From contig CACMQN010000002.1 of NCBI GenBank assembly GCA_902615855.1, positions 66,460 to 130,459 of the forward strand: a stretch of 64,000 nucleotides of DNA. Reading direction: 5' to 3'. Under the pieces are notes generated by a model that was not told where the DNA came from, ran no database searches, and worked only from the letters and a program-made list of their open reading frames with translations. This stretch comes from an uncultured Candidatus Actinomarina sp. (GTDB taxonomy: Bacteria; Actinomycetota; Acidimicrobiia; Actinomarinales; Actinomarinaceae). Made by a program: the position numbers and the translations under genes. This document shows, piece after piece, positions 1-64,000 of the stretch (position 1 is its first letter; each line of letters begins with the position of its first letter).

Positions 1-1566
1 GGACAGGTTATTATCACTCCAGATGCTAAATTATTGGTTGCTGATTCAGATAACGATAGAGTTCTTGTTTGGACAAATTTTCCACAAACATCTGGTCAAG
101 CTGCAGATTATGCAATACCAATAACAAATTATGTAAGCATGAATAATTCTTGGCCTTGGGGAGTCTGGTCAGATGGTAACAAAACTATCGTAACTGCAAC
201 TGTTTCTGGAACAATATTAATTTGGAACAGTTTCCCTGGTTCAAACACACCACCAGATGTTGTATTAACATCGAATCAGATAGGCACACCAAGATCAATA
301 TTATCTAACGGAGATTACATAATGATTGGAGATGAAAATGCTAATGGCGAATGTGTAGGAGTTAATGGAAACAGGTCAACACATGTCTTTACCTCATGGC
401 CAACTGAATCACGAGATCCAGATGCTTGTGTGGACAATTGGATTTCAGGAATTATTCATGAAAATAAAATATATTCAATACCTGCTGGAGGTGAGTCGCT
501 CTACTTTTGGGACAATCTTTATACATCAACATCAGAATTAAAATCAAATGTTAAATTAGCTGAACCAGGTCAAGGTTCAAGATGGATGGGAGGTGATGAT
601 GGAGGGGCGGCAGTTGCAGGAAATAAGCTTTTTATTGCCGAATATAATGGAAATAGAATTTCTGTTTTTGATTCTTTACCTTCATCTCCATCAACTAAGC
701 CAAATTGGTCATTACTAACTGACAATACTGAAAGTCTTACTTTGTTAGAAGAAGATTTCATTATCCAAAATCCTGTAATTGAATCTGATGAAAATATATT
801 TGTTGTAAGCTCGGACTTCGATAGGTCATTGTCTGTATGGAAAAAAATACCAGGATCTACTGGTGCAAAACCAGACATTGTCTTCAGAAGGTTTGAGGAA
901 GGTCCTTGGGATAATACTTTCAATAATAAATCTTTATTCCTAGCCGCAGGAAAAAAAGTCTTTGGTTGGTTTGATTTTGAAAATAATCTAAATTCAGGTA
1001 ATTATTCATTTGATATGAATACATCATCAATTGGATCGATTAATTTTTCATCTTTGAGAGGTGTTGCATATAATGGAGAATTTTTTGCCCTAGGGGAAAC
1101 TGATAATAAAAATATTTATATTTGGAAAGGAATACCAGGATTGAATGATGAACCAGATTATATTATCCAAAATCCTGTTGGCGTTGGAAGAATAGATATG
1201 AATGAAGAATGGCTTGTTGTTTCTGCTTATCCAGGTGCAGGTAGTCCAGTTCATGTAATTAAACTAGCTAATTTAGATTCCGGGATTATGTTGTCAGTAC
1301 CTGGTAACGACGATTTTCCTCAGGGAGTAAGTATTAATGAGAAAGGATTTTTTATTGCCTTGCAAGGAAGTAATAAAGTTGTGGGCTGGTCAAGCGTTCA
1401 GGATGCTCTAAATGGATCATCCCCAACAATGTCATTTGGTGGAACAACCAATAAAACAAACTCTGGAACAAAAATGGCCTCAACTGTTCACTGGGATGGA
1501 TTTCATCTTTGGGTTGGAGAATTTAAATTTTCAAATAGATTGTTGGGATTTGCTCCTTCAAAATAA
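1..1566 (+). CDS. NHL-repeat/beta-propeller protein, 5'-truncated by the window edge
   Basis: Frame is open from base 1 (GQVIITPDAKLLVADSDNDRVLVW). Repeated units such as ADSDNDRVLVWTNFP, AEYNGNRISVFDSLP, SSDFDRSLSVWKKIP and GEFKFSNRLLGF. Confidence 0.7.
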   Translation, partial: GQVIITPDAKLLVADSDNDRVLVWTNFPQTSGQAADYAIPITNYVSMNNSWPWGVWSDGNKTIVTATVSGTILIWNSFPGSNTPPDVVLTSNQIGTPRSILSNGDYIMIGDENANGECVGVNGNRSTHVFTSWPTESRDPDACVDNWISGIIHENKIYSIPAGGESLYFWDNLYTSTSELKSNVKLAEPGQGSRWMGGDDGGAAVAGNKLFIAEYNGNRISVFDSLPSSPSTKPNWSLLTDNTESLTLLEEDFIIQNPVIESDENIFVVSSDFDRSLSVWKKIPGSTGAKPDIVFRRFEEGPWDNTFNNKSLFLAAGKKVFGWFDFENNLNSGNYSFDMNTSSIGSINFSSLRGVAYNGEFFALGETDNKNIYIWKGIPGLNDEPDYIIQNPVGVGRIDMNEEWLVVSAYPGAGSPVHVIKLANLDSGIMLSVPGNDDFPQGVSINEKGFFIALQGSNKVVGWSSVQDALNGSSPTMSFGGTTNKTNSGTKMASTVHWDGFHLWVGEFKFSNRLLGFAPSK

Positions 1567-1605
1567 GATGAAATATTAAAACTATTCCCAATTTATTTAA
1601 TTGAA

Positions 1606-2556
1606 TTAACCAGTTGACTCCACAGCCTCTGTAGTGACTTCTTCATCTGTTTCTAGAAGTCCACAGTCTTCGAGTACTTCGTCAGTGTTTCCGCCACCAA
1701 ATACAACTCTCTCAAAAACCACAACCGCGTAAATCTCATCTTCAGTAAGTTTTCCTGCAAATCCAGGCATTCCACCTATTGATACTTTATTCTCTGCTCC
1801 ATACGCCGGTCCAACTTCGGCCTGCCAACCTGCAGAGCCTAATTCAATCCACAATGCATGATCACTACAAGTTGGAAAAGTTGTATAAAGTTCTCCACCA
1901 GTAAAGGCAGGACCTACTCCTCCACCACCATTTACTCCATGACAACCAGCACATGCAGCAGCTCCAGAATAAACTTGTTGTCCAAGGGCAATATAATTTA
2001 TTGAGCTTGCAGATCCAACACCTTTTCCTTCAAATGCTGATCCATCACAGTTCACAGTTAATTGAGTTTTTCGATCAACATCTAAAATTCCACTCTCCCC
2101 ACATTCTTGTGTGGATGATGTATTGACTATCCCAATAACAATAAAAAGGGGAATAAGTACAAAGCTAAAATTTAGCCATCTCGGCAAAGATGTTTCAGCA
2201 TTTACCTTTATATCCAACGTCTTATTTGCGAAGGATACTTTTTGTATAATTTTTTTAATATTTGCTTGAGAAGATACTACAGATGAACTTTCCTTTTCAT
2301 CTTTTACAATTTCTGCAGACTCTTCTTTGGATTCTTCTATATCAGCTTTGTCTTCAACAGGTGGCGCCGGTTCTTCAGCAGGAGGTGCTTCTTCAGCAGG
2401 TTTTTCTGCAGAAGCTACACTCTCACCTCCAGCCCATGATTGTAAAACTTCATCAACTGTTCTTCCAGAAGCTTCAGCTCTAGCTTCAGCAGATCGTTGC
2501 ACCAACGACTCTGGTGCATTTAATAATTCAGCAACTTTACTTAAGAGTTCACTCAT
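1606..2556 (-). CDS. Membrane-anchored monoheme cytochrome c with the duplicated N-terminal module
   Basis: CAGCH heme motif, GGGGVGPAF, distal MPGF, one TM helix. N-terminus is nearly identical to that of the 2549..3361 gene. Confidence 0.85.
   Translation of the reverse strand: MSELLSKVAELLNAPESLVQRSAEARAEASGRTVDEVLQSWAGGESVASAEKPAEEAPPAEEPAPPVEDKADIEESKEESAEIVKDEKESSSVVSSQANIKKIIQKVSFANKTLDIKVNAETSLPRWLNFSFVLIPLFIVIGIVNTSSTQECGESGILDVDRKTQLTVNCDGSAFEGKGVGSASSINYIALGQQVYSGAAACAGCHGVNGGGGVGPAFTGGELYTTFPTCSDHALWIELGSAGWQAEVGPAYGAENKVSIGGMPGFAGKLTEDEIYAVVVFERVVFGGGNTDEVLEDCGLLETDEEVTTEAVESTG
2359..2556. repeat. 198-bp direct repeat, copy 1 (5' end of the cytochrome c gene)
   Basis: Matches 3164..3361 at offset 805 with two mismatches (2365/3170 and 2549/3354). 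Confidence 0.95.
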
Positions 2557-3361
2557 TTGTACTTCCTAAAGATAATAAATAAGTTATTAAATAATCTAAA
2601 TCTTGATTACTTAGGAAATTTACTGATGGATGAGGTATATCTTCCTTTACAGAAGATGGATCAATTAAATACTCTTTTAGCCAATCTGCATCGTTTGTTG
2701 GTTCTCTTGTTCCAAGAGTTGATAAATCGGGAGCTAACCTCAAAAGGCCTGTATTTTGAATGAGGTTTTTATTGGCAAATCTATTTTTTAATATTTTTCC
2801 ATTTTGTGAATCAGGTATGAGAATTCTTACATTCTGTGTATGACAGGACTGACAATTTAATTGGTTATAGACAATTGCTCCATTTAATATTTCTTCACTT
2901 ACCCGAACAGAATTATTTAATGATTGTAAGACCACCTCTTCACTTTGTTGTTTTGGTATTGAGAAAGCAAATAGGTATGTAAATATAACTACTCCAATCA
3001 CACCAGCAATAAAACCTAGAGAGCTTTCTTTCTTTATTTCAATGTTTTCTTCTTCAATTAAAACCTCTGTAGACATTTCAGAAATAGTTTCTTCAACTAC
3101 AATTGATAAATCTTCTGTTGATTCCTCTTCTTCCTCATCTGATGTAGTTACAGGTTCATCCGTAGGTGGTGCCGGTTCTTCAGCAGGAGGTGCTTCTTCA
3201 GCAGGTTTTTCTGCAGAAGCTACACTCTCACCTCCAGCCCATGATTGTAAAACTTCATCAACTGTTCTTCCAGAAGCTTCAGCTCTAGCTTCAGCAGATC
3301 GTTGCACCAACGACTCTGGTGCATTTAATAATTCAGCAACTTTACTTAAGAGTGCACTCAT
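2549..3361 (-). CDS. CcoO/FixO-like (cbb3 oxidase subunit II) cytochrome c, divergent
   Basis: GAIVY..CQSCHTQNVR...RLAPDLSTLG...DW...YLIDP resembles the CcoO pattern G..IY..GC..CHSQ.IR...R.GPDL..VG...DW...HL..P. Confidence 0.8.
   Translation of the reverse strand: MSALLSKVAELLNAPESLVQRSAEARAEASGRTVDEVLQSWAGGESVASAEKPAEEAPPAEEPAPPTDEPVTTSDEEEEESTEDLSIVVEETISEMSTEVLIEEENIEIKKESSLGFIAGVIGVVIFTYLFAFSIPKQQSEEVVLQSLNNSVRVSEEILNGAIVYNQLNCQSCHTQNVRILIPDSQNGKILKNRFANKNLIQNTGLLRLAPDLSTLGTREPTNDADWLKEYLIDPSSVKEDIPHPSVNFLSNQDLDYLITYLLSLGSTNE
3164..3361. repeat. 198-bp direct repeat, copy 2 (5' end of the CcoO-like gene)
   Basis: Matches 2359..2556 with two mismatches. Confidence 0.95.
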
Positions 3362-4761
3362 ACTGGAAGCTCCTCTTCAGTAAGTTCAATTGTTTCTGCT
3401 TCTGTAATTTCTCCATTTACTATCGCCTTGACGACTGAAATGAAAAACAACAGAAATGGCAGAAGTAATGTCAAAGATAAAAACATATTTAGCGTTAAAG
3501 GAGTACTGATTAGTGACCACAATAAACCGAACCCTTCACCATAGATTGTTGGGTTTCCTGCATTGGCACCAGCATTCCATGAGTAACCAGAAATAATTCC
3601 GATTAAAGCATTAGAAAATAATGTTAAAGACACCACAAGTTTTAATAGAAAACTAGTTAAAGATTCAAGCCTTGAAAATTTAACTTCTCTTCCAAAGATT
3701 TTAGGAATCAAATAATAAACAAATGAGATAGTAATTAATATTGCACTGAAAACATACCCATATCTAATTGCTATCTCAAAATTTGTAAGACTCAATATAG
3801 GAATGATATTTGAGAGCGAGGACACTATTTGAAAGATATTTGTTATAACAAATATTCCAAACGAGAAACTTATAAGACTATAAATAACTTTATTCTCGTC
3901 AATTCTCGTTGAAACCGTTCTGAAGAAATTTACAGCTATAGCAAGCACTGGGAGAGACAAACTTATAGACAAGTAAAGAGATATATTTTCTATCCAATTT
4001 GGCAATACAGAACCAAAGTAAAATTTAAAATTTGACCAAGGAATGAGAAACAAGAATCCCCAAAATCCAATAGATCCCAATGTTTTACTGTACAACGTAG
4101 CATTTATACCTTTTGTAATCATGAAATGAAGTAATGATAGAAATACGAACGAATATCCAACATATATATGTGTTGAAACATACATTGAATTAATGAAAAA
4201 ATTGTCGCTAAATACGACAAAATCAGCTCTATAAATTAGAAGTGATATCAAATAAAAAATACTTGCACCAAAAAGATACTGACTACTAACAAAGAGAGAA
4301 GCTTCTTTTTTGGCCAATATATTTAGAATAACGAGTCCAACAAAGGCAAAAAATATTAAGATTTTAAAAATTAATGTATAACTAGTGTTCCCAAAGAACA
4401 AAAAACTATCAGGAAATAATATTCCTAATAATAGATCGAGTGACTCCAATCCGATAACTCCCAATGCAGTTAGAAAAAAAATTGGGAATATTATTAATTT
4501 TCTTCCAAGTGTTTTTGGTAATAAGTAAACAGTCAAAAACACAATTAAAAATGAAAGCATCAGATTGTAAGTTATATGGTTATTTAGTTTTTCTAAATAT
4601 CCACTATTGAGAAAACTATTTTGAGGGAGTATGGCTGCAAAAATGAAATAAGCTTCTTTTGTTAATGCAACAGTTCCTAAAAGAAGGAAAAAAAGTGGAG
4701 TTAAAACAATAAAAAATTTTGAAAACGCTTGTTCATTTTTTGGAAAAATTTTTATTCTCAT
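3358..4761 (-). CDS. CcoN-like heme-copper oxidase subunit I homolog lacking the metal-ligand histidines
   Basis: About 12 TM helices. LYSKTLGSIGFWGFLFLIPW...LPNW and YYLIPKIFGRE align by eye with CcoN YS.RL...HFW.....W..PHH....LPDW and YYL.PKL.GRE. Lies directly upstream of the CcoO-like gene. Confidence 0.65.
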   Translation of the reverse strand: MRIKIFPKNEQAFSKFFIVLTPLFFLLLGTVALTKEAYFIFAAILPQNSFLNSGYLEKLNNHITYNLMLSFLIVFLTVYLLPKTLGRKLIIFPIFFLTALGVIGLESLDLLLGILFPDSFLFFGNTSYTLIFKILIFFAFVGLVILNILAKKEASLFVSSQYLFGASIFYLISLLIYRADFVVFSDNFFINSMYVSTHIYVGYSFVFLSLLHFMITKGINATLYSKTLGSIGFWGFLFLIPWSNFKFYFGSVLPNWIENISLYLSISLSLPVLAIAVNFFRTVSTRIDENKVIYSLISFSFGIFVITNIFQIVSSLSNIIPILSLTNFEIAIRYGYVFSAILITISFVYYLIPKIFGREVKFSRLESLTSFLLKLVVSLTLFSNALIGIISGYSWNAGANAGNPTIYGEGFGLLWSLISTPLTLNMFLSLTLLLPFLLFFISVVKAIVNGEITEAETIELTEEELPV

Positions 4762-4930
4762 TAATTTAAAAAGTAAGTACTCAATTTGACTTTACTATTA
4801 AACCATAGAAATTACTCCAATAAAATTAGTAATTTTTTGAAAAAGTTGGGTTATAAAATTTATAATATCTGGGTAATCCTTGATAGAATAGATATTGAAG
4901 GTTTTGAGTAAATAACGTGTTGAGGGAAAC

Positions 4931-5524
4931 TTGTTAAATTTTATATTTATTAACCGATACAAAATCGGAGTTGCTTTAATTTTTGCTGGAGTAGGTGGCA
5001 TAACAATTGGAGTAATTATTGCACATTTCGCTGGATTTCCAGAAGGCGAAGTAATCGATTATTTTAATTGGATGCCTAGGGGCTGGCTAATGCAAACCAT
5101 TGGACAACTCATTGCTTTTGGTGCAGGTCAATTTCTATTGATTGGAATGGCAATGCTTGCATGGCAAGATTCTGAATTAACTTGGGCTAGAGCAACATAT
5201 CTGGCATTTCTCAGTTGGATACAATTTGCACTTATATTTGGTGTATTACCTTCTGAGTGGTTAAACCTTTCTCAAGGACCTCTTGAATGGACAAACCAAA
5301 GAGAGTTTATCAACTTTCCTCCAATTTTATTTTTAGGTAACGAAATAGGAATGAGCCTCGGAGCTCTGAAAGACATTATTCAACTTGGTATATCAGGTGG
5401 AGCATTAGTGACAGCTTTTGTAGTAGGATATCTAATTCAAGATATCAACGAAGCAAAAGAAAGAGGAAAAACTAGAGTTTCTGATTACGGAAAACAAGTC
5501 GTGAAGGTAGGTGCTGATGGCTAA
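4931..5524 (+). CDS. Uncharacterised 4-TM membrane protein, first gene of the Rieske/cytochrome b operon
   Basis: Hydrophobic ORF with TTG start after GAGGG; overlaps the ferredoxin gene. Confidence 0.7.
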   Translation: MLNFIFINRYKIGVALIFAGVGGITIGVIIAHFAGFPEGEVIDYFNWMPRGWLMQTIGQLIAFGAGQFLLIGMAMLAWQDSELTWARATYLAFLSWIQFALIFGVLPSEWLNLSQGPLEWTNQREFINFPPILFLGNEIGMSLGALKDIIQLGISGGALVTAFVVGYLIQDINEAKERGKTRVSDYGKQVVKVGADG

Positions 5525-5966
5525 ATCAGAAGTACTTATTGAAATGCCTGAATTTGAAAAAAAATACAATTTAGCCATGGTCGAAGCCGAAAAGGTTTCT
5601 TCAAGGGTAAGGCCAAAACAGTTTTTGCATATTGATGAGGCAGAGTGCATTTTATGTGAAGGATGTGTAGATATCTGTCCATGGAAATGTATACATTACT
5701 TATCAACAGAAGCAATAGAAGACTCTATAAACGTTGAAGCTCCTAACATGGAAGATAATGAAACGGGATTCTTTGTTGTTGATGAAGAAGCTTGTACAAG
5801 ATGTGCATTATGTGTTGATAGGTGCCCAACAGGGGTTATATCGCTTGGTAAGTTTGCTGGATCATTAGCAGATGCGGCAATAAAGAATGGTGTTTATGAA
5901 TCTCCATGGGATGAAGACTCAGGAGAGAGAAGTGACCGTCATGGCTATATATATGGAAGACTTTAA
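5517..5966 (+). CDS. 2x[4Fe-4S] dicluster ferredoxin
   Basis: CILCEGCVDICP and CTRCALCVDRCP motifs. ATG 5517 preferred over GTG 5511. Confidence 0.9.
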   Translation: MAKSEVLIEMPEFEKKYNLAMVEAEKVSSRVRPKQFLHIDEAECILCEGCVDICPWKCIHYLSTEAIEDSINVEAPNMEDNETGFFVVDEEACTRCALCVDRCPTGVISLGKFAGSLADAAIKNGVYESPWDEDSGERSDRHGYIYGRL

Positions 5967-6745
5967 TGAAAAACGAAAAAATTAAATTTAGAGATCGATT
6001 AAAAGATATTAGTTCAGGTCTCGGAGAGTCTTTAAAAGAAAGTACGCTTTGGGGAAGTATTTTTAGACCAGGATCTCCATTTAGAAAAGGTTATTCAGAT
6101 AGTCCAAGAAATAGATCATATGTTGTAATGAATAACGTCTTGTATCATCTCCATCCAGTAAAAGTAAAAAGACATGGTGTCAGATTGTCATATACGCTTT
6201 GCTTGGGAGGATTAAGCTTCTTTACATTTATTGTTTTGACTATAACTGGTATTTGGTTGATGTTTTATTTTAGACCTACAGAAATGGCATATGTTGATAT
6301 TCAATCATTACAGACAAGTATTGCGTTTGGATCTCTAGTTAGAAATATGCACAGGTGGGCTGCGCACATTATGGTGTTAGTAGTGTTTCTTCACATGTCC
6401 CGAGTTTTTTATCATGGGGCGTACAAAGCACCTAGAGAGTTTAACTGGGTGATTGGAGTTATATTACTACTTTTAACACTCCTTCTTTCATTTACTGGTT
6501 ATCTACTTCCATGGGATCAGTTAGCTATTTGGGCTGTGACAGTGGGTGGAAATATGGCAGGTTATACTCCCGTTTTTGGTGCTCAAGTTAAGTTTGCGTT
6601 ATTTGCAGGACTAGAGGCTACTGAAGCAACACTTCTTCGATTTTATGTTTTACATGTTCTATTTTTTCCTTTCATCATTGTAATTTTTATGGCAATTCAT
6701 TTTTGGCGAGTAAGAAAGGATGGAGGAATCTCAGGTCCTCTATAG
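5966..6745 (+). CDS. qcrB: Cytochrome b N-terminal subunit (cytochrome b6-like, split)
   Basis: YTLCLGG, RNMHRWAAH, VFLHMSRVF, PREFNW, FTGYLLPWDQ, RFYVLHV, IHFWRVRKDGGISGPL C-terminus. Confidence 0.92.
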   Translation: MKNEKIKFRDRLKDISSGLGESLKESTLWGSIFRPGSPFRKGYSDSPRNRSYVVMNNVLYHLHPVKVKRHGVRLSYTLCLGGLSFFTFIVLTITGIWLMFYFRPTEMAYVDIQSLQTSIAFGSLVRNMHRWAAHIMVLVVFLHMSRVFYHGAYKAPREFNWVIGVILLLLTLLLSFTGYLLPWDQLAIWAVTVGGNMAGYTPVFGAQVKFALFAGLEATEATLLRFYVLHVLFFPFIIVIFMAIHFWRVRKDGGISGPL

Positions 6746-6752
6746 ACATACT

Positions 6753-7577
6753 ATGGTTGATATTCCAGAACATTTATTATTAAAAACTGCTGAAGCAAGA
6801 GCCAAGGCCTTAGGTATTTCAGTTGAACAAGCACTGGCAGAAATGAGAGGTGAAGCTGAGCCTACCAAAATTGAGAAAGAACCAGATGTTATTGAAGTTA
6901 CTCAAATTGAAGTAGAAGTCAAAGAAACACCGGCACCAGCAGCTGAAGTCAAAGAAACACCGGCACCAGCAGCTGTAGTAAAAGAAGCACCGGCTCCTGC
7001 ACCTGAAAAATCAAACGGACAAGTACCTACTGAAGTAGATTTTGCACCTGAGACAAAAGTAACACAAAGGTTGCTTACGGTCGTCAAAGCAAAGCCAATA
7101 CAGAAACCAACTTCTGAACCAGTTGATAAAGTAAACACATGGCCTCATTTAATGTTGCCAGAGTTTATTTCATTAATGGCAATGACAGCATTTTTGATTT
7201 TTATAAGTGCAATTTTGCAAGCTCCTTTATTAGAAGAAGCAAATCCAAACATTACACCAAACCCTGCAAAAGCACCATGGTACTTTTTAGGACTACAAGA
7301 ATTACTTTCCTATTGGGATCCACAGATCGCAGGTGTGATGATACCTCTTCTAATTGGTGTTGCAGCATTTATGGCAATTCCATATATTGATCGAAATAAA
7401 GAAAATAAACCTTCAAAAAGAAAATATGCAATAATGTTGTGGACCTTTTTTCTGGCAGGTGCTGGAACTTTAAGTCTTATCGGTATTTTATTTAGAGGCC
7501 CAGGTTGGAACTGGACGTATCCATGGATTGATGGTGTATGGTTCGATGACTTACTTGACTGGGTCCATTTCGAATGA
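6753..7577 (+). CDS. Rieske/cytochrome b complex subunit IV (PetD-like) with N-terminal extension
   Basis: WPHL...PLLEEANPNITPNPAKAPWYFLGLQELL (PEWY-equivalent) and PYIDR. ATG 6753 follows the cytochrome b stop. Confidence 0.88.
   Translation: MVDIPEHLLLKTAEARAKALGISVEQALAEMRGEAEPTKIEKEPDVIEVTQIEVEVKETPAPAAEVKETPAPAAVVKEAPAPAPEKSNGQVPTEVDFAPETKVTQRLLTVVKAKPIQKPTSEPVDKVNTWPHLMLPEFISLMAMTAFLIFISAILQAPLLEEANPNITPNPAKAPWYFLGLQELLSYWDPQIAGVMIPLLIGVAAFMAIPYIDRNKENKPSKRKYAIMLWTFFLAGAGTLSLIGILFRGPGWNWTYPWIDGVWFDDLLDWVHFE
6915..7004 (+). repeat. 30-bp in-frame tandem repeat (EVKETPAPAA x2 plus a degenerate third unit)
   Basis: gaagtcaaagaaacaccggcaccagcagct occurs exactly twice, followed by a diverged copy. 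Confidence 0.9.
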
Positions 7578-8452
7578 CTCTTGTTGAGCTTTCATTTATT
7601 GCAATTGCATTTATTGGCGTATTTGGTGTGATTGGAATTGCAGCTGTAGTAACTGGAAGAACCCCAAAAGCTGTAACAAAAAGATTAAATTGGAAAAAGA
7701 ATTTAGATAAAAAAGCTTTAAAAGTTGATAAATCTCAAACAAATTTTTTAGCTCCAGATGAACCAGATTTTGAAGAAGAAAACGTATCTGAAGATAATGA
7801 ACAAGATGAAGAAGAAATTCAAACCGATGGATCCATTGCAATAAAAGAAGAAATAATTTATGAAGAAATTTCAGAAGAAGAAGCTGGAATGACTCGTAGA
7901 CAATTTTTGGGTAAAGCCCTTGGAATCACGTTTGGAGCATTTGCTGGTATCCAATTAATTTCTTGGCTTGGATTCTTTTATCCAAAAGTTTCCGGAGGTT
8001 TTGGATCTAAAATAGATGCTGGAAGAGTTGATGACCTTAAAGACCAAATTTTCCAATCAGACGGTTCAGTTATACCTGCATTCATTCCAGAAGCAAGAGC
8101 TTATGTTTTACCATTTGATGACAATGGTAACTCTCAGTTTTCTGATAGTGGAACTATTGCAGACGGTTTAGTTGCTGTTTATCAACGATGCGTTCATTTA
8201 GGTTGTCGTGTTCCATGGTGCAACACCTCTCAAGGATTTGAATGTCCATGTCATGGTTCAAAATACAACATGGTTGGTGAGTATTACGCAGGTCCTGCTC
8301 CAAGGAACTTAGATAGGTTTATTGTAAGTGTTTCAGGAGGAAAATTAATTATCGACACAGGATCAGTTATAGAATCACCTCGAGCTGATGGTATGTCTGT
8401 GAAATATCCACAAGGTCTTTCATGTATTACAATCGCTGAGACTGAGGAATAA
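7574..8452 (+). CDS. qcrA: Rieske [2Fe-2S] subunit
   Basis: CVHLGC and CPCHGSKY boxes, GPAPRNL, internal TRRQFL twin-arginine motif. Confidence 0.93.
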   Translation: MTLVELSFIAIAFIGVFGVIGIAAVVTGRTPKAVTKRLNWKKNLDKKALKVDKSQTNFLAPDEPDFEEENVSEDNEQDEEEIQTDGSIAIKEEIIYEEISEEEAGMTRRQFLGKALGITFGAFAGIQLISWLGFFYPKVSGGFGSKIDAGRVDDLKDQIFQSDGSVIPAFIPEARAYVLPFDDNGNSQFSDSGTIADGLVAVYQRCVHLGCRVPWCNTSQGFECPCHGSKYNMVGEYYAGPAPRNLDRFIVSVSGGKLIIDTGSVIESPRADGMSVKYPQGLSCITIAETEE

Positions 8453-8454
8453 AT

Positions 8455-9879
8455 ATGAACAGCTCGTTTTTCATAACATTAATCGCCTTAGCAGTAGTTG
8501 GTGCAATTGCTTATTTTTCTGCAGTTGGTTTCCGTGGTGCAGGAAAAATCAAAAAAGTACCTAGAAATTTACAAAAATATCTTCCAGATGATGAATTAGA
8601 AACTACTCATCTTGATAAAACATTATCAATAGCAGTTGTGCTAGCTTCGTTACTTACAATTATGATTCCACTTTATTATCTCGGCGAACCAGCTAGACAA
8701 GAAAGTTTTGTAGAAGAGTTTGATGACGTTTCAGTTGAAAGAGGGCACCATCTTTACGAAGAGTTTGGGTGCGGAAACTGCCATGGAGTAGATGGAAGTG
8801 GTGGAGCTGCTTCATATGTTGAAAAAAGAAGTGGTGTAAGTGTTACATGGTCAGCCCCTGCAATAAACAATGTGTTTTATAGATATGATGATGAAGAAGT
8901 TAGGTATTGGCTAATATACGGTAGAGCAAACTCACCTATGCCAGCTTGGGGTCTAAAAGGCGGAGGCCCAATGAACGATGGACAGCTTGACGACTTGATA
9001 GAGTACTTGCATTATTTTCAAATTCCACAAAATGAAGAACTTCAACAAATTGAACAAAATATAAACTCATCTTTGCTACGAATTGAAAATTCTGATTTAC
9101 AGGTTGAAAGTGAAATTGAAAAACAAAATGACCTTATCAATGACATTAAGGCAGCTCCAGAAAGATTACCCGTAGCAATTGAAGCCGTTGAAATTGTATC
9201 TGCGATACTAGCAAGGCAGAATGGAATCGATACTGATGAAGACGGGCTTTTTGATTCAGTAGAAACAGATATATCAGCTTATAGTGAAAGTGTTGCAGAT
9301 GTTTTGGGTACTGCAATTTTAAATCTAAATCCAGATGAAGAAGAATCAACTCCAGGAAGAAAAGACGCATCAGTTGTTAGGGGATACCTTTCTGATCTTG
9401 AAACGAGTGTTATTAATTTAGGAATCCTTACTGATGGCTATGACAAATTTATGGATGAAGCTGAAAAAGGTTTAGCATTTCTTGAAAATGCCTATGAACA
9501 AAAATTATGGCTTATTGATTTCCAAAACATTGCTGATTCAACCTTTGATGGAGACTATGATAAAGCAACAAGAGCAGTAGGAATATTTAATGCATATTGT
9601 GCGAGGTGTCACACTGCTGGTTATTCTGCAGGAGCTGCATATACAAAAATCATTGGTTCTGGAGGCTTGGGGCCTGCATTAAAAGGTGGACGAGTAAATA
9701 TTCAATTTAAAGAGAGAGCCGACTTTGTTGATTTTATTATTAACGGTTCTGTCAATGGTAAAGGCTATGGAGTCAATGGAGTCGGTGGAGGAAAAATGCC
9801 AGGATTTGGTGCGGTACTTCCACAGTCAGATATAGAATTGGTTATAGATTATTTGAGAGGAATGACACCTGATGCGTGA
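8455..9879 (+). CDS. Membrane-anchored diheme cytochrome c
   Basis: CGNCH...MPAW and CARCH...MPGF; two N-terminal TM helices. Confidence 0.88.
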   Translation: MNSSFFITLIALAVVGAIAYFSAVGFRGAGKIKKVPRNLQKYLPDDELETTHLDKTLSIAVVLASLLTIMIPLYYLGEPARQESFVEEFDDVSVERGHHLYEEFGCGNCHGVDGSGGAASYVEKRSGVSVTWSAPAINNVFYRYDDEEVRYWLIYGRANSPMPAWGLKGGGPMNDGQLDDLIEYLHYFQIPQNEELQQIEQNINSSLLRIENSDLQVESEIEKQNDLINDIKAAPERLPVAIEAVEIVSAILARQNGIDTDEDGLFDSVETDISAYSESVADVLGTAILNLNPDEEESTPGRKDASVVRGYLSDLETSVINLGILTDGYDKFMDEAEKGLAFLENAYEQKLWLIDFQNIADSTFDGDYDKATRAVGIFNAYCARCHTAGYSAGAAYTKIIGSGGLGPALKGGRVNIQFKERADFVDFIINGSVNGKGYGVNGVGGGKMPGFGAVLPQSDIELVIDYLRGMTPDA

Positions 9880-10240
9880 AATAATGAGAACCCTTTTGTC
9901 ATCTAATTTGACATTTACTGGAATTTTCCTTTTTGTTTTTTTTGTTCTCTCATTTTTTGGATCAACTTTTATTTTGAACGCAACAAATTTAGGTAGAAGA
10001 CTTGGCTTCCTTGTTGTTGGAGCCGCAACTTTTGGATGGCTAGTTATTAATTCTTTTCTGTTTATACTTTATGCTCCAAGGGGTCCAGCGCCATCCTCAA
10101 TAGATGGTCTAAATGCTCTAGAAATCAGAATTATTCCAATAACTTATTTTGCTGGATCTTTAATACTTTTTATTATGTTCATGCTTGCTTTAAATAGATA
10201 CGAACAAGAAGAAAAAAACACAGAAGAAACAAATAGTTAA
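9872..10240 (+). CDS. Small 3-TM membrane protein, last gene of the operon
   Basis: Hydrophobic ORF overlapping the cytochrome c stop. Confidence 0.7.
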   Translation: MREIMRTLLSSNLTFTGIFLFVFFVLSFFGSTFILNATNLGRRLGFLVVGAATFGWLVINSFLFILYAPRGPAPSSIDGLNALEIRIIPITYFAGSLILFIMFMLALNRYEQEEKNTEETNS

Positions 10241-10281
10241 TCTCGATTAGCGTATATCCCTTTAATGAATAGAATTAAAAC

Positions 10282-11235
10282 ATGGAATTTATAATATCAA
10301 TTGTAAGAAGCGTAATATTATTCGGCCTTCTGATCTTTATTGTATTTAGAATATTCAGAATTCTAAGACCATTCGAGAAAGGATTAGTTGAAAGATTTGG
10401 TAAGTACAACCGTGAGGCTACAGCAGGACTCAATATTGTAATACCAGGGATTGAAAAATTAATCATTGTAGATATGAGGGAACAAGTTATTGACGTTCCA
10501 CCACAAGAAGTTATTACAAAAGACAACGTCACAATTACTGTTGACGCTGTGATTTACTACGAACCTACAGATCCAAAAAAACTTGTTTATAACGTTGGAG
10601 ATTTTATTACCGCGGCTACAAAATTAGCACAAACAAATTTAAGAAATGTAGTTGGTGACCTTGAATTAGATGCTGCCTTAACCTCTAGAGAGACTATCAA
10701 TACATCTTTAAAATTGATACTAGACGAAGCAACAGATAAGTGGGGTACTAGAGTTGTGCGTGTCGAAATTCAAAGAATTGATCCACCTCAAGATGTTCAA
10801 GATGCAATGAATAAAGTTATGAAAGCTGAGAGAGACAGAAGAGCAGCTGTTACAGAAGCTGAAGGTGAAAAAAGAGCTGCAATTTTGACAGCTGAGGGCG
10901 AAAGAGAATCTCAAATTCTAAGCGCTCAAGGAGAGGCCGAGGCATTGAAACAAGTTGCGGACGCAGAAAAATATGAAAGAGTAGTTAATGCAGAAGGTGA
11001 AGCTGAAGCCATCAGACAAGTATTCAATGCAATTCACGAAGGTGACCCAACTAACGACTTAATTGCTATTAAATATCTCGAATCTTTAGAAAAAGTGGCA
11101 AATGGAAAAGCAACAAAAATATTTTTACCAGCTGATTTATCAGCAACTTTGGGAAGTATTGGTGCAATCTCAGAATTATTTAAAGATGATGATGAAAGTT
11201 CAAAAGGAAAAAAAAGCACTAAAAAAGAAAAGTAA
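10282..11235 (+). CDS. SPFH/stomatin-like (QmcA-type) protein
   Basis: [43 protein letters not shown]. Confidence 0.92.
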
Positions 11236-11237
11236 CA

Positions 11238-11513
11238 TCACTTCTCTTTAATGATTTCTGGTATTCCTTGTCTTAATACAACATTTAAATCTTTGTATTC
11301 CATAGCTATTTGATGACTAAGAATCACAAGCATTTCTAAAATATCATCTTGTTTTCCTGTATTTGATCCAAAAGTTTTTGGTGATTTCATAAATTCTTTT
11401 TTTACATTTTCAAAAATTTCAAGGGATTGGGTTTTATTAAAATTGTTATTAGATGATACACCAATTATTGATTCAAAACTTTTTCTTTGTCTACGTGGTA
11501 AGTTAAATTTCAT
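11238..11513 (-). CDS. Hypothetical protein
   Basis: 91-aa ORF filling the gap between neighbouring genes. Confidence 0.55.
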   Translation of the reverse strand: MKFNLPRRQRKSFESIIGVSSNNNFNKTQSLEIFENVKKEFMKSPKTFGSNTGKQDDILEMLVILSHQIAMEYKDLNVVLRQGIPEIIKEK

Positions 11514-11533
11514 AATTAAAGTTATTTTACTAT

Positions 11534-12049
11534 TTAAAGAATTCGTTTTTGTAGTGAAACTTCATAATCCTCACTATATTTTTTTGTATTGATTTCTTTA
11601 AATTGATATTTTGAATGAAACATAAATGATGGCTCATTCTTTACGGGAAGTAAATTTATTTCTGCAGTTAAATACTCAATGTCCGTTGTAAGACAATAAT
11701 CAATTAGGATTTCATATAAAGTTGACGCTATTCCATTGTTTCTATATTTTTCATCCACTGCAATTCGATCTACATACATAAAATTTTTTAATTGATTTCT
11801 GAACTCATTAAAATTTTTATGTTTTATTGAATACATAAATGATTTAGTTTTATATGAATCCTTGAAACAAATTAAAAACCCTAAAACTTTATTGTCTAAA
11901 ATGACACATCGATGAAAGTCAGAATTTTGTACTAGAATTTCAAACTCTTTAAAAGTTGTTGTCCCTACATTAGGAACATTGTTTTCATTTATAGTATGAC
12001 AATCACCAATATTTGAATCATTAATTGTTAAAAGCTTGATGTTATCCAT
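11534..12049 (-). CDS. GNAT-family N-acetyltransferase
   Basis: YVDRIAVDEKYRNNGIASTLY and EINLLPVKNEPSFMFH. Confidence 0.85.
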   Translation of the reverse strand: MDNIKLLTINDSNIGDCHTINENNVPNVGTTTFKEFEILVQNSDFHRCVILDNKVLGFLICFKDSYKTKSFMYSIKHKNFNEFRNQLKNFMYVDRIAVDEKYRNNGIASTLYEILIDYCLTTDIEYLTAEINLLPVKNEPSFMFHSKYQFKEINTKKYSEDYEVSLQKRIL

Positions 12050-12093
12050 CTATGAAAATATACATTTAATGTATAAAATTGTAAACTATTTAC

Positions 12094-12894
12094 ATGCAAA
12101 ATAGCGTTGTTCTAATGAGTTCTCCAGAGTACTTTAGAATTGAATACTCAATTAACCCCTGGATGGTTGAGGGTATTGAAGTAAATCTAGAACTTGCAAA
12201 AGATCAATGGAGTGGTCTTAAGTCAACTATTGAAAAGTGTGGCGCAGAAGTAAAAGTTATACCAGGAAACACTGTTTATCCAGACTTAGTATTTACGGCA
12301 AACTCCGGCATTATAAAAGACAAATCAGTTCTTATATCAAACTTTAAATTTCAAGAAAGACAAGGAGAAGAAATCATTTATGAAAATTGGTTCAAAAAAA
12401 ATGGTTATGATGTCGCTCGTATTCCTTCAGAACATAAATTTGAAGGGCGAGGGGATGCTTTTGTTTACGGTGAGTATTTAATTGGATCATACGGTGTAAG
12501 AAGTGATAAAGAGGCTTTAATTTACATAGCAGAACAATTTGAACTGAAACCAAAAATTGTAAAATTAATTGATGAAAAATTTTATCATCTTGATACTTGT
12601 TTTCAGAACCTTCCAACAAATAACAACGACGCAATTTTTTATCCGGAAGCATTTGAGGACTCTTCATTAAAAGAATTTTCTGATTTATTCAACTTAATTC
12701 CTGTGAGTGAAAACGATGCAAACAAACTTGCCTGCAACAGTGTTGTGATAAATGAATCTGTAATTTTTCCATCTGATGATATAGACATTATTGAAACGGT
12801 TGCTGATTTAGGATGCAATATTGAGATATCAGATGTTTCAGAATTTCTTAAATCTGGTGGTGCGTGTCAGTGTCTTGTAATTACATTACAATAA
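12094..12894 (+). CDS. Amidinotransferase/dimethylarginine dimethylaminohydrolase family protein
   Basis: YSINPWM, PDLVFTAN, FEGRGD, FYHLDTCF, EFLKSGGACQCL. Confidence 0.88.
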   Translation: MQNSVVLMSSPEYFRIEYSINPWMVEGIEVNLELAKDQWSGLKSTIEKCGAEVKVIPGNTVYPDLVFTANSGIIKDKSVLISNFKFQERQGEEIIYENWFKKNGYDVARIPSEHKFEGRGDAFVYGEYLIGSYGVRSDKEALIYIAEQFELKPKIVKLIDEKFYHLDTCFQNLPTNNNDAIFYPEAFEDSSLKEFSDLFNLIPVSENDANKLACNSVVINESVIFPSDDIDIIETVADLGCNIEISDVSEFLKSGGACQCLVITLQ

Positions 12895-12898
12895 ATTT

Positions 12899-13336
12899 GT
12901 GAGGATAATCAAAGCAATTCTTTGGCCAATTAGAAAAGTAATTTTTTTTCCAATTAAAATATTTTTCTACACTTTGATATTATTTCTCGTCATAGTTTTG
13001 TTTTTTCAATACAGGACAGACTATGGTGTTGATGTTAGCCCTCTTTCTGTCAACGAATATGAAAACTGCATCAATGTAATTGAAGATTATGAAGTAACAG
13101 TATCACTACTTTCTGAATACGTTGAAAAATTAGATAGTGAACAAAAATCTTTTTTAGAGAGAAATTTACCAAATCCATTAAATGTTTTGACCACTCCTCA
13201 AGAGATTTCAAATGATGATTTTAGAAATGTTAGAACTTTCTTAAAATATTATTTACAGGCTGGTAGATTTCCTGGTTTGAACGGTAAAGCTTTCTCCCCA
13301 CAAGCGGCAAGTTTATGTAGAGATGGATTGAGTTAG
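12899..13336 (+). CDS. Hypothetical membrane-anchored protein
   Basis: N-terminal TM helix followed by a soluble domain. Confidence 0.6.
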   Translation: MRIIKAILWPIRKVIFFPIKIFFYTLILFLVIVLFFQYRTDYGVDVSPLSVNEYENCINVIEDYEVTVSLLSEYVEKLDSEQKSFLERNLPNPLNVLTTPQEISNDDFRNVRTFLKYYLQAGRFPGLNGKAFSPQAASLCRDGLS

Positions 13337-13804
13337 CTTTGCAACCTCTCCATTAGTTAAATCTTTCAAATCAGAAGGCTTTAGAAAAAATTTACTTACC
13401 CTATTACCGCCACCAATAAAGACTTTATTTCTCAACATTACATTCTCATCAATATATACCTTTATTTCCTCTGGTAAGCCGAGAGGACTTATACCTCCGT
13501 AAATTTGATTAGTAATTATCTCAGCTTCTTCTCTTGAAGCAAAACTTACTTTTTTTGCACCTAATAAGCTTTTAGCTTTATGATTGACATCCAATCTGTC
13601 TGATCCTAAAACACAAAACAACCCATAAAATTCTTCTGGTTTTTTTGATTTAAGTAATATTGCATTACAAGAATCTTCAATTTTAAATCCATAATGGTCA
13701 CAAAAACTTTGTGTATCAGAAAATTCGTCTTTACATTCAAAAGCATCTAGTTTGTCTTTATTGTTTTCAAATATTTTTTCAATTGTCTTATGTATTTCAA
13801 TCAT
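13313..13804 (-). CDS. YbaK/aminoacyl-tRNA deacylase-associated domain protein
   Basis: SFASREEA..ITNQIYGGISPLGLP and VFIGGGNR. Confidence 0.85.
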   Translation of the reverse strand: MIEIHKTIEKIFENNKDKLDAFECKDEFSDTQSFCDHYGFKIEDSCNAILLKSKKPEEFYGLFCVLGSDRLDVNHKAKSLLGAKKVSFASREEAEIITNQIYGGISPLGLPEEIKVYIDENVMLRNKVFIGGGNRVSKFFLKPSDLKDLTNGEVAKLTQSIST

Positions 13805-13846
13805 AAAGACAATGATATCGTTATTAAAGTTAGTTACAATCTTTGT

Positions 13847-14776
13847 ATGAAGCTCAAGACAATTTTATTTTTAATTGTTTTTATAGCTTGTGGAGCAGGT
13901 CAAGGAGATGTTGAAGTTACCGAAAATACAACCAGTAACTCAGATGAACCAACAACAACAACTACAACTACTGAAGAAGTTAATGAAGAGAGTGAAGATT
14001 ACAGTTCTGAACATGTAATTTCAATTGGTGAAATAGTAACTGACACATCATTTAGGGATTATCAAAAATATGTTGATGTCGCGGGATTAAGAATTTTTGC
14101 TCTTCCTGAAGTCTCTGATGAATATATGTATAAAGTTGCAGAAACATATTTTCAAATGTTACAACAAGGAGAAAATATAGACAACAGCCTTAGATCAAGA
14201 TATTTAAATACTGTTAATAATGAAAAGGTTTTTCAAAGAATTGGTTTTGAAGGTCCAGAATATTATAATTTTGATTCGCCAAATCCATCTGTAGACTGCT
14301 GTCCAGGTAATGGATATGAAGATAACCACACAGATTTTATTTGGGAATATCAAGATGCAAATACAATTGGCACAGTTGGAGAAGTTGTTGAGCATTTACT
14401 ACATACAATTACAGGTGCAGGATTGCTCCTAGAGTTTCCTGAATGGAGCTGGGAAGATACAAACTCTAAAATTCATAAGGCAATGAATGAAGCAGTTGAA
14501 AAAAATATCTATGATATTTCTAGTTATGAGGAAATAAAAAATAATGGAGACATAGAGGGATATAACAGAGTTACTGTTCAAGAATTTTCTTTTTGGGTAA
14601 TAGTTACATCTTGGGGTTATGGTGATATATTTGATTTACCTCATGGTGAATTTGAAATCAGCACAATAAACGAAGTTAGATCAGAACTACCCTTAGCTTT
14701 TGAATTGTATGTTGACACTATTGAAAAAATCTTTACAATTCCTGACAAAGAATTGCTTAAATCTTTATTCTCTTAA
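13847..14776 (+). CDS. Putative lipoprotein with Thr-rich linker and metal-binding-like EHLLH motif
   Basis: MKLKTILFLIVFIA-C lipobox-like signal, poly-Thr run, EVVEHLLHTI...QEF. ATG 13847 lies 6 nt after TACAAT. Confidence 0.65.
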   Translation: MKLKTILFLIVFIACGAGQGDVEVTENTTSNSDEPTTTTTTTEEVNEESEDYSSEHVISIGEIVTDTSFRDYQKYVDVAGLRIFALPEVSDEYMYKVAETYFQMLQQGENIDNSLRSRYLNTVNNEKVFQRIGFEGPEYYNFDSPNPSVDCCPGNGYEDNHTDFIWEYQDANTIGTVGEVVEHLLHTITGAGLLLEFPEWSWEDTNSKIHKAMNEAVEKNIYDISSYEEIKNNGDIEGYNRVTVQEFSFWVIVTSWGYGDIFDLPHGEFEISTINEVRSELPLAFELYVDTIEKIFTIPDKELLKSLFS

Positions 14777-14798
14777 ATAATTATTTTATAATTGCCAA

Positions 14799-16508
14799 AT
14801 GAAAAAGTATTCAATACTGTTAATACTCTTTTTTACTTTTTGTTCTCAAACTTCAAGTAATGAAACCATAGAAGAAGTGATTACCCCGACAACGGAGTTA
14901 ATCATTGAAGAAAAAAAAGATACTCCAGAGCTTTATGTGATGTTACTTTGGCATCAGCATCAACCCTATTATCCCAAAGACACTGATGGAAATTTTTCAA
15001 AGCCATGGGTCCGACTTCACGCAACAAAAGATTATCTTGATATGGTTGAGATGGTACAAGATTTTGAAGGACTTAGGGTTACGTTTAATTTGACACCAAC
15101 ATTAATGAATCAATTAAATGAGCTCTCAAATGGATCACGAGATATCTATTGGGTTCATACAGAGGTTGAAGCTGACAAGCTTACAAATGAACAAAAAGAT
15201 TTTTTAAGAGACAGATTTTTTGATATCAACTCAAGAATCATTAATACATATCCTCGCTTTGTTGAACTCAGAAACCTTAGACAAAATCCTCAAGACTGGA
15301 CCACACAGGACTATATTGATCTTCAAGTTCTATTTAATCTTGGATGGACTGATCCAAAATATCTATCATTAGACCCATTGAATAAAATTGTAGAAAAAGG
15401 TAGTAATTTTTCTGAAGCAGATAAAAAAATAATTCTTGAAATTCACAATGAGATCATTGATAAAGTTATACCTGAACATCTTTATGCATATAAAAATAAT
15501 CACATAGAGCTGATTACGACACCTTTTGCACATCCTATTTTACCCTTAATACATAACTCAGATTTGGGAAAAAGAGGAGATACAGTATCAGATTTTCCAA
15601 ATAATACTTTTAACTTTGAAGATGATGCGAGAGCCCATGTTAAAAAGGGAAAGGATATCTTCTTTGAAAATTTTGGATTTTTTCCCAATGGCATGTGGCC
15701 AGCTGAAGGTGCAGTTGCCCAGGAAGTCCTTCAATATTTCAATGATGAAGATATTTCTTGGATAGCAACTGGACAAAACCCTTTAGAGAAATCACTAGAT
15801 GTAAAAATTCAAAGATGGGTTGGGGGAGTAGCTTCTAAGCCAGAATTATTATATAGACCCTGGAATACAGTTCTGTCTAATGGTGAAAAAATACCAATAT
15901 TTTTTAGAGATAATTATCTATCTGACAAAATGTTTGATTACTCAGAAAAAAGGTCAGACCTCTCTGTTAAAGAATTTGAAAATACGATTTTAAAATTACG
16001 TGAAAAAACTTCCGAGTTAGATTTTGTTCCAGTTGTTTCAATAATTGCTGATGGTGAAAATTTTTGGGAGAACTATCCAAATGATGGCATCGACTTTTTA
16101 AATGGAATGTATACAGTCCTTACTAAATATGATTGGTTAGAGACTATAACTCCTAGTGATTATTTAAAAATGTATGGTGACAGTCTTGATACGATCGATG
16201 AGCTTTATCCTTCATCATGGTTCCAACCAAATTTTGCAACCTGGATTGGTGAGACTGATGAAAATCAGGCTTGGGATCTTCTTTATCAAACCAGAATAGA
16301 TTTTGAAGAAGCAAAAAAATCAGGAGATTACTCTGATGAACAAATAAATCAAGCGTACGAATATATGTTGTTAGCGGAGGGATCTGACTGGTTTTGGTGG
16401 TATGGATTAGACCAAGACTCTACAGTTGATTATTATTTTGACCAAGCATTTAAAGACTTGTTAAGGATGGTCTACCTAAGTCTTGGCTTGGAAGAACCAG
16501 GTTTCTAA
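14799..16508 (+). CDS. Glycoside hydrolase family 57 (amylopullulanase-like), probably exported or lipidated
   Basis: [32 protein letters not shown] (nucleophile Glu), DGENFWE (acid/base Asp), AEGSDWFWW. Confidence 0.9.
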
Positions 16509-16753
16509 TCCTGTAATTTCTGTTTTTTTAAAGGACTTGTTCCAGTCTCAACTTTTTCTTTATATGCTTTATCAAATGCTTTACGTTGCCACCCATCCAT
16601 TCTGTTACGACTTATTTCAATAACTTTTAATTGTTCTTCATCGTTATATTTTGACCATTCTTTAATTTCTTTTGATGTTCTTGAACACCCGTAACACAAA
16701 TCAGTATCTGGATCAGTCACACAAACATTTATACAAGGAGAGGTAATAGTCAT
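16505..16753 (-). CDS. DUF1289-family small Cys-rich protein
   Basis: SPCINVC...CYGCSRT..EI..W. Confidence 0.8.
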
Positions 16754-16754
16754 C

Positions 16755-17795
16755 CTATTTACCTATCTTTTTAGCCAATGTATATGCCGAATCTCTTAAT
16801 GCTTTTTTTGAATTTTTCATACCTTTATTACCTAATTCAAATATATCTGTAAAGATACTCTCATCATTGTAGTCAAACTTGCCACCTAAAAAATAAGTCT
16901 GCCCAGTATGAAGCTTTAAAATCTCTCCAAGTACTTTTCCACTCATAGATGAAAAATCAAATTTTCCTTCACATAAGATCGCAATTTCAAAATCATTTAT
17001 TTTACTTGATAGTTTTGTCTCATTCAAAAAGAACTGAGGACCTGAGATTATTTCACATCCAAGTACCTCACCCAATGCAAAACTTAAACCACCAGAGGCA
17101 CCAGTTCCTTCTTTAAATGGATCTAATGAACTAGCCATTTCATTAGAAAGTAAATTCAAAATTCTCTCAACATTTTTTTCCAAAAATTTAATTTCACTAT
17201 TTGCTAACCCTTTTTGAGGTCCAAATACTTTAAAAGCATTGTTGTCACCAAGTAGTGGAATATTTGTATCGATTAAAACTTTTTTATTAACTTTTTTAAA
17301 ACTCTCATTAATTTTTATATTGTTTATTAATTTGAAATCTTTTGGCTTTGGATCTTCTATTACATCTTCATTATTTAGAAAATCAATTCCCATTTTGCTA
17401 AGTAAACCTATTCCGGCGTCATTTGTTCTAGAGCCTCCCATTGACAAAATATCTACATCCTCAATAATTTTTGCTAGGCATGATGTATTTAGATCTAAAG
17501 ATAAGTCATTATTGTTTTTGATACCTATGAGCTGAGAGGTTTCAATATATATATTTTTATTTACTTTCAAAGTCTCTACAGGCAACCATTTGCCAGAAAA
17601 ATCTTGTTTCATAGACATCTGATGTGTTACAAATCCATATTCTTTAAATATCTCTGTTGAGTTCTCACCACCATCTGTAACTGGAAAGAACGATGATTTG
17701 ATATTGTTATATTTAAATATCTTTTTTATCTCACCAATAACTTCATCGGATGTAAGTGTTCCAGAAAATTTATCAGCAAATACAGCAATTCTCAT
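16755..17795 (-). CDS. glxK: Glycerate kinase (GlxK/GarK family)
   Basis: DKFSGTL, PVTDGGE, GGSRTNDAG, FGPQKG, GASGGL, EGKFD..S..GK. Confidence 0.85.
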   Translation of the reverse strand: MRIAVFADKFSGTLTSDEVIGEIKKIFKYNNIKSSFFPVTDGGENSTEIFKEYGFVTHQMSMKQDFSGKWLPVETLKVNKNIYIETSQLIGIKNNNDLSLDLNTSCLAKIIEDVDILSMGGSRTNDAGIGLLSKMGIDFLNNEDVIEDPKPKDFKLINNIKINESFKKVNKKVLIDTNIPLLGDNNAFKVFGPQKGLANSEIKFLEKNVERILNLLSNEMASSLDPFKEGTGASGGLSFALGEVLGCEIISGPQFFLNETKLSSKINDFEIAILCEGKFDFSSMSGKVLGEILKLHTGQTYFLGGKFDYNDESIFTDIFELGNKGMKNSKKALRDSAYTLAKKIGK

Positions 17796-17843
17796 CTTTT
17801 AAGTTTATTTATATATAACTCTTAATAGGAATAAAATAAAATA

Positions 17844-18857
17844 ATGAATATTGGGTTTCTAACAGATGTTGATGGATACAGGGCTCCGATACACCCTGAA
17901 TCTTTTGAGAAATATTCTATGGATCTGCATTTAGAAAAAAATATATTTGATTACCTTAATTATCCAGATTCTCAACAAGAAAATGTAAAGACTATTTCTA
18001 AATTAAGTGATTTAGATGTTATCGCCTGTGTAGAAAATATTGAAAATAAAACAATAAAGGATTTAAAAGAAGGAGCAGTCCTTATTGGCATATTTGATTT
18101 CAAAAAGATCGAAGAAATTAAAAAATTAAGACCTGATATCAAGATATTAAGCTTCTTTAAACTTCCTAGGATTTCAAGAGCTCAAAATTTAGATGCTCTT
18201 TCTTCTCAAGCTAACTTGCTTGGATACGCATCAGTTTTAAGAGCTGCAAAAGAGACATCTGATGTAGTACCAATGATGACAACCGCTGCAGGAAATATTC
18301 AACCTTCCAAGGTCCTGATTTTAGGAGTTGGGGTTGCAGGCCTTCAAGCAATTGCAACTGCAAAAAGACTTGGTGCTAGAGTTTGGGCTTTCGATATTAG
18401 AAAAGAAGCGAAGGATCAAGTGGAATCTCTGGGTGCTAAATTTGTAGAAGCCAGCACTGAAGCACAAGACAGTGTTTATGCGCAAGAGGTCTCTGAAGAA
18501 GAAAATCAGAAAATTCAAGAAGCATTAAAGAAACAAGTAATTGATAGTGATATTGTTTTAACATTTGCTCAAATACCAGGAAAAAAAGCACCTGTCTTAA
18601 TCGAAAAGTCAACTATTGAAAAGATGAAAAAAAATTCTGTGATTATCGATCTAGCAGCCGGTACTGGTGGAAACTGTGAAGGTACTGTGGTGAATAAAGT
18701 TGTTGAATTAAATGGTGTAAAAATAGTTGGTGAAACAGACATTCTAAATTCCGTAAAACATGCAGCAACAAAGCTTTACTCGGAGAATGTTAGAAATTTA
18801 ATCGAACTATACATAGAGAACAGTGATGATGAGATTTTTACAGAGATGAGTTCATAA
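17844..18857 (+). CDS. pntA: NAD(P) transhydrogenase alpha subunit part 1 (domain I)
   Basis: PRISRAQNLDALSSQ, MMTTAAG, GVGVAGLQAIATAKRLGA, DLAAGTGGNC. Confidence 0.92.
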   Translation: MNIGFLTDVDGYRAPIHPESFEKYSMDLHLEKNIFDYLNYPDSQQENVKTISKLSDLDVIACVENIENKTIKDLKEGAVLIGIFDFKKIEEIKKLRPDIKILSFFKLPRISRAQNLDALSSQANLLGYASVLRAAKETSDVVPMMTTAAGNIQPSKVLILGVGVAGLQAIATAKRLGARVWAFDIRKEAKDQVESLGAKFVEASTEAQDSVYAQEVSEEENQKIQEALKKQVIDSDIVLTFAQIPGKKAPVLIEKSTIEKMKKNSVIIDLAAGTGGNCEGTVVNKVVELNGVKIVGETDILNSVKHAATKLYSENVRNLIELYIENSDDEIFTEMSS

Positions 18858-19144
18858 TGGAAGCAACTTTCTTACTTACATTGTTAATAACTTTTCTAGC
18901 AAGCTTTATTGGATACGAACTCATATCTAAAATTCCTCAGACACTACACACACCACTTATGTCTGGTTCAAATGCTATTTCTGGAATTACATTAATTGCA
19001 GCAATTCTGATATACCCAGAAGTAAGAGAATCACAAATACTTCAAATTATCGTTTTAATTGCAATATCATTTGCAACCCTCAATATTGTTGGAGGGTTTT
19101 CAGTAACTGGCCGAATACTAGAAATGTTTAAGAAAAATGATTGA
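18857..19144 (+). CDS. NAD(P) transhydrogenase alpha subunit part 2 (membrane)
   Basis: LHTPLMSGSNAISG and NIVGGFSVTGRILEMF. Confidence 0.92.
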   Translation: MEATFLLTLLITFLASFIGYELISKIPQTLHTPLMSGSNAISGITLIAAILIYPEVRESQILQIIVLIAISFATLNIVGGFSVTGRILEMFKKND

Positions 19145-20468
19145 AATAATATTATTGATCTCTGCTGTATTGTTTATATTCGCTTTAAAGCTTTTTGGAA
19201 GACCATCAACGGCACATAGAGCAAATTTATTTGCAATGCTAGCTATGGCGTTAGCTGTATTTAGTGCCTTTAACTTTGATTTTTCAAAATATGATTCTGC
19301 TTTTTACATCACAATTGTTATTTCAGGACTTCTTGGAGTTTTAATATCAAAACGAGTTCAAATGACACAAATGCCTGAACTTGTTGGCTTGTTTAATGGT
19401 TTTGGCGGAGGCGCTTCTGGTGCAATCGCATATGTTGAGTTATCTAATAGCTCCTTACCTTTTAATGATTATTTTGTAGCAATATTTTCAATGGTTATTG
19501 GAATGTTTACTTTTTCAGGAAGTCTTATTGCAGTTATGAAACTCCGTGGAAAATTAAATAACTTTAGTTCAAAATTTGCCAATATATTTTCAGTATTTCT
19601 ACCTGCGATTATCTTAATTCCAGCAGTTTTAGAAATCGACAATTTTGTAATTGAATTTATTATCCTAGTTGCACTAACTACTGGAGTTATTCGAGTTGCT
19701 GTAATTGGTGGTGCAGACATGCCTGTAGTAATTGCTTTTCTCAACTCACTTTCTGGAATAGCAGCCATGTCAGCTGGATTTATTGTAAATAGTATTATCT
19801 TGATCGTAGCTGGTGCCTTAGTAGGTGCATCTGGAATAATTCTCACGTTGCTCATGTGTGCTGCAATGAATCGTACACTTTTAGATGTTCTTAAAGGTGG
19901 CTTTGGTAATACAACGGTTAATAATGAATATGTAAAAGATCCAATTAGCACCTCTCCAGAAGATGTTGCAATTCAATTAAGCTATGCAGAATCTGTAATT
20001 ATTGTTCCTGGATACGGAATGGCAGTTGCACAAGCTCAAGCAGCTGTTAAAGAATTAACAAATACTTTAAAAGATAAAAATATTGAAGTTAAGTTCGCTA
20101 TACATCCAGTAGCTGGAAGAATGCCTGGGCATATGAATGTTCTCTTAGCCGAGGTAGACATTGATTATGAAGATATGTTTACTTTAGAAGATATAAATTC
20201 TGATTTTTCATCAACGGATGTTGTGCTAGTTTTGGGAGCAAACGATGTTGTTAATCCAATGGCTAGAACTGATGAAGATTCTCCAATCTATGGAATGCCA
20301 ATACTGGATGTAGACCTTGCAAGACAAGTAATTGTTATAAAAAGATCTATGTCACCTGGTTACGCAGGTATTGCAAACCCACTATTTATTAACGATAATG
20401 CAAAGATGCTCTTTACCGATGCAAAAGAAGGTTTAGAAAATATAATCAAATCTTTTGAGCTAGTGTAA
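19137..20468 (+). CDS. pntB: NAD(P) transhydrogenase beta subunit
   Basis: MTQMPELVGLFNG, IGGADMPVVI, PGYGMAVAQAQ, HPVAGRMPGHMNVLLAE. Confidence 0.95.
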   Translation: MIEIILLISAVLFIFALKLFGRPSTAHRANLFAMLAMALAVFSAFNFDFSKYDSAFYITIVISGLLGVLISKRVQMTQMPELVGLFNGFGGGASGAIAYVELSNSSLPFNDYFVAIFSMVIGMFTFSGSLIAVMKLRGKLNNFSSKFANIFSVFLPAIILIPAVLEIDNFVIEFIILVALTTGVIRVAVIGGADMPVVIAFLNSLSGIAAMSAGFIVNSIILIVAGALVGASGIILTLLMCAAMNRTLLDVLKGGFGNTTVNNEYVKDPISTSPEDVAIQLSYAESVIIVPGYGMAVAQAQAAVKELTNTLKDKNIEVKFAIHPVAGRMPGHMNVLLAEVDIDYEDMFTLEDINSDFSSTDVVLVLGANDVVNPMARTDEDSPIYGMPILDVDLARQVIVIKRSMSPGYAGIANPLFINDNAKMLFTDAKEGLENIIKSFELV

Positions 20469-20489
20469 TAAATTACTATAAATGAGATT

Positions 20490-21056
20490 ATGAAAACCCA
20501 TACCAAAACATCTAAGTTTATACACTGGACATTTTCTTTGTTATATGCCTATGGAATATTTAAACAAGTAGAAGAATTAGATCAATTGAATAATCCGTCA
20601 ATACTCATGGTTGAAATTGTCTTTGCTGGAATATTTTTGGGGATTGTTTTTATTAGATATTTTTATATGAAAGATGTTGATACTTTGTTAGGTGCCAAAG
20701 TTGAAATACCAAAAGGACATTTATTCATTGCTAAAACAATCCATAGGCTTGTTTATTTAACTTTAATTTTATTGCCAACTACAGGTTTGATTATTGCTGC
20801 TTTATTTGCATACAGCCTTCCTGGCATTAACTTTGCGGTTGCAATTCATGAGTTTTCAGCATTCCTCAGTTATGCATTGATCGGCATACATATAGTTGCT
20901 TCCATTTATTCACGATTGAAAGGCGAGGGGGTATGGGACGCTATGGTTCCAATATGGAAAGAGAAAGAAAAAATAGATTCTGAAATTTTATCTAATTTAG
21001 AAACGATTGAAAATAAAGTTTATAAAAAAACAGAAGAAATCTTCAAGATAAAATAA
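20490..21056 (+). CDS. Cytochrome b561-like diheme membrane protein
   Basis: Four TM helices with IHW, IHR..Y, IHE and IHI histidines. Confidence 0.75.
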   Translation: MKTHTKTSKFIHWTFSLLYAYGIFKQVEELDQLNNPSILMVEIVFAGIFLGIVFIRYFYMKDVDTLLGAKVEIPKGHLFIAKTIHRLVYLTLILLPTTGLIIAALFAYSLPGINFAVAIHEFSAFLSYALIGIHIVASIYSRLKGEGVWDAMVPIWKEKEKIDSEILSNLETIENKVYKKTEEIFKIK

Positions 21057-21057
21057 T

Positions 21058-21573
21058 TTACTTTAAAGATTTAGCAAGATTTAGTACTTCATGCATAGTA
21101 TTTACGATTTCTTCTGGTTTGTAATATTTTATAAATAATATTTTCCTGGAATTTACAACAGTATCAGACACTCTTAATCTTCTTAGAGTTTTTTGTGCCT
21201 CTTCAACTTTAGAGTCATTTCTTTCTATAAATAATTCTGTGAGATGCTCGTCATCACCGTCAATTTCACCTTTCCAATTTATTTTGATACCCATATCTAA
21301 GCTTCGAGGAAAAAATGCATAGAAAGAAACATACGTTGTTGAGGAACGACCATGACTTCTTGTAAAAACTTCTATTTCACATCTATAACCATCTATCTCT
21401 CCAAATATTTTTTTCTTTCTAAAGATGTTTCCTGGAATATCAATCTGGAAATTCAAAACTTCTGATGCTTTTTCCAATGCTTTATTTATTTTTTTATTTA
21501 ACGTAACAATCAACCATATTATTGGCGCTAATACGACTGCAATCACAGTAATTATTGATAGGATATCTTCCAC
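21058..21573 (-). CDS. Hypothetical membrane-anchored protein
   Basis: N-terminal TM helix; ORF packed between neighbours. Confidence 0.6.
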   Translation of the reverse strand: MEDILSIITVIAVVLAPIIWLIVTLNKKINKALEKASEVLNFQIDIPGNIFRKKKIFGEIDGYRCEIEVFTRSHGRSSTTYVSFYAFFPRSLDMGIKINWKGEIDGDDEHLTELFIERNDSKVEEAQKTLRRLRVSDTVVNSRKILFIKYYKPEEIVNTMHEVLNLAKSLK

Positions 21574-21578
21574 GACTA

Positions 21579-22622
21579 TTAAATGTTTTTGAATATGTAT
21601 TTATCGAATACACTCATTTTATCAATCCAGCTATCCTTATAAAAATAATTTACTGATGCTGCAACAGAGGATAATAATGCATTTCCATCTTGGGGAGTAA
21701 AACAGTACCCTGTTAAGTTGTTATTTTTTACATGTAGAGATTCCTTTGCAATAATTCCATGTGATAAAAGTCTTCCATGATAACCATGATCTCTACCAAA
21801 TGAAAAAACTTTATTTGAGGAGAGTTTCTCAGTGGACATTAAAAATTCACTATTTTCTAAGTCATCTGAAATATTTTCTAGATCAATATTTTCTTCAAAT
21901 GATAAATTAAACCATAAAGTGTGCATGTATTGAGTTGGTAATTTGATTGCTGAAGAAAATAGATTTAAATCTTTTCCTTCTTGTTGAAATAATTCAAAAA
22001 CATCTCTTGCATGATGAGTTCCAAATTCCTGATTGTCATGTTTTGTAATTGTTGGAGAAGGTGAAAATGAATCATTTTGGGAGACATCGTTAGCTCTTCT
22101 TAAACAGACAAAACGTCCTTCTTTTAGATCCCTACTCTTATCTAGGGAAAATGTTTTTATTATGGAGGCAATATTGTGAGTATTACAAGATGCTATAAGA
22201 TATTTATTCTGTTCATTATTCAAAGAATCATTATTTATGCCCCATGCAAAGAAAGGACCAAATCTATGTTCTGACCCCTGTGCCATAAATCTTTTTTCAC
22301 CATTTAGTTTTGAATATATTTCCTCCCAGTTTTTATTACCAGCTGGGGTACAGTCTATAATTACTTGGCTTTCTTCATAACTTTTTTCAACATCCTCGAC
22401 AATAAATCCCATAGATTTAAAATCTTTTATTACATCATTGGTGGTTACAAGATTTGCACCCTTTCGAATTAAAGCTTCAACTTTCCCCTGTTCATCAGTC
22501 AGAGGGGTTCTCTTAAAGAAGTTGACGTTATCAATACCTAGCTCTTCTTTATGCTGAGCAAGAAGGCCAATTAGTGGCTCGCCAATTGTTCCTGTACCAA
22601 CGATTAATATATTTTTCATCAC
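21579..22622 (-). CDS. Type II (archaeal-like) glyceraldehyde-3-phosphate dehydrogenase-like protein
   Basis: GTGTIG Rossmann motif, IDCTP, QGSE, SCNTH catalytic Cys, RRAND, THHARDV, PTQYMH. Confidence 0.75.
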   Translation of the reverse strand: MMKNILIVGTGTIGEPLIGLLAQHKEELGIDNVNFFKRTPLTDEQGKVEALIRKGANLVTTNDVIKDFKSMGFIVEDVEKSYEESQVIIDCTPAGNKNWEEIYSKLNGEKRFMAQGSEHRFGPFFAWGINNDSLNNEQNKYLIASCNTHNIASIIKTFSLDKSRDLKEGRFVCLRRANDVSQNDSFSPSPTITKHDNQEFGTHHARDVFELFQQEGKDLNLFSSAIKLPTQYMHTLWFNLSFEENIDLENISDDLENSEFLMSTEKLSSNKVFSFGRDHGYHGRLLSHGIIAKESLHVKNNNLTGYCFTPQDGNALLSSVAASVNYFYKDSWIDKMSVFDKYIFKNI

Positions 22623-22649
22623 TATATTAAGATAAGAATATCAAACCTC

Positions 22650-25295
22650 ATGAATAAAAAACTTATTTATCAATTTTCCTCCACCAAAACTGAAGGTGAC
22701 AGATCTATGCTGGATTTACTTGGAGGTAAAGGAGCAAATTTAGCAGAGATGTCAACTCTTGGGATTAATGTTCCTCCAGGGTTTACAGTAACAACAGAGG
22801 TTTGCAATTATTTTATAGAGAACAAATCTTTTCCAGATAAATTTGATAAAGAATTAGAAAAAGCACTCACTAATTTAGAAAAAATAACAAAAAAGAAATT
22901 TAATGATGATAAAACACCTCTCTTACTTTCTGTTAGATCGGGAGGAAAAGTATCAATGCCAGGAATGATGGATTCTATTTTAAATATTGGAATTAATGAC
23001 AAAAATGTGGACGCTTTAGCATCTAATTTTAATGATGAAAGATTTGCTCTTGATTCATATCGTCGCTTAATTCAAATGTATGGAAATGTTGTACTAGAAA
23101 TTGATATGGACAGGTTTGAAGCCATTATTGATAATAAAAAAAGGATCGACGGAGTTGAAAAAGATAATGATTTTGATTCCGAACAATTGAGTTGGATAAT
23201 TGATGCTTTTAAAACCACTGTTGAAAGATTTGCAGGAAACCCTTTTCCGCAAGATCCTGTTATTCAACTCAAAGGGGCTATTGAGGCAGTATTTAAAAGC
23301 TGGCTAAACAAACGAGCTGTTACTTATCGAAAAATTAATAATATACCCAACAATTGGGGTACTGGGACAACTGTTCAATCTATGGTTTTTGGAAATTTAA
23401 ATGAATCTTCAGGAACGGGTGTTGCTTTTACGAGGTTTCCGTCTACAGGAAAAAACAAATTGTATGGGGAGTATTTAATGAATGCTCAAGGAGAAGATGT
23501 AGTTGCAGGAATAAGAACACCCTATCCGATAGGAAAACACGAAAAGAACACTCAACCTTCTCTTGAGGAAGTAAACCCAGCTCTATTTAATGAAATAAAA
23601 CTTATTGGAGGTAAATTAGAAAGACACTATAAAGATGCTCAAGATATTGAGTTTACGATTGAAGATGGAGAATTGTTTATTCTTCAAACTAGAAACGCAA
23701 AAAGAACAGCCCAAGCGAGTGTAAAAATTGCAGTTGATATGCATAATGAAAAAATAATAAGTAAACAAGAAGCAATCAATATGATTGATGCAGATCAGAT
23801 TACTTCAGTTCTCCACCCCCAGCTTGTTGACTCAACTAGTAAAAAATTGTTTGAAAAAGGTTTAAATGCCTCACCTGGAGCTGCTGTAGGTGAAATAGTT
23901 TTTGACCCAGAAAAAGCGGAGATCGAAGCGGCAAGGGGAAAGAAAATCATTTTAGTAAGAGATGAAACAAGTCCAGAGGACATAAGTGGAATGTTCGCAT
24001 CAGTAGGAATATTGACAACAAAAGGTGGCATGACAAGCCATGCTGCGGTTGTTGCAAGAGGAATGGGCAAACCTTGCATAGTTGGAGCAGAAAATCTCAA
24101 AATTGATAAAGATGATAGAAAAATATCAAATGGTCAAACAACTGTTGAAGAAGGTGATTTAATTTCATTAGATGGTTCTACTGGTGAGATTTTTCTTGGG
24201 GAAGTTGAGCTAGAGTCTGCAAAATTGACAGATGAATTTAATACTTTGATGGCATGGTGTGATGATTTTAAAAAACTTTCAATTAGAGCAAATGCAGAAA
24301 CAATAAATGATACAGCTAGATCTTTAGAGTTCGGTGCTGATGGAATTGGTTTATGCAGAACAGAACATATGTTTTTTGAAGGTGAAAGAATACTTCCTAT
24401 GAGAGAGATGATTATGGCAAACAATAAGCAAGGTAGAAAAAGAGCATTAAATAAAATTATTGATTTTCAGATAAATGATTTTGTTGAAATATTTAAGCTT
24501 TTAAAAGATAAACCTATAACTGTTCGGTTACTTGATCCACCAATGCATGAATTTTTACCAAAAAGTGATATTGAAATTACTGAGTTAGCAAGTTCTTTAA
24601 GAGTTTCATCAGCATATGCCACTGAAGTTTTATCGAAGATTAGTGAAAGTAACCCAATGTTAGGTCACCGAGGTGTACGCTTAGGTTTAAGTTATCCAGA
24701 AATTTATAAAATGCAAGTTGAGGCAATTTTTAAAGCTAGTTATCAAATTTATCAAAAAGAAAAGATCATTATTAAACCAGAAATAATGATTCCTTTAATA
24801 ATGAATGCAAGTGAATTTACAAAAATGAAAAAAATTATAACTAAAAAAATTGAAAGCTTGAAGAAAGAATCAGACTTCAATTTTGATTACCTGTTAGGAA
24901 CTATGATTGAGTTACCGAGTGCTGCCTTGAATTCATCGAAAATTGGAGAATATGCAGATTTCTTTTCCTATGGAACAAATGATTTGACTCAAACAACCCT
25001 TGGTTTATCAAGAGATGACGCATCTAAATTTTTAAATGAATATGTTGAAAAAAATATTTTTGATGTTGATCCTTTTGTTTCAATTGATGAAAATACTGTT
25101 GGAAAATTAGTTGCTTCATCAGTTGCTGATGGAAGAAAAATAAATAAAAATATCAAAATAGGCGTTTGTGGTGAACACGCTGGTGACCCAAAATCAATCA
25201 AATTTTTAAACACATTAGATATTGATTATATTTCTTGCTCCCCATTTAGAATTCCAACGGCTCGATTAGCTGCTGCACAAGCAGAACTATCTTAG
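22650..25295 (+). CDS. ppdK: Pyruvate, phosphate dikinase
   Basis: LLGGKGANLAEM, SMPGMMD, GGMTSHAAVVARG, GLCRTEHMF, GTNDLTQ, CGEHAGDP. Confidence 0.97.
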   Translation: MNKKLIYQFSSTKTEGDRSMLDLLGGKGANLAEMSTLGINVPPGFTVTTEVCNYFIENKSFPDKFDKELEKALTNLEKITKKKFNDDKTPLLLSVRSGGKVSMPGMMDSILNIGINDKNVDALASNFNDERFALDSYRRLIQMYGNVVLEIDMDRFEAIIDNKKRIDGVEKDNDFDSEQLSWIIDAFKTTVERFAGNPFPQDPVIQLKGAIEAVFKSWLNKRAVTYRKINNIPNNWGTGTTVQSMVFGNLNESSGTGVAFTRFPSTGKNKLYGEYLMNAQGEDVVAGIRTPYPIGKHEKNTQPSLEEVNPALFNEIKLIGGKLERHYKDAQDIEFTIEDGELFILQTRNAKRTAQASVKIAVDMHNEKIISKQEAINMIDADQITSVLHPQLVDSTSKKLFEKGLNASPGAAVGEIVFDPEKAEIEAARGKKIILVRDETSPEDISGMFASVGILTTKGGMTSHAAVVARGMGKPCIVGAENLKIDKDDRKISNGQTTVEEGDLISLDGSTGEIFLGEVELESAKLTDEFNTLMAWCDDFKKLSIRANAETINDTARSLEFGADGIGLCRTEHMFFEGERILPMREMIMANNKQGRKRALNKIIDFQINDFVEIFKLLKDKPITVRLLDPPMHEFLPKSDIEITELASSLRVSSAYATEVLSKISESNPMLGHRGVRLGLSYPEIYKMQVEAIFKASYQIYQKEKIIIKPEIMIPLIMNASEFTKMKKIITKKIESLKKESDFNFDYLLGTMIELPSAALNSSKIGEYADFFSYGTNDLTQTTLGLSRDDASKFLNEYVEKNIFDVDPFVSIDENTVGKLVASSVADGRKINKNIKIGVCGEHAGDPKSIKFLNTLDIDYISCSPFRIPTARLAAAQAELS

Positions 25296-25341
25296 TTTTT
25301 TTTGATTACAAACAAGATTTTCTTAGGATATAATTGCATCT

Positions 25342-25737
25342 ATGAGTTATAAAATAATAAATAAAGTCGATCCTATTATTTACCTTGCATTATCTGTTGT
25401 TGGATTTATTGTTCCAGAACTTATTTACAAACTGAATCTTTTAAATCCTGATGCAGTTTTATCGTCAACAGAAGCCGATATTGTAAGAGCCAATGGTGTC
25501 GGAGTAACATTCGCAGCCCTGTTAATTCTTTTACTTGGCAGTGATGAGGAAAATGCAAGACAGGTAAATATCGTACGATATATAGGCGGTTTACTTTTAA
25601 TTGGATTTGCTGTATTTACTGAATTTAATGGATTCTTTATATTTGGAGTTTCAGAAATCGCTATTGCTTTGTATACAGGTAGACAATTAAGACCATCGTC
25701 AGGTAGCGAGAGTTACACTCCAAACGTTGAAGAATAA
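25342..25737 (+). CDS. Hypothetical membrane protein
   Basis: About four hydrophobic segments; TATAAT just upstream. Confidence 0.65.
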   Translation: MSYKIINKVDPIIYLALSVVGFIVPELIYKLNLLNPDAVLSSTEADIVRANGVGVTFAALLILLLGSDEENARQVNIVRYIGGLLLIGFAVFTEFNGFFIFGVSEIAIALYTGRQLRPSSGSESYTPNVEE

Positions 25738-25779
25738 AAGAAATATTCGAAGTTAAAAATCAGCAATTAGTATTGTTAT

Positions 25780-26559
25780 ATGATTTTAAAAGATAAAACG
25801 TTACTAATTACTGGAATCTTAACTGATAAGAGTATCGCTTTTGCCACAGCAAAAATTGCAATAGATAACGGAGCAAAAATAATTGCTACAGGTTTTGGTG
25901 ATGGACTTCGGATAACTGAACGTGCTATTAAAAGACTTGATGATGAAATTGATGTATTAGAGATGGATATTGAAAATACTGTTCAAGTACAAGAAGTAGT
26001 AAATGAAATCAAAGATAAATACACAAGCATAGATGGTGCTCTTCATTCAATTGCATTTTCCCCAACTGAGGCAATGGGTGGTAATTTTTTAAATACAAAT
26101 GTTGAAGATGCAATTAAATCCTTTGAGGTTTCAGCTTTTTCACTAAAAACTTTAACTAATGAATTTTTACCAATATTGAAAGAAGGAGCATCGATAGTAG
26201 CAGTCGATTTTGACAACTCTCAGGCATGGCCGGGTTATGACTGGCAGGGTGTTGCAAAATCATCATTGCAATCAATTATTAGATATCTTGCATATTATGT
26301 TGGTAAAAACAAGGTTAGGGTAAATGCGGTTGCCTCTGGACCTCTTTCAACAACAGCAGCAAAAAATATTCCTGGATTTTCAGCGATGAATGAGGAATGG
26401 AATGAAAGAGCACCTTTGGGTTGGGATACAAAAAATGCTGAACCAGTTGCTAAAGCCATTAATTTCTTACTTTCAGATTATTCTGAAGCCATAACTGGTG
26501 AGATAATCCATGTTGATGGTGGAGCTCATGCTATTGGTGGCTCTATGTTGCCTGAATAA
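25780..26559 (+). CDS. fabI: Enoyl-ACP reductase (FabI/InhA type)
   Basis: ITGILTDKSIAF, HSIAF, AWPGYDWQGVAK, RAPLGWD, TGEIIHVDGG. Confidence 0.92.
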   Translation: MILKDKTLLITGILTDKSIAFATAKIAIDNGAKIIATGFGDGLRITERAIKRLDDEIDVLEMDIENTVQVQEVVNEIKDKYTSIDGALHSIAFSPTEAMGGNFLNTNVEDAIKSFEVSAFSLKTLTNEFLPILKEGASIVAVDFDNSQAWPGYDWQGVAKSSLQSIIRYLAYYVGKNKVRVNAVASGPLSTTAAKNIPGFSAMNEEWNERAPLGWDTKNAEPVAKAINFLLSDYSEAITGEIIHVDGGAHAIGGSMLPE

Positions 26560-26562
26560 TTT

Positions 26563-27801
26563 TTATTGTTTACTGAATATCAAAACAGCATTATGACCAC
26601 CAAAACCAAATGAATTAGACATTACGTGGTCTATATTTTTATCTACAGAATGATTAGCTGTATAATTTAAATCACAATCCTCATCTGAGTCATTTAGATT
26701 TATCGTTGGTGGTATTTGATTATTTTTCATTGCTAGTAATGATGCCATTGCTTCAAAAGCTCCGCCACCCCCAAGTAAATGTCCTGTCATTGATTTGGTA
26801 GAAGATATGTTAACTTCATATGCGTAGTCATTCATAAGTGATTTAATCGCAAGTGTTTCGTTTAAATCATTAGCTGGGGTTGATGTTCCGTGTGCGTTGA
26901 TATAGTCAATCTTTTTGTTACTTATATCAGCGTTTGAGATTGCCTTTTCCATTGCTCTTAAAGCACCAACTCCACCCTCTGAAGGAGCAGTTATATGATA
27001 TGCATCTGTTGAGGATCCATATCCAGAAATATATCCATATACTTCTGCATCCCTATCTTTTGCTGAACTTTCACTTTCGAGTATTAAAACTGTAGATCCT
27101 TCTGCCATTACAAATCCATCTCTGTTTTTATCAAATGGTTTACATGCCTTTTGAGGCTCATCATTCTGTTTTGAAAGTGCTTTTATTTGTGCAAAAGCTC
27201 CGATTGTCATTGAAGTTGTACCAGATTCTGTTCCTCCAACAAGAACTTTGTCGACAATGTTTTGTTCAATCATCCTCTTAGCTTCTCCAATTGCATTTGC
27301 AGAAGCTGCGCAAGCAGTTGTAATCGTTAACGAAGGACCTTGTATTCCGTATTTAATTGCAACTTGACCTGTACTTGAATTGGGCATTAACTGTGTAATA
27401 GCAAGAGGACTTATTCTTGTTGAACCTCTTTCATCGTAAACTCTAACAGCATCTTCCGTTGCTCCTATTCCACCAATGCCAGTTCCAAATACAATACCAA
27501 AATCTTCACCAAGAGGTTTACTTAAGTCAAATCCAGCATCTTGAATTGCCTCCTCTGCAGCAAAAATAGATAAATGGCCAGACCTATCAAGCTTTCTTGC
27601 GTTTTGTTTTCCCATATATTCATTTGCATCGAAATTTTTAACTTCTCCTGCAAATGTCACAGGTAAATCTGAAGTATCAAATAAAGTAATATAATCAACT
27701 CCAGATACTCCACCAACTAAATTTTTCCATGTATCAGATACATTATTTCCAAGTGGATTTATAGTCCCCAAACCTGTTACAACTACTCGTTGTTTAGTCA
27801 T
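26563..27801 (-). CDS. fabF: 3-oxoacyl-ACP synthase II
   Basis: RVVVTGLG, TACAAS, YINAHGTST, SMTGHLLG, NSFGFGGHN. Confidence 0.96.
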   Translation of the reverse strand: MTKQRVVVTGLGTINPLGNNVSDTWKNLVGGVSGVDYITLFDTSDLPVTFAGEVKNFDANEYMGKQNARKLDRSGHLSIFAAEEAIQDAGFDLSKPLGEDFGIVFGTGIGGIGATEDAVRVYDERGSTRISPLAITQLMPNSSTGQVAIKYGIQGPSLTITTACAASANAIGEAKRMIEQNIVDKVLVGGTESGTTSMTIGAFAQIKALSKQNDEPQKACKPFDKNRDGFVMAEGSTVLILESESSAKDRDAEVYGYISGYGSSTDAYHITAPSEGGVGALRAMEKAISNADISNKKIDYINAHGTSTPANDLNETLAIKSLMNDYAYEVNISSTKSMTGHLLGGGGAFEAMASLLAMKNNQIPPTINLNDSDEDCDLNYTANHSVDKNIDHVMSNSFGFGGHNAVLIFSKQ

Positions 27802-27804
27802 GGT

Positions 27805-28044
27805 TTAGAGTTTTGAATGTAAAAGGTTTACAGCTTGACCAACTGTTCCGACATCTGTGAGTTCTTCGTCGTCAATTTCAATCTCAAACTCATCTTCAAA
27901 TGCCATTACAACTTCAACTATACCTAGTGAGTCAATTTCTAGATCCTCTTCTAATTTTGCATCCATATTGATTTTTTCAGAATCGATACCTAATTCTTCT
28001 TCAAAAAGGGTTTTTACCTTTTCAAAAACTTCATTTACTTCCAT
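27805..28044 (-). CDS. acpP: Acyl carrier protein
   Basis: DLEIDSLGIVEVVMAFEDEF. ATG 28044 preferred over 28056. Confidence 0.93.
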   Translation of the reverse strand: MEVNEVFEKVKTLFEEELGIDSEKINMDAKLEEDLEIDSLGIVEVVMAFEDEFEIEIDDEELTDVGTVGQAVNLLHSKL

Positions 28045-28055
28045 ATTTACTCCCA

Positions 28056-28784
28056 CTAAGTCGTAAGTCCACCATCTATTGGTATTACTTGCCCTGTTAT
28101 ATATTCTGACTCATCTTTGCATAAAAAAGATACCATATTTGCAATATCTTCCGGCATACCCATGCGTTTTATTGAAAGTTGTTCTATAATATTTTCTTTA
28201 TTTTCATCATTAATAAATGATGTCATGTCTGTTTCTATATATCCTGGGGCTATGACATTAGACGTAATTTTTCTGCTACCTACTTCTTTACTAATTGATT
28301 TTGATAACCCAATCAAACCTGCCTTTGACGCAGCATAATTTGCTTGGCCTTGATTACCAGATATTCCCACAACAGAAGATATAAAAATTAACCTTCCCCA
28401 TTTGTTTTTAATCATTTTTTTTATGGCTCTTTGAGTTGTATAGAAATTGCCAGTTAGGTTTGTTTGAATAACATCATTCCACTCATCATCCTTCATTCTT
28501 GGTAATATATTGTCTTTTGTAATACCTGCATTATTTACCAAAATATCAACATTTTTGTATGTTTTTTCTATTAAGTTAAACGCCTCATCAACTGAATTTC
28601 TATCTGCAATATTTAATTGAACAGCAAGACTTTCACCACCTAATTTTTTTATTTCTTCTACGACTTCATCAGCCTTATCTTTAGAATTTGAGAATCCCAC
28701 AATAACTTGATAATTTTTTCCAAGCTCCAAGGCTATAGATTTTCCAATACCTCTTGAGGCACCTGTTACAAAAACTGTTTTCAT
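28056..28784 (-). CDS. fabG: 3-oxoacyl-ACP reductase
   Basis: TGASRGIG, NNAGIT, GQANYAASK. Confidence 0.95.
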   Translation of the reverse strand: MKTVFVTGASRGIGKSIALELGKNYQVIVGFSNSKDKADEVVEEIKKLGGESLAVQLNIADRNSVDEAFNLIEKTYKNVDILVNNAGITKDNILPRMKDDEWNDVIQTNLTGNFYTTQRAIKKMIKNKWGRLIFISSVVGISGNQGQANYAASKAGLIGLSKSISKEVGSRKITSNVIAPGYIETDMTSFINDENKENIIEQLSIKRMGMPEDIANMVSFLCKDESEYITGQVIPIDGGLTT

Positions 28785-29875
28785 ATTTTGTCTAATTTGT
28801 CTGGAACTTGATACTCAATAGCTCTTTTAATTGTGTCGGTTGCAGTTCCGTCAAAATCTGGAAGTTTTGCATCTGATTTGTTTATTGGAGTTACACGATC
28901 TCCTAACCGAACCGCACAAGCTCCCCATGCAAGACCAGCTCCCACAGCTGTAAAGACTGCAATTTCCCCACCTTTTATCTCACCTTCTTCAAGAGCATCT
29001 ACAAATGCTGTTGGTATAGACGCTGCAGAAGTATTTCCGTATCGATGAACTTTTTTAATAGTAGTTGCATTAGGAAGTCCAAGTTTTTTTTCGAGAGCTT
29101 CAACTATCCTAATATTTGCTTGATGTGGAATAAAAATGTCTACATCTTCTTTTGACAACCCTGATTTTTCTATAGCTTCTGCTGATGCTTGTGCCATTGC
29201 TCTAACACCAGATTTAAATATTTCCTGTCCATCAAAAGTCCAACGCACTCTAGCTGCTTCGTCAGGATTAAACCTATCCATTGCTGAACCAAAATTAGGA
29301 ATTTCTAAGATTTCTAAATTGTCCGAACTTAAGCCATTTGAAAAAGAATATATTTCACCATCTGATTCATTTTTACTTTCTTCAATAACCACTGCACCTG
29401 CACCATCACCAAAAAGCACAGCGGTGTTTCTATCAGACCAATCAAGCAACCAAGTAATATGCTCTGCCCCTATTACCAAAGCTCTTTTATAAAGATTACT
29501 TTCAACGAATGCTTTTCCTTGCTCAAGTGCATACAGAAAACCTGCACAAGCAGCATTTACGTCATAGACAGAAGCATTTACAGCACCAAGTTTTTTTTGA
29601 ACGTGAGCTGCTGCAGAGGGAACAATGCTATCTGGAGTACATGTAGCTAAGATTACAACATCAATGTCTTTTGGATTTAAACCTGCACAGGCTATTGCAT
29701 GTTTACCAGCAATTTCAGCCATATCTGATGTGTTTACATGGCTAAATCTTCGTTCCTTTACACCTGTTCTTTGTTGAATCCACTCATCAGAAGTATCAAC
29801 AAATTTTGATAAATCATCGTTAGTCATAATGTTATCGGGCGTGCATTTACCCCATCCTGTTATTGCTGATTTCAA
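28781..29875 (-). CDS. fabH: 3-oxoacyl-ACP synthase III
   Basis: DTSDEWI, AACAGF, FGDGAGA, PHQAN, YGNTSAAS. Confidence 0.95.
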   Translation of the reverse strand: MKSAITGWGKCTPDNIMTNDDLSKFVDTSDEWIQQRTGVKERRFSHVNTSDMAEIAGKHAIACAGLNPKDIDVVILATCTPDSIVPSAAAHVQKKLGAVNASVYDVNAACAGFLYALEQGKAFVESNLYKRALVIGAEHITWLLDWSDRNTAVLFGDGAGAVVIEESKNESDGEIYSFSNGLSSDNLEILEIPNFGSAMDRFNPDEAARVRWTFDGQEIFKSGVRAMAQASAEAIEKSGLSKEDVDIFIPHQANIRIVEALEKKLGLPNATTIKKVHRYGNTSAASIPTAFVDALEEGEIKGGEIAVFTAVGAGLAWGACAVRLGDRVTPINKSDAKLPDFDGTATDTIKRAIEYQVPDKLDKI

Positions 29876-29884
29876 AATTTCCCC

Positions 29885-30790
29885 TTACTTTGATGATTCT
29901 AAAGAGTTTATTACCTTTAAATCCTTATATGATATAGACTTTCGGACCATTCCTGCAGTTACATTTCCAGGGCCGATATGACACCATAAATCTGGATCTA
30001 TATCATTGTTTACGAACTCAATTTGTTGGTTAAACAAAACTGAATTATCTATTTGATTCACAAGATTTTCTTTCAAAGTTGATACTTCAACTTTTTTTGC
30101 ATCAACGTTCATATATACAGGAATCTTTCCTTCAGAGATATCAATTGAATTTAAAGTATCCTCAAGTGGTTTTTTTGCAGAGCTTACAATTTCAGTATGA
30201 AATGCTCCTGCTACTTCGAGTGGAATTACTCTTTTTGCGCTAAGTGCTTTTGGGTTAGACTTTAAGTAGTTCATGTCATCAATGTATGAACTAATTACTA
30301 TTTGTGAAGGATCATTAAAGTTTGATATCCATATTTGGATTCCTTGATTATTTAATTTTTCTATTTCTTTAATTGTTGTTTCCAAATCACTTGTTAAAAC
30401 AGCTGCCATAGTTGTATTGGAATTTTCTACAGCTTTATGCATCTCCTCGCCTCTTACTGCTATTACTTTTAATGCATCTTTATAATCTAAATATCCTGAT
30501 AGACATAAAGCTGTATATTCCCCAAGAGAATGGCCGATAAGCGCAGCAGGTTTGCCTAAATTATTAATTGCCTCAATTCCGTAACAATAAGAGACTGTGA
30601 AAATATAAGGTTGAGCAATATTTGTTTTTTTAATTATCTCAGGATCTTCCGAATTTATAATATCTTTTAGGCTCCATCCCAAAGTTTCTTCGAAAGTATT
30701 TATTAATAGATCGTCATACGTTTCAAGCAGCTCACTACCCATTCCTATTTCTTGAGAGCCTTGACCTGGAAACATTCCAACCCACTGCAT
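29885..30790 (-). CDS. fabD: Malonyl-CoA:ACP transacylase
   Basis: FPGQGSQ, GHSLGEY, VAGAFHT. Confidence 0.95.
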   Translation of the reverse strand: MQWVGMFPGQGSQEIGMGSELLETYDDLLINTFEETLGWSLKDIINSEDPEIIKKTNIAQPYIFTVSYCYGIEAINNLGKPAALIGHSLGEYTALCLSGYLDYKDALKVIAVRGEEMHKAVENSNTTMAAVLTSDLETTIKEIEKLNNQGIQIWISNFNDPSQIVISSYIDDMNYLKSNPKALSAKRVIPLEVAGAFHTEIVSSAKKPLEDTLNSIDISEGKIPVYMNVDAKKVEVSTLKENLVNQIDNSVLFNQQIEFVNNDIDPDLWCHIGPGNVTAGMVRKSISYKDLKVINSLESSK

Positions 30791-30792
30791 GA

Positions 30793-31170
30793 TTAATTGT
30801 CCTTTTCTGAGATAGCAAATGCTATTGCATTTTCATTCTCATGTGAAAGTGATATATGAATATTTGTAATATTTTTTTCTTTTACAGTAGCTGATGCTCT
30901 ACCAAAGGTGTTAATTGTTGGCTTACCTCCACCCGTAACTTCTATATCTTTCCAACTTATTTCTCTCCATCCTTTCCCTAAAGATTTCATTACAGCTTCT
31001 TTTGCTGCAAACCTTACCCCTAGCCTTTTTGATGGATCTGAAAATCTTTTTGCATATTTAATTTCTTGTTCAGTAAAACATCTTTTCAAGAATTTATCTT
31101 CAGATTTGTTCAATAATCTTTTTACTCTTTTGAGATCAACTTGGTCTACCCCAATACCATAAATACTCAT
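30793..31170 (-). CDS. acpS: Holo-ACP synthase
   Basis: GIGVD, RFAAKEA, ISLSHE. Confidence 0.95.
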   Translation of the reverse strand: MSIYGIGVDQVDLKRVKRLLNKSEDKFLKRCFTEQEIKYAKRFSDPSKRLGVRFAAKEAVMKSLGKGWREISWKDIEVTGGGKPTINTFGRASATVKEKNITNIHISLSHENENAIAFAISEKDN

Positions 31171-31172
31171 AT

Positions 31173-32861
31173 CTATCCTATTTCAACCAATATATCGCCC
31201 TTATTTACAGGCTGTCCTTTTTTTATATTAAATTCCTTGATAACTCCACCAATTGGTGCAGTAACAACATTTTCCATTTTCATAGCTTCTAAAACAAACA
31301 AGGAATCTCCTTTTTTTACTTTTTTCCCTTTCTTTGTCATCGTATCCATAATTGTTCCTTGCATATCTGCTTTGATAATCCCGGGATTTCTTATATTTCC
31401 AGTTAGATCCATACCAATTTTTTTAGGTCTTTGGGGTGCCAGTGATTGACTTTCATTATCGTCAAGAGAAATATTAACCTTACTTGGTCTATCACTAATT
31501 ATTTCTTCTTCAGAAATATCTTTAATTTTAAAATTTTCTTCCAAAAATTTAACATGTATCTGACTTTCTTTAAATTCTTTTGTAGATATCACTTGTGAAA
31601 GTAAAGAAATTGTCGTTGGTATCCCACCAATTATGTACTCATCTAAGCATCGTTTTCCTTTAGAGATAGCTTCTTCTCTAGACACTCCCCAAACAATTAA
31701 TTTAGAAATTAGATTGTCATAAAAATGTGATATTGATGTACCAGTTTTTACCCACCCATCAACCCTTACACCATTGCCCATTGGTTCTCTGTATTCGGTA
31801 ATTATTCCAGGTGTAGGTAAAAAGTTATTGGCAGGGTCTTCTGCGTTTATCCTAAACTCTATGCTGTGCCCTCTTGCTTCTGTTTCAAAATCTTCTAAAG
31901 AATTACCAAGCGCAATTTTTATTTGTTCTTTAACTAGATCAATTCCATATCTCATTTCTGTTACCGTATGCTCAACTTGCAATCTTGTATTCATTTCTAA
32001 AAAATAAAAGTTTTCATCATTATCAGCTAAAAATTCTACTGTACCTGCATTAACGTAATTTGACGACTTAGCAATCATGAGTGTTGCTTTTTTTAACTCT
32101 TCTTTTCCAAATTCAGACAACCATACGGGAGGACTTTCTTCTATTAGTTTTTGGTTCCTTCTTTGCAATGAACAATCTCTTTCACCGAGATAAACATGAT
32201 TTCCATATTTATCACTTAATATTTGAGTTTCAACATGTCTCGCTGGTTTTATAAATTTTTCAACATAAATTTGATCTGATCCAAAATATGCTTCGCTTTC
32301 ACGTTTTACAATCTCATAATTTTGATTTAATTCTTCCTCATTATTTACAATTCTTAAACCTTTTCCTCCACCTCCATGAGCTGCTTTTAGCGCAACTGGG
32401 TAGCCAAAGGTAGAGGCATCTTTTAATGCTTCTCTTTTTGTTCTGGATGGTTTCAATTGACCAGGGACAGGCACTAAACCAGCTTTAGAAATTAATTTTC
32501 TTGATTCAATTTTGTCTCCCATAGATTTGATTGTTTCTGGATTTGGACCTATCCAAATCACATCTTTCTTTTGAACTGCTTTTGCAAAATCAGCATTTTC
32601 GGCCAGAAAACCATACCCTGGATGAACCAAGTCTGCTTTTGTCTCAATTACAGCTTTCATTAAATTTTTTAAGTTTCTGTAGCTATCAGCAGGAAGTGAT
32701 CCTCCTAAATAAAATGACTCATCAGCACGTTTTACATGCAAAGAATCAGCATCAATATCTGAATAAACAGCAATTGCGTGCATGTCCATTTCTTTGACCG
32801 ATCTGATTATTCTTAATGCAATCTCACCACGATTTGCAATTAGTACTCTTTTTTTAGTCAT
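31173..32861 (-). CDS. Acyl-CoA carboxylase alpha subunit (biotin carboxylase fused to BCCP)
   Basis: LIANRGEIA, HPGYGFLAEN, EMNTRLQVEH, C-terminal EAMKM biotinylation motif. Confidence 0.95.
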   Translation of the reverse strand: MTKKRVLIANRGEIALRIIRSVKEMDMHAIAVYSDIDADSLHVKRADESFYLGGSLPADSYRNLKNLMKAVIETKADLVHPGYGFLAENADFAKAVQKKDVIWIGPNPETIKSMGDKIESRKLISKAGLVPVPGQLKPSRTKREALKDASTFGYPVALKAAHGGGGKGLRIVNNEEELNQNYEIVKRESEAYFGSDQIYVEKFIKPARHVETQILSDKYGNHVYLGERDCSLQRRNQKLIEESPPVWLSEFGKEELKKATLMIAKSSNYVNAGTVEFLADNDENFYFLEMNTRLQVEHTVTEMRYGIDLVKEQIKIALGNSLEDFETEARGHSIEFRINAEDPANNFLPTPGIITEYREPMGNGVRVDGWVKTGTSISHFYDNLISKLIVWGVSREEAISKGKRCLDEYIIGGIPTTISLLSQVISTKEFKESQIHVKFLEENFKIKDISEEEIISDRPSKVNISLDDNESQSLAPQRPKKIGMDLTGNIRNPGIIKADMQGTIMDTMTKKGKKVKKGDSLFVLEAMKMENVVTAPIGGVIKEFNIKKGQPVNKGDILVEIG

Positions 32862-32867
32862 AAAAAT

Positions 32868-33407
32868 TTATTTTAACTTTTGAGCAATTCCAATTGCTAA
32901 ACTTGCTTTAATTAAATCTCCAATAATAAATGGAACAACACCAATACTGATAGCTTCAACTATGGAAATGTTTAATGTAATCATCAAACCCAGAACTCCA
33001 CATATATAAATTGCTAGAGTTCCAGTAGCTATACCCACGGTTGGTTTTTGTGACATATTTCCAATTATTTGTGCAGCAATAAAAAAACCAATTATATAAC
33101 CAATTGTTGGACTTTTTAATATAGCTAAGCCAGCAACACTTCCTGAGAAAAAAGGAAAACCTGCAAGACCTGTAAATAAATATAAAATCATACTGAACGA
33201 ACCAAACCTACTTCCAAGAAGTAAGCCTGATAAAATAACAACAAAAGTCTGCGCTGTTATAGGTACTGGAGTAAATGGTAGTTCAAATCTTATCTGTGCA
33301 CTAAGTGCAGTTAAAATCGCAAAACCAAAAGATAAAAATAAGTTTCTTGTCAATGAGCCTTTTTCAACCCAAGCTATTGATATATTTTTAGAGGGGAATG
33401 TTTCCAT
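32868..33407 (-). CDS. bioY: Biotin transporter BioY
   Basis: PFTPVPITAQT, PTIGYIIGF, PFIIGDLIK. Confidence 0.92.
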   Translation of the reverse strand: METFPSKNISIAWVEKGSLTRNLFLSFGFAILTALSAQIRFELPFTPVPITAQTFVVILSGLLLGSRFGSFSMILYLFTGLAGFPFFSGSVAGLAILKSPTIGYIIGFFIAAQIIGNMSQKPTVGIATGTLAIYICGVLGLMITLNISIVEAISIGVVPFIIGDLIKASLAIGIAQKLK

Positions 33408-34875
33408 GTTTGTCTCCTACATTTGTTTTATTTACAAGCTCTTTAAATGCTTCAGTAACAACTTTTCTAGTTTCACTTGGTTTTATTATTTTATCTACTA
33501 ATCCAAGTTTTGCCGCAATGTCAGGATTACTGAAGTTTTCATTGTATTCATCTACAAATTTTTGTTTTAGTTCTTCAGGGTTATCACTATCATTTAATTC
33601 TTTTCGATTAATTATATCTACTGCACCCTCTGCACCCATTACAGCAATTTCTGCAGTAGGCCATGCGAAAAGTTTGTCTGCTCCTATACCCATCGAATCC
33701 ATAACTATATAAGCCCCACCATATGCCTTACGTATTACTACACAGACTCTTGGGACAGTAGCTTCAGAGTATGCATATAAAAGTTTTGCCCCACTCCGAA
33801 TAATTCCTCCATGTTCTTGCTCTACTCCTGGTAAAAATCCAGGCACATCTACGAGAGTTAGTAGAGGTATGTTAAATGCATCACAAAATCTTACGAATCT
33901 TGACGCTTTTATGGATGAATTTATATCTAAAACTCCAGCAAGTTCCATTGGTTGATTAGCGATCACTCCAACTGTATTTCCGTTTATTCTTACAAATGAA
34001 GTGATGATATTTGGGGCATAGTTTGCATGAATTGGATACTGCTCTCCATCATCGACAATGTTATTAATAATCTCGTTCATATCATATGGCTGATTTCTAT
34101 GTTCTGGTATTAAGGACTCTAAAGAATCAACATTTCTTGATGGATCATCTTCCGTGATAAAATTTGGTGGCTTCTGATCTGATGATTGTGGAAAAAAACT
34201 AAGAAGGTATCTAACTTCTTCAAAAGCTTGTTCCTCTGTTTCGCAAACTTGATGACTCACTCCTGATCGAGTCCCATGTGCTTCAACACCACCAAGTTCT
34301 TCATAGGTTACTTCTTCTCCTGTAACAGTTTTTACTACATTAGGACCGGTTACATAAAGTTGACCAATATCTTTTACTTGGAATATGAAATCAGTTAGTG
34401 CTGGACTATAAACTGCTCCGCCAGCTGATGGACCTACAATTACAGATATTTGTGGAATTTTTCCAGAAGCTTCGACATTTTTTTTGAATATTTGTGCATA
34501 ACCATATAAAGAAGAGATTCCTTCTTGAATCCTTGCTCCACCTGAATCTTTAATTCCTATTACTGGAGCTTTTGCTTCAAGAGCAAGGTCCATTATTCTT
34601 AAAATTTTCTTAGCAACTATTTCGCCAAGGCTTCCACCCATGACAGAAAAATCTTCAGAGAAAACATAAACAGGCCTTCCATGAATTGTCCCAGATCCAG
34701 TAACTACAGCTTCACCATCAGGATTTTGTTCTGATACAACATTTTGATCAATTTCAGAAAAGGAACCTTCATCTAAAACTAAATTAATCCTTTCATAGGC
34801 GGTTAATTTTCCTTTTGGATGCTGAATTTTTTTTGCTTTTTCATTGCGTACGTCAGCTAAATTTTCTTCCAACAT
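33388..34875 (-). CDS. Acyl-CoA carboxylase carboxyltransferase (beta) subunit
   Basis: GKLTAYERI, DSGGARIQEG, DVPGFLPG, RKAYGGAY, KHGNIPL. ATG 34875 avoids overlap with birA. Confidence 0.93.
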   Translation of the reverse strand: MLEENLADVRNEKAKKIQHPKGKLTAYERINLVLDEGSFSEIDQNVVSEQNPDGEAVVTGSGTIHGRPVYVFSEDFSVMGGSLGEIVAKKILRIMDLALEAKAPVIGIKDSGGARIQEGISSLYGYAQIFKKNVEASGKIPQISVIVGPSAGGAVYSPALTDFIFQVKDIGQLYVTGPNVVKTVTGEEVTYEELGGVEAHGTRSGVSHQVCETEEQAFEEVRYLLSFFPQSSDQKPPNFITEDDPSRNVDSLESLIPEHRNQPYDMNEIINNIVDDGEQYPIHANYAPNIITSFVRINGNTVGVIANQPMELAGVLDINSSIKASRFVRFCDAFNIPLLTLVDVPGFLPGVEQEHGGIIRSGAKLLYAYSEATVPRVCVVIRKAYGGAYIVMDSMGIGADKLFAWPTAEIAVMGAEGAVDIINRKELNDSDNPEELKQKFVDEYNENFSNPDIAAKLGLVDKIIKPSETRKVVTEAFKELVNKTNVGDKHGNIPL

Positions 34876-34939
34876 GCCCAACTTTCTTATTATTATTAAT
34901 CTATATATTTGACCTATGTATTTGTAAAGAAGTAACACT

Positions 34940-35596
34940 ATGAAATCTATTTTTTTTGATGAAATTGATAACACTCAAGACTTTGCTATAAAAGAATTTA
35001 AAGAAGAGCCACTTTTGATAGCAAGTAAAGCACAGACATCTGGTCGTGGTACTAATCAAAATAAGTGGAAAAATGCTGATCAAAGTTTGGCAACTTCATT
35101 AGTTTTTAATAAACAAATTGTTAATTTTACTAAAACACTTATCCCACTGTTGGCTGGCTACTCATATGTTTCCATAATTAAAAATCAAAATCTAAAATTA
35201 AAATGGCCTAACGACATAATTTTTAATAATGACAAAGTTGGTGGAGTCCTTGTGGAAGAAAGCAATGATCTTATTTGCATTGGTTTAGGAATAAATTATT
35301 TTTGGAAAAATCCCTCTATACCAGGAGCTAGTGGAATATACGAGGAAAAACAAGATAATCAAAAAATTTTTCAAGATGCTGAGGAATGGGGAAGAACAAT
35401 CTTAAATTATATAATGAATGAGAATTTTAGTCTGAAAAGCTATACATCAAAACTCACTACTTTAGGGAAGCTTGTTGAATATCCTGAAGGTAGAGGTTGG
35501 GCTAAAGATATAAATTCGGATGGATCATTAATTATAAAAACACCATCAGGTGAACTATTAAATTTAACGTCTCCCTTAATAAGTGAAATAATATAG
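34940..35596 (+). CDS. birA: Biotin-protein ligase (no DNA-binding domain)
   Basis: QTSGRG, LKWPNDI, KVGGVLVE, GLGIN. Confidence 0.88.
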   Translation: MKSIFFDEIDNTQDFAIKEFKEEPLLIASKAQTSGRGTNQNKWKNADQSLATSLVFNKQIVNFTKTLIPLLAGYSYVSIIKNQNLKLKWPNDIIFNNDKVGGVLVEESNDLICIGLGINYFWKNPSIPGASGIYEEKQDNQKIFQDAEEWGRTILNYIMNENFSLKSYTSKLTTLGKLVEYPEGRGWAKDINSDGSLIIKTPSGELLNLTSPLISEII

Positions 35597-35621
35597 TTAT
35601 CATTAATTCTTGAGAGGTTAA

Positions 35622-37715
35622 ATGAAACAGTTAGTTGTTGAAATAAATAATCCCGAACCAATATTATGGGAGACTCCAATTCCAAAGCCTGGTCCAGGGG
35701 AGATACTTATTAAAAATCATTATTCAGTTGTCTCAACTGGAACTGAAATAGCAGCAATTGAATCTGCTAATAAGTCTGTAACTGATAAATTACAAAATTC
35801 ATCAAACATTGAGAAAGGTATTGAACTTCTTGAAAAAGAAGGAGTGAGAGCTGTTTGGAATGCTATATTCCCAAAAAATATATTGCCTATTCAACTTGGT
35901 TATAGTTCATGTGGAAAAGTTGCAGAAATTGGAGAAAACGTAAAAAATTTTCATGTTGGTGACATGGTTGTTTCCAACGGTAATCATGCAGAATATGTTG
36001 TAGTAAATCAAAACTTATGTTCAAGGATTCCTGAAGACACAAATGAAAAAGAAGCAGCTTATACAGTCTTAGGTAGTATAGCTCTACATGGTCTACGATT
36101 ATCAGAAACTTCACTTGGATCAAGAATTGTTGTTGTAGGTTTGGGCATAGTTGGACAATTAGTATGCAGGTTAGGAGAAGCACAAGGATCAGAAGTCTTT
36201 GGTATTGATCCTGACGAAAGTAGAAGGGGAGATAGTAAAAACTTTTTTTCTACAATTAATGATCTACCCGTAGACGAAGTAGATTCGATAATTATCACAG
36301 CTGCTTCTGACAGCAATGAACCAATTGAAGCTGCAACAAAAATTGCAAGGAATAAAGCAAAAATTGTTGTTATTGGAGATATTCCTTTAAATATTTCAAG
36401 AAATGAGTTTTACTACAAAGAACTAGAGTTAGTTGTCTCAAAATCATATGGACCTGGAAGATATGATAAGCAGTATGAAGTTCTAGGAAATGATTATCCA
36501 ATTGAGTATGTCAGATGGACTGAAAATAGAAATTTTGAAGCTTTCTTAAAACTTTTATCTCAGGGTCAGATTACTGTTCAAGACTTAATTACTGAGGAAA
36601 TTGATTTTTCTGAATCTTCTGAGATATACAATTCCTTTAATTCTGATCAAAGACCTTTGTCAGTGTTGCTCAGATATAATTTAAAAGCTGAACCAAAAAT
36701 TCAATTTGAAAAAAATGATATTACTTCTGAAAACAACCAAAAAATTAAAATTGGAATAATTGGAGCAGGAAACTTTGCCTCAACAACAATTATTCCTTTA
36801 TTGAAGGAATTAAGAAGGTCTTGTCAGATTTTAGGAGTTTCATCATCAGGAGGATTAAGTTCTGAAGTCCTTGCGAAAAATTTTAAAATCAAGAATAAAT
36901 ACTCCACAGAAGACGAAATATTTGAATCAGATGAAATAGATGCTGTATTTATTCTTACTCAACATTTCAATCATGCTGATTTAGTTATCAAAGGAATAAA
37001 CTCTGGTAAAGCTGTTTATGTAGAGAAACCATTGGCAATTGAAGTTGATTCAATAACAAAAATTGAAGAGGCTATGTACAATGCTGAAGATCCAAAAATT
37101 TTTCTTGGTTTTAATAGAAGATTTAGTGAAGCATCTAATTTTATAAAGGAAAAATTAAATAATTCACCTGCAAATGCGATAAATTTTAGGTTTAGTGTTC
37201 CAAAATTAGACAAAGACCACTGGACCAATATAAAGGAGATAGGTGGGGGAAGAATAGTTGGTGAAGCCATCCATGCAATTGACTTAGGTACATATTTTTT
37301 TGACTCTCTACCACAAAGCATATCTTCCTACAGTCCAATAAACAAAGAAACTGATGAAGTTTATGACAATCAAGTCTTTATAAATATCAATTACGCAAAC
37401 GGCTCACATGCATCAGTACAATATTTTTCAGACACAAATTACAATTTATCTAAAGAAAGGCTAGAGATTCACGGAAGTGATAATTCATTTATTGTCGAAG
37501 ATTTTCAACTTATGAGATATTTAATCGGATCAGATGATAAGAGCAAAGTATTCTCTGACGGTAAAGGTCATAAACAAGCTATTGAAACCTTTATTAGTTA
37601 TGTTAAAAATGAAATACCAAATCCATTTACATGGTTAGAAATTAAATCAGTATCAATTGCTGGTATATATGCTCAAAATTATCTAAATTCTGGATCCCAA
37701 AAAAGTATTTTTTAA
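35622..37715 (+). CDS. Bi-domain oxidoreductase (MDR/zinc-ADH-like plus Gfo/Idh/MocA)
   Basis: STGTE, GYSSCG, SYGPGRYD..YE, IIGAGNF, VEKPL, GFNRRFS. Confidence 0.88.
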   Translation: MKQLVVEINNPEPILWETPIPKPGPGEILIKNHYSVVSTGTEIAAIESANKSVTDKLQNSSNIEKGIELLEKEGVRAVWNAIFPKNILPIQLGYSSCGKVAEIGENVKNFHVGDMVVSNGNHAEYVVVNQNLCSRIPEDTNEKEAAYTVLGSIALHGLRLSETSLGSRIVVVGLGIVGQLVCRLGEAQGSEVFGIDPDESRRGDSKNFFSTINDLPVDEVDSIIITAASDSNEPIEAATKIARNKAKIVVIGDIPLNISRNEFYYKELELVVSKSYGPGRYDKQYEVLGNDYPIEYVRWTENRNFEAFLKLLSQGQITVQDLITEEIDFSESSEIYNSFNSDQRPLSVLLRYNLKAEPKIQFEKNDITSENNQKIKIGIIGAGNFASTTIIPLLKELRRSCQILGVSSSGGLSSEVLAKNFKIKNKYSTEDEIFESDEIDAVFILTQHFNHADLVIKGINSGKAVYVEKPLAIEVDSITKIEEAMYNAEDPKIFLGFNRRFSEASNFIKEKLNNSPANAINFRFSVPKLDKDHWTNIKEIGGGRIVGEAIHAIDLGTYFFDSLPQSISSYSPINKETDEVYDNQVFININYANGSHASVQYFSDTNYNLSKERLEIHGSDNSFIVEDFQLMRYLIGSDDKSKVFSDGKGHKQAIETFISYVKNEIPNPFTWLEIKSVSIAGIYAQNYLNSGSQKSIF

Positions 37716-37783
37716 AATTAGCAAACTAAAAAATTAACAACGTTACTGTTACTTTGTCGTAAAGATATTACAAAAGGAAATAC

Positions 37784-37981
37784 ATGCCAAAAGGTAAAGT
37801 TAAATGGTTTAATAAAACTAAAGGTTATGGTTTTATTGAACCTGAAGAAGGCGACAAAGACGTCTTTGTTCATATTTCTGCAGTAAAGAATTCAGGAATG
37901 GAAGATCTTGAAGAAGGTCAAGAGCTTGAATTTGAAATTGTAGAAAATAACGGTAAAACTTCAGCAGAAAATTTAAAGTAA
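37784..37981 (+). CDS. cspA: Cold-shock protein
   Basis: [13 protein letters not shown] and DVFVHIS; AAGGA SD upstream. Confidence 0.95.
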
Positions 37982-37989
37982 AACTCTAG

Positions 37990-38062
37990 CGGCCACGGCA
38001 GGATTCGAACCTGCGACACCAGGTTTAGGAAACCTGTGCTCTATCCCCTGAGCTACGCGGCC
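37990..38062 (-). tRNA. tRNA-Arg(CCT)
   Basis: Reverse complement reads GGCCGCGTAGCTCAGGGGATAGAGCA-CAGGT-TTCCTAA-ACCTG...GGTTCGAATCC..GTGGCC-G; CCA not encoded. Confidence 0.95.
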
Positions 38063-38115
38063 ATAAAAAATAGGTTAAACTAATTTCATAAATAACTATA
38101 TACAAAAGGATTAAG

Positions 38116-39087
38116 TTGCTTGCAGTTAACGTTAATAACATAAAAAAAACTTTTGTTACAAAGCAAGAAACAGTTGAGGCTGTAAAAGATGTTAGTTTCC
38201 AAGTAGAGCAAGGTGAAATATTCGGATTACTTGGTCCAAATGGTGCAGGTAAATCTACAACAATTTTGATGCTTACAACATTATTAAGTGTTACAAGTGG
38301 AAAAGCCTCTATATTGGGTCTAGATATTACAACAAAAGATAAAGAGGTTAGAGAAAAAATTGGGGTAGCTCTTCAAGATACAGGCATAGATAATTTGTTA
38401 ACAGGAAAAGAATTATTTTTTACAACATGCAGACTTTGGGGATATTCAAAAAAAGACTCTGAAAAGAGAACTTTAGAACTTCTGGAACTCGTTGGCTTAA
38501 CAGAAGCCGCTGATAGACGAGTTAAAACTTATTCTGGGGGAATGAAAAGGAGACTTGATCTTGGTTTAAGCCTTGTTCATTCTCCAGAAATTCTTTTTTT
38601 AGATGAACCAACAACAGGATTAGACCCAGGTTCTAGGCGAGTTCTCTGGGAAGAAATAAAAAGACTTCGTGATAATGGAGTGACAATTATTCTTACAACA
38701 CAATATCTCGAAGAAGCTGATGAGTTAGCAGATCGTTTAGCAATTATAGATGAAGGTCTTGTTGTAGCTGAGGGAACTTCAGATGAATTAAAAGCAAGCA
38801 TTGGTGGTGATGTGATTACCTTTTCTTTTGAAAATGATTTAGATTTAAAAAATGCAAAAAATGTTTTATATGATGCAATTGAAGATAAAGGCCAATTAAG
38901 AATTACAGTCGAAGATGGTGCAGCAAAAATTCCAAGTTTTATAAATGACTTAAATAAAAATGGGATAATCGTTAGTTCAGTTTCAGCAAGCAAACCAACT
39001 TTAGATGATGTTTTTCTTGAGGTGACAGGATATAGGCTTGAAGGATCAGCTGGAACTGATTCATCAAATGAATTGGAAGTAAAGTAA
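38116..39087 (+). CDS. ABC-2 exporter ATP-binding protein (DrrA-like)
   Basis: GPNGAGKST, YSGGMKRRLD, LDEPT, TTQYLEEAD. Confidence 0.92.
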   Translation: MLAVNVNNIKKTFVTKQETVEAVKDVSFQVEQGEIFGLLGPNGAGKSTTILMLTTLLSVTSGKASILGLDITTKDKEVREKIGVALQDTGIDNLLTGKELFFTTCRLWGYSKKDSEKRTLELLELVGLTEAADRRVKTYSGGMKRRLDLGLSLVHSPEILFLDEPTTGLDPGSRRVLWEEIKRLRDNGVTIILTTQYLEEADELADRLAIIDEGLVVAEGTSDELKASIGGDVITFSFENDLDLKNAKNVLYDAIEDKGQLRITVEDGAAKIPSFINDLNKNGIIVSSVSASKPTLDDVFLEVTGYRLEGSAGTDSSNELEVK

Positions 39088-39884
39088 TGGAATCAAATAG
39101 ATCTTTTTTTGTACAACTACAAGTCTTAACAAAAAGAATGGTTTTACGAGTAGTAAGAAGACCTCTTGCAGAATTGCCTAATTTAATTATTTCAGCATTT
39201 TTCTTATTTGTATATGACGGTGCTCTTGGAGGAGTTTTTGGAGGATCTGCAAGTGGAACGCCCTTTGATTTTGCAAATGGAAATTTCATAAATTTTATTC
39301 TCCCAGTATCAATAGTCTCTGCTTCTTTAAGTGGTGCTGCCTCCGGTATATATTTAGTAGAAGATATTGAATCAGGTGTCTTTAAACGTTATCAAAGTAT
39401 GCCAATCTCTAGATGGGCTATAATTTTGGCTCCTATGAATGTTGGAGCTTTAAGAGTTTTATTACAAGCAGGATTGATTTTATTAATAGGAAAATTTATA
39501 GGAGCCAATCCCGAAGTTGGTAATGTGGGATTTTTCATTGTCCTATCACTCGCTTTTATTTGGGGGATGGGTTTTGCTGGTTATTCTGTTGCTGCTGGAG
39601 TAAAGTCAGGATCATCTCAGGGCGCACAGGCAGCTACTTTTTTATTTTTCCCTGCAATATTCTTAGCCCCTACTTTTGTACCTAGAGAACAATTGAAAGG
39701 ATGGCTAGAAACTGCGGCAGCCTACAACCCTACAACTTACGTAATTGAAGGAATGAGATCTGTAATGGTTCAAGGTTGGGAACTTGATACATTATTTAGA
39801 GGCTATCTATCTGCAACTTCATTTGCAGTGATAACCCTCACTCTTGCAGTTATATCAGCAAGAAAAGCAACAGAAAAAGCATAA
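39087..39884 (+). CDS. ABC-2 exporter permease
   Basis: About six TM helices, NPTTYVIEGMR; coupled to the ATPase gene. Confidence 0.9.
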   Translation: MESNRSFFVQLQVLTKRMVLRVVRRPLAELPNLIISAFFLFVYDGALGGVFGGSASGTPFDFANGNFINFILPVSIVSASLSGAASGIYLVEDIESGVFKRYQSMPISRWAIILAPMNVGALRVLLQAGLILLIGKFIGANPEVGNVGFFIVLSLAFIWGMGFAGYSVAAGVKSGSSQGAQAATFLFFPAIFLAPTFVPREQLKGWLETAAAYNPTTYVIEGMRSVMVQGWELDTLFRGYLSATSFAVITLTLAVISARKATEKA

Positions 39885-39939
39885 ATACTTTTTATATAGA
39901 AAATAAAATTAACTACTCTATATAATTCTTAAGGAAATT

Positions 39940-40629
39940 ATGGAAATTACATTAGAAGCAACAAATAGAGAAAAAACAGGATCTGGAGAGTCAAGAAGAT
40001 TACGCTCTACAGGATTCATTCCAGCTGTGATGTACGGTCTTGGAACAGAGCCACAGTCATTATTATTAAATTCAAGAGAATTTAATAACGCACTTAAAAC
40101 TGAAGCAGGATCAAATGTTATCTTAAATGTCACCGTAGGAAAAGATTCATTCCCAGCTCTTGCAAGAGAAATTCAACGCCATGCCTTTAAAGATGAGATC
40201 GTCCATGTTGATTTAGTAAGAATTGATTTATCTCAAACTGTTGAAGCAGACGTACAAGTTAACTTCATTGGAACTCCACTTGGAGTCAAAGAAGAAGGTG
40301 GTGTCGTTCAAACAGTCAATAATACGATTTCAATTACAGCACTTCCTACAAATATTCCATCATCATTGGATGTAGATATTTCACCATTAAATGTTGGAGA
40401 CAATGTAACAGTAACAGATATTCAATTACCTGAGGGAGTAGCGTTGGCCTCAGAAGATGACGATTCAATCCTTGTAACAATAACAATTCCTCGAGCTGTT
40501 ATTGAGGAAGAGGAAGTAATTGATGAGGAACTTGAAGGCGAAGAGGGTGAAGAAGATGCTGGAGAAGGCGATGAAGACTCTGAAGAAAGTTCAGATGATG
40601 CAGAACCAGCAGAAGAAAGTGGAGAATAA
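39940..40629 (+). CDS. rplY: 50S ribosomal protein L25/Ctc
   Basis: SRRLR..G.IPAVMYG, REIQRH, HVDL, acidic tail. Confidence 0.95.
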   Translation: MEITLEATNREKTGSGESRRLRSTGFIPAVMYGLGTEPQSLLLNSREFNNALKTEAGSNVILNVTVGKDSFPALAREIQRHAFKDEIVHVDLVRIDLSQTVEADVQVNFIGTPLGVKEEGGVVQTVNNTISITALPTNIPSSLDVDISPLNVGDNVTVTDIQLPEGVALASEDDDSILVTITIPRAVIEEEEVIDEELEGEEGEEDAGEGDEDSEESSDDAEPAEESGE

Positions 40630-41215
40630 ATCTAACTTTGTTTTAGTTGGACTTTGGAATCCTCAACCAAAATACATCAATACTCGACATAATATTGGTG
40701 CTGATATTCTCTTCTCTTATTGTCAAAAAAAGAATTTAGAATTTGAATTAGATAGTTTAGGAAATTTTCAGTCAACTAAATTTGAATTTGAAAATAAATC
40801 AGTAAATCTATTAATCCCTATGACCTCAATGAACAAATCAGGGCAAGGTTTAAAAGCTTTTCTAATGAGTACCGGAATAAAAGATTATGAATTAGTTGTA
40901 GTACACGATGATATTGATTTAGCATTTGGTAGATTTCGTATTAAAAAGGGAAGTTCAGACGGTGGTCATAATGGTATTAAGTCGATCGATTTATCTTTAG
41001 GTCATAACAATTATTGGAGGTTTAAAATTGGTCTTGGAAGACCACCCTCATCTTTAGATCCTGCAGAATTTGTTCTATCAAAGTTTAATAATGATGAGGA
41101 TGAAGAAGTTGAGTTTATAATTGAGGACAGCATGGAAATTATTGATACATTTTTAAAAAACTCAGAAAATGGAATAAAAAAAGCATCTGAGCGAAGAATA
41201 ATTGATGTGATTTAA
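40619..41215 (+). CDS. pth: Peptidyl-tRNA hydrolase
   Basis: VGLWNP..KY.NTRHNIG, VVHDDID, GGHNGIKS. GTG 40619 is the likely start. Confidence 0.92.
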   Translation: MENKSNFVLVGLWNPQPKYINTRHNIGADILFSYCQKKNLEFELDSLGNFQSTKFEFENKSVNLLIPMTSMNKSGQGLKAFLMSTGIKDYELVVVHDDIDLAFGRFRIKKGSSDGGHNGIKSIDLSLGHNNYWRFKIGLGRPPSSLDPAEFVLSKFNNDEDEEVEFIIEDSMEIIDTFLKNSENGIKKASERRIIDVI

Positions 41216-41763
41216 TGAAAAAATATATACCTGATTTACTAGCAATCTTTCGTATAGCTTCATCACCTCTAATTTTATTTCTTATTTTGGAAGATGGATC
41301 AAGCGAAGGTCTGATGTTATTACCTGCAATAATTGCTTTTATTGCTGCTTGGACAGACTTTTTTGATGGTAGGTTAGCTAGAAAATGGAATGTATCTTCA
41401 AAAGTTGGTGCATTTTTAGATACGATTGCAGATAAAATCTTCATAACATTTATTTTTGTTGGCTTTACATACATTGATAGAGTAAGTATTTGGGTGACAG
41501 TTCTTTTAATTGTTAGAGAGTTTGTGATTACTGGATTAAGAGGCCTTGCCGGAAATGATGGGATAATGATCCCACCAAGTAAATTTGGAAAAGCAAAAGC
41601 AAGTCTTCAATTTTGGGCTGTTGGTTTCGTAATGATGGACTTTCCTTTATCAATTTTAAGCTTGACCATTGCAGAATTATTTGTGATGCATGCTTTGATA
41701 TTCTCATATATTTCTGGCTACCAATATATTGTTTCGTACTTTAAATCTAAGAATGAAATATAA
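41215..41763 (+). CDS. pgsA: CDP-diacylglycerol--glycerol-3-phosphate phosphatidyltransferase
   Basis: TDFFDGRLARK...GAFLDTIADK CDP-alcohol motif. Confidence 0.9.
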   Translation: MKKYIPDLLAIFRIASSPLILFLILEDGSSEGLMLLPAIIAFIAAWTDFFDGRLARKWNVSSKVGAFLDTIADKIFITFIFVGFTYIDRVSIWVTVLLIVREFVITGLRGLAGNDGIMIPPSKFGKAKASLQFWAVGFVMMDFPLSILSLTIAELFVMHALIFSYISGYQYIVSYFKSKNEI

Positions 41764-42748
41764 AAATATATTCCTTACTGGCTCTACAGGAATTTTAGGA
41801 AAGCCATTATTAAGGAAGCTTGTAAATGAAGGGCATACTGTTTACGCATTATCTAGAAATAAAATACATCATGATTTTCTAAACTCCAATAAGGCAAAAA
41901 TCATAAATGGTGATTTAATTAGTGACGACATTTATGAACAACTTAAAGACAAGTCTATCGAAGCAATATTCCATGTTGCTGGTATTAATAAAAAATGTCA
42001 GAAAGATTCTTCAAGTATGTTTAGGACAAACATTGAAGGTACAAAACAAATGTTGGAATTAGGTAATAGATTAAGTATTGAAAAGTTTGTATACACTTCC
42101 TCTGCAACAACCCTTGGTGAGCAAAAGGGAACTATTGGAAATGAGGATTCAATACACAGAGGAACATTTTTATCTGAATATGAAGAATCAAAATATTTGG
42201 CAGAACAAGTCGCCTTCGCCTTTAGTAAAGAGTTTGAATTCGTGTCTATCAATCCGTCTTCTGTTCAAGGACCAGGAAGAAATTCTGGAACTGCAAAAAT
42301 TTTAATATCAACATTAAATAAAAAATTTCCTCCATTAATTAAAAGTACTATATCCGTTGTTGATATTGATGATTGTACAGAAGGACATTACCTAGGTTTA
42401 ATGAAGGGAAAGAATAATGAAAGATATGTACTTAATAGTTTTAGATTAGATATTGAGACACTAATTCAAAATCTAAAGTTGATTACAAATTGGGATGGTT
42501 CTCCAATATATATCTCAAAACAATTTCTTACTGGATTAGGTCCACTTTTTGATATTTTTGGAAAATTCACTTCCCTAGGGGGAGTTATATGTGGAGAAAC
42601 AATTAGAGTTCTCACCCATGGACATTTATATGATGGTCAGAAAGCTAAAAGAGAACTTGGTTTGAGCTACACCTCAATTGAAGATTTTATTTCCAAAACT
42701 ATTTCTTGGTTAAACACTGAAAAATTAACAAAATTAGATATCAATTAA
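41753..42748 (+). CDS. NAD-dependent epimerase/dehydratase (dihydroflavonol reductase-like)
   Basis: TGSTGILG, FHVAG, YEESK, NPSSVQGPG. Confidence 0.85.
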   Translation: MKYKNIFLTGSTGILGKPLLRKLVNEGHTVYALSRNKIHHDFLNSNKAKIINGDLISDDIYEQLKDKSIEAIFHVAGINKKCQKDSSSMFRTNIEGTKQMLELGNRLSIEKFVYTSSATTLGEQKGTIGNEDSIHRGTFLSEYEESKYLAEQVAFAFSKEFEFVSINPSSVQGPGRNSGTAKILISTLNKKFPPLIKSTISVVDIDDCTEGHYLGLMKGKNNERYVLNSFRLDIETLIQNLKLITNWDGSPIYISKQFLTGLGPLFDIFGKFTSLGGVICGETIRVLTHGHLYDGQKAKRELGLSYTSIEDFISKTISWLNTEKLTKLDIN

Positions 42749-42749
42749 T

Positions 42750-43490
42750 ATGAACGATTTCAATAATCTGCTTGATATAGTTTCACAATTAAGAAAAGAA
42801 TGTCCATGGGACAAAGAGCAAACACATGAAAGCTTGGCAAAGCATCTGATTGAGGAATCATACGAATTGTTAGATACCTTAACTAATTTAAATGATTCAA
42901 CTGAATCACTTAATAACTTTAAAGATGAGTTAGGAGATCTTTTACTCCAAATACTTTTACATTCAGAAATTGCCTCTGAAAATAATTATTTTTCGATAAT
43001 TGAAGTGATAAATTCTTTACAAAAAAAATTAATACAACGTCACCCCCATGTTTTTGACAAAAAAAACTTGAATTCATCTGATGAAGTTGAAAAACAATGG
43101 GAGGAAATTAAAAAAGAAGGTAATGATTCTATATTTGATGATATCAATACGAAACTTCCTCCATTAAATACAGCATTTAAAGTACAACGAAAAGCAAAGA
43201 CCCTTAATTTAAGCTACAAAAATTATGATGAGGCTTTGGATGATTTGATTTCCGAAATAAATGAACTTAAAGAAGCAACAACCTTAGAAGATAGAAAGTC
43301 AGAACTTGGCGATGTATATTTTTCACTAATTAATGTTTCTAGATATTTAGAGGCTGATCCTGAAATTGAGTTAAAAAAATCTATTCAAACTTTTATAAAC
43401 AGGGCAAAATATGTTGAAAAACATATGCATAAAGAAACAGATATTAGTGCTCTTTGGCAAGAAGCTAAGAAAAATCAAATAGATTCGTAA
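42750..43490 (+). CDS. mazG: Nucleoside triphosphate pyrophosphohydrolase MazG
   Basis: CPWDKEQT, EESYE, ELGDLLLQ, RHPHVF. Confidence 0.93.
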   Translation: MNDFNNLLDIVSQLRKECPWDKEQTHESLAKHLIEESYELLDTLTNLNDSTESLNNFKDELGDLLLQILLHSEIASENNYFSIIEVINSLQKKLIQRHPHVFDKKNLNSSDEVEKQWEEIKKEGNDSIFDDINTKLPPLNTAFKVQRKAKTLNLSYKNYDEALDDLISEINELKEATTLEDRKSELGDVYFSLINVSRYLEADPEIELKKSIQTFINRAKYVEKHMHKETDISALWQEAKKNQIDS

Positions 43491-43527
43491 AGATTATTTT
43501 TTCTGTTAGATTTTAAATAACAGGGTT

Positions 43528-44802
43528 ATGAATAAAAAAATTAAAGACATCAATGCTCGCTTTATATTAGATTCAAGAGCAAACCCAACTATTGAAGTTG
43601 AAGTAACGACAGGTGACAATACTAAAGGCCGTGCTGCAGTTCCATCTGGAGCTTCAACTGGAGCGCTTGAGGCTCATGAGTTGAGAGATAGCGATTCATC
43701 TTTTAATGGTATGGGAGTAAATAAAGCTATTGAAAATGTTAAATCAACAATTTCAGATTCTTTAATAGGTATGGATGTAACTGATCAAAGAAGTATTGAT
43801 AGTAAATTAATCGAATTAGATGGAACTGATAACAAAAATAATCTTGGTGCAAATTCAATCCTAGCTGTGTCTATGGCATCAATGAGAGCAAGTGCTAATC
43901 AACAAAACAAACAACTTTTTGAACTATTTCCAAATATTTATGGTCAACCATCTTTACCTATTCCTTTTATGAATATTCTTAATGGAGGTGCACACGCTGA
44001 CAACTCTGTTGATATTCAAGAGTTTATGATTGTTCCATTTGGCTTTGAAACTTTTGATACCGCCTTGAGAGCAGGTGTCGAGATATATCATGTACTTAAA
44101 AAAAGACTTAAATCAAACAAGCTTTCAACCAATGTTGGTGATGAGGGAGGGTTTGCTCCAAACTTTAATTCTTCAACAGAGATCCTAGACGAAATTATGC
44201 AATCCATTTCTGAAGCTGGATACGACCCAGGTGTAAATGTCTCGTTAGCTCTAGATGTAGCTGCTTCGGAATTTTTTAAAGATGGCTTTTATGAGATTGA
44301 GGGTAATAAACTCAATAGGCAAGAAATGGCAGATTATTTGATTAATTTAACAACAAATTATCCGATTATATCAATTGAAGATGGACTGGCAGAGGATGAT
44401 TGGAATGGATGGAAATATCTAACAGAAAAAGTAGGAGACACAACCCAGCTTGTTGGTGACGACTTATTTGTAACTCAAGAAAAAATATTACAGAAAGGAG
44501 TCGAAGAAAATTGTGCAAATTCAATTTTAGTTAAGGTAAATCAAGTTGGTAGCGTAAGTGAAACTATAAAAACGATGACACTCGCCAAAGAAAGCCACTA
44601 TACCTCACTCGTATCCCATAGATCAGGTGAGACAGAAGATACATTTATAAGTCATTTATGTGTGGGTACCTCAAGTGGACAAATAAAAACAGGAGCACCT
44701 GCAAGATCAGAAAGAACAGCAAAGTACAATGAGCTACTCCGGATTGGAGAAAAAATAGGTTTTGAACAATTTAATATTCAAAGCTTTGGGCGTACTCAAT
44801 GA
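43528..44802 (+). CDS. eno: Enolase
   Basis: DSRANPT, VPSGASTG, VGDEGGFAP, SHRSGETED. Confidence 0.97.
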   Translation: MNKKIKDINARFILDSRANPTIEVEVTTGDNTKGRAAVPSGASTGALEAHELRDSDSSFNGMGVNKAIENVKSTISDSLIGMDVTDQRSIDSKLIELDGTDNKNNLGANSILAVSMASMRASANQQNKQLFELFPNIYGQPSLPIPFMNILNGGAHADNSVDIQEFMIVPFGFETFDTALRAGVEIYHVLKKRLKSNKLSTNVGDEGGFAPNFNSSTEILDEIMQSISEAGYDPGVNVSLALDVAASEFFKDGFYEIEGNKLNRQEMADYLINLTTNYPIISIEDGLAEDDWNGWKYLTEKVGDTTQLVGDDLFVTQEKILQKGVEENCANSILVKVNQVGSVSETIKTMTLAKESHYTSLVSHRSGETEDTFISHLCVGTSSGQIKTGAPARSERTAKYNELLRIGEKIGFEQFNIQSFGRTQ

Positions 44803-45176
44803 TCAGGCAAAATTTATTTTCAAAAATAATGTTTTTAATCACTTCGTTTATTTTTGTATTCTTTATTTTTGATACATGGGAGTTAAGTTTAAGAGATTAT
44901 CAATCACTACAATCACAGCTTGAAGCAAGACAAGAACACGCAAATGATTTAAGAAATGAAATTACTTTTATTCAACAAAAAATCGATGATCTTGAAGATC
45001 CAGAGAAGTTAGATGTTATATTGCGACAACATGGATACGGCCTTCCAGGAGAGGATATATATATATTTAAAGTGCCAGAACCTGTGACACCTTTGGAAGA
45101 AACTCTTCAAAAAGAAAGATCTAAGGGCCTTTTAGAATATGTGGTGGAGTTTATTGTCGGAACAAATAGTGACTAG
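44799..45176 (+). CDS. Septum formation initiator (FtsB/DivIC-like)
   Basis: TM helix plus coiled coil plus GYGLPGE; typical position after eno. Confidence 0.75.
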   Translation: MIRQNLFSKIMFLITSFIFVFFIFDTWELSLRDYQSLQSQLEARQEHANDLRNEITFIQQKIDDLEDPEKLDVILRQHGYGLPGEDIYIFKVPEPVTPLEETLQKERSKGLLEYVVEFIVGTNSD

Positions 45177-45684
45177 TGAAAAACAAATTGTTGAAATACA
45201 ACTAAATAGAAATTTAAGAAGTGAAATTAAAGTAGCTGTCAAGTGTCATTTTGATCTTCCCATCGTAGTTGATGTCCCAAAAAACCTTGATGATGGAACG
45301 CCATTTCCAACTATGTTTTGGCTCACATGCCCAATGTATATAAAAAAAGTTAGTACTTTAGAGTCTCACGGAATGGTCAAAGAGTTGGACAACCAACTTA
45401 ATAGCAATAAGAAGCTCAGAAAATTGTGGTCAAAGAGACAAAAAAGTTATGAAAATGAAAGAAATAGAAAGTATCAAAGTGTAAAAAACACAGTATCTCC
45501 AATTGGAGGTGTTGGAGGTACTGTAAATTCTATAAAATGTTTACATTCTCATTTAGCAGACGAATTAGTAACCGGAAAAAATATTGTAGGACAAATAGTT
45601 TTAGAGAATGTTGGAGGTTGCAATTGTAAAGAACCTTGTGTGTTTGAGGGAAGTAAGAATGATAACTGGCGATCTGAATGGTAG
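45169..45684 (+). CDS. DUF501 family protein
   Basis: DGTPFPTMFWLTCP, GVGG, KCLHSHLA; eno-ftsB-DUF501-ppx synteny. Start uncertain. Confidence 0.88.
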   Translation: MTSEKQIVEIQLNRNLRSEIKVAVKCHFDLPIVVDVPKNLDDGTPFPTMFWLTCPMYIKKVSTLESHGMVKELDNQLNSNKKLRKLWSKRQKSYENERNRKYQSVKNTVSPIGGVGGTVNSIKCLHSHLADELVTGKNIVGQIVLENVGGCNCKEPCVFEGSKNDNWRSEW

Positions 45685-46574
45685 AAATTGGTGCAATTGA
45701 CTGTGGTTCAAATTCAACAAGATTGCTCATATCTACAGTTGAAAATGGAAAGTTAGACAATCTACATAAAGAGCATCATGTTACGAGATTGAGTGACAAC
45801 ATTGATAGAACAGGTACGATTTCAAACGATTCAAAAAAAAGATTTTTTAAAGTACTTAGAAAATATATAAGAAAAATTGAAGAATATAAAGTACAACAAG
45901 TTTTTTGTATCGGAACTGCAGTATTTAGAAATTCTAAGAATTCGGATGATGTTATAGATGAGGTAAAAAAAAGGTTTAATTTAGAAATTAAGATGATTTC
46001 TGGAGAAGAGGAAGGGTTACTCACAACTTTAGGAGTACAGTCATCTTTTGAAAATTTAGAAAATTATTTGATAGTAGATATTGGAGGCCAAAGTACAGAA
46101 CTTATTACAGATATTGATCATAAGTTAGATATTCAATCTGAGAATATTGGAGTCGTATCGATGAGTGAAAATTACTTTAATGAAAATCCTATCAATATTG
46201 ACAAAGAGGAAACTGCAACAAATTTTTTAAATGATATTTTTCATTATAAAGATTATGGACATAGACAGTTAATTGGTGTCTCTGGAACTTTTACATCTCT
46301 TGGTTCTATATATTTAAATCAAAAAATTTATGATGAAAATGAGATTGATAAAATAATAATTTCTTATGACTCTGTTGAGAATATATATGAAAAATTAAAA
46401 ACATTGTCAGTACCACAAATAATAAGTACATATCCAAGTCTTGATCCAAAAAGAGCAGTGACTATAACTTCTGGATTATTTCTAGTAAAAAACTTGTTAA
46501 AAAAATATAAAATTACCCAACTAAAAGTTTCAAAAAGTGATATTTTAGAAGGGCTTATTCTAAAATATTTTTAG
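45678..46574 (+). CDS. ppx: Exopolyphosphatase Ppx/GppA family
   Basis: AIDCGSNSTRL, ISGEEEG, DIGGQSTE. Confidence 0.9.
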   Translation: MVEIGAIDCGSNSTRLLISTVENGKLDNLHKEHHVTRLSDNIDRTGTISNDSKKRFFKVLRKYIRKIEEYKVQQVFCIGTAVFRNSKNSDDVIDEVKKRFNLEIKMISGEEEGLLTTLGVQSSFENLENYLIVDIGGQSTELITDIDHKLDIQSENIGVVSMSENYFNENPINIDKEETATNFLNDIFHYKDYGHRQLIGVSGTFTSLGSIYLNQKIYDENEIDKIIISYDSVENIYEKLKTLSVPQIISTYPSLDPKRAVTITSGLFLVKNLLKKYKITQLKVSKSDILEGLILKYF

Positions 46575-46581
46575 TTTGGCT

Positions 46582-46665
46582 GCCCGGGTGGCGGAATTGG
46601 TAGACGCGACGGACTTAAAATCCGTTATTCGAAAGGATGTGGGGGTTCGAGTCCCCCCTCGGGCA
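46582..46665 (+). tRNA. tRNA-Leu(TAA)
   Basis: GCCCGGGTGGCGGAATTGGTAGACGCG-ACGGA-CTTAAAA-TCCGT, long variable arm, GGTTCGAGTCC, TCGGGC-A; CCA not encoded. Confidence 0.95.
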
Positions 46666-46817
46666 CTTTTTATACATAATATGAATAAAAAAATCAACTT
46701 AAATTAAAAAAGTTTCGACTTAATAATAGAATTTTTGGATAAATTAAATATTCTAAATATTGGCTAAAAGTTATCCTAATTTTTAGCATACGTACGTATA
46801 AATAAGGGAGATAAATA

Positions 46818-48137
46818 ATGAGAAAGTCTATTTTTGGACTGTCTCTTCTTGCCTTAGCTTTAATCGCTGCAGCTTGTGGTGGAGGAAGCTTAGAGGGAGA
46901 AGAGGTTCTTGTATTTGGTGCCCCAGCAACTGACGGACCTGACGGAAAAGCTATTCAGGAAGTCTTCGATGATTTCACCGAAGAAACTGGAATTATAGCT
47001 ACTTACGTTGGATCAGAGAACTTCGAATCAGAAGTTCAAGTTCAACTTGAATCAGGAGATGTTCCTGACATTATCTACTGGCCTCAGCCAGGTGGTGTAG
47101 TTGATGCAGCTGAAAGAGGATTACTTACTCCTCTTACAGATTTAGGCATTGACTTAGATGAATATGAAGCACGTTACTCACCATATCTTGTGAGTCTAGG
47201 TACAGTTGACGGAGTTGCTTATGGAGGCGCTAACGCAGTTAACCTTAAGAGTATTGTTTGGTATCAACCAGCAGAATTTGAAAAAAGAGGATATGAAATT
47301 CCAGAGACATGGGATGAAATGATAGCTCTTGCAGATCAAATTGTTGCTGAAGGTATGAATCCATTCTGTTTTGGAATGTATTCAAACGGTGCTACAGGTT
47401 GGCTCGCAACTGACTGGATGGAAGATGTAATGCTTCGAACTGGTGGTGGAACTACAACATATGATCAATGGGTAAATCATGAAATACCATTTAATGATCC
47501 AGCTGTTAAGCTCGCCGCTGAGTACTTGAGTCAGATTATGCATACACCTGACTACGTTGTTGGTGGAGTAGATGCAATTGTTTCTACAGCCTTCGGAAGC
47601 GCACAGGACCCAATGTTTGAAAAAGATGCAAATGGCAACCCAGGTTGCTTTATGCATAGACAAGCTTCATTCATTGTTGGTTACTGGCCTGAAGCCGCAC
47701 AACCAGGAGCAGGAACAGAAACTACTGTATTCCCGTTCCCAGTAATAGATCCAAGCCTTCCAAAAGCTGCGCTTGGTGGTGGTGACATGTTCGCCGCTAC
47801 AAATGATAGAGAAGCAACCGCTGCTCTCTTTCAATATCTATTACTTGATGATGAAGCATGGACACCTGTTGCAACAAACAGGAATGGACATGGATCAACA
47901 CGTATCACCGCAAACGTAAATTTCGATACTTCATTGTATGAACTAGAAATTACACGTGTTTTAGGTGCTACAATTAACGCTGCCTTAAGTGAAAATGCAT
48001 TCAGATTTGATGCATCAGACTTAATGCCAGTTGAAGTTGGTCAAGGTACTTTCTGGTCAGAAATGACAGAATTAGCAACTAATGGTCCAGGTTATATTGA
48101 TACTGCATTAAGCAATATCGAAAATTCTTGGCCGTAA
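46818..48137 (+). CDS. Sugar ABC transporter substrate-binding lipoprotein (alpha-glucoside AglE-like)
   Basis: AAAC lipobox, WPQPG, KSIVWY, GWLATDWMED, HRQASF, RFDASDLMP. Confidence 0.88.
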   Translation: MRKSIFGLSLLALALIAAACGGGSLEGEEVLVFGAPATDGPDGKAIQEVFDDFTEETGIIATYVGSENFESEVQVQLESGDVPDIIYWPQPGGVVDAAERGLLTPLTDLGIDLDEYEARYSPYLVSLGTVDGVAYGGANAVNLKSIVWYQPAEFEKRGYEIPETWDEMIALADQIVAEGMNPFCFGMYSNGATGWLATDWMEDVMLRTGGGTTTYDQWVNHEIPFNDPAVKLAAEYLSQIMHTPDYVVGGVDAIVSTAFGSAQDPMFEKDANGNPGCFMHRQASFIVGYWPEAAQPGAGTETTVFPFPVIDPSLPKAALGGGDMFAATNDREATAALFQYLLLDDEAWTPVATNRNGHGSTRITANVNFDTSLYELEITRVLGATINAALSENAFRFDASDLMPVEVGQGTFWSEMTELATNGPGYIDTALSNIENSWP

Positions 48138-48157
48138 ACCAAATTAAAAATTAAGAT

Positions 48158-48188
48158 TATAGCCACCTTAAAGGTGGCTATACTCTTT
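48158..48188 (+). terminator. Stem-loop after the binding-protein gene (terminator or mRNA stabiliser)
   Basis: tatagccacctt-a-aaggtggctata followed by ctcttt. Confidence 0.7.
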
Positions 48189-48242
48189 GAAGCGAAAAAA
48201 TAATCCGTTTAAAATGGTAAGAAATACTTTGAGGGGTTAAAT

Positions 48243-49475
48243 ATTAAAGACAACAAACTTTTTAACGTTGGGATAAGAGTAATTTCTCTAGGAGTATTTC
48301 CACTTTTTTGGTTTTTATCTCAAGCAATTTTATTTAGAGAACTTAGTAGAACTTTACCAAGACCTGTTCTTGTAATACTTGCAATTATTATTGGCTCAAC
48401 TTTCATATTCTTGCTTTACTTGGGAATGAATAAATTGATTAATTTTGCACCTGAGCGATATCATGAAGGACTTTATGGTGCAATGTTTGTTGGGCCGGCA
48501 ATATTTCTTCTTGGATTATTTTTACTATATCCAGCAATCAGAACTATTTATTTAAGCTTCTTTGATAAAAGAGGCAACAATTTTATTGGATTAGAAAATT
48601 ATGTATGGTCTTTTTCAGATCGATTAATGTTAATTACAATTCGCAATCAAATAATCTGGCTTGTTGGTGTTGTTACCTTAGTAATTTTGTTTGGATTAGT
48701 TGTGGGATACATTTCTGATAGATTAAAAAGAGGAGAAGCTTTCTTTAAATCAGTAATATTTATGCCTATGGCTATATCTGCAGTTGGTTCAAGTGCTATA
48801 TTTAAATTCATTTATGAGTACCGGCCGCCACCTTTAACACAAATAGGTCTTATTAACGGTATAAGAGTAGGTATTGGTAACGATGTAAATGGAAATGAAT
48901 GTGGAAACAATGTAATTTTAAACGATGGTTCAAAGTTAGATTATGTTAACGATGGTTGCTTAAGGCCAATTGGCTGGATACAACAAAGAGACTTGACTAA
49001 CCTGCCATCTTTTGAAAATATATCTAGTGGAGACTTCTTTTTAAATTTATTTGTTAACTTTCCTATCAACACCGTACTTTTAATGCTTGTAATGGTTTGG
49101 ATGTTTACAGGATTTGCGATGGTAGTTTTCTCTGCAGCAATAAAAGCTATTCCTACTGAAATTACTGAAGCTGGACAAATAGATGGGGCATCAGAAGGAA
49201 AAATATTTATGTCTATAGTCATCCCATACCTTAAAACAACTATTTTGGTCGTTGCTACTTACATGACAGTTTCAGTTCTAAAAGCTTTTGATATTATATA
49301 TGTAACTACGAGAGGTGATTTCGAAACTAACTTATTAGCAGTTAAGATGTTAGACGAATTTGCAAAATTTCTTAACCAAGGTAGATCAGCTGCAGTAGCA
49401 GTAATAATTTTTATAAGCGTCATACCAATTATTATTTTGAATCTAATAAGAAACAGGAGTGAGGCTAAATCATGA
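48243..49475 (+). CDS. Sugar ABC transporter permease; 5' end probably upstream of the first canonical start (48411)
   Basis: FVGPA...YPAIRT, FMPMAIS, EAGQIDGA EAA loop. Frame is open from 48213 and encodes two extra hydrophobic helices; ATT 48243 is a tentative start. Confidence 0.85.
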   Translation: MKDNKLFNVGIRVISLGVFPLFWFLSQAILFRELSRTLPRPVLVILAIIIGSTFIFLLYLGMNKLINFAPERYHEGLYGAMFVGPAIFLLGLFLLYPAIRTIYLSFFDKRGNNFIGLENYVWSFSDRLMLITIRNQIIWLVGVVTLVILFGLVVGYISDRLKRGEAFFKSVIFMPMAISAVGSSAIFKFIYEYRPPPLTQIGLINGIRVGIGNDVNGNECGNNVILNDGSKLDYVNDGCLRPIGWIQQRDLTNLPSFENISSGDFFLNLFVNFPINTVLLMLVMVWMFTGFAMVVFSAAIKAIPTEITEAGQIDGASEGKIFMSIVIPYLKTTILVVATYMTVSVLKAFDIIYVTTRGDFETNLLAVKMLDEFAKFLNQGRSAAVAVIIFISVIPIIILNLIRNRSEAKS

Positions 49476-50371
49476 ATTCACAAGTACAAAAATGGTATGA
49501 TAAACCAATTTCAAAAATAATTCTTGTAACCATAGCGTTAACCTGGGTGCTACCTTATTTCGGATTTGTACTTAGTTCATTTAGACCTGGTGACTCAATA
49601 AAAAGAACTTCATGGTGGAATTCTGTAGTCACAGGAGATTTTATCAGAGAATTTACTTTTGAAAATTATACGGAAATACTTTTTGCAGAAAATTTGAGTA
49701 GGTCATTTTTTAATTCATTTGCAGTTACTATTCCTTCTACAATTATTCCAATTACTATTGCAGCATTTGCAGCATATGCATTTGCTTTTATCGATTTTAA
49801 GGGAAAAGATATAGCTTTTTTATTTGTAGTTGCAATGATGATTGTTCCTCTTCAAATGTCGTTAATACCATTAATTAAGTTATTTAGTAAAGGTGCAGTA
49901 CTATTTGGCGTCACTGTAATTCCTGAACTGAGTATTAACGGAACTTTCGTTGCAGTTTGGTTCGCTCATACGGGTTTTGGATTACCGTTAGCGACATTTT
50001 TATTGAGAGATTTTATGATGGGACTACCAAAAAGTGTGATTGAATCCGCAAAAATCGACGGTGCATCTCATCTAACTACTTTTTTTCGATTAGCGTTACC
50101 TTTGTCAGTTGCTGGTATTGCAGCTTTTGCAACTTTTCAGTTTTTATGGGTTTATAATGATTTCCTTGTAGCGAATGTGTTTTTAGGTATTCGACCTCAA
50201 AATATGGTTGTCACATCACATGTAGCACAATTGGCAGTTGGAGCTTACGGTGAAGCATGGCATTTAAGAACATCGGGTGCCGTAATTTCTATGATTGTAC
50301 CTTTAATTGTATTTTTTAGCTTGCAAAGATTTTTTATTCGAGGACTTATTGGAGGAGCAGTAAAGGGTTGA
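49472..50371 (+). CDS. Sugar ABC transporter permease
   Basis: SSFRP, AAYAF, HTGFGLP, ESAKIDGA, RGLIGGAVKG. Confidence 0.92.
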   Translation: MNSQVQKWYDKPISKIILVTIALTWVLPYFGFVLSSFRPGDSIKRTSWWNSVVTGDFIREFTFENYTEILFAENLSRSFFNSFAVTIPSTIIPITIAAFAAYAFAFIDFKGKDIAFLFVVAMMIVPLQMSLIPLIKLFSKGAVLFGVTVIPELSINGTFVAVWFAHTGFGLPLATFLLRDFMMGLPKSVIESAKIDGASHLTTFFRLALPLSVAGIAAFATFQFLWVYNDFLVANVFLGIRPQNMVVTSHVAQLAVGAYGEAWHLRTSGAVISMIVPLIVFFSLQRFFIRGLIGGAVKG

Positions 50372-50958
50372 AACCCATAAAAATTACATTATTGATTTTT
50401 GTATTTTCATTTTGCTCACTCATTCAAACCTATAATTACGAATTCAACATCGAAGATGACCCTAATATTTTTGATGGAAGATTATTAATTAATACAACTG
50501 AAAGCTCTTTCTCTAATGACACAATAAATTTAGACATTCAACTATTTCCAAATAGTCCTGATGTAATTGAGTATTATATTTTAACTTTTGATATGAAGTT
50601 TAGAGAAGACTATGAGAGTGATTTTGATGGAGTTTGCATTGGTCCAACTTGGGAGAGAAATAAACCTGGTGAGTTAAAAATAATATTAACTAAAGAGAAT
50701 AATTTTAAGTCAAGAATTGATGGGGACCTTCAAGAAGAGTCACTAAGAGATGGATGTAATAACTACATATATTATTTAAGATATTTTGAAGCAGTTCTGT
50801 CGAATGATAAGAAAATATTATATGGGGTAGCAACAGATTATGCAGAACTTTATCCAGATGCACCTAATTACTGGTTGCTAAATAAAAATAATGAAATTGA
50901 AAAAATTGGGTCTACTAACATAAAAAAATATAGTTTAAATTTTGAGTTGAGCAAATAA
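50368..50958 (+). CDS. Hypothetical exported protein or lipoprotein
   Basis: Signal-like N-terminus ending FSFC; coupled within the sugar operon. Confidence 0.6.
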   Translation: MKPIKITLLIFVFSFCSLIQTYNYEFNIEDDPNIFDGRLLINTTESSFSNDTINLDIQLFPNSPDVIEYYILTFDMKFREDYESDFDGVCIGPTWERNKPGELKIILTKENNFKSRIDGDLQEESLRDGCNNYIYYLRYFEAVLSNDKKILYGVATDYAELYPDAPNYWLLNKNNEIEKIGSTNIKKYSLNFELSK

Positions 50959-51852
50959 ATGAAAATTGGTATTGATTGGGGTGGAACAAAAATCGAGGGT
51001 ATTTCTATTGACCCTATGAATGGGACAGAATTAAATAGAATTCGTGTTGACTCTCCTAAAGAGAATTACGAAGAAATTGTCTCAAAGGTTATCGAAGTAA
51101 TTAAAGAACTATCAAAAGATTCTAAAAATTTTACAGTTGGTATTGGTATGCCTGGATCAATTCATCCTGAAACAAATCTTGTTCAAGTATCAAATACTAA
51201 AGCCCTTGAAGGTAAACCAGTAAAATCAGATATTGAAACAAAGCTAGGATATGAAATAAAGATAGCCAACGATGCTGATTGTTTAGCATTATCAGAGGCT
51301 GTGGATGGAGCAGGCAAAGATTACAAAAGTGTTTTTGCAGTAATTCTTGGCACTGGGGTAGGTGCAGGTTATTCCTACGATAAAAAAATAATAGTTGGTC
51401 CAAACAAGCTCACTGGAGAGTGGGGCCAGAACCCTATACCTGGACCAATGGATGAATACGAAAAAAGTGTAAAAAGACATTGCGGAAGAGTTGGAGCAAT
51501 TGAAGTGTTTTTATCTGGCCCTGGTCTAGAAAATTATTACGAGTATAAAACTAAATCAAAAATCCCATCTAGAGAAATAGTTTCTCTCTATCAAAAAAAA
51601 GATTCAGTTGCAGGAGAAGTAATGAATGTTTATTTTGAAAGAATTGCGAGATCATTTAGTTCGTTTGTAAACATTTTAGATCCAGATATTATTGTCTGCG
51701 GAGGTGGTATGTCTGAAATTGGTGGAATTTATGATGAAGTTCCTAAGAGAATAATTCCATATATTGCCTCAAATTTTTTCCTAACACCAATTGTGAAAGC
51801 AGCTCACGGCTCTTCAAGCGGTGTTAGAGGAGCAGCGCATTTATGGAATTAA
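50959..51852 (+). CDS. ROK-family sugar kinase (fructokinase Mak-like)
   Basis: GIDWGGTKIE, ANDADC, ILGTGVG, GEWG, GSSSGVRGAA. Confidence 0.9.
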   Translation: MKIGIDWGGTKIEGISIDPMNGTELNRIRVDSPKENYEEIVSKVIEVIKELSKDSKNFTVGIGMPGSIHPETNLVQVSNTKALEGKPVKSDIETKLGYEIKIANDADCLALSEAVDGAGKDYKSVFAVILGTGVGAGYSYDKKIIVGPNKLTGEWGQNPIPGPMDEYEKSVKRHCGRVGAIEVFLSGPGLENYYEYKTKSKIPSREIVSLYQKKDSVAGEVMNVYFERIARSFSSFVNILDPDIIVCGGGMSEIGGIYDEVPKRIIPYIASNFFLTPIVKAAHGSSSGVRGAAHLWN

Positions 51853-51993
51853 TAGTAAAGAATTTATTTATCCAATTTTAATTCTTACAGCTACAGTCAA
51901 TTTATGTAATAGATATATCCAAACAGCTTCTTAATTTCTATATTTTTCAAAAACGATTATTAAAAAAAGAAATTAGATAATAAAAAATATTTT

Positions 51994-53169
51994 TTATAAA
52001 GCATCTCCAGTTTCAGGATCAAAGAAATGAAGTTTTGATGGGTCAATTTTAAGTTCTATTTCTTCTCCCTCGATAACTGTTGAGTTTGGATTTATTCTTG
52101 CAATAAATTTTGTATTGTCTCCTAAAACAGAAATATCCTCACCTTCATCAGCTAAGATTTCCTCAATTGCTTCAGTTTGAACAGGATTTATATCTTTATA
52201 AAAATGAATATATGAATCGGAACCAAGTTGTTCTAAAAGAGAAACACTTACCTTAATACTTGCTGAATACTCGCTTGTATTTGCATAGTTTCCATCTTCA
52301 AAAGCTTCTGGCCTAATACCCATTACAATTTCTTTGTTTTCATAGGATTTTAATTTTTCTAACTTATCACCTTTATAATCAATTTGATCATTTCCAAAGT
52401 TAAGATTAATTAAGTTCTTCTTCACTCCTACATTTGCATAAACAAAGTTCATAGAAGGACTACCAATAAATCCTGCTACAAAAATATTCTTAGGATTTAG
52501 ATAAATCTCTCTTGGAGTATCAATTTGTTGCAACTCACCTTTTCTAATCACTGCAACTCTATCACCCATAGTCATTGCTTCAACTTGGTCATGAGTAACA
52601 TATAAAGTTGTTGTTTGTAATTGTGTGTGAAGCTGTCCCAATTCTGCTCTCATTTGTACTCTCAATTTTGCATCTAAGTTTGAAAGTGGTTCATCCATGA
52701 GGAACGCTTGAGGATTTCTAACAATAGCTCTACCCATTGCCACCCTTTGTCTCTGTCCACCTGATAAAGCTTTTGGTTTTCTGTCTAATAACTCACTTAT
52801 CTCAAGTGTCTTAGCTGCATCTTTAACTTTTTGATCTATTTCGTCTTTTGGTAATTTCCTTAGTTTTAGAGAAAAAGCCATATTGTCAAAAACTGACATG
52901 TGTGGATACAGCGCATAATTTTGAAAAACCATAGCTATATCACGATCTTTTGGAGCTACATCGTTGACAGTTTTGTCGCCAATTGAAATTTCACCTTCAG
53001 TTATATCCTCAAGACCTGCAACCATTCTAAGTAGAGTAGTTTTACCACAACCAGAAGGCCCAACAAGAACTACAAACTCTCCATCATTTATAGTGATATT
53101 TACATCTTCCAGTGCTCTTGTGCCATTCGGGTAAATTTTCCCGGCAGATTTGATATCAATTGCTCCCAT
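51994..53169 (-). CDS. Sugar ABC transporter ATPase (MsiK/MalK type)
   Basis: GPSGCGKTT, VFQNYALYPHM, LSGGQRQR, DEPLSNLDAKLR. Confidence 0.95.
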   Translation of the reverse strand: MGAIDIKSAGKIYPNGTRALEDVNITINDGEFVVLVGPSGCGKTTLLRMVAGLEDITEGEISIGDKTVNDVAPKDRDIAMVFQNYALYPHMSVFDNMAFSLKLRKLPKDEIDQKVKDAAKTLEISELLDRKPKALSGGQRQRVAMGRAIVRNPQAFLMDEPLSNLDAKLRVQMRAELGQLHTQLQTTTLYVTHDQVEAMTMGDRVAVIRKGELQQIDTPREIYLNPKNIFVAGFIGSPSMNFVYANVGVKKNLINLNFGNDQIDYKGDKLEKLKSYENKEIVMGIRPEAFEDGNYANTSEYSASIKVSVSLLEQLGSDSYIHFYKDINPVQTEAIEEILADEGEDISVLGDNTKFIARINPNSTVIEGEEIELKIDPSKLHFFDPETGDAL

Positions 53170-53232
53170 ACAAAAGTAATTTTAACCATATAATTTTCAA
53201 TTTAAAAATGAATTCAATCTTATAATATTTTT

Positions 53233-54708
53233 ATGATTGAAGTGCCAATAAATAGAATAACAACACTTAATGATGATCAACCAAATATGGATGCTCCTTA
53301 TGTTCTTTATTGGATGATTGCATTCAGAAGAGTAAATTATAACTTTTCTCTCCAACGTGCAATTGAATGGGCAAACAAACTCTCAAAACCTTTACTTATT
53401 TTTGAACCTATGACAATTGATTATCCGATGGCAAGCATTAGATTTCACAAATTTGCTATTGAAGGGATGCAAGATATTCAAAAACAAACTGAAAAATCTA
53501 AAGCCTTTTATTTTCCTTATGTTGAAGAAAAAAAAGGGGCTGCTGACAAATTATTAACTGAGTTAGCAAAAAACGCTGCAGTTGTAATTACGGATGATTA
53601 TCCAACTTATTTTGTTCCTCAAATGACAGCAGAAGCAAAGGGGAGTATTCAAACAACATATGAATTGGTTGATTCAAATGGCTTACTTCCAATAAGAATT
53701 GCAGAAAAAGAATATGTACGTGCTCATGATTTTAGAAGATTCATGCACAAAAATATTGAAGACTTTTTAGTTGAAGTCCCTGAGAAAAGTCCTCTTGAAT
53801 ATCTAAATTTAAAGTTTGATGAAAAATTATTAGAACCAATTTTCAAGAAATATGAACTTGTTGATTTTAATAAAGTTAACACTCGAGACTTTTTAAATAA
53901 CTTAAATGTTGATAAATCTGTAGAGATTAGTGATGTTATTGGTGGATATAATGCAGCCAAATCAAGATTGGATCTTTTTGCAAAAAAAGGATTTAATGAT
54001 TACTCAAAACTAAGAAGTCATCCTTCAGAAGATGCAAGTAGCCAACTTTCACCATATTTTCATTTTGGACACATTTCAACGTATGAAGTCTTTGAAAAAA
54101 TAATTAGTAATGAGTCCTGGTCAGTTGAGAATATCGATCCAAATTTTGTAGGTCGTAGAGAAGGATGGTGGGGTGGATCTGCTAATCTTGAAAGTTTTTT
54201 TGATGAGCTAATCACTTGGAGAGAGCTTGGATATCATACCTGTGTAAAACGAGCAAACTATGACCAATATCAATCTTTACCAGACTGGGCAATTAAAACA
54301 CTAGATGATCATGCCAATGATGAAAGAGAATATATCTATGACTTATCAGAATTTACAAACGCTAATACACATGATGAAATTTGGAACGCAGCTCAAAATC
54401 AGTTAAAAACTGAAGGTAGAATTCATAATTATTTAAGAATGTTGTGGGGTAAGAAAATTCTTGAATGGACGCCTAATCCACAAATTGCACTTTCCTATTT
54501 GATAGATTTAAATGATCGTTTTGCCTTAGACGGAAGAGATCCAAATTCATACTCAGGAGTATTTTGGATATTAGGAAGATATGACAGAGCATGGGGTCCA
54601 GAGAGGCCAATTTATGGAAAAATTAGGTATATGACCTCAAAATCTACAGCGACAAAGTTTAATTTGAAACCATATTTAGAAAAATGGTCTGTCGGATCCA
54701 CTGTTTAA
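53233..54708 (+). CDS. phrB: Deoxyribodipyrimidine photolyase (class II CPD type)
   Basis: VLYWM, SQLSPYFHFG, HNYLRMLWGKKILEW, DGRDPNSY, ERPIYGKIRYM. Confidence 0.92.
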   Translation: MIEVPINRITTLNDDQPNMDAPYVLYWMIAFRRVNYNFSLQRAIEWANKLSKPLLIFEPMTIDYPMASIRFHKFAIEGMQDIQKQTEKSKAFYFPYVEEKKGAADKLLTELAKNAAVVITDDYPTYFVPQMTAEAKGSIQTTYELVDSNGLLPIRIAEKEYVRAHDFRRFMHKNIEDFLVEVPEKSPLEYLNLKFDEKLLEPIFKKYELVDFNKVNTRDFLNNLNVDKSVEISDVIGGYNAAKSRLDLFAKKGFNDYSKLRSHPSEDASSQLSPYFHFGHISTYEVFEKIISNESWSVENIDPNFVGRREGWWGGSANLESFFDELITWRELGYHTCVKRANYDQYQSLPDWAIKTLDDHANDEREYIYDLSEFTNANTHDEIWNAAQNQLKTEGRIHNYLRMLWGKKILEWTPNPQIALSYLIDLNDRFALDGRDPNSYSGVFWILGRYDRAWGPERPIYGKIRYMTSKSTATKFNLKPYLEKWSVGSTV

Positions 54709-54771
54709 TTACTATTTTTTAAAAATAAAGTTACAAAATTTATTAAAAAATTTTCAAATTATTTTAATAAT

Positions 54772-54811
54772 TTCACAAGAATGGTACATTTGTGATGTGA
54801 ACGTTTCACAT
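54772..54811. promoter_or_regulatory. Cluster of TGTGA/TCACA half-sites upstream of the rhodopsin gene
   Basis: ATGTGAA-cgt-TTCACAT inverted repeat at 54795..54811; TTCACAA at 54772 and TTGTGA at 54790. Confidence 0.45.
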
Positions 54812-54837
54812 TAAAGAAAAAAAGGAGTACTTCTAAA

Positions 54838-55500
54838 ATGGAAGAACTAACATACCGACTTTTCATGGTGGCAACTGTGGGAATGCTTGCAGGAACAGTA
54901 TTTTTACTTGCTTCATCAAGAGAAGTTAAACCAGAACACAGACGTGGTGTTTATATTTCAGCACTTGTCTGTGGTATTGCATGGTATCACTATCAAAAGA
55001 TGGGTGCATCTTGGGAAAGTGGAGCATACGATACAGGGTTAAGATACGTTGACTGGGTCTTAACTGTTCCTTTGATGTTCGTCGAAGTCCTTGCAGTTAC
55101 AAGAAAGGGTGCCGCATACAATGAGGCAGTCCGTAACTGGGGAATTGCAGCAACAGTAATGATTGGTGCAGGATACTACGGTGAAACATCAGCAGCAGGA
55201 AGCAACGAATATTGGACAGGTTTCGTAATTGCTATGGCAACTTACGTCTGGCTAATGAGAAATCTTCAAGCTGAAGGAGAAGGTCTTAAAGGTGATGAAG
55301 CAGCAGCTTTTGAAAATATTAAGAACCTAATCCTTGTAGGTTGGATAATTTATCCTTTGGGATACATTGCACCTGTAGTAGGAGACTTTGATGCTATTAG
55401 AGAAGTTCTATACACAGTCGCTGACATAATTAATAAGGTCGGACTTGGTGTACTAGTACTACAAATGGCTCGAGTTAAGTCAGGAGAAAAAGTTTCGTAA
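54838..55500 (+). CDS. Microbial rhodopsin, DTE proton-pump motif (MACR-like)
   Basis: Seven TM helices; RYVDWVLTVPLMFVE (D/T/E), GWIIYP, DIINKVG retinal-binding Lys; AAGGAG SD. Confidence 0.95.
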   Translation: MEELTYRLFMVATVGMLAGTVFLLASSREVKPEHRRGVYISALVCGIAWYHYQKMGASWESGAYDTGLRYVDWVLTVPLMFVEVLAVTRKGAAYNEAVRNWGIAATVMIGAGYYGETSAAGSNEYWTGFVIAMATYVWLMRNLQAEGEGLKGDEAAAFENIKNLILVGWIIYPLGYIAPVVGDFDAIREVLYTVADIINKVGLGVLVLQMARVKSGEKVS

Positions 55501-55519
55501 CTTTTTCGAATAAAATTTT

Positions 55520-55553
55520 AATGATAGGCGACAAATGTCGCCTATCATTTTTT
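55520..55553 (+). terminator. Rho-independent terminator after the rhodopsin gene
   Basis: aatgataggcgaca-aa-tgtcgcctatcatt followed by a T-run. Confidence 0.9.
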
Positions 55554-55571
55554 GTAGGTTAAAATTTCAAT

Positions 55572-56090
55572 ATGGATCTCATAATTTTATTTAATACTTT
55601 TTTTGGATTCCTTACTTTCATTGCGTGGGCGTCTACAATTGCAATGCTTTATCTTTATTTTTCAAAAAAAACTTTTAGTAAATTAATAACTGATCAATTT
55701 TTAAACTTTGCTATTTCAGTTGCGGTTTTTAGCTCAATTGGAAGTATTGTATATTCTGAAGTGGTTGGTTTTATACCATGTAGATTCTGCTGGTATCAAA
55801 GATACTTAATGTATCCAATAGCAATTGCATTAATAATCTCATTATTTAAAAGGCCTTTTTTTAGAGTTGGTTATATAAGTATCATCGGTGTAGCTATTAG
55901 TGCATATCATATTTTTCTCCAAAACGGTGGGGGTGGAGGAGGAACTTGTGCAGTTGACGTTCCATGTGACATGAAATACGTCGATATTTTTGGTTTTATA
56001 AGTATTCCAGTAATGGCAGGGACTGGATTTTTAACGATATTTGTCGCTTTGTTGTATTATGATTTTTCAAGGAAGGAATTAGTTGAATAA
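55572..56090 (+). CDS. Disulfide bond formation protein (DsbB/BdbC-like)
   Basis: PCRFCWYQRYLMYP, AYH, second Cys pair, FISIPVMA. Confidence 0.88.
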   Translation: MDLIILFNTFFGFLTFIAWASTIAMLYLYFSKKTFSKLITDQFLNFAISVAVFSSIGSIVYSEVVGFIPCRFCWYQRYLMYPIAIALIISLFKRPFFRVGYISIIGVAISAYHIFLQNGGGGGGTCAVDVPCDMKYVDIFGFISIPVMAGTGFLTIFVALLYYDFSRKELVE

Positions 56091-56685
56091 AAACTTTATT
56101 ATCGCTGGTGCTGTAATTTTGGTGTTAGGCCTCGCAATCGCCATAGGCGTTACCCTAAGTTCTGAACCTGTTGCTGCTGGATTACCAGAAGGTGAAACCA
56201 CTGTAACTGGAGATTTACTTCCAGAATTTTCTGGAGAAAATGATGACAACATAGCTTTGGGCCTTGCTGCTCCTATATTTTCTGCTCCGAATGAAAACTC
56301 TGAGATAGTAACTTTAGAAAAAAATGGTAATGCAAAAGCTTTATTATTCCTTGCACACTGGTGTGGATATTGTCAAAAAGAAGTGCCAATTGTACAGCGC
56401 GTTATTAATACAATAGGCGTTCCCGATGGTGTAGAAGTTATTGCAATAGCAACATCCATTGATCGGGGAAGAGAAAACTATCCGCCACAAAAATGGTTAG
56501 ATGAAGAGGGATGGAGCGAGACACAACTTTATGATCTAGATAAAGAAATTGGTAGTGCTTACGGCCTAAATGCATTTCCCTATTGGGTATTTTTAGATAA
56601 AGACTTAAATGTAATCGCAAGAAGGACAGGAAATCTTCCAGAGGAGACAGTAGGCGGTCTTTTACTTCAACTAGCAAATCAATAA
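56083..56685 (+). CDS. Membrane-anchored thioredoxin-fold protein (TlpA/ResA-like)
   Basis: N-terminal TM helix, AHWCGYCQKE, cis-Pro FPYW. Confidence 0.85.
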   Translation: MNKNFIIAGAVILVLGLAIAIGVTLSSEPVAAGLPEGETTVTGDLLPEFSGENDDNIALGLAAPIFSAPNENSEIVTLEKNGNAKALLFLAHWCGYCQKEVPIVQRVINTIGVPDGVEVIAIATSIDRGRENYPPQKWLDEEGWSETQLYDLDKEIGSAYGLNAFPYWVFLDKDLNVIARRTGNLPEETVGGLLLQLANQ

Positions 56686-56783
56686 ATTTTTCTTATTTCT
56701 ATGTTTAATTTTGATGATTTGATTTGGCTCAACAACGATAATTGATGAGGCTGTCCAATCATAATCCACTTATGATATGGAAG

Positions 56784-57413
56784 TTAATGTTGCTTTGTAA
56801 ATTCTGCTAGATATACAAAATCAAATAAGCCAATTCTTTTAATAGTAAGATTTGCGTAATTATTTTTAGACAAATGAACTTCAGGTTGAGGATAAAAATC
56901 AAGAGACTTATATAAAAACCTATATTCCTTAAAGTTCGATGTTATGAGACCAACAAAGTGCAACAAAATATATGTCCCAATTTTATGAATAAGTCTTAAC
57001 AAAGTATTTTTTGGTCTTGTCATATCTAACAATATAAACTTACCTCCAGGCTTGAGTACTCGATAGACTTCACTCATGGCTTTTTCTGTATCATCAACAT
57101 TTCTCCATACGAAACAACATAAAACATTATCAAATGAATTTTCATTAAAAGGTAGCTCTTCAACTTTGCCGACAACTTTCTTCTCAAAGTTATTTAATGA
57201 GAGCATTTGCTCATCAGGATCAAGTGCTGTTACATCAAAATTTTTAAGGTCGTAATATGAAGCTCCAGTTCCACTTCCCAGATCAAGAACATTTCCAGGG
57301 TTTAATTTTGCAGCAGCTTGTTTTCGCCATGATTTATCAAAACCTAATGTAGTTAATGAATTTATAAAGTCGTAAAATTTATGAATATTAGAAAAATTTG
57401 CTGATTCGTTCAA
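56784..57413 (-). CDS. UbiE/MenG-like SAM-dependent methyltransferase
   Basis: YDFINSLTTLGFDKSWR, LDLGSGTG, LPF...FD, RVLKPGG; adjacent to menA. Confidence 0.8.
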   Translation of the reverse strand: MNESANFSNIHKFYDFINSLTTLGFDKSWRKQAAAKLNPGNVLDLGSGTGASYYDLKNFDVTALDPDEQMLSLNNFEKKVVGKVEELPFNENSFDNVLCCFVWRNVDDTEKAMSEVYRVLKPGGKFILLDMTRPKNTLLRLIHKIGTYILLHFVGLITSNFKEYRFLYKSLDFYPQPEVHLSKNNYANLTIKRIGLFDFVYLAEFTKQH

Positions 57414-58931
57414 TTAGATGAAATAAGCAACAGCAAGAAGTATTCCTGTTAAAAAATGAATTCCAATAGTTGATACATTTACAAGAAGGAGTTCATAGGG
57501 CACTTTTTGACGATCTGCTTCAGGATCGTTCCATTTAAGCATCCAATCATCCGCCATTTTGAATGCTTTCCATACTAACCCCAATGGAATTAGTGCTATG
57601 AATGCATAAACTGTTCCAAAATCAGTAAAGAAACTTAAAATACCTATCAACGCCACAGAGGCAAAAGCCTCAATCATAAATTGTTTGTAAAGGGATAGAG
57701 GCTTTTCTAACCTCATCCAGCCATCATTAACAGCTGTTCGAACAACCCAAGTGTTCTTACCAACAGCAGCATCAGAAGGGGCGTCTTGGAATTGATTTAT
57801 CCAAACGATAAGCATTACTAACAATGCAATTGGTACTGATGCAATTGAAGCTTCTGCCCAGTTCCAAAGAGACAAATCATTATTATGTATTGGTGCAGTA
57901 AGAACATAATGTGCACCCATTACCATTACAGGGCCAAAACCTAAAGCTATTGCGATTTCTCCAAAACCCTTATATCCAAGCCTTATGGGATCACCCGTAT
58001 ACCCTAGTGCTAAAAAGGTTCCAATTATTCCAGTCCAAAGAATTGGTGTGTTGCCAAAAACAAAACCACTAATTTGTTGGTTAATATATAAGCCAATAAT
58101 AACTGTTCCAATAATACTCACCAATGCAGTTAGAAGTACTTGCCCAGGAGTCATTAAACCAACCTGAATTACTCTACTTCCTCCATTAAAAGGACTTGCG
58201 ACTTTATTTATCTCATCAGCATTTGAAGTATGATCAAAATAATCATTTGATGCATTTGTTGCTATCTGTGCAAGACAGGCACCACCTAACACAAGCCAAA
58301 ACATATTCCATGACCACGCACTGTTTAAATTTTCTGATTTTAGATCACTCCATGCCACTGACGCACCAATCAATATTGGTGCAATAGTAGCTGTTAGAAA
58401 GGGGGCTCTAACAGTACGTAGCCACAGTCCAACTCTTTTTAACGCTAATTTAAAAGCGAACTTCACAGCCGAAGTTCTATTAGCTGGATATGTTTTCCAC
58501 TCAAATTGCTCTTCCTGATAAAAGTCGACATATTTTACAGTTGTTGGTTTGATTCTGTAATAACCAACAACATCATTTTTCTTTAAAAATTCATCTTCCA
58601 TATATTCTTTAAAAGCTTCAGTAGTTGAGAGAACCATTTCATAAGCTTTTTCTTTTTCATCCTCATCTTTGATTTTGTAACATTCTCCATCTATTTGTAA
58701 ACCCCTAATGCCTTCTTGTCCTTTTGGCCATATGACAACATGAACTCTTGGATTTAGACGGATTTGTTCAGCTTTTCTTGTTGGATTAAATGTGAAGAAT
58801 ACAAGATCTTCTCCATCCCGAGCATAGAAAACTGAAGCACCAGATGAGTTTCCACCAACACTTGTCGCTATAAACATTCTGTCAGCGGAATCTAAAACAT
58901 CTTCAATTTTTTTATCTAATACATCGTTCAT
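57414..58931 (-). CDS. menA: MenA/UbiA prenyltransferase fused to an N-terminal pyridoxamine-5'-phosphate-oxidase-like split-barrel domain
   Basis: C-part: RAPFL, NDYFD, GGSRVI, GYKGFGE, NQFQDAPSDAAVGKNT. N-part: VFYA...FFT...TRKAEQIRLNPRV...GLQIDG. ATG 58931 preferred. Confidence 0.8.
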   Translation of the reverse strand: MNDVLDKKIEDVLDSADRMFIATSVGGNSSGASVFYARDGEDLVFFTFNPTRKAEQIRLNPRVHVVIWPKGQEGIRGLQIDGECYKIKDEDEKEKAYEMVLSTTEAFKEYMEDEFLKKNDVVGYYRIKPTTVKYVDFYQEEQFEWKTYPANRTSAVKFAFKLALKRVGLWLRTVRAPFLTATIAPILIGASVAWSDLKSENLNSAWSWNMFWLVLGGACLAQIATNASNDYFDHTSNADEINKVASPFNGGSRVIQVGLMTPGQVLLTALVSIIGTVIIGLYINQQISGFVFGNTPILWTGIIGTFLALGYTGDPIRLGYKGFGEIAIALGFGPVMVMGAHYVLTAPIHNNDLSLWNWAEASIASVPIALLVMLIVWINQFQDAPSDAAVGKNTWVVRTAVNDGWMRLEKPLSLYKQFMIEAFASVALIGILSFFTDFGTVYAFIALIPLGLVWKAFKMADDWMLKWNDPEADRQKVPYELLLVNVSTIGIHFLTGILLAVAYFI

Positions 58932-59011
58932 TAATTTGAACTCTAATATGCTTGTGAAATAATACACAAAGTCCTTAGTGTTTATTTCTTAGGCATTTAT
59001 TATTAAAAAGT

Positions 59012-60766
59012 ATGTTTGATGTCTTCAAAACCGCTGAATTTAAAAGAGCTCTTACCTTTTATGTTCAGGAAGTAAAAAATAATCGTAAACACTTTTTAAT
59101 TTCAATGTCGTCTGCGGTGATTTGGTGTTTCCTTGTTGTTTTGCATCCTTATCTAATAAAAAGAATTGTTGATGATGGTATTGTTGCTAATAATCGCCAA
59201 ATAATTGTTGTCTTCATATCTTTTCTTATTGTTATTGGTTATATAAGAGCAGCTTCAATAGGCATAAGAAGGTACTTTAGTATGTCTGTTTCATTCAATG
59301 TTGAAGCAGAGATTCGAAATAGCATCTTTGGTCATATGCAAAAACTTGCATTTAAATACCATGATAAAGTGCCAACAGGTGAATTAATGGCAAGGGCATC
59401 AAGTGATGCATCACAAGTAAGGCTTGCTTTTGCAATTGCACCATTGGCAACCGCTAATGTTTTTCTTCTTCTTATACTTAGCATTACTCTTGTATCGATA
59501 AGTTTTACTCTAGGAGTTATTGTTCTATTATCAATTCCGCTAGTTCTCTGGCTAGCTGGCATTTTTGCATCAAAGGCAATGGAAATCTCGCTAAGGGTAA
59601 AAGAGGCTGAAGCAGAGATGACCACTGAAGTTGAGGAACAATTAGGTGGTATCAGAGTTGTAAAAGCTTTTGGAAATGAAAATGAAGCATCAGAAAAAGT
59701 AGAAAGCTCAATAGGAAAAATTTATGATACCTCTATTGATTTTTTACATTTAAGAACAAGATTTGTTCCTATGTTTGAACTGATACCAATGATTATCACT
59801 TTGGTTGTCCTTTTGCTTGGAGGTTACCTAGCATTAAATGATTTAATCACATTAGGTGACTTTATAGCTTTCACCCAGTACGTTATATTATTAATTTGGC
59901 CACTCAGAATAACAGCATGGTTCTTATCAGAAATTCCTTCAAGTGTTTCAGCTGGAAATAGAATCTTACAGTTGCTGGATGAACAACCTACAATTTTTGA
60001 TAATGAAAAGTTAGAGTCTTTTCCCGACAATGGAAACGGAAGTATTGAATTTGAAAATGTGAAGTTTAGTTATGGCAACGAAAATATTTTTAGAGATCTT
60101 AGTTTTAAGGTTAGTGGTCAAAAAACAATTGCTATTGTTGGTGCAACTGGATCAGGAAAATCAACATTAGCATATTTACTTCCAAGGCTATACGATATAG
60201 ATTCCGGAAATATAAAAATCGATGGAGTAGATATTACAAATATTAAATTAGAAGAGCTAAGGAATAATGTCAGTTTAGCTTTCGAGGAAAGTTTCTTATT
60301 TTCAAATTCAGCCAAAGATAATATTGCTATCGGTTCAATTGAAGCATCTCAAGAGAAAGTTGAAGAAGCTGCAATAATTGCAAAAGCACACGAATTTATA
60401 TCACAATTACCGGAGACATATGAAACTAAAGTTGGTGAACGTGGCTATGGATTATCTGGCGGACAGCGTCAAAGAATTGCACTTGCACGAGCAATCGTAA
60501 GAAATCCAAAAATATTAATTCTCGACGATGCACTTTCTGCGGTTGATGCCTCAACTGAAGAAGAGATTAGGAATGAATTAAAAAATGTTATGAACAAAAT
60601 GACAACTTTAATTATTACTAATAGGGTTCCAACTATTGAATTATGTGATGAGGTTTTATTTATAGAGGATGGAAGGATTAAAGCTCAAGGAAAACATGAA
60701 GAAATTCTTGAGGATGTAGCTTCTTATAGGAATTTATTCTTAGAAGAACAGAAAGTGCAGAATTAA
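59012..60766 (+). CDS. ABC exporter, fused permease-ATPase (heterodimer subunit 1)
   Basis: TM domain, GATGSGKST, LSGGQRQR, degenerate LDDA Walker B. Confidence 0.92.
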   Translation: MFDVFKTAEFKRALTFYVQEVKNNRKHFLISMSSAVIWCFLVVLHPYLIKRIVDDGIVANNRQIIVVFISFLIVIGYIRAASIGIRRYFSMSVSFNVEAEIRNSIFGHMQKLAFKYHDKVPTGELMARASSDASQVRLAFAIAPLATANVFLLLILSITLVSISFTLGVIVLLSIPLVLWLAGIFASKAMEISLRVKEAEAEMTTEVEEQLGGIRVVKAFGNENEASEKVESSIGKIYDTSIDFLHLRTRFVPMFELIPMIITLVVLLLGGYLALNDLITLGDFIAFTQYVILLIWPLRITAWFLSEIPSSVSAGNRILQLLDEQPTIFDNEKLESFPDNGNGSIEFENVKFSYGNENIFRDLSFKVSGQKTIAIVGATGSGKSTLAYLLPRLYDIDSGNIKIDGVDITNIKLEELRNNVSLAFEESFLFSNSAKDNIAIGSIEASQEKVEEAAIIAKAHEFISQLPETYETKVGERGYGLSGGQRQRIALARAIVRNPKILILDDALSAVDASTEEEIRNELKNVMNKMTTLIITNRVPTIELCDEVLFIEDGRIKAQGKHEEILEDVASYRNLFLEEQKVQN

Positions 60767-60767
60767 G

Positions 60768-62495
60768 TTGAAAGATAAAACTTTTTCAAGATCCATGAAA
60801 TTGGTCCCAGAGGTAATCAATAAGTTTCTTATTAGCTCATTAATTGCTCTATTAGCAACAGGATTAAGAATGGTGGGACCTAATCTAATATCAAATGGAA
60901 TAGATGATGGCGTTTTAAAATCTGACTACAACTATGTTCTTCAGCAATCTTTATTTTATTTAATTACATTAGTTTTTCTCTATTTTGTCACCAGTCAGGC
61001 GTTGCTTTCAATAGGTATGGTTGGAGAGACCTATGTTCGTAGAGTGAGAGAAAAATTATTTAGACATATGTCTTCACTTGATATTAACTATTTTGAAAAA
61101 AATAAAACTGGAGTATTAGTTGCTCGACTTACCTCAGATATGCAGAGTTTAAATGAATTTGCGAGAGAAGGCGCAAGTAGTGTGATAACAGCACTGTTGA
61201 CAATATTTGGTGCTGTTGTAGCTGTCTTTTTAGTAGATGTCCAACTATCCATACTTGCTTTTGTAATCATGCCGATATTGGCAATAGCAACTAAAATTTT
61301 CAGAAATTATGCTGACACAACTTATTGGGAGGTAAGAGAGTGGATAGGACAAGTTCTATCATCTCTTCAGGAAGGTATTTCTGGTGTCAGAGTGATACAA
61401 GCATATACCGATGAAGATACTCAAATAAAAAGATTTAAAAAAGTCAATAAAGAACATTTCAATGCAAACATGAGATCAGCAAGAAACATTGCAGTTTATT
61501 TTCCATTTTTGGAATTTACAAGAGTGTCATCGATAGCAACAGTCTTATGGTTTGGCTCTCAGAGAATATCTGAAGGAACTCTTTCCGTTGGAGAATTGGT
61601 TGCGCTTCTATTTTATTTAAACTATTTTTTTGATCCTCTCATACAATTGTCATTTAATTACGATACATTAAGATCAGCGGGATCCTCAATGAAGAAAGTT
61701 TTCTCAATTCTTGATGAAAAGCCTAATTTGAGCAAAAAAGGTGAAGAGTTTCCTGACGATGATTTAGAGCAGACAGTTGAATTTGATAATGTATCTTTTT
61801 CATATGGAAGAGAAAATGTCTTGCATGGCGTTTCATTTTCAATAAATAAAGGAGACAAGATTGCTATTGTCGGAGAAACAGGAGCGGGTAAAAGCACTAT
61901 TGCAAAATTAATTTTAAGATTTTATCTTCCTACAAATGGCAGTATGAAATATTTTGGTGTCGATTCTAACGAGGTTGATGAAGATTGGGTCAGAGAAAAT
62001 GTTGCATTTGTTCCACAAGAAAGCTTCTTGTTCAGGGGAACAATTCGGGAAAATCTCATGTATTCAAAACCTGATTTGGAATCTTTGGAAGAGGAATTAT
62101 CTTCAATCGGTGTTCTTGATTGGTTTGATAGATATGAAAACAAGCTTGATCAAGAGGTTGGAGAAAGAGGGGGAAATATTTCAGCAGGGGAAAGACAATT
62201 TGTAGCTCTTTTAAGAGCTGTATTAGCAAAACGAAAAATTATTGTTTTTGACGAGGCAACAGCCAACTTAGACATTGAATCTGAGTCATCAATTTTAGAT
62301 GCTACTGAAAAGCTTTTGGCTTTTCAAACTTCCATAGTTATTGCTCACAGGCTCGAAACAGTTCTAAATGCTGAAAAAATAATGGTGATGGAAAATGGAA
62401 ATTTGATTGGTTTTGACAGCCACAACAATCTGTTAAAAAATAATCAGACCTATAAAGACCTTTTTTCTGCTTGGAACTTAGTTAACGATCTTTAA
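60768..62495 (+). CDS. ABC exporter, fused permease-ATPase (heterodimer subunit 2)
   Basis: GETGAGKST, ISAGERQ, FDEAT, IAHRL. Confidence 0.92.
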   Translation: MKDKTFSRSMKLVPEVINKFLISSLIALLATGLRMVGPNLISNGIDDGVLKSDYNYVLQQSLFYLITLVFLYFVTSQALLSIGMVGETYVRRVREKLFRHMSSLDINYFEKNKTGVLVARLTSDMQSLNEFAREGASSVITALLTIFGAVVAVFLVDVQLSILAFVIMPILAIATKIFRNYADTTYWEVREWIGQVLSSLQEGISGVRVIQAYTDEDTQIKRFKKVNKEHFNANMRSARNIAVYFPFLEFTRVSSIATVLWFGSQRISEGTLSVGELVALLFYLNYFFDPLIQLSFNYDTLRSAGSSMKKVFSILDEKPNLSKKGEEFPDDDLEQTVEFDNVSFSYGRENVLHGVSFSINKGDKIAIVGETGAGKSTIAKLILRFYLPTNGSMKYFGVDSNEVDEDWVRENVAFVPQESFLFRGTIRENLMYSKPDLESLEEELSSIGVLDWFDRYENKLDQEVGERGGNISAGERQFVALLRAVLAKRKIIVFDEATANLDIESESSILDATEKLLAFQTSIVIAHRLETVLNAEKIMVMENGNLIGFDSHNNLLKNNQTYKDLFSAWNLVNDL

Positions 62496-63312
62496 TTCTT
62501 TTGTTAGCCAAATCACAATACTCTTTATTTATTTCGTAACCGACATACTTTCTATTTGAATTTAAAGCGGCTAAAGCTGTTGTTCCACTTCCCATAAATG
62601 GATCCAGTATTAATTCATCCTTATAAGAATATAAATTTATAAATTTATCAACTAGTTCTTCAGGAAAAGGTGCTGGATGGCCAATTTTTTTTGCCTTTGC
62701 TGGAAGAATATTCCATATTGAAAGTGTTGAATCCATAAATTCTTCTTTATCAATCGTAGATACACCCTCTTTATTTCTATTAAATGACTCTTTTGAAAAT
62801 ACCAAACAGTATTCATGTAGATCCCTAATCACTGGGTTTGATGCAGATAACCAACTGCCCCATGCAAAGTTTGCATTGGCACCTTTAGATTTTTGCCATA
62901 TTATTTCACCCCTCATAATGAATCCTATGTTAGTCAACATGTCCGTAAATTTATTTGAGAAAGGTATATAAGGCTTCCTTCCTAAATTTGCTACATTAAC
63001 AACTAGACGACCTCCTGATTCCGTAACTCTGTAAACTTCTTGAAAACATGATTCCATTAACTTCCAATATTTTTTGTCATCAAGATCAAGGTCACTTAAC
63101 TTACCAACATTGTATGGAGGGGAAGTAACCGTTAAAGAAACACAATTATCAATTAGCTCACTCATATGTTCGGCGCTTTTATTAAATATTTTATTTTTTA
63201 ACTTTGATACATTGTTCTCTGATTGTGTTTCAAAGTTAGTCTCAGTTTGAAATTTTGAAACAAATCCTTTTCTTGAACCTGATCCATCTTTATAAACTGA
63301 TTCTTTTGACAT
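62482..63312 (-). CDS. Orphan DNA amino-methyltransferase (N4C/N6A, beta class)
   Basis: TSPPY motif IV precedes HPAPFP and LDPFMGSGTT motif I. Confidence 0.9.
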   Translation of the reverse strand: MSKESVYKDGSGSRKGFVSKFQTETNFETQSENNVSKLKNKIFNKSAEHMSELIDNCVSLTVTSPPYNVGKLSDLDLDDKKYWKLMESCFQEVYRVTESGGRLVVNVANLGRKPYIPFSNKFTDMLTNIGFIMRGEIIWQKSKGANANFAWGSWLSASNPVIRDLHEYCLVFSKESFNRNKEGVSTIDKEEFMDSTLSIWNILPAKAKKIGHPAPFPEELVDKFINLYSYKDELILDPFMGSGTTALAALNSNRKYVGYEINKEYCDLANKRIKDR

Positions 63313-63318
63313 GATCTA

Positions 63319-63756
63319 TTATCTTATTTCCTTTAAACCAAATTCTATTTCTTCTTTACTTTCTAACTCCAAGATTTCTTCAGATAAATTTTCATAATTT
63401 TTATGTTGCAAATAGGCCAAGTTACTTATTTTTAAAATTTCATCAGTAGGTGCACTTTCTGAAACCCATAAAATTCTTTTTAAGGTACTTTCTTTAATTG
63501 CACTTAAAAAAACATTTCTAAGATCCGATTTGATATCTTCAAAAAATACGCCGCAAAATGCACCGTGTGAAGCTGTTGAGATGTGAGTATCATCTAAAAT
63601 ATCACCTATTGCTTTTTTTCCAGGAATAGATTTATTAAATGTTTCTTCTAATTGATCAGATAAAAACACCCTTAAATCACCATTTTGCAAGGATAGTTTT
63701 TCAACAATTTCTTTTTCAGAACTATTTGATGGATTTACACATATAACAGGCATCAA
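63319..63756 (-). CDS. Hypothetical protein
   Basis: 145-aa ORF; GKKAIGDILDDTHI resembles a degenerate Rossmann fragment. Confidence 0.6.
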   Translation of the reverse strand: MMPVICVNPSNSSEKEIVEKLSLQNGDLRVFLSDQLEETFNKSIPGKKAIGDILDDTHISTASHGAFCGVFFEDIKSDLRNVFLSAIKESTLKRILWVSESAPTDEILKISNLAYLQHKNYENLSEEILELESKEEIEFGLKEIR

Positions 63757-63834
63757 TTAAAGTTTAATTAATAATAAGAGAAATCTATATTCATTGCTCT
63801 TATTATTGAAACGAGACTTAACTAGAATTAAATT

Positions 63835-64000
63835 ATGACTGACGTAGATATAGATATTGGTAAATACTCTTTGGGGTGGTCTGACCCTGAAAAGAATGTT
63901 TTTAAACCTGAAAAAGGATTGAATGAAGACATTATTAGAAAAATGTCTGAGATTAAAGAAGAGCCAGAATGGATGCTCGATTTTAGATTAAAAGCATATA
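63835..64000 (+). CDS. sufB: Fe-S cluster assembly protein SufB, 3'-truncated by the window edge
   Basis: Not in the ORF track. Hand translation gives MTDVDIDIGKYSLGWSDPEKNVFKPEKGLNEDIIRKMSEIKEEPEWMLDFRLKAY, matching the SufB N-terminus. Confidence 0.9.
   Translation, partial: MTDVDIDIGKYSLGWSDPEKNVFKPEKGLNEDIIRKMSEIKEEPEWMLDFRLKAY

Follow-up and report, generated by a model that had tools for sequence, protein, structure and literature searches.

A ligand-less cbb3 CcoN homolog, probably a scaffold for two small cytochromes, is encoded divergently from a ferredoxin-bearing b6c complex in Candidatus Actinomarina

What is the role of a cbb3-type oxidase subunit that has lost its metal ligands and is encoded beside a cytochrome bc complex? 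The question is raised by a 64,000-nucleotide stretch of DNA from an uncultured Candidatus Actinomarina sp. of the class Acidimicrobiia (GCA_902615855.1, CACMQN010000002.1:66460-130459), here called the window, in which positions 1606-10240 hold two tightly packed operons. Open reading frame calls and family matches bore out the preliminary description of two operons diverging from a 169-bp spacer, and of the genes assigned to the left arm (minus strand) and the right arm (plus strand), which are as follows.

1606..2556, minus strand: membrane-anchored monoheme cytochrome c in the CcoP position (PF00034, PF13442), with the N-terminal motif, an acidic linker and one TM helix
2549..3361, minus strand: CcoO-like monoheme cytochrome c, with the N-terminal motif, an acidic linker, one TM helix and one CxxCH
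3358..4761, minus strand: CcoN-like protein of 467 aa with about 12 TM helices (PF00115, 42.5 bits, cut-off 34.8)
4762..4930, no strand: AT-rich divergent spacer of 169 bp, holding a promoter-like site
4931..5524, plus strand: 4-TM protein of no known family, with four hydrophobic segments (hydropathy script)
5511..5966, plus strand: cytoplasmic 2x[4Fe-4S] ferredoxin (Fer4 families) with conserved N- and C-terminal extensions
5966..6745, plus strand: cytochrome b6, the split N-terminal part of cytochrome b (PF00033, 145.6 bits)
6720..7577, plus strand: subunit IV (PF00032; Qo motif APWY), carrying the N-terminal motif plus a P/E/A-rich linker
7574..8452, plus strand: Rieske iron-sulfur subunit with a long N-terminal extension (PF00355; NF010001, b6f iron-sulfur subunit, 76 bits)
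8455..9879, plus strand: diheme cytochrome c with two TM segments (PF13442, PF00034) and CxxCH at residues 106 and 382
9872..10240, plus strand: 3-TM protein, last gene of the operon, with three hydrophobic segments (hydropathy script)
2410..2556 (minus strand), 3215-3361 (minus strand) and 6753-6884 (plus strand): 3-helix cytoplasmic mini-domain, on both left-arm cytochromes and on subunit IV

The promoter-like site of the spacer (4837-4866, plus strand, TTGAAA-18-TATAAT, 11/12 matches) was the top site within 1400-10500. A rhodopsin gene also lies within the window. No published description of this cluster was found in the literature.

The CcoN-like protein proved to be a homolog of heme-copper oxidase subunit I, being above the PF00115 cut-off and matching 8smr_E in Foldseek (E 5.6e-12, TM 0.85). 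The top Foldseek matches of its AF2 model (pLDDT 80.9) were cbb3 CcoN chains with TM 0.79-0.85, and a phmmer search of PDB sequences returned cbb3 CcoN 3mk7_A as the top match. It scored 42.1 bits against the cbb3 CcoN equivalog TIGR00780, for which the curated cut-off is 583. Alignment with 3mk7_A showed K246/F247 in place of the CuB HH pair, deletion or R333 at the heme histidine positions, and loss of the TM10 HxH, such that all six ligand histidines (two for the low-spin heme, one for the high-spin heme and three for CuB) are gone. The loss extends beyond this genome. No histidine was invariant in an alignment of nine CcoN-like homologs spanning the class, the only invariant columns being G, W and T; 49 syntenic homologs had 0-9 histidines in the core (zero in one), and the best 42 of 150 profile matches all lacked both the TM7 HH and the TM10 HxH. 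This ligand-less family comprises hundreds of 50%-identity clusters from several classes, and across 108 of its members the positions reaching 75% conservation or more hold G, P, W, R, Y, L, F, T and a single E. By heme-copper chemistry the protein is thus non-catalytic, as had been proposed. Lacking every metal-binding residue, it is, judging from its sequence, probably a scaffold for the two small cytochromes rather than an O2-reducing enzyme.

We considered whether the CcoN-like protein could still be an enzyme or transporter with an unconventional site, using non-histidine ligation or acting as a proton or ion channel. Its strong purifying selection (below), the many structural residues it has in common with true C-type oxidases, and conserved outer-face motifs such as GYSWxAGAN..GEG are consistent with such a role. 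However, the residues conserved among the nine homologs and among the 108 members are those given above, the lost ligands have no conserved substitute among His, Cys, Met, Asp and Glu, and the core of one homolog is devoid of histidine, so we regard this reading as very improbable.

The CcoO-like protein has its CxxCH at residue 170 and a single hydrophobic segment by the hydropathy script. It scored 28.6 bits against FixO (PF02433, cut-off 29.6) and 21.5 against TIGR00781 (cut-off 200.65), NF011055 was also matched, and close relatives bear a precomputed PF02433 label. Its gene overlaps that of the CcoN-like protein by 4 nt; the two are fused in 15 of 49 relatives, with CxxCH present every time, and 38 of the 43 long (fused) members of the ligand-less family carry CxxCH. 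The third cytochrome of the arm is not a CcoP by sequence, having one CxxCH (residue 202) and only 16 bits against TIGR00782 (cut-off 179.95). Wherever sequences were complete, one CxxCH was seen in each of the two cytochromes. The label "cofactor-less" that had been given to the whole module therefore holds for the CcoN-like protein but not for its two partners, each of which retains a CxxCH.

With all catalytic ligands gone, the left arm might be no more than what is left of a cbb3 operon in decay, without function. One single-contig genome (G009) has a frame break in the CcoN-like gene, through sequencing error or real loss, and another genome (G001) has one in-frame TGA there; in addition, evolution is 2-5 times faster in the left arm than in the right. 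Values of dN/dS, however, were 0.05-0.12 for the CcoN-like gene, 0.09-0.24 for the CcoO-like gene and 0.05-0.15 for the left-arm cytochrome c (0.00-0.09 for the b6c genes), which indicates purifying selection across the arm and not the dN/dS near 1 that had been named as a sign of decay. Of the 22 genus genomes that gave a match, 20 have an open CcoN-like frame (47-98% identity), and the ligand-less family is as broad as described above. Both arms were also covered by RNA-library contigs from four runs in four studies, although such contigs give no transcript level and may include DNA carry-over. Decay is barely credible on these results.

On the right arm, the gene for the 4-TM protein overlaps the ferredoxin gene by 14 nt and is kept upstream of it in relatives; the protein matched no Pfam or NCBIfam family, and its atlas neighbors are hypothetical proteins of Actinomycetota. 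No signal peptide, TM helix or hydrophobic segment was found in the ferredoxin, whose two CxxCxxCxxxCP motifs are invariant in eight homologs, with a conserved GYxYG tail, and whose gene immediately precedes cytochrome b6 in every locus with flanking sequence. Cytochrome b6 has invariant heme ligands (H129, H143, H230 and H245) together with C79-L-G-G, the CxGG cysteine typical of heme ci, and the LCLGG motif was present in 80 of 80 loci. The Qo motif of subunit IV reads KAPWYFL in eight of eight seeds and APWY in 72 of 72 loci. The true start of subunit IV is probably the ATG at 6753; relatives align from residue 11-12, and RNA-library contigs show one-base deletions at 6750/6751 that would break a frame begun at 6720. 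The Rieske sequence shows CVHLGC...CPCHGS, and the diheme cytochrome c has an insert of about 180 aa between its heme domains. Pfam and NCBIfam searches found no family for the 3-TM protein, the position of which is conserved across the class.

The split b6 and subunit IV, the four heme histidines, the CxGG and APWY motifs and the Rieske motifs place this complex in the APWY clade. Scores fell below the cut-offs of the NCBIfam ExtP (NF040969, 287.8 against 290 bits) and ExtQ (52.7 against 150 bits) equivalogs, and no Ext-type neighbors, as in selenite/tellurite reduction operons, were seen at the locus. The actinobacterial QcrA, QcrB and QcrC models gave 28.2, 115.9 and 23.7 bits, far below their cut-offs of 275, 500 and 200, which together with the split cytochrome b supports the earlier view that the architecture differs from the unsplit QcrB of bcc-aa3 (see also Kao and Hunte 2014, PMC4122944). 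The split APWY/CxGG cytochrome b of Acidimicrobiia has already been noted in print, and the survey by Kao and Hunte includes a member of the Acidimicrobidae, Ilumatobacter.

Turning to the linkage of the two arms, the divergent layout was the same in all 10 loci examined, from the genus and five other families. Across other Acidimicrobiia, a ligand-less CcoN is divergently adjacent in 49 of 70 informative loci, and the arrangement is not due to chance. Linkage is nonetheless not obligatory: at the other 21 loci the ferredoxin-b6c operon is accompanied by a divergent cytochrome c gene but not by the CcoN-like gene, so the b6c complex can work without the scaffold. These loci are mostly titled Acidimicrobiales, Microthrix/Microthrixaceae or Ilumatobacteraceae, and a few only Actinomycetes/Actinomycetota; in 16 class genomes lacking the CcoN-like gene at the locus, it was not found elsewhere. 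In two further families, from other actinomycetotal classes, ligand-less CcoN genes and ferredoxin-b6 operons are oriented divergently at a distance of 5-6 kb, and one homolog outside the class (L140) has no bc genes within 8 kb.

The motif that had been noticed at the N-termini of proteins from both arms was confirmed, near-identical on the two left-arm cytochromes and recognizable on subunit IV. Its consensus is P-E-x-L-x-x-R-S-A-E-A-R-A-x-A-x-G-x-x-V-E-x-V-L (alignments A3 and A5) and AF2 models it as three helices (pLDDT 84.6), with no Pfam, PDB sequence or Foldseek match. Six copies were counted in the genome. Besides the cluster, the domain occurs on a membrane protein of the caa3 operon (G000, G009, G010 and G030) and, in this genome, on the alpha subunit of a 2-oxoacid:ferredoxin oxidoreductase (OFOR), although the OFOR copy was not found in G009 or G010. 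A mini-domain that belongs to no known family thus marks proteins of three respiratory modules.

These distributions bear on whether the left arm instead forms a cytochrome c complex of its own, in which a dead-oxidase anchor bears an electron carrier or store and which has only regulation in common with b6c, through the promoter region. The CcoN-less loci, the 5-6 kb separation in other classes, the homolog without nearby bc genes and the faster evolution of the left arm would all fit. Against this, divergent adjacency is kept across families at only 21-24% CcoN identity, subunit IV and both left-arm cytochromes carry the same cytoplasmic domain, and the 1-Mb genome, with its single oxidase, shows no other evident acceptor for the hemes. 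We consider a free-standing left arm unlikely, but a serious contender.

An inventory of the genome, which is approximately 1 Mb, gave a single true oxidase, an A-type (caa3) enzyme whose operon is located outside the cluster, plus the sole bc complex; the right-arm cytochrome b was the only cytochrome b locus detected across six genomes of the genus. Given one such locus beside one caa3 oxidase, the complex must at least work forward. A ferredoxin-linked right arm was also weighed, in which low-potential electrons, for example from OFOR, would be taken up on the n-side, close to heme ci, for the reduction of quinone, or the complex would run in reverse. This is the cyclic or reverse flow of the preliminary description, and it is compatible with a CcoN scaffold, to which it would add. 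The constant position of the ferredoxin gene, the invariance of its cluster motifs and tail and of the CxGG cysteine, the shared docking motif on the OFOR alpha subunit and the rhodopsin are in its favor, and Kao and Hunte (2014, PMC4122944), in a passage on APWY complexes, propose reverse operation. However, forward quinol oxidation is required in this caa3-bearing aerobe, the OFOR motif has the patchy occurrence noted above, and the ferredoxin-heme ci contact is putative. Ferredoxin-linked operation therefore seems to us rather doubtful.

Our preferred explanation, to which we give an even chance, is that the cluster encodes two coupled respiratory modules, with the dead CcoN as scaffold and a heme wire leading from b6c to caa3 in a supercomplex. 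The right arm would be the organism's only quinol:cytochrome c oxidoreductase, an APWY-clade complex of split b6 and subunit IV with a CxGG cysteine and a diheme c, extended by lineage-specific subunits, namely the cytoplasmic 2[4Fe-4S] ferredoxin and two small membrane proteins. The left arm would descend from a ccoNOP (cbb3 oxidase) operon in which CcoN lost both hemes and CuB, and with them O2 reduction, and was retained as a 12-helix membrane scaffold holding two membrane-anchored monoheme c-type cytochromes. Their two hemes may form a short wire on the outer face, taking electrons from the b6c diheme c towards the cytochrome c domain of caa3. The two modules would be physically associated, in keeping with genomic linkage and the shared domain, an association which the 3-helix domain on subunit IV, the left-arm cytochromes and the caa3-operon protein may help to hold or organize. 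Against this, CtaC of the caa3 oxidase already includes a fused cytochrome c domain, and the need for a further relay is therefore not obvious.

A fuller version, which we think quite improbable, would have Acidimicrobiia, among them the highly abundant marine Actinomarina, use the dead cbb3 oxidase to bridge the ferredoxin-bearing b6c and caa3 by means of the 3-helix docking domain, with OFOR and the ferredoxin near heme ci feeding low-potential electrons to the quinone pool at b6c. If true, this would parallel, outside photosynthesis, the ferredoxin-to-b6f route whose part in cyclic electron flow has long been under debate.

Compared with the cbb3 oxidase CcoNOP and bc1-cbb3 supercomplexes (PDB 3mk7, 8smr, 6xkw), the locus has the same N-O-P order with overlapping genes, the CcoN fold and top sequence matches described above, a CcoO-like protein with one TM helix and one heme c, and, as in the solved bc1-cbb3 supercomplexes, a bc-type complex, encoded next to it. 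In contrast to cbb3, none of the six histidines that bind heme b, heme b3 and CuB is present, the third subunit is monoheme rather than diheme, both cytochromes have an extra cytoplasmic domain, and by known chemistry this is no oxidase. This matters for annotation. One source labels the CcoO-like protein "cbb3-type cytochrome oxidase cytochrome c subunit", and an acid-mine-drainage study (PMC8357290) assigns cbb3-type oxidases, which may or may not be the same genes, to MAG 3-10, listed before its Bacteroidota section. If cbb3 assignments rest on the ligand-less family, inferences of high-affinity, low-oxygen respiration for the class are wrong.

The right arm resembles the APWY clade and ExtP-ExtQ in its split cytochrome b, its APWY and CxGG motifs and its near-threshold ExtP score. 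It differs in having LCLGG where, according to Kao and Hunte (2014, PMC4122944), WCMGG is usual, in the ferredoxin, 4-TM and 3-TM subunits that its operon encodes, and in an N-terminal domain on subunit IV and an associated dead CcoN; moreover, it belongs to an aerobe that has this single bc complex rather than several. The same survey (Kao and Hunte 2014, PMC4122944) described bc complexes of the APWY type as uncharacterized, in vitro and in vivo, at that time. In the present case an abundant marine aerobe has such a complex, equipped with an extra ferredoxin subunit, as its only one of the bc kind, so the direction and n-side chemistry of the complex become a concrete, testable question. As in cytochrome b6f and the b6c of Bacillus and heliobacteria, a four-helix b6 is paired with a three-helix subunit IV and a heme ci-type cysteine, and the Rieske protein scores best against b6f PetC models; unlike them, the complex uses a diheme c where they have cytochrome f or a fused cytochrome c, reads APWY rather than PEWY/PDWY, carries the extra ferredoxin subunit and occurs without a photosystem.

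Actinobacterial bcc-aa3 (QcrCAB-CtaCDEF; PDB 7qho, 8ovc) comes from the same phylum and likewise has a diheme c replacing a soluble carrier, with an A-type oxidase operon elsewhere in the present genome, whereas QcrB there is unsplit and the Qcr models do not fit here. To our knowledge, no oxidase-homolog scaffold is present in the bcc-aa3 structures. Catalytically dead homologs are kept as structural subunits in mitochondrial bc1, the core proteins of which are peptidase-like. There, as here, an enzyme fold is under selection after loss of its catalytic residues, with membership of a respiratory assembly putative here, although fold and lineage are different. A dead oxidase subunit under selection across several actinomycetotal classes would provide a clear instance of an enzyme that has become a structural component of the respiratory chain.

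ORF, family, motif and hydropathy analysis bore out the preliminary description of the sequence. The genome carrying the window is 1.07 Mb in size and 82.8% complete. Two operons, together occupying 1606–10240, diverge from an AT-rich spacer of 169 bp (4762–4930), within which a sigma-70-like site at 4837–4866 on the plus strand (11/12) gave the top score of the region. A 67-aa ORF within the spacer (4798–5001, minus strand) matched no family and was taken as spurious. The left-arm genes overlap by 4 and 8 nt, and those of the right arm overlap or abut at nearly every junction:

3358–4761, minus strand, CcoN-like protein (left arm)
2549–3361, minus strand, CcoO-like protein (left arm)
1606–2556, minus strand, cytochrome c (left arm)
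Right arm, plus strand, in order: 4-TM protein, 2x[4Fe-4S] ferredoxin, cytochrome b6, subunit IV, Rieske protein, diheme cytochrome c, 3-TM protein

Directly 3' of the right-arm (b6c) operon lies an SPFH/Band 7 gene (10282–11235, plus strand), a position kept in loci of genus relatives (L015, L016, L017 and L022); no such gene was detected beside the operon in the fetched loci of other families. A microbial rhodopsin gene (54859–55470, plus strand; PF01036, 108 bits) follows the cluster at a distance of about 45 kb.

The CcoN-like protein passed the Pfam COX1 cut-off weakly (42.5 bits) and fell far below that of the ccoN equivalog (42 bits against 583). By sequence alignment its closest solved structures are cbb3 CcoN chains, in which the residues at the target positions are histidines. 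The adjacent HH pair that ligates CuB in the Pseudomonas stutzeri enzyme aligns to K246/F247, and the TM10 His-x-His that ligates its two hemes is gone, with one position deleted and the other being R333; the whole protein contains three histidines. Its AlphaFold model (pLDDT 80.9, pTM 0.87) superposed on CcoN of the P. aeruginosa bc1-cbb3 supercomplex with a TM score of 0.85, and the structural ranking placed cbb3 chains ahead of B-type, A-type and NOR subunits. With the histidines lost in the alignment and a cbb3-like model, the protein is a C-type subunit I without any cofactor ligand. The earlier term "cofactor-less module" thus suits the CcoN-like protein but not its partners, as the CcoO-like protein and the third cytochrome each have one TM helix and one CxxCH.

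Homologs of five other families of the class share 15–19% identity with the window protein, and across the class-wide homologs no histidine is invariant, the invariant columns being G, W and T. A profile of nine CcoN-like sequences matched 2749 proteins at E ≤ 1e-3 among 1.84 billion cluster representatives (504 at E ≤ 1e-30). Among the best 150 matches, ranks 1–42 all lack both the TM7 HH and the TM10 HxH, the first protein with the full set appearing at rank 43; histidine is missing from all four sites in 86 and present at all four in 27. Structural G/P/W/R/Y positions are common to ligand-less and ligand-complete proteins. CxxCH occurs in 38 of 43 matches longer than 560 aa, representing fused CcoO. 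A CcoN-like match at E ≤ 1e-10 was present in 32/301 genomes of the phylum (a 300-genome sample plus the window's genome, the tally including one unpublished genome, G117). Outside the class, the fetched ligand-less forms came from three families (f23, f25, f18) and the fetched ligand-complete C-type oxidases from three others (f17, f37, f39).

Decay of the left arm was ruled out by genus-wide matches and low dN/dS. With the window protein as query, CcoN-like matches were found in 21/24 other genomes of the genus (43–98% identity); the gene is frame-broken in G009 and has one in-frame TGA in G001. In G009, a single-contig Actinomarina genome, it is broken into two frames around residue 217 with its neighbors intact (L017, G009:C1:1002467-1003862), reflecting either a homopolymer sequencing error or real inactivation. 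Pairwise Nei-Gojobori dN/dS, with saturated pairs left out, was 0.05–0.12 for the CcoN-like gene, 0.09–0.24 for the CcoO-like gene (some values coming from just 50–87 codons), 0.05–0.15 for the left-arm cytochrome c and 0.00–0.09 for the b6c genes. From these ranges the left arm evolves faster than the right, yet is under clear purifying selection; the ratio near 1 that had been named as counting against the proposal was not seen (0.05–0.24). Logan contigs covering both arms came from four RNA libraries, one per study, and those of run X1 include pieces inside the CcoN-like gene (e.g. 3332–4077 and 4423–4777), although contigs give no transcript levels and DNA carry-over is possible. In runs X6, X8 and X9 contigs were missing for parts of the CcoN-like gene, which does not imply silence.

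All ten loci fetched around CcoN-like matches (four genus genomes and six genomes of five other families) showed the same divergent layout. A less biased count was anchored on cytochrome b6, taking the best 80 of at least 593 relatives, all species-representative, Acidimicrobiia-type records. The CcoN-like gene was divergently adjacent to the 4-TM/ferredoxin/b6 operon in 49 of these 80 loci and absent from 21 despite at least 2.5 kb of upstream flank; of the remainder, 8 had too little flank and 2 had cytochrome b6 in another context. The 21 CcoN-less loci, titled mostly Acidimicrobiales, Microthrix/Microthrixaceae and Ilumatobacteraceae (a few only Actinomycetes/Actinomycetota), keep the divergent cytochrome c. 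Of the ligand-less homologs fetched outside the class, four are divergent to a ferredoxin-b6 operon at a distance of 5–6 kb, another has no bc genes within 8 kb, and the contig of a further one is too short to tell. Given the 49 adjacent and 21 CcoN-less loci and the out-of-class linkage, the association of the two arms is old and frequent but not obligatory. The 4-TM, 3-TM and diheme cytochrome c proteins scored much lower in CcoN-less loci; this is not evidence of co-evolution, as all the models came from CcoN-bearing loci and the two groups belong to separate lineages. In two Ilumatobacteraceae records (L093 and L107) a b6-like sequence stands in a different context, with no ferredoxin, subunit IV, Rieske or cytochrome c matches found nearby; in L093 a stop-free frame of about 2.9 kb encloses it.

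The window's genome (G000) encodes six copies of a shared motif, a stretch of roughly 45 residues with a P/E/A-rich linker after it:

Left arm: the CcoO-like protein and the cytochrome c
Right arm: subunit IV
caa3 operon: the 363-aa multi-TM protein that ends it
C-terminal extension of 2-oxoacid:ferredoxin oxidoreductase alpha
Gene truncated at the start of contig C10

The oxidoreductase gene (G000:C7:219-2540, outside the window; POR_N, PFOR_II) carries the motif embedded in P/E/V-rich repeats of its extension, and G009 and G010 showed no motif at the same gene. In the genus genomes G009, G010 and G030 the carriers are subunit IV, the CcoO-like protein, the cytochrome c and the caa3-operon protein. 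In 18/21 CcoN-less loci the motif is present, at lower scores, on subunit IV, the divergent cytochrome c or both. Some genomes have tandem copies, up to four on one protein, which suggests multivalent binding; linker-separated tandems on subunit IV or a left-arm cytochrome were seen in L068, L077, L082 and other loci. Because of the known b6f topology, we infer that the motif would be cytoplasmic, preceding the single TM helix of outer heme c proteins and forming the n-side N-terminus of subunit IV. Its model consists of three short helices (pLDDT 84.6). No match was found in Pfam at E up to 10, in PDB sequences better than E 0.27 or with Foldseek at E ≤ 0.001, and among the best 120 of 1462 matches to longer proteins there were only close relatives. 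A likeness to the peripheral-subunit-binding domain of E2 enzymes was considered, but no search supported it.

In G000 and five further genus genomes, one of them single-contig, there is one true COX1 (~520 bits) besides the CcoN-like gene and one cytochrome b locus each; the exception is a second, partial cytochrome b copy at a contig end in G010. This copy (L128, G010:C1:1-2540) comprises cytochrome b6, as two ORFs, subunit IV and Rieske, and may have arisen through duplication in the assembly or represent a variant in the population; a similar origin is possible for the motif-bearing gene fragment with which C10 begins. Cytochrome bd was not found in G000. The true oxidase is encoded by a caa3-type operon outside the window (G000:C4:38500-44263), in the order CtaC with a fused cytochrome c domain, 662-aa CtaD, CtaE, CtaF, and proteins of 258 and 363 aa. 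The 258-aa membrane protein (C4 42379–43155) was judged CtaG-like from its position alone, whilst the 363-aa protein matches no Pfam family and has the shared motif at its start; orthologs of 375–392 aa in G009, G010 and G030 also carry the motif. As the sole cytochrome b locus is accompanied by one true oxidase, whose CtaC has a fused cytochrome c, the b6c complex must, besides any other role, run in the forward direction from quinol to cytochrome c.

On the simplest explanation, a ccoNOP operon that stood beside a bc operon in an ancestor would have lost its catalytic centre and been retained as a scaffold carrying two c-type hemes; these would act together with the b6c complex, probably in the direction of caa3, and the shared cytoplasmic domain would organize these membrane proteins. 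We give this an even chance of being right, because contact between the modules is putative and a large sister group lacks the scaffold. Ferredoxin-linked or reverse flow, as proposed in the preliminary description, is an idea that could be added to the scaffold account; apart from the constant presence of the ferredoxin gene, the data speak neither for nor against it. The cluster motifs and GYxYG tail of the ferredoxin are invariant in 8 homologs, and hydropathy found no hydrophobic segment in it. Complex prediction of the ferredoxin and residues 1–60 of subunit IV, with the motif as partner, scored 0.01, which we take neither for nor against binding. For the 4-TM and 3-TM proteins no family was found in Pfam or NCBIfam. 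RNA-library contigs of several runs lack one base at 6750–6751 and at 8454; with ATG 6753 as the start of subunit IV, both would fall between genes, an argument against the longer ORF from 6720.

Searches of full-text literature, mostly from outside subscription journals, found no description of a ligand-less CcoN, its APWY link, the motif or the ferredoxin subunit, although an earlier mention is possible. For a sister order, a recent genomic paper simply lists "Complex III" and "Complex IV" (PMC12008989). Cytochrome b6 scored 287.8 against NCBIfam ExtP (cut-off 290), and ExtQ and the actinobacterial QcrA/B/C models were far below their cut-offs. Cytochrome b6 has four b-heme histidines and an invariant Cys in LCLGG (80/80 loci), the Qo position of subunit IV reads APWY (72/72) and the Rieske protein has CVHLGC...CPCHGS; these are marks of the "APWY clade" of Kao and Hunte (2014; PMC4122944). 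That paper lists split cytochrome b for one Acidimicrobidae genome, states that no APWY complex had been characterized at the time of writing, asks if heme ci is bound by the CxGG motif, and proposes reverse operation for APWY complexes. Compared with the complexes described there, the operon-encoded ferredoxin and the two small membrane proteins are new here.

Follow-up and report, generated by a model that had tools for sequence, protein, structure and literature searches.

A CcoN-like protein predicted to hold neither heme nor copper is retained opposite a complex III operon in Candidatus Actinomarina

The heme-copper superfamily is held to be defined by six invariant histidines, and this locus of an uncultured Candidatus Actinomarina raises the question of what a subunit I homolog without them is kept for. 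The window, a stretch of 64,000 nucleotides, contains an open frame for a CcoN-like protein of 467 residues, with histidines at positions 62, 198, and 212 only and with no cysteine (Table 1); the length and the three histidines had been read correctly in an earlier note, made from the letters of the DNA. Its stop codon overlaps the ATG of the gene for a CcoO-like cytochrome c (ATGA at 3358-3361), and the CcoO-like gene in turn shares bases with a second cytochrome c gene. The CcoN-like gene is, as also claimed, full-length, uninterrupted, and coupled to its CcoO-like neighbor.

Table 1. Positions of the genes, modules, and key residues in the window
Feature	Position	Strand	Basis or remark
Second membrane-anchored monoheme cytochrome c, 316 aa; third gene	1606..2556	-	CAGCH, distal Met motif
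Same ~45-aa N-terminal module, second cytochrome	2419..2556	-	sequence comparison
CcoO-like monoheme cytochrome c, 270 aa	2549..3361	-	one predicted anchor; CQSCH 170-174; His244
~45-aa N-terminal module, CcoO-like protein	3224..3361	-	no library match
CcoN-like 12-helix membrane protein, 467 aa	3358..4761	-	without heme b, heme b3, CuB ligands
I332 (heme b3 ligand H345), Y334 (heme b ligand H347)	3760..3768	-	alignments
I240 (cross-link Tyr251), K246 and F247 (CuB ligands H257, H258)	4021..4044	-	alignments
S196-T197-H198; S196 at CuB ligand H207 in gap-free register	4168..4176	-	H198 at H207 only if gapped
N60, position of low-spin heme ligand H60	4582..4584	-	MAFFT alignment
Intergenic region, flanked by the divergent units	4762..4930		promoter-like sites at chance level over region scanned
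Membrane protein, 197 aa, assigned to no known family; complex III operon gene 1	4931..5524	+	profiles, loci comparison
2[4Fe-4S] ferredoxin	5511..5966	+	Pfam
Short (b6-type) cytochrome b; CLGG heme-ci motif at 79	5966..6745	+	profiles, motif
Cytochrome b subunit IV, APWY Qo motif	6720..7577	+	profile, motif
Related module, likely N-terminus of cytochrome b subunit IV	6753..6872	+	sequence comparison
Rieske protein	7574..8452	+	profiles
Diheme cytochrome c	8455..9879	+	profile, motif
122-aa membrane protein, conserved last operon gene	9872..10240	+	loci comparison

The likeness of the protein to CcoN cannot be put down to chance, because profile, sequence, and predicted-structure searches all lead to it. 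Pfam COX1 matches above its cut-off with an E value of 5e-11; NCBIfam TIGR00780 (ccoN) gives the same E value, 5e-11, but at 42 bits versus an equivalog cut-off of 583, which is not reached. With phmmer, chain A of 3MK7 is matched at E 1.3e-10, and all five matches among solved structures are cbb3-type subunits I; hhalign to intact CcoN returns a probability of 99.7%. An AlphaFold model based on a 122-row alignment (pLDDT 92.3, pTM 0.93) has CcoN as its top Foldseek match (TM 0.84-0.85) and, in a VIA comparison, is superimposed on 3MK7 with a Z score of 42.3 and an RMSD of 2.6 Å over 445 residues; CcoN ranks best there, followed by cNOR (Z 36-37) and the A-family subunits (Z 34 or less). ESM Atlas matches were COX1-labeled clusters only. 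With a predicted 12-helix subunit I fold and a COX1 profile match the protein falls within the heme-copper oxidoreductase superfamily, and the top matches of profile, phmmer, and structure searches, as well as trees, make CcoN its nearest relative. The earlier note had called it a subunit I homolog and had proposed a profile search and a structure prediction as checks, and both agree with it.

Ligand positions were read from a MAFFT alignment of 139 sequences that included intact CcoN. The numbering is that of P. stutzeri CcoN, which can partly be counted from the phmmer alignment to 3MK7 and for the rest is the one we take to be in use. At the six positions the CcoN-like protein carries N60 (H60), S196 (H207), K246 and F247 (H257 and H258), and I332 and Y334 (H345 and H347), the last five in the same three registers that had been drawn by eye for the CuB, heme, and WYGHN regions. 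In 120 close homologs, histidine is found at the positions of H60, H207, H257, H258, H345, and H347 in 2, 0, 0, 0, 0, and 1 sequences, respectively; position 332 is Ile or Val in every one of them, and I240, at the position of the cross-link tyrosine Y251, is always Leu, Met, Ile, or Phe. The calcium loop with E122 and E125 is deleted, and the K-channel positions are lost or variable: H243 is G232, Y251 is I240, Y317 is F304, and Y223 is H212, a position held by His in 63, Phe in 32, and Tyr in 25 of the 120. The roles of the K-channel and calcium-loop residues are those we assume for these positions. H62 is unconserved, being His in 8/120.

The assignment of one ligand, H207, depends on how helix VI is aligned. 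Both phmmer and hhalign introduce two-residue gaps that put H198, which 116/120 close homologs keep, on H207, whereas the gap-free register puts S196 there and keeps the flanking anchors Y194 (Y205) and H212 (Y223). We consider the gap-free register likely, because both anchors fit and the helix predicted for residues 184-218 is unbroken in the model. In either register at least five of the six ligands are lost, and with one remaining at most the protein could form no described heme-copper site. The earlier claim that all metal ligands are gone thus stands for five and, should the gapped register apply, fails for the sixth. Of the features of the C family, the protein lacks the heme b histidine pair (H60, H347), the heme b3 histidine (H345), the cross-link tyrosine (Y251), and the K-channel residues and calcium-loop glutamates, and it has at most one of the three CuB histidines (H207, H257, H258), K246 and F247 being certain. 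It also lacks the combination by which PMC11214002 defines the NO reductases cNOR, qNOR, eNOR, sNOR, gNOR, nNOR, bNOR, and NOD, heme ligands plus a non-heme metal site of His and Glu/Asp/Asn. We regard it as a genuine C-family oxidase variant, maintained by selection and free of cofactors, that belongs to no catalytic family; it is predicted to hold neither heme nor copper, and from its residues it almost certainly could reduce neither O2 nor NO.

Of 47 full-length Acidimicrobiia sequences, 46 have no ligand histidine at the six positions and one has a single one. The columns conserved throughout the clade are mostly Gly, Pro, Trp, and loop Arg. A new His-based site was considered and rejected, as the His columns at CcoN positions 16, 364, and 384 are patchy and absent in Actinomarina, and 384 is ancestral. 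Conservation also bears on whether the emptied pores might now conduct protons, ions, or lipids. Buried charged residues (E106, K133, K246, and E258) are near-invariant in the genus, but the K-channel positions have been lost or vary, and the clade alignment holds no charged membrane residue conserved class-wide, so that we consider a conduit more improbable than any other functional role discussed here. Of the scaffold, channel, and sensor that had been offered as roles in the earlier note, the channel is weakened by its unconserved proton-channel residues and the scaffold is best supported.

A protein stripped of its ligands might equally be a decaying remnant without function. Frameshifts are present in two genomes, G009 and G282, about two thirds of the class sample lacks the gene, and it evolves faster than its neighbors. 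Against decay, dN/dS across Actinomarina, which the earlier note had suggested determining, indicates purifying selection: Nei-Gojobori values versus the three closest genomes, pairs that are unsaturated (dS 0.09-0.17) where more distant ones are saturated, are 0.100, 0.112, and 0.126. Among the neighbors under tighter constraint are the 197-aa gene (dN/dS 0, with no replacement) and the ferredoxin gene (0.012-0.036). The frame is open in 29 of 30 same-genus genomes, six of them ended by a contig edge, with G009 as the exception, and the length remains 461-467 residues down to 51% identity in 118/120 among the matches listed. One draw of further genomes from the genus had the gene in 21 of 24 and another had it in 23 of 25, the assemblies being incomplete. 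Broken frames and a dN/dS near 1, as expected of a pseudogene, are thus not what is seen, and the ligand loss is older than many families (see below). At the level of the genus, dN/dS refutes decay unless the protein is never translated, and we find a functionless remnant scarcely credible. The gene is complete in one run and partial in three among metatranscriptome contigs from four studies, which may derive from DNA and from which neither strand nor level can be read, so that they do not count here as a sign of expression. Together with class-wide conservation and a fixed gene context, these values and open frames bear out the earlier reading of a retained pseudo-enzyme, for which frequent frameshifts among orthologs had been named as the counter-sign; one of 30 same-genus loci has one.

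Profile matches were obtained in 104 of 300 class genomes, about one third of the Acidimicrobiia sample; the match in G243 is another kind of oxidase that keeps its ligands, and a small number of matches are fragmentary. The matches cluster by taxonomic family, with 39/40, 19/22, and 7/7 genomes in some and 0/34 and 0/18 in others. The ligand-less family also occurs in other actinobacterial classes: a phylum sample yielded 20 further strong or middling loci, of which 14 are degenerate, five are intact six-His C-family oxidases, and one is of another kind. The 14 degenerate loci belong to four families, and six of them keep one or two heme-b histidines. The loss of the ligands predates many of the families. 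In a contig scan with the protein P0207 only its cupredoxin tail was matched, and no new family members were found. Members carry the label 'cbb3-type cytochrome c oxidase subunit I' in database listings.

The partner of the CcoN-like protein has the features of CcoO. FixO matches it with an E value of 1e-6, just under the cut-off, and motif alignment supports the assignment. We read 50 loci, of which 49 belong to the ligand-less family; in these 49 the CcoO-like domain is fused to the CcoN-like protein in 24, encoded by the next gene in 23, found further down the operon in one, and lies past the contig end in one. Family f9 and P0207 differ in that a cupredoxin takes the place of the CcoO-like domain in the fusion. 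A naturally occurring N-O fusion without the ligands is predicted by AlphaFold to fold as a single body (pTM 0.92 over 640 aa), consistent with cbb3-like packing, although AlphaFold has seen cbb3 and may be reproducing a likeness. Very probably, the CcoN-like protein binds the CcoO-like protein as CcoN does.

His244 of the CcoO-like protein sits where CcoO has its distal Met. We aligned 70 CcoO-like domains, all selected for CxxCH. Distal Met is found in all six intact references, in 25 members from families f6, f9, f10, f12, and f34, and in one of f15; distal His is found in all 22 same-genus sequences, in all 12 of f2, where the register is less sure, and in three others, and one sequence has Gln. 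According to the accessible part of a preprint, the potential of His/Met hemes is usually higher than that of bis-His hemes (bioRxiv 10.64898/2026.01.22.701106). The swap suggests selection on a working partner heme, probably of lower potential.

The replaced methionine is also compatible with a reading in which the emptied cavity binds a non-canonical ligand, either a quinone or one metal or heme held by His198, Tyr200, Lys246, or Tyr334, so that the N-O pair would be a low-potential quinol:cytochrome c module. S196 (120/120), H198 (116/120), Y200 (120/120), and K246 (119/120) are near-invariant in close homologs, which a pure scaffold would not require. By established alignment, residues 196-200 correspond to HPEVY, which borders the active site, and Y200 to the A-family Tyr position, with the Cu site absent there. 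His/Lys heme ligation has been described for some eNORs in the part of the literature available to us (PMC11214002). However, none of S196, H198, Y200, K246, and Y334 is kept outside the genus, position 334 is Phe in 21/120, and about one quarter of all CcoN-like columns are invariant in the genus anyway. We consider such a ligand unlikely.

In 48 of the 49 family loci, the unit lies opposite or near a complex III operon with its cytochrome b gene, which, contig permitting, has the order 197-aa protein, ferredoxin, cytochrome b, subunit IV, Rieske protein, diheme cytochrome, and small membrane protein. Its CLGG and APWY motifs place it in the APWY clade with putative heme ci, as far as that clade is set out in the part of PMC4122944 at hand. 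A promoter scan found 9 sites versus 12.9 expected over the region scanned, which is chance level, and none of ccoQ, ccoG, ccoH, ccoI, or ccoS was seen among the conserved neighbors of family loci. Relatives without the CcoN-like family have the same complex III operon in 20/20 loci, with the second cytochrome, which is thus also found without the CcoN/CcoO-like pair, directly opposite in 15/20. The pair is an add-on to complex III, because relatives keep the same operon without it. The idea that carriers are the genomes without the actinobacterial QcrB was rejected; the short cytochrome b is present in most of the class, whether or not the CcoN/CcoO-like pair accompanies it.

Deeper lineages have the CcoN-like gene directly after ccsB-ccsA, as seen in families f6 and f9 and at several loci of other classes, and in f9 it precedes the caa3 genes. 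Both positions would suit an assembly factor that matures or inserts c-type cytochromes or caa3 and carries no electrons. In many other Actinomycetota, however, caa3 genes occupy the slot after ccsB-ccsA, and the position therefore marks a site for terminal oxidases; moreover, the protein has no conserved His or Cys with which to handle heme, and relatives without the gene make the same cytochromes. An assembly factor appears quite improbable to us. The same low probability is given to a redox sensor, in which the partner heme would report the state of the chain through the membrane subunit to a regulator. Signaling from cbb3 to PrrBA in Rhodobacter provides the model, and a dispensable add-on with a retained heme partner would fit it, but no regulator was seen among the conserved neighbors, and retention in a streamlined source genome of 1.07 Mb (82.8% complete) favors a core role.

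The reading we favor, at somewhat better than even odds, is a cofactor-free membrane scaffold supporting a c-type cytochrome that would act between complex III and aa3; that the CcoN/CcoO-like pair works on this path is about as likely. In the likely course of events, an ancestral C-family oxidase was part of a respiratory cluster and gave up catalysis after aa3 had taken over. Its cytochrome subunit would by then have become a useful anchored carrier that still needed its partner to fold or be positioned, and the CcoO-like heme would now relay electrons from the Rieske/cytochrome b complex toward a separate caa3. In the source genome, a caa3 operon encodes a subunit I that retains all six histidines and GHPEVY. 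An A-family CtaD profile match was found in 114/116 carrier genomes (77/79 and 37/37), the ligands having been checked in the source genome only; in the other two, G147 (95% complete) and G291 (96%), no A-family and no bd oxidase was found. With only carriers counted, and these being kin, the pattern is one of coexistence of aa3 with ligand-less CcoN, not of correlation.

Several observations sit less easily with a scaffold and relay. The CcoN/CcoO-like pair is dispensable, as the 20 loci of the relatives show. The CcoO-like protein has a predicted anchor of its own, which leaves its need for a 12-helix partner unexplained. The swap from Met to His, with its likely lower potential, is harder to square with a downhill step to aa3, and G147 and G291 show neither an A-family nor a bd oxidase. 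Co-occurrence with aa3 does not discriminate, since the carriers are kin and the degenerate copies linked to alternative complex III (ACIII; see below) form one clade.

The proteins of this locus share a further feature. A module of about 45 residues starts the CcoO-like protein, the second cytochrome, and subunit IV class-wide, sometimes in several tandem copies; from one cytochrome to the other, the first 198 nucleotides differ at 2 positions. In the source genome the module occurs in five proteins, the other two being a membrane protein encoded behind ctaG in the caa3 operon and the KorA-like alpha subunit of a 2-oxoacid:ferredoxin oxidoreductase, and two other genomes have a similar protein with the module near caa3 genes. 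No match was found in Pfam or the PDB, and a likeness to ribbon-helix-helix proteins seen by eye was unsupported. Complex prediction with the modules of the CcoO-like protein and subunit IV gave a score of 0.00, 'no answer' from the predictor, which speaks neither for nor against an interaction. It is conceivable, if doubtful, that this module holds together a respiratory super-assembly not yet described, with the dead oxidase at its center. Its members would be the 2-oxoacid:ferredoxin oxidoreductase, a heme-ci Rieske/cytochrome b complex that would be fed by ferredoxin, the CcoN/CcoO-like pair, the second cytochrome, and caa3. Were this so, evolution would on at least two occasions have turned the heme-copper fold into a platform without cofactors.

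A second case of ligand loss came from a representative search, of whose 313 matches the best 150 were listed. Other degenerate CcoN among the listed representatives are nested among intact ones in FastTree trees, and an AU test in IQ-TREE on 30 chosen rows, with the six ligand columns left in and the tree unrooted, rejected a single clade of all ligand-less sequences (p-AU 0.00035). From 80 loci found in a metagenome scan with one of these degenerate proteins, 79 sequences were scored, 51 of which have six histidines, 4, all truncated, four or five, and 24 two or fewer. Most of the longer loci are ACIII-ccoN-ccoO-ccoP operons, with a Pfam check of one locus. With at least 3 kb of downstream DNA, aa3 lies directly downstream in 5/7 degenerate versus 9/31 intact loci, a comparison given without a statistic as the degenerate ACIII-linked loci are one clade. 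By these trees and ligand counts, a second lineage lost the ligands on its own, within ACIII-cbb3-aa3 operons.

That a family lacking the six histidines is widespread and under selection shows that the fold has a non-catalytic use that arose at least twice. The 'cbb3 subunit I' labels wrongly ascribe high-affinity O2 respiration to bacteria that are abundant in sea and soil, and the natural series of ligand losses offers a system for studying how subunit I folds without cofactors.

No published description of the ligand-less family was found among the listings and abstract openings searched, which came mostly from openly accessible literature; the available parts of PMC12008989, PMC13608581, PMC3903129, PMC8407424, PMC10205998, and PMC10156729 contain nothing on it. 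The curated census in PMC11214002 has, in the portion at hand, no such protein and one Actinomarina row, with one A-family oxidase only. The ligand-less CcoN of ACIII-ccoNOP-aa3 operons was likewise not found in print.

Among known systems, the locus most resembles cbb3 (3MK7/5DJQ, 8SMR, 6XKW, 9G83). The two share the 12-helix fold (Z 40-42, RMSD 2.5-3.0 Å), the gene order ccoN-ccoO-cytochrome c, N-O fusions, and the CcoO core motif, here in a monoheme partner. They differ in that the CcoN-like protein lacks the heme and CuB histidine set, the cross-link tyrosine, the calcium-loop glutamates, and the K-channel, the distal Met of the partner is replaced by His, and the third gene encodes a monoheme cytochrome also found without the pair. 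NorB-NorC of cNOR (3O0R, 4XYD) is similar in fold (Z 36-37) and in having a cytochrome c partner, and the NOR families, like the CcoN-like protein, have no active-site tyrosine at the C-family position. However, as described in the accessible portion of PMC11214002, eNOR, sNOR, gNOR, nNOR, NOD, and N2O-red keep the heme ligands and a metal site, gNOR being the first to replace even one active-site histidine, whereas five or six ligands are gone from the CcoN-like protein and no Glu ligand is conserved. The split cytochrome b complexes of the APWY clade with CxGG share their motifs with the neighboring operon, and the consulted part of PMC4122944 mentions neither a CcoN-like neighbor nor a shared N-terminal module. 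A further parallel is the ligand-less CcoN of the ACIII-ccoNOP-aa3 lineage, one member of which is named Opitutales. It, too, combines a dead subunit I with retained cytochromes, placed between a complex III-type enzyme and aa3, but it is of separate origin, has intact sisters that are 40-50% identical, and stands beside ACIII rather than a Rieske/cytochrome b complex.

The two monohaem cytochrome c genes of the cluster, encoding the CcoO-like protein and a second cytochrome, differ at only two positions over their 5′ 198 nt (window 2359-2556 versus 3164-3361). In most genomes, these 5′ copies resemble each other more closely within a genome than either does its counterpart across genomes, which suggests, from sequence comparison, gene conversion between them. 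Several assemblies break at this repeat.

Both cytochromes and cytochrome b subunit IV share an N-terminal module of about 45 residues that belongs to no known family. The module is also found on a 2-oxoacid:ferredoxin oxidoreductase alpha subunit and on a membrane protein from the operon of caa3, the separate A-family oxidase. Some relatives carry several copies in tandem, and relatives lacking the CcoN-like gene have a shorter form.

In the CcoO-like haem domain (window 2549-3361), the distal Met is replaced by His at residue 244. The same replacement occurs in families f2, f23, and f40, in which this domain is encoded by a separate gene and is not fused. A cupredoxin domain is fused to the ligand-less CcoN in locus L018 (8090-10219) and in protein P0207, with caa3 genes directly downstream.

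On the far side of the cytochrome genes, contig X1 from an RNA run departs from the window sequence at 1606; the neighbouring gene, here the NHL/WD40-like one, may thus differ between strains. The Rieske/cytochrome b operon contains a 2[4Fe-4S] ferredoxin and two membrane proteins without an assigned family; one of these, of 197 aa, shows no replacements relative to three close genomes. In two CcoN-like carriers, G147 and G291 (95-96% complete), the search found neither an A-family nor a bd oxidase. The G051 assembly contains the whole locus complete twice (L091, L092), reflecting either a duplication or a mixed bin.

Features of the locus and of related sequences
Feature	Location	Remark
NHL/WD40-like repeat protein	window 1-1566	convergent with cytochrome genes
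~45-aa module	window 2419-2556, 3224-3361, 6753-6872; L140:10164-11261; L141:3-2537	
Rieske/cytochrome b operon	window 4931-10240	APWY clade, haem-ci motif
Partial-ligand loci	L237, L239, L240, L243, L244, L246	
Partial-ligand proteins	P0153, P0179, P0183, P0198, P0262	

Some CcoN homologues retain only the haem-b His or only some of the CuB His residues; as read from their ligand positions, these states are a graded series of ligand loss. Intact C-family oxidases occur in other actinobacterial classes (L228, L230, L232, L234), where the CcoO partner has five CxxCH motifs. Divergent yet intact six-His C-family oxidases are encoded on replicons of Sinorhizobium, Cupriavidus, Ralstonia, and Paraburkholderia (L094-L096, L099), one of them annotated as "hypothetical protein".

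Follow-up and report, generated by a model that had tools for sequence, protein, structure and literature searches.

A short helical tag on subunit IV, cytochromes c and other bioenergetic proteins of Candidatus Actinomarina and its class

A tagged b6-type locus

Candidatus Actinomarina is an abundant, streamlined marine bacterium. We analysed a stretch of 64,000 nucleotides (the window; C2:66460-130459) from one such genome (1.07 Mb, 33% GC), in which an entire Rieske/cytochrome b operon of the b6 type, including a ferredoxin gene (4931-10240), lies beside oppositely oriented genes for two monohaem cytochromes c. An earlier note on this DNA had claimed that subunit IV of the operon and both cytochromes share an N-terminal tag. 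The features of the locus are as follows.

1606-2556, minus strand: monohaem cytochrome c 'A' (Pfam PF00034/PF13442), with tag, linker, one membrane helix and haem domain
2359-2556, minus strand: direct repeat copy 2, 198 nt, covering the tag and the start of the linker; subject to concerted evolution
2428-2556, minus strand: long flavour of the tag on the membrane-anchored cytochrome c 'A', with three predicted helices and an invariant Trp41
2549-3361, minus strand: FixO/CcoO-like monohaem cytochrome (Pfam PF02433 slightly below cut-off), with tag, linker, one membrane helix and haem domain
3164-3361, minus strand: direct repeat copy 1, 198 nt
3233-3361, minus strand: long flavour of the tag on the FixO/CcoO-like cytochrome c
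3358-4761, minus strand: CcoN-like membrane protein, untagged, with only three His, fewer than an oxidase needs to bind its haem and copper
4931-5524, plus strand: conserved membrane protein with no named function, first gene of the Rieske/cytochrome b operon
5511-5966, plus strand: 2x[4Fe-4S] ferredoxin-like operon subunit, a candidate partner of the tag
5966-6745, plus strand: cytochrome b6-like subunit with a Cys at the haem ci position, as judged by b6f complexes
6753-7577, plus strand: cytochrome b6-type subunit IV, PetD-like (Pfam PF00032), with an APWY Qo motif at 7272 and three predicted membrane helices
6753-6851, plus strand: N-terminal tag of subunit IV in its short flavour, made up of a core helix, a Gly and a second helix and lacking the leading helix
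6852-7061, plus strand: linker of subunit IV, 70 residues, acidic and composed of Glu/Ala/Pro/Val, net charge -9
7574-10240, plus strand: rest of the operon (Rieske protein, dihaem cytochrome c and a 122-residue membrane subunit)

The host complex belongs with the split Rieske/cytochrome b complexes of the APWY clade, with which it shares the split cytochrome b and the APWY motif (PMC4122944); a passage of that source notes a split cytochrome b of this clade for an Acidimicrobiia genome, and the portion of its account that we consulted makes no mention of N-terminal tags. A statement in PMC7771536 has complex III missing in Ca. Actinomarinales, although the operon is present here. A SPFH/Band 7 gene follows it (10282-11235), which is not so in two distant loci that were read.

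Subunit IV starts at the ATG at 6753, the same Met that begins its orthologs, and its motif spans I4 to G33 (6762-6851); the conserved part of the protein begins at 7062, after a linker whose length differs among relatives. In the cytochromes starting at 2556 and 3361 the motif comprises residues 14-43, with an extra helix ahead of it. The gap-free consensus given in the earlier note, PE.L....AEARA.A.G..V...L....G, is exact, with 13 of 29 positions identical, and a long Pro/Ala/Glu linker does separate the tag from the first membrane helix, as that note had described. The likeness also survives control for composition: the best ungapped BLOSUM62 score is 64, against a mean of 21, a standard deviation of 4 and a maximum of 47 in 5000 double shuffles. 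A profile built from 26 cytochrome-type copies only scores the subunit IV copy at 26.8 bits (E 7e-6), while the best of 5000 shuffles of that copy reaches 13.4 bits and the best reversed-genome decoy 9.5. Profile-profile comparison of the short and long flavours gives a probability of 98.6%. The copies are homologous.

The tag probably lies on the cytoplasmic side of the membrane, because it precedes the first predicted membrane helix in all three carriers, the haem motifs of the cytochromes stand downstream of that helix, Lys and Arg residues before and after it number 2:0, 2:1 and 1:0 (small counts), and a soluble oxidoreductase, described below, is tagged as well.

Over the 198 nucleotides that encode their N-termini, the two cytochrome genes agree at 196, synonymous sites included. 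Among 26 low-GC loci the cytochrome tags are identical to each other over 120 nt in 17, of which 15 differ from their nearest ortholog (87-99% identity); identical copies occur in none of 18 high-GC loci. The twin tags are thus one 198-nt repeat that concerted evolution has homogenised. All three copies that had been noticed are therefore real, but only two of them are independent. An assembly artefact was considered for the twin N-termini and rejected, since 17 of 26 separate assemblies show them, each with a sequence particular to its genome. Among L085 (G011), L086 (G002) and L089 (G021) the FixO-like gene, which lies between the direct repeats, is absent in two assemblies and doubled in one, either through recombination between the repeats or through assembly collapse.

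The tag is conserved on orthologs and under purifying selection. Subunit IV is tagged in 68 of 80 loci, the remaining 12 being cut by contig ends, and over 43 orthologs the pN/pS of its tag is 0.125 compared with 0.138 for the membrane body; the two oxidoreductase tags have values of 0.14 and 0.09. These ratios largely refute the proposal that the tag has little function and has spread by recombination among repetitive linker DNA, which we regard as extremely improbable. Concerted evolution with its many identical cytochrome tags, the loss or doubling of the FixO-like gene and a drifting copy on NuoI2 (see below) would all suit such a neutral spread, but the tag is retained throughout the class and its carriers form a narrow set. 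This genome and three relatives with a tagged oxidoreductase (L230, L234, L235), all of a single clade, have Lys-Thr or Arg-Thr in place of the conserved Arg-Ser of the subunit IV tag (6783-6788), which is kept in 18 others.

Distribution and carriers of the tag

A profile of the full tag finds matches in 66 of 120 Acidimicrobiia genomes, strong ones in seven families. The weak matches represent a shorter version, a lone core helix of about 15 residues with a near-invariant P-E-x-L-L-x-R-S head, which occurs in most families of the class. A profile of this core helix alone matches 112 of the 120 genomes; of the eight others, six also have no match for subunit IV, one (G110, which has no NuoI2 match) carries a degenerate tag, and one has a different, fused cytochrome b. 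In a sample of the phylum the same profile matches 14 of 15 Acidimicrobiia and 0 of 186 other Actinomycetota. Where loci from other Acidimicrobiia families were inspected, subunit IV is tagged in 18 of 18, mostly twice, and so is cytochrome A in all 9 loci that have it. The core helix thus extends across the class, and the flanking helices, as judged by distribution rather than by a rooted tree, look as if they had been added in this genome's own branch.

Profile searches of databases recovered 4089 proteins among 8000 candidates and 462 among 1.84 billion cluster representatives. The best 120 of the 4089 comprise 89 cytochrome A proteins, 21 subunit IV proteins and 10 without an assigned type, with up to 7 copies of the tag each; 139 further proteins include 49 of four known carrier types and 90 without an assigned type, 78 of which are fragments. 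The tag is amplified in tandem: proteins carry between one and seven copies, separated by linkers of down to about 15-20 residues, on tails of 50-150 residues.

The genome under study holds three more copies outside the window, so that the tag, which the earlier note took to link respiratory proteins, does sit on respiratory carriers but extends beyond this locus and beyond membrane proteins. One copy is on a membrane protein with seven predicted helices (C4:43163-44260), the last gene of the aa3 oxidase operon, which matches no Pfam or NCBIfam family; its gene lies near cox genes in 4 of 5 relatives' loci that were checked. The other two are at both ends of a soluble enzyme, the alpha subunit of a 2-oxoacid:acceptor (ferredoxin) oxidoreductase (TIGR03710, over cut-off), whose gene is split here between contigs C10 and C7 and is whole in G024. 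The flavours are sorted by carrier in this genome, the long one being on the cytochromes and the aa3-operon protein and the short one on subunit IV and the oxidoreductase.

The oxidoreductase alpha subunit has a match in 41 of 45 genomes. Among the 30 loci examined, 9 are tagged and form one clade (support 97/94), and the other 21 are plain frames of 616-631 residues; the phylogeny indicates a single gain of the tag, in that clade. The oxidoreductase tags have about 73% DNA identity to the subunit IV tag. In the C-terminal tail of the enzyme (C7:2300-2537; also L135-L141 and L102) the tag is followed, at the very end, by another conserved element, a short Val/Thr-Glu-Arg repeat. The tag has also been copied recently onto a further carrier: in relative G015 the NuoI of a nuo cluster without E, F and G (NuoI2) bears the tag and linker of subunit IV in diverged form. 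It is tagged in one of 41 genomes of the genus, the genes of the other 40 being plain, and an N-terminal NuoI2 tag is absent from the 18 other loci of the class that were inspected. A chimera was rejected as the source of this copy, which shows many silent and coding differences from the subunit IV copy of the same genome; it was copied from subunit IV in one genome and diverged later (30 bits, drifting).

Two database proteins have the last small subunit of the operon fused to 3-7 tags, and two others (P0001, P0006) consist of 5-6 tags and apparently only a membrane anchor. All identified carriers, namely subunit IV, cytochrome A, the FixO-like cytochrome, the aa3-operon protein, the last operon subunit, the oxidoreductase alpha subunit and NuoI2, are bioenergetic or membrane-anchored.

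A short conserved motif in a terminal, exposed position on disordered tails might instead be a signal for quality-control or regulatory machinery (a protease adaptor, chaperone or kinase), by which the carriers would be co-regulated without being clustered. The motif does contain a conserved Ser, found in 38 of 46 rows, and a putative Rex-like regulator adjoins the operon in two relatives. Ala or Thr replaces this Ser in 8 of the 46 rows, however, and up to seven copies per protein, growth into a folded three-helix domain and carriers that are anchors only all fit poorly, which leaves such a signal improbable.

Predicted fold and comparison with known families

The tag is predicted to be helical. 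For the long flavour AlphaFold2 places helices at residues 3-12, 16-30 and 34-42 (pLDDT 90.9), and for the short flavour two helices are predicted, modelled by AlphaFold2 as helix-turn-helix in a relative's copies. In a model of a natural two-copy N-terminus (P0091) from a shallow alignment of 12 rows both copies are helical without confident packing (pTM 0.33), and a fold search with this model reaches a best Z of 4.0. A prediction of the long and short flavours in complex scored 0.02, which speaks neither for nor against binding.

Two features of the helix, its two conserved Arg and its gain at both ends of a soluble enzyme, would suit an amphipathic lipid-binding helix by which proteins are sorted to an anionic membrane domain and the oxidoreductase is recruited to the membrane. 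We consider this very improbable, given that the hydrophobic moment is low (0.18-0.21), that the window copies are non-basic (net charge -1 and -3), that small residues are conserved position by position and that most carriers are membrane proteins already.

Searches of Pfam, NCBIfam, PDB sequences, Foldseek, VIA and the ESM Atlas returned no family name for the tag: no Pfam family matches more than 2 of 34 tag rows, NCBIfam has no match for two window tags, and the best PDB sequence match (E 0.0086) is a partial stretch of a dehydrogenase. Its structural neighbours reach a best Z of 5.9. A search of largely open-access literature listed no paper on the tag; a supplementary alignment could show it.

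The peripheral subunit-binding domain (Pfam E3_binding) and the lipoyl arms of the E2 proteins of 2-oxoacid dehydrogenases are helical modules of about 35-45 residues on Ala/Pro/Glu linkers, of variable copy number, that organise a multi-enzyme assembly. The tag resembles them as a small helical module on linkers of this kind and in its variable copy number, but it has no Pfam or PDB sequence match to them and sits on many proteins rather than on a single core. E3_binding matches 0 of 34 rows at E up to 10 in Pfam, no E2 chain is among 15 PDB sequence matches, and the copies do not lie between the lipoyl and catalytic domains of an E2 chain, the genome's E2 gene having no tag match. Nor is the E3_binding fold among the fold-search matches, although such searches cannot exclude a shared fold.

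With ribbon-helix-helix proteins (Arc, FitA) and ANTAR domains the tag has a helix-Gly-helix geometry in common. It differs from them in having no predicted strand and no sign of nucleic-acid binding, and its scores are those of any small helical bundle. The sequence scores for ribbon-helix-helix proteins are E 0.062 (FitA-like) and E 0.19 (Arc), each in one row of 34, and the structural score is Z 3.1. The models contain helices only, with none of the N-terminal beta strand of these proteins; ahead of the Pro the short flavour has four residues, and the long flavour has a helix there. The top structural neighbours include chains of the ANTAR type (Z 4.6-5.1, rmsd 1.9-2.6, 44-45 residues aligned), below the tool's threshold for helical bundles, and no tag row matches ANTAR in Pfam. 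By the features tested the tag probably lies outside the E3_binding and ribbon-helix-helix families.

Sister modules and a proposed tethered docking helix

The same type of subunit IV occurs in 92 of 201 Actinomycetota genomes, usually beside the same ferredoxin gene. Other Actinomycetota carry on it a different helical hairpin, the sister module (67 of the 201 genomes, 0 of 15 Acidimicrobiia), which occupies the same position on the same orthologs and gives hhalign probabilities of 9.7% and 4.6% with the tag. In all five genomes examined in depth the sister module is found at the end of NuoI2. Another 25 tagged ORFs, from 22 regions picked as second matches, comprise 15 NuoI2, 3 NuoC, 4 single-helix membrane proteins and 3 without assignment, and one membrane cupredoxin (L319) has the module too. 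A soluble protein without a known family (L312:517-1641, and L320) bears it at its C-terminus and is a candidate for a further client or partner. In family f40 the one subunit IV inspected (L291) has no tail, and a third module of about 50 residues is present on NuoI2 in 4 of 4 loci (L390-L393) and, doubled, on an anchor-only protein of a signal plus one helix in 3 of 5 genomes (L403-L405). All three module types are also found on proteins that apparently consist of an anchor and tags only (P0001 and P0006; L353-L355 and L364; L403-L405). The types are mutually exclusive among lineages, each genome having one type on all its carriers. The tallies out of 201 include four unpublished genomes (G146, G190, G228, G257), on which no statement about sequence depends. 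Since the genomes share ancestry, such counts are not to be taken as statistical tests. This subunit IV type and NuoI2 occur largely in the same Actinomycetota families (92 and 89 of 201 genomes, kinship uncorrected). The proposal that the tag requires NuoI2 is not supported, as family f40 has subunit IV and NuoI2 and no such tag, although in G110 a degenerate tag goes with the lack of a NuoI2 match.

The tag is real, conserved, mobile and without a family name, and from its anatomy and carriers we infer how it might act. Our preferred reading, to which we assign a probability of roughly 0.45, is that it serves as a multivalent docking helix on a tether. The tags, on long tails that are likely flexible and cytoplasmic, would all bind a single partner in the cytoplasm, which would bring the respiratory complexes together: complex III, its cytochromes c and the aa3 oxidase, and in this lineage also the ferredoxin-linked 2-oxoacid oxidoreductase. 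A flexibly tethered docking or oligomerisation module had already been suggested in the earlier note; a docking module of this kind, putative as it is, agrees with the anatomy and with purifying selection, and also with amplification in tandem and recurrent recruitment to other bioenergetic proteins.

Several lines of evidence argue for docking. A lone helix of about 15 residues with a fixed head is too small for folding alone; selection holds the tag as tightly as it does the membrane body of subunit IV, and it constrains the oxidoreductase copies as well. Two to seven tandem copies on short linkers would gain avidity for a third party, where a simple dimer would saturate itself. All identified carriers are bioenergetic or membrane-anchored, a soluble oxidoreductase gained the tag once and NuoI2 received it from subunit IV, other Actinomycetota place different modules on the same subunit IV, NuoI2 and NuoC, and all three module types recur on anchor-only proteins. 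Contact with a partner has also been proposed, in part of PMC3144371, for the NuoC extension of the Bacillaceae 11-subunit complex I, likewise an extra tail on a cytoplasmic arm without the NADH module; the sister module is placed in the same way on NuoC and NuoI2. In sequence the tagged NuoC matches PRK07735 only at model positions 308-423, its core. Unlike that extension, the present tag is common to several complexes and a soluble enzyme.

Against docking it can be said that the gain by NuoI2 in Acidimicrobiia concerns one genome and that concerted evolution accounts for part of the likeness among copies. The untagged state of 21 of 30 oxidoreductase loci and 40 of 41 NuoI2 genes, and the tail-less subunit IV of family f40, mean that the tag is optional there.

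The finding of one module type per genome is explained equally well if the tags bind one another, the short flavour to the long or each to its own kind, with the tails acting as Velcro and no third protein needed for a loose supercomplex. In favour of this alternative, doubtful but the strongest of the rivals, each flavour keeps to its own carriers in this genome, the short form is without the helix that comes first in the predicted bundle of three, the module types exclude each other among lineages, the tag has its weak likeness to the dimerising helices of ribbon-helix-helix proteins (best E in one row of 34), and the anchor-only proteins could serve as cross-linkers. Tandem copies on short linkers would, however, be expected to pair inside one chain. 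In most families, moreover, both carriers have the same lone helix, so that a logic of two flavours is not ancestral, and the leading helix is also found on later tandem copies of some subunit IV proteins.

For a docking helix the candidate partner is a ferredoxin or a scaffold. A ferredoxin is suggested by the carriers of the short flavour (subunit IV, the oxidoreductase alpha subunit and NuoI2), which are expected to exchange electrons with ferredoxin, and by the position of subunit IV next to the operon ferredoxin and a cytochrome b with the haem ci Cys. Ferredoxin has been suggested as the electron donor of haem cn in part of PMC5600118 and of the 11-subunit complex I in part of PMC11238625. 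On the same side, part of PMC12008989 describes the sister order UBA5794 as being without 2-oxoglutarate dehydrogenase and mostly having KorAB; in the present genome, where the motif scan for that enzyme was a crude one, an E1/E2 pair lies on contig C16. The non-basic window tags do not favour electrostatic capture of an acidic ferredoxin, and no requirement for one is known in the cytochromes c, in the aa3-operon protein or in the cupredoxin carrier. A scaffold, which these cytochromes and the oxidase-operon protein call for, is as likely a partner.

Among known systems, AscF/AscG of the mycobacterial CIII-CIV supercomplex is an adaptor of Actinomycetota that couples TCA-cycle oxidation to a respiratory supercomplex, according to the portion of PMC13456599 consulted, and so a functional precedent. 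It is described there as a separate pair of TPM-fold subunits in an obligate bcc-aa3 supercomplex, whereas in the present case many carriers of a split complex of the b6 type have a small tail fused to them.

The tag presumably pays for itself, since a genome of 1 Mb has retained it, homogenised it and put it to use again. Through its carriers a plausible chain can be drawn that leads from the oxidation of 2-oxoacids to oxygen. In a wider and more tentative reading, which we think possible but rather unlikely, deep-branching Actinomycetota would use a lineage-specific 'address tag' code, its modules re-invented or diverged at least three times and copied onto enzymes that join a flexible, ferredoxin-centred respiratory hub of 2-oxoacid oxidoreductase, NADH-less complex I, b6-type complex III, cytochromes c and aa3 oxidase. 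The donor of the NADH-less complex I is a question left open in the consulted parts of PMC3144371 and PMC11238625, and a passage of PMC7771536 gives Ca. Actinomarina a truncated second complex I with an uncertain donor. If the address-tag reading is true, the partner would show by which long-sought route electrons enter the 11-subunit complex I, and the tag would offer a portable part with which enzymes could be tethered to a respiratory chain.

As a peptide of 33-45 residues the tag is a cheap bait for learning how the complexes hold together and what feeds the NADH-less complex I. The recent gain by the oxidoreductase is a natural experiment, with tagged and untagged enzymes within one genus.
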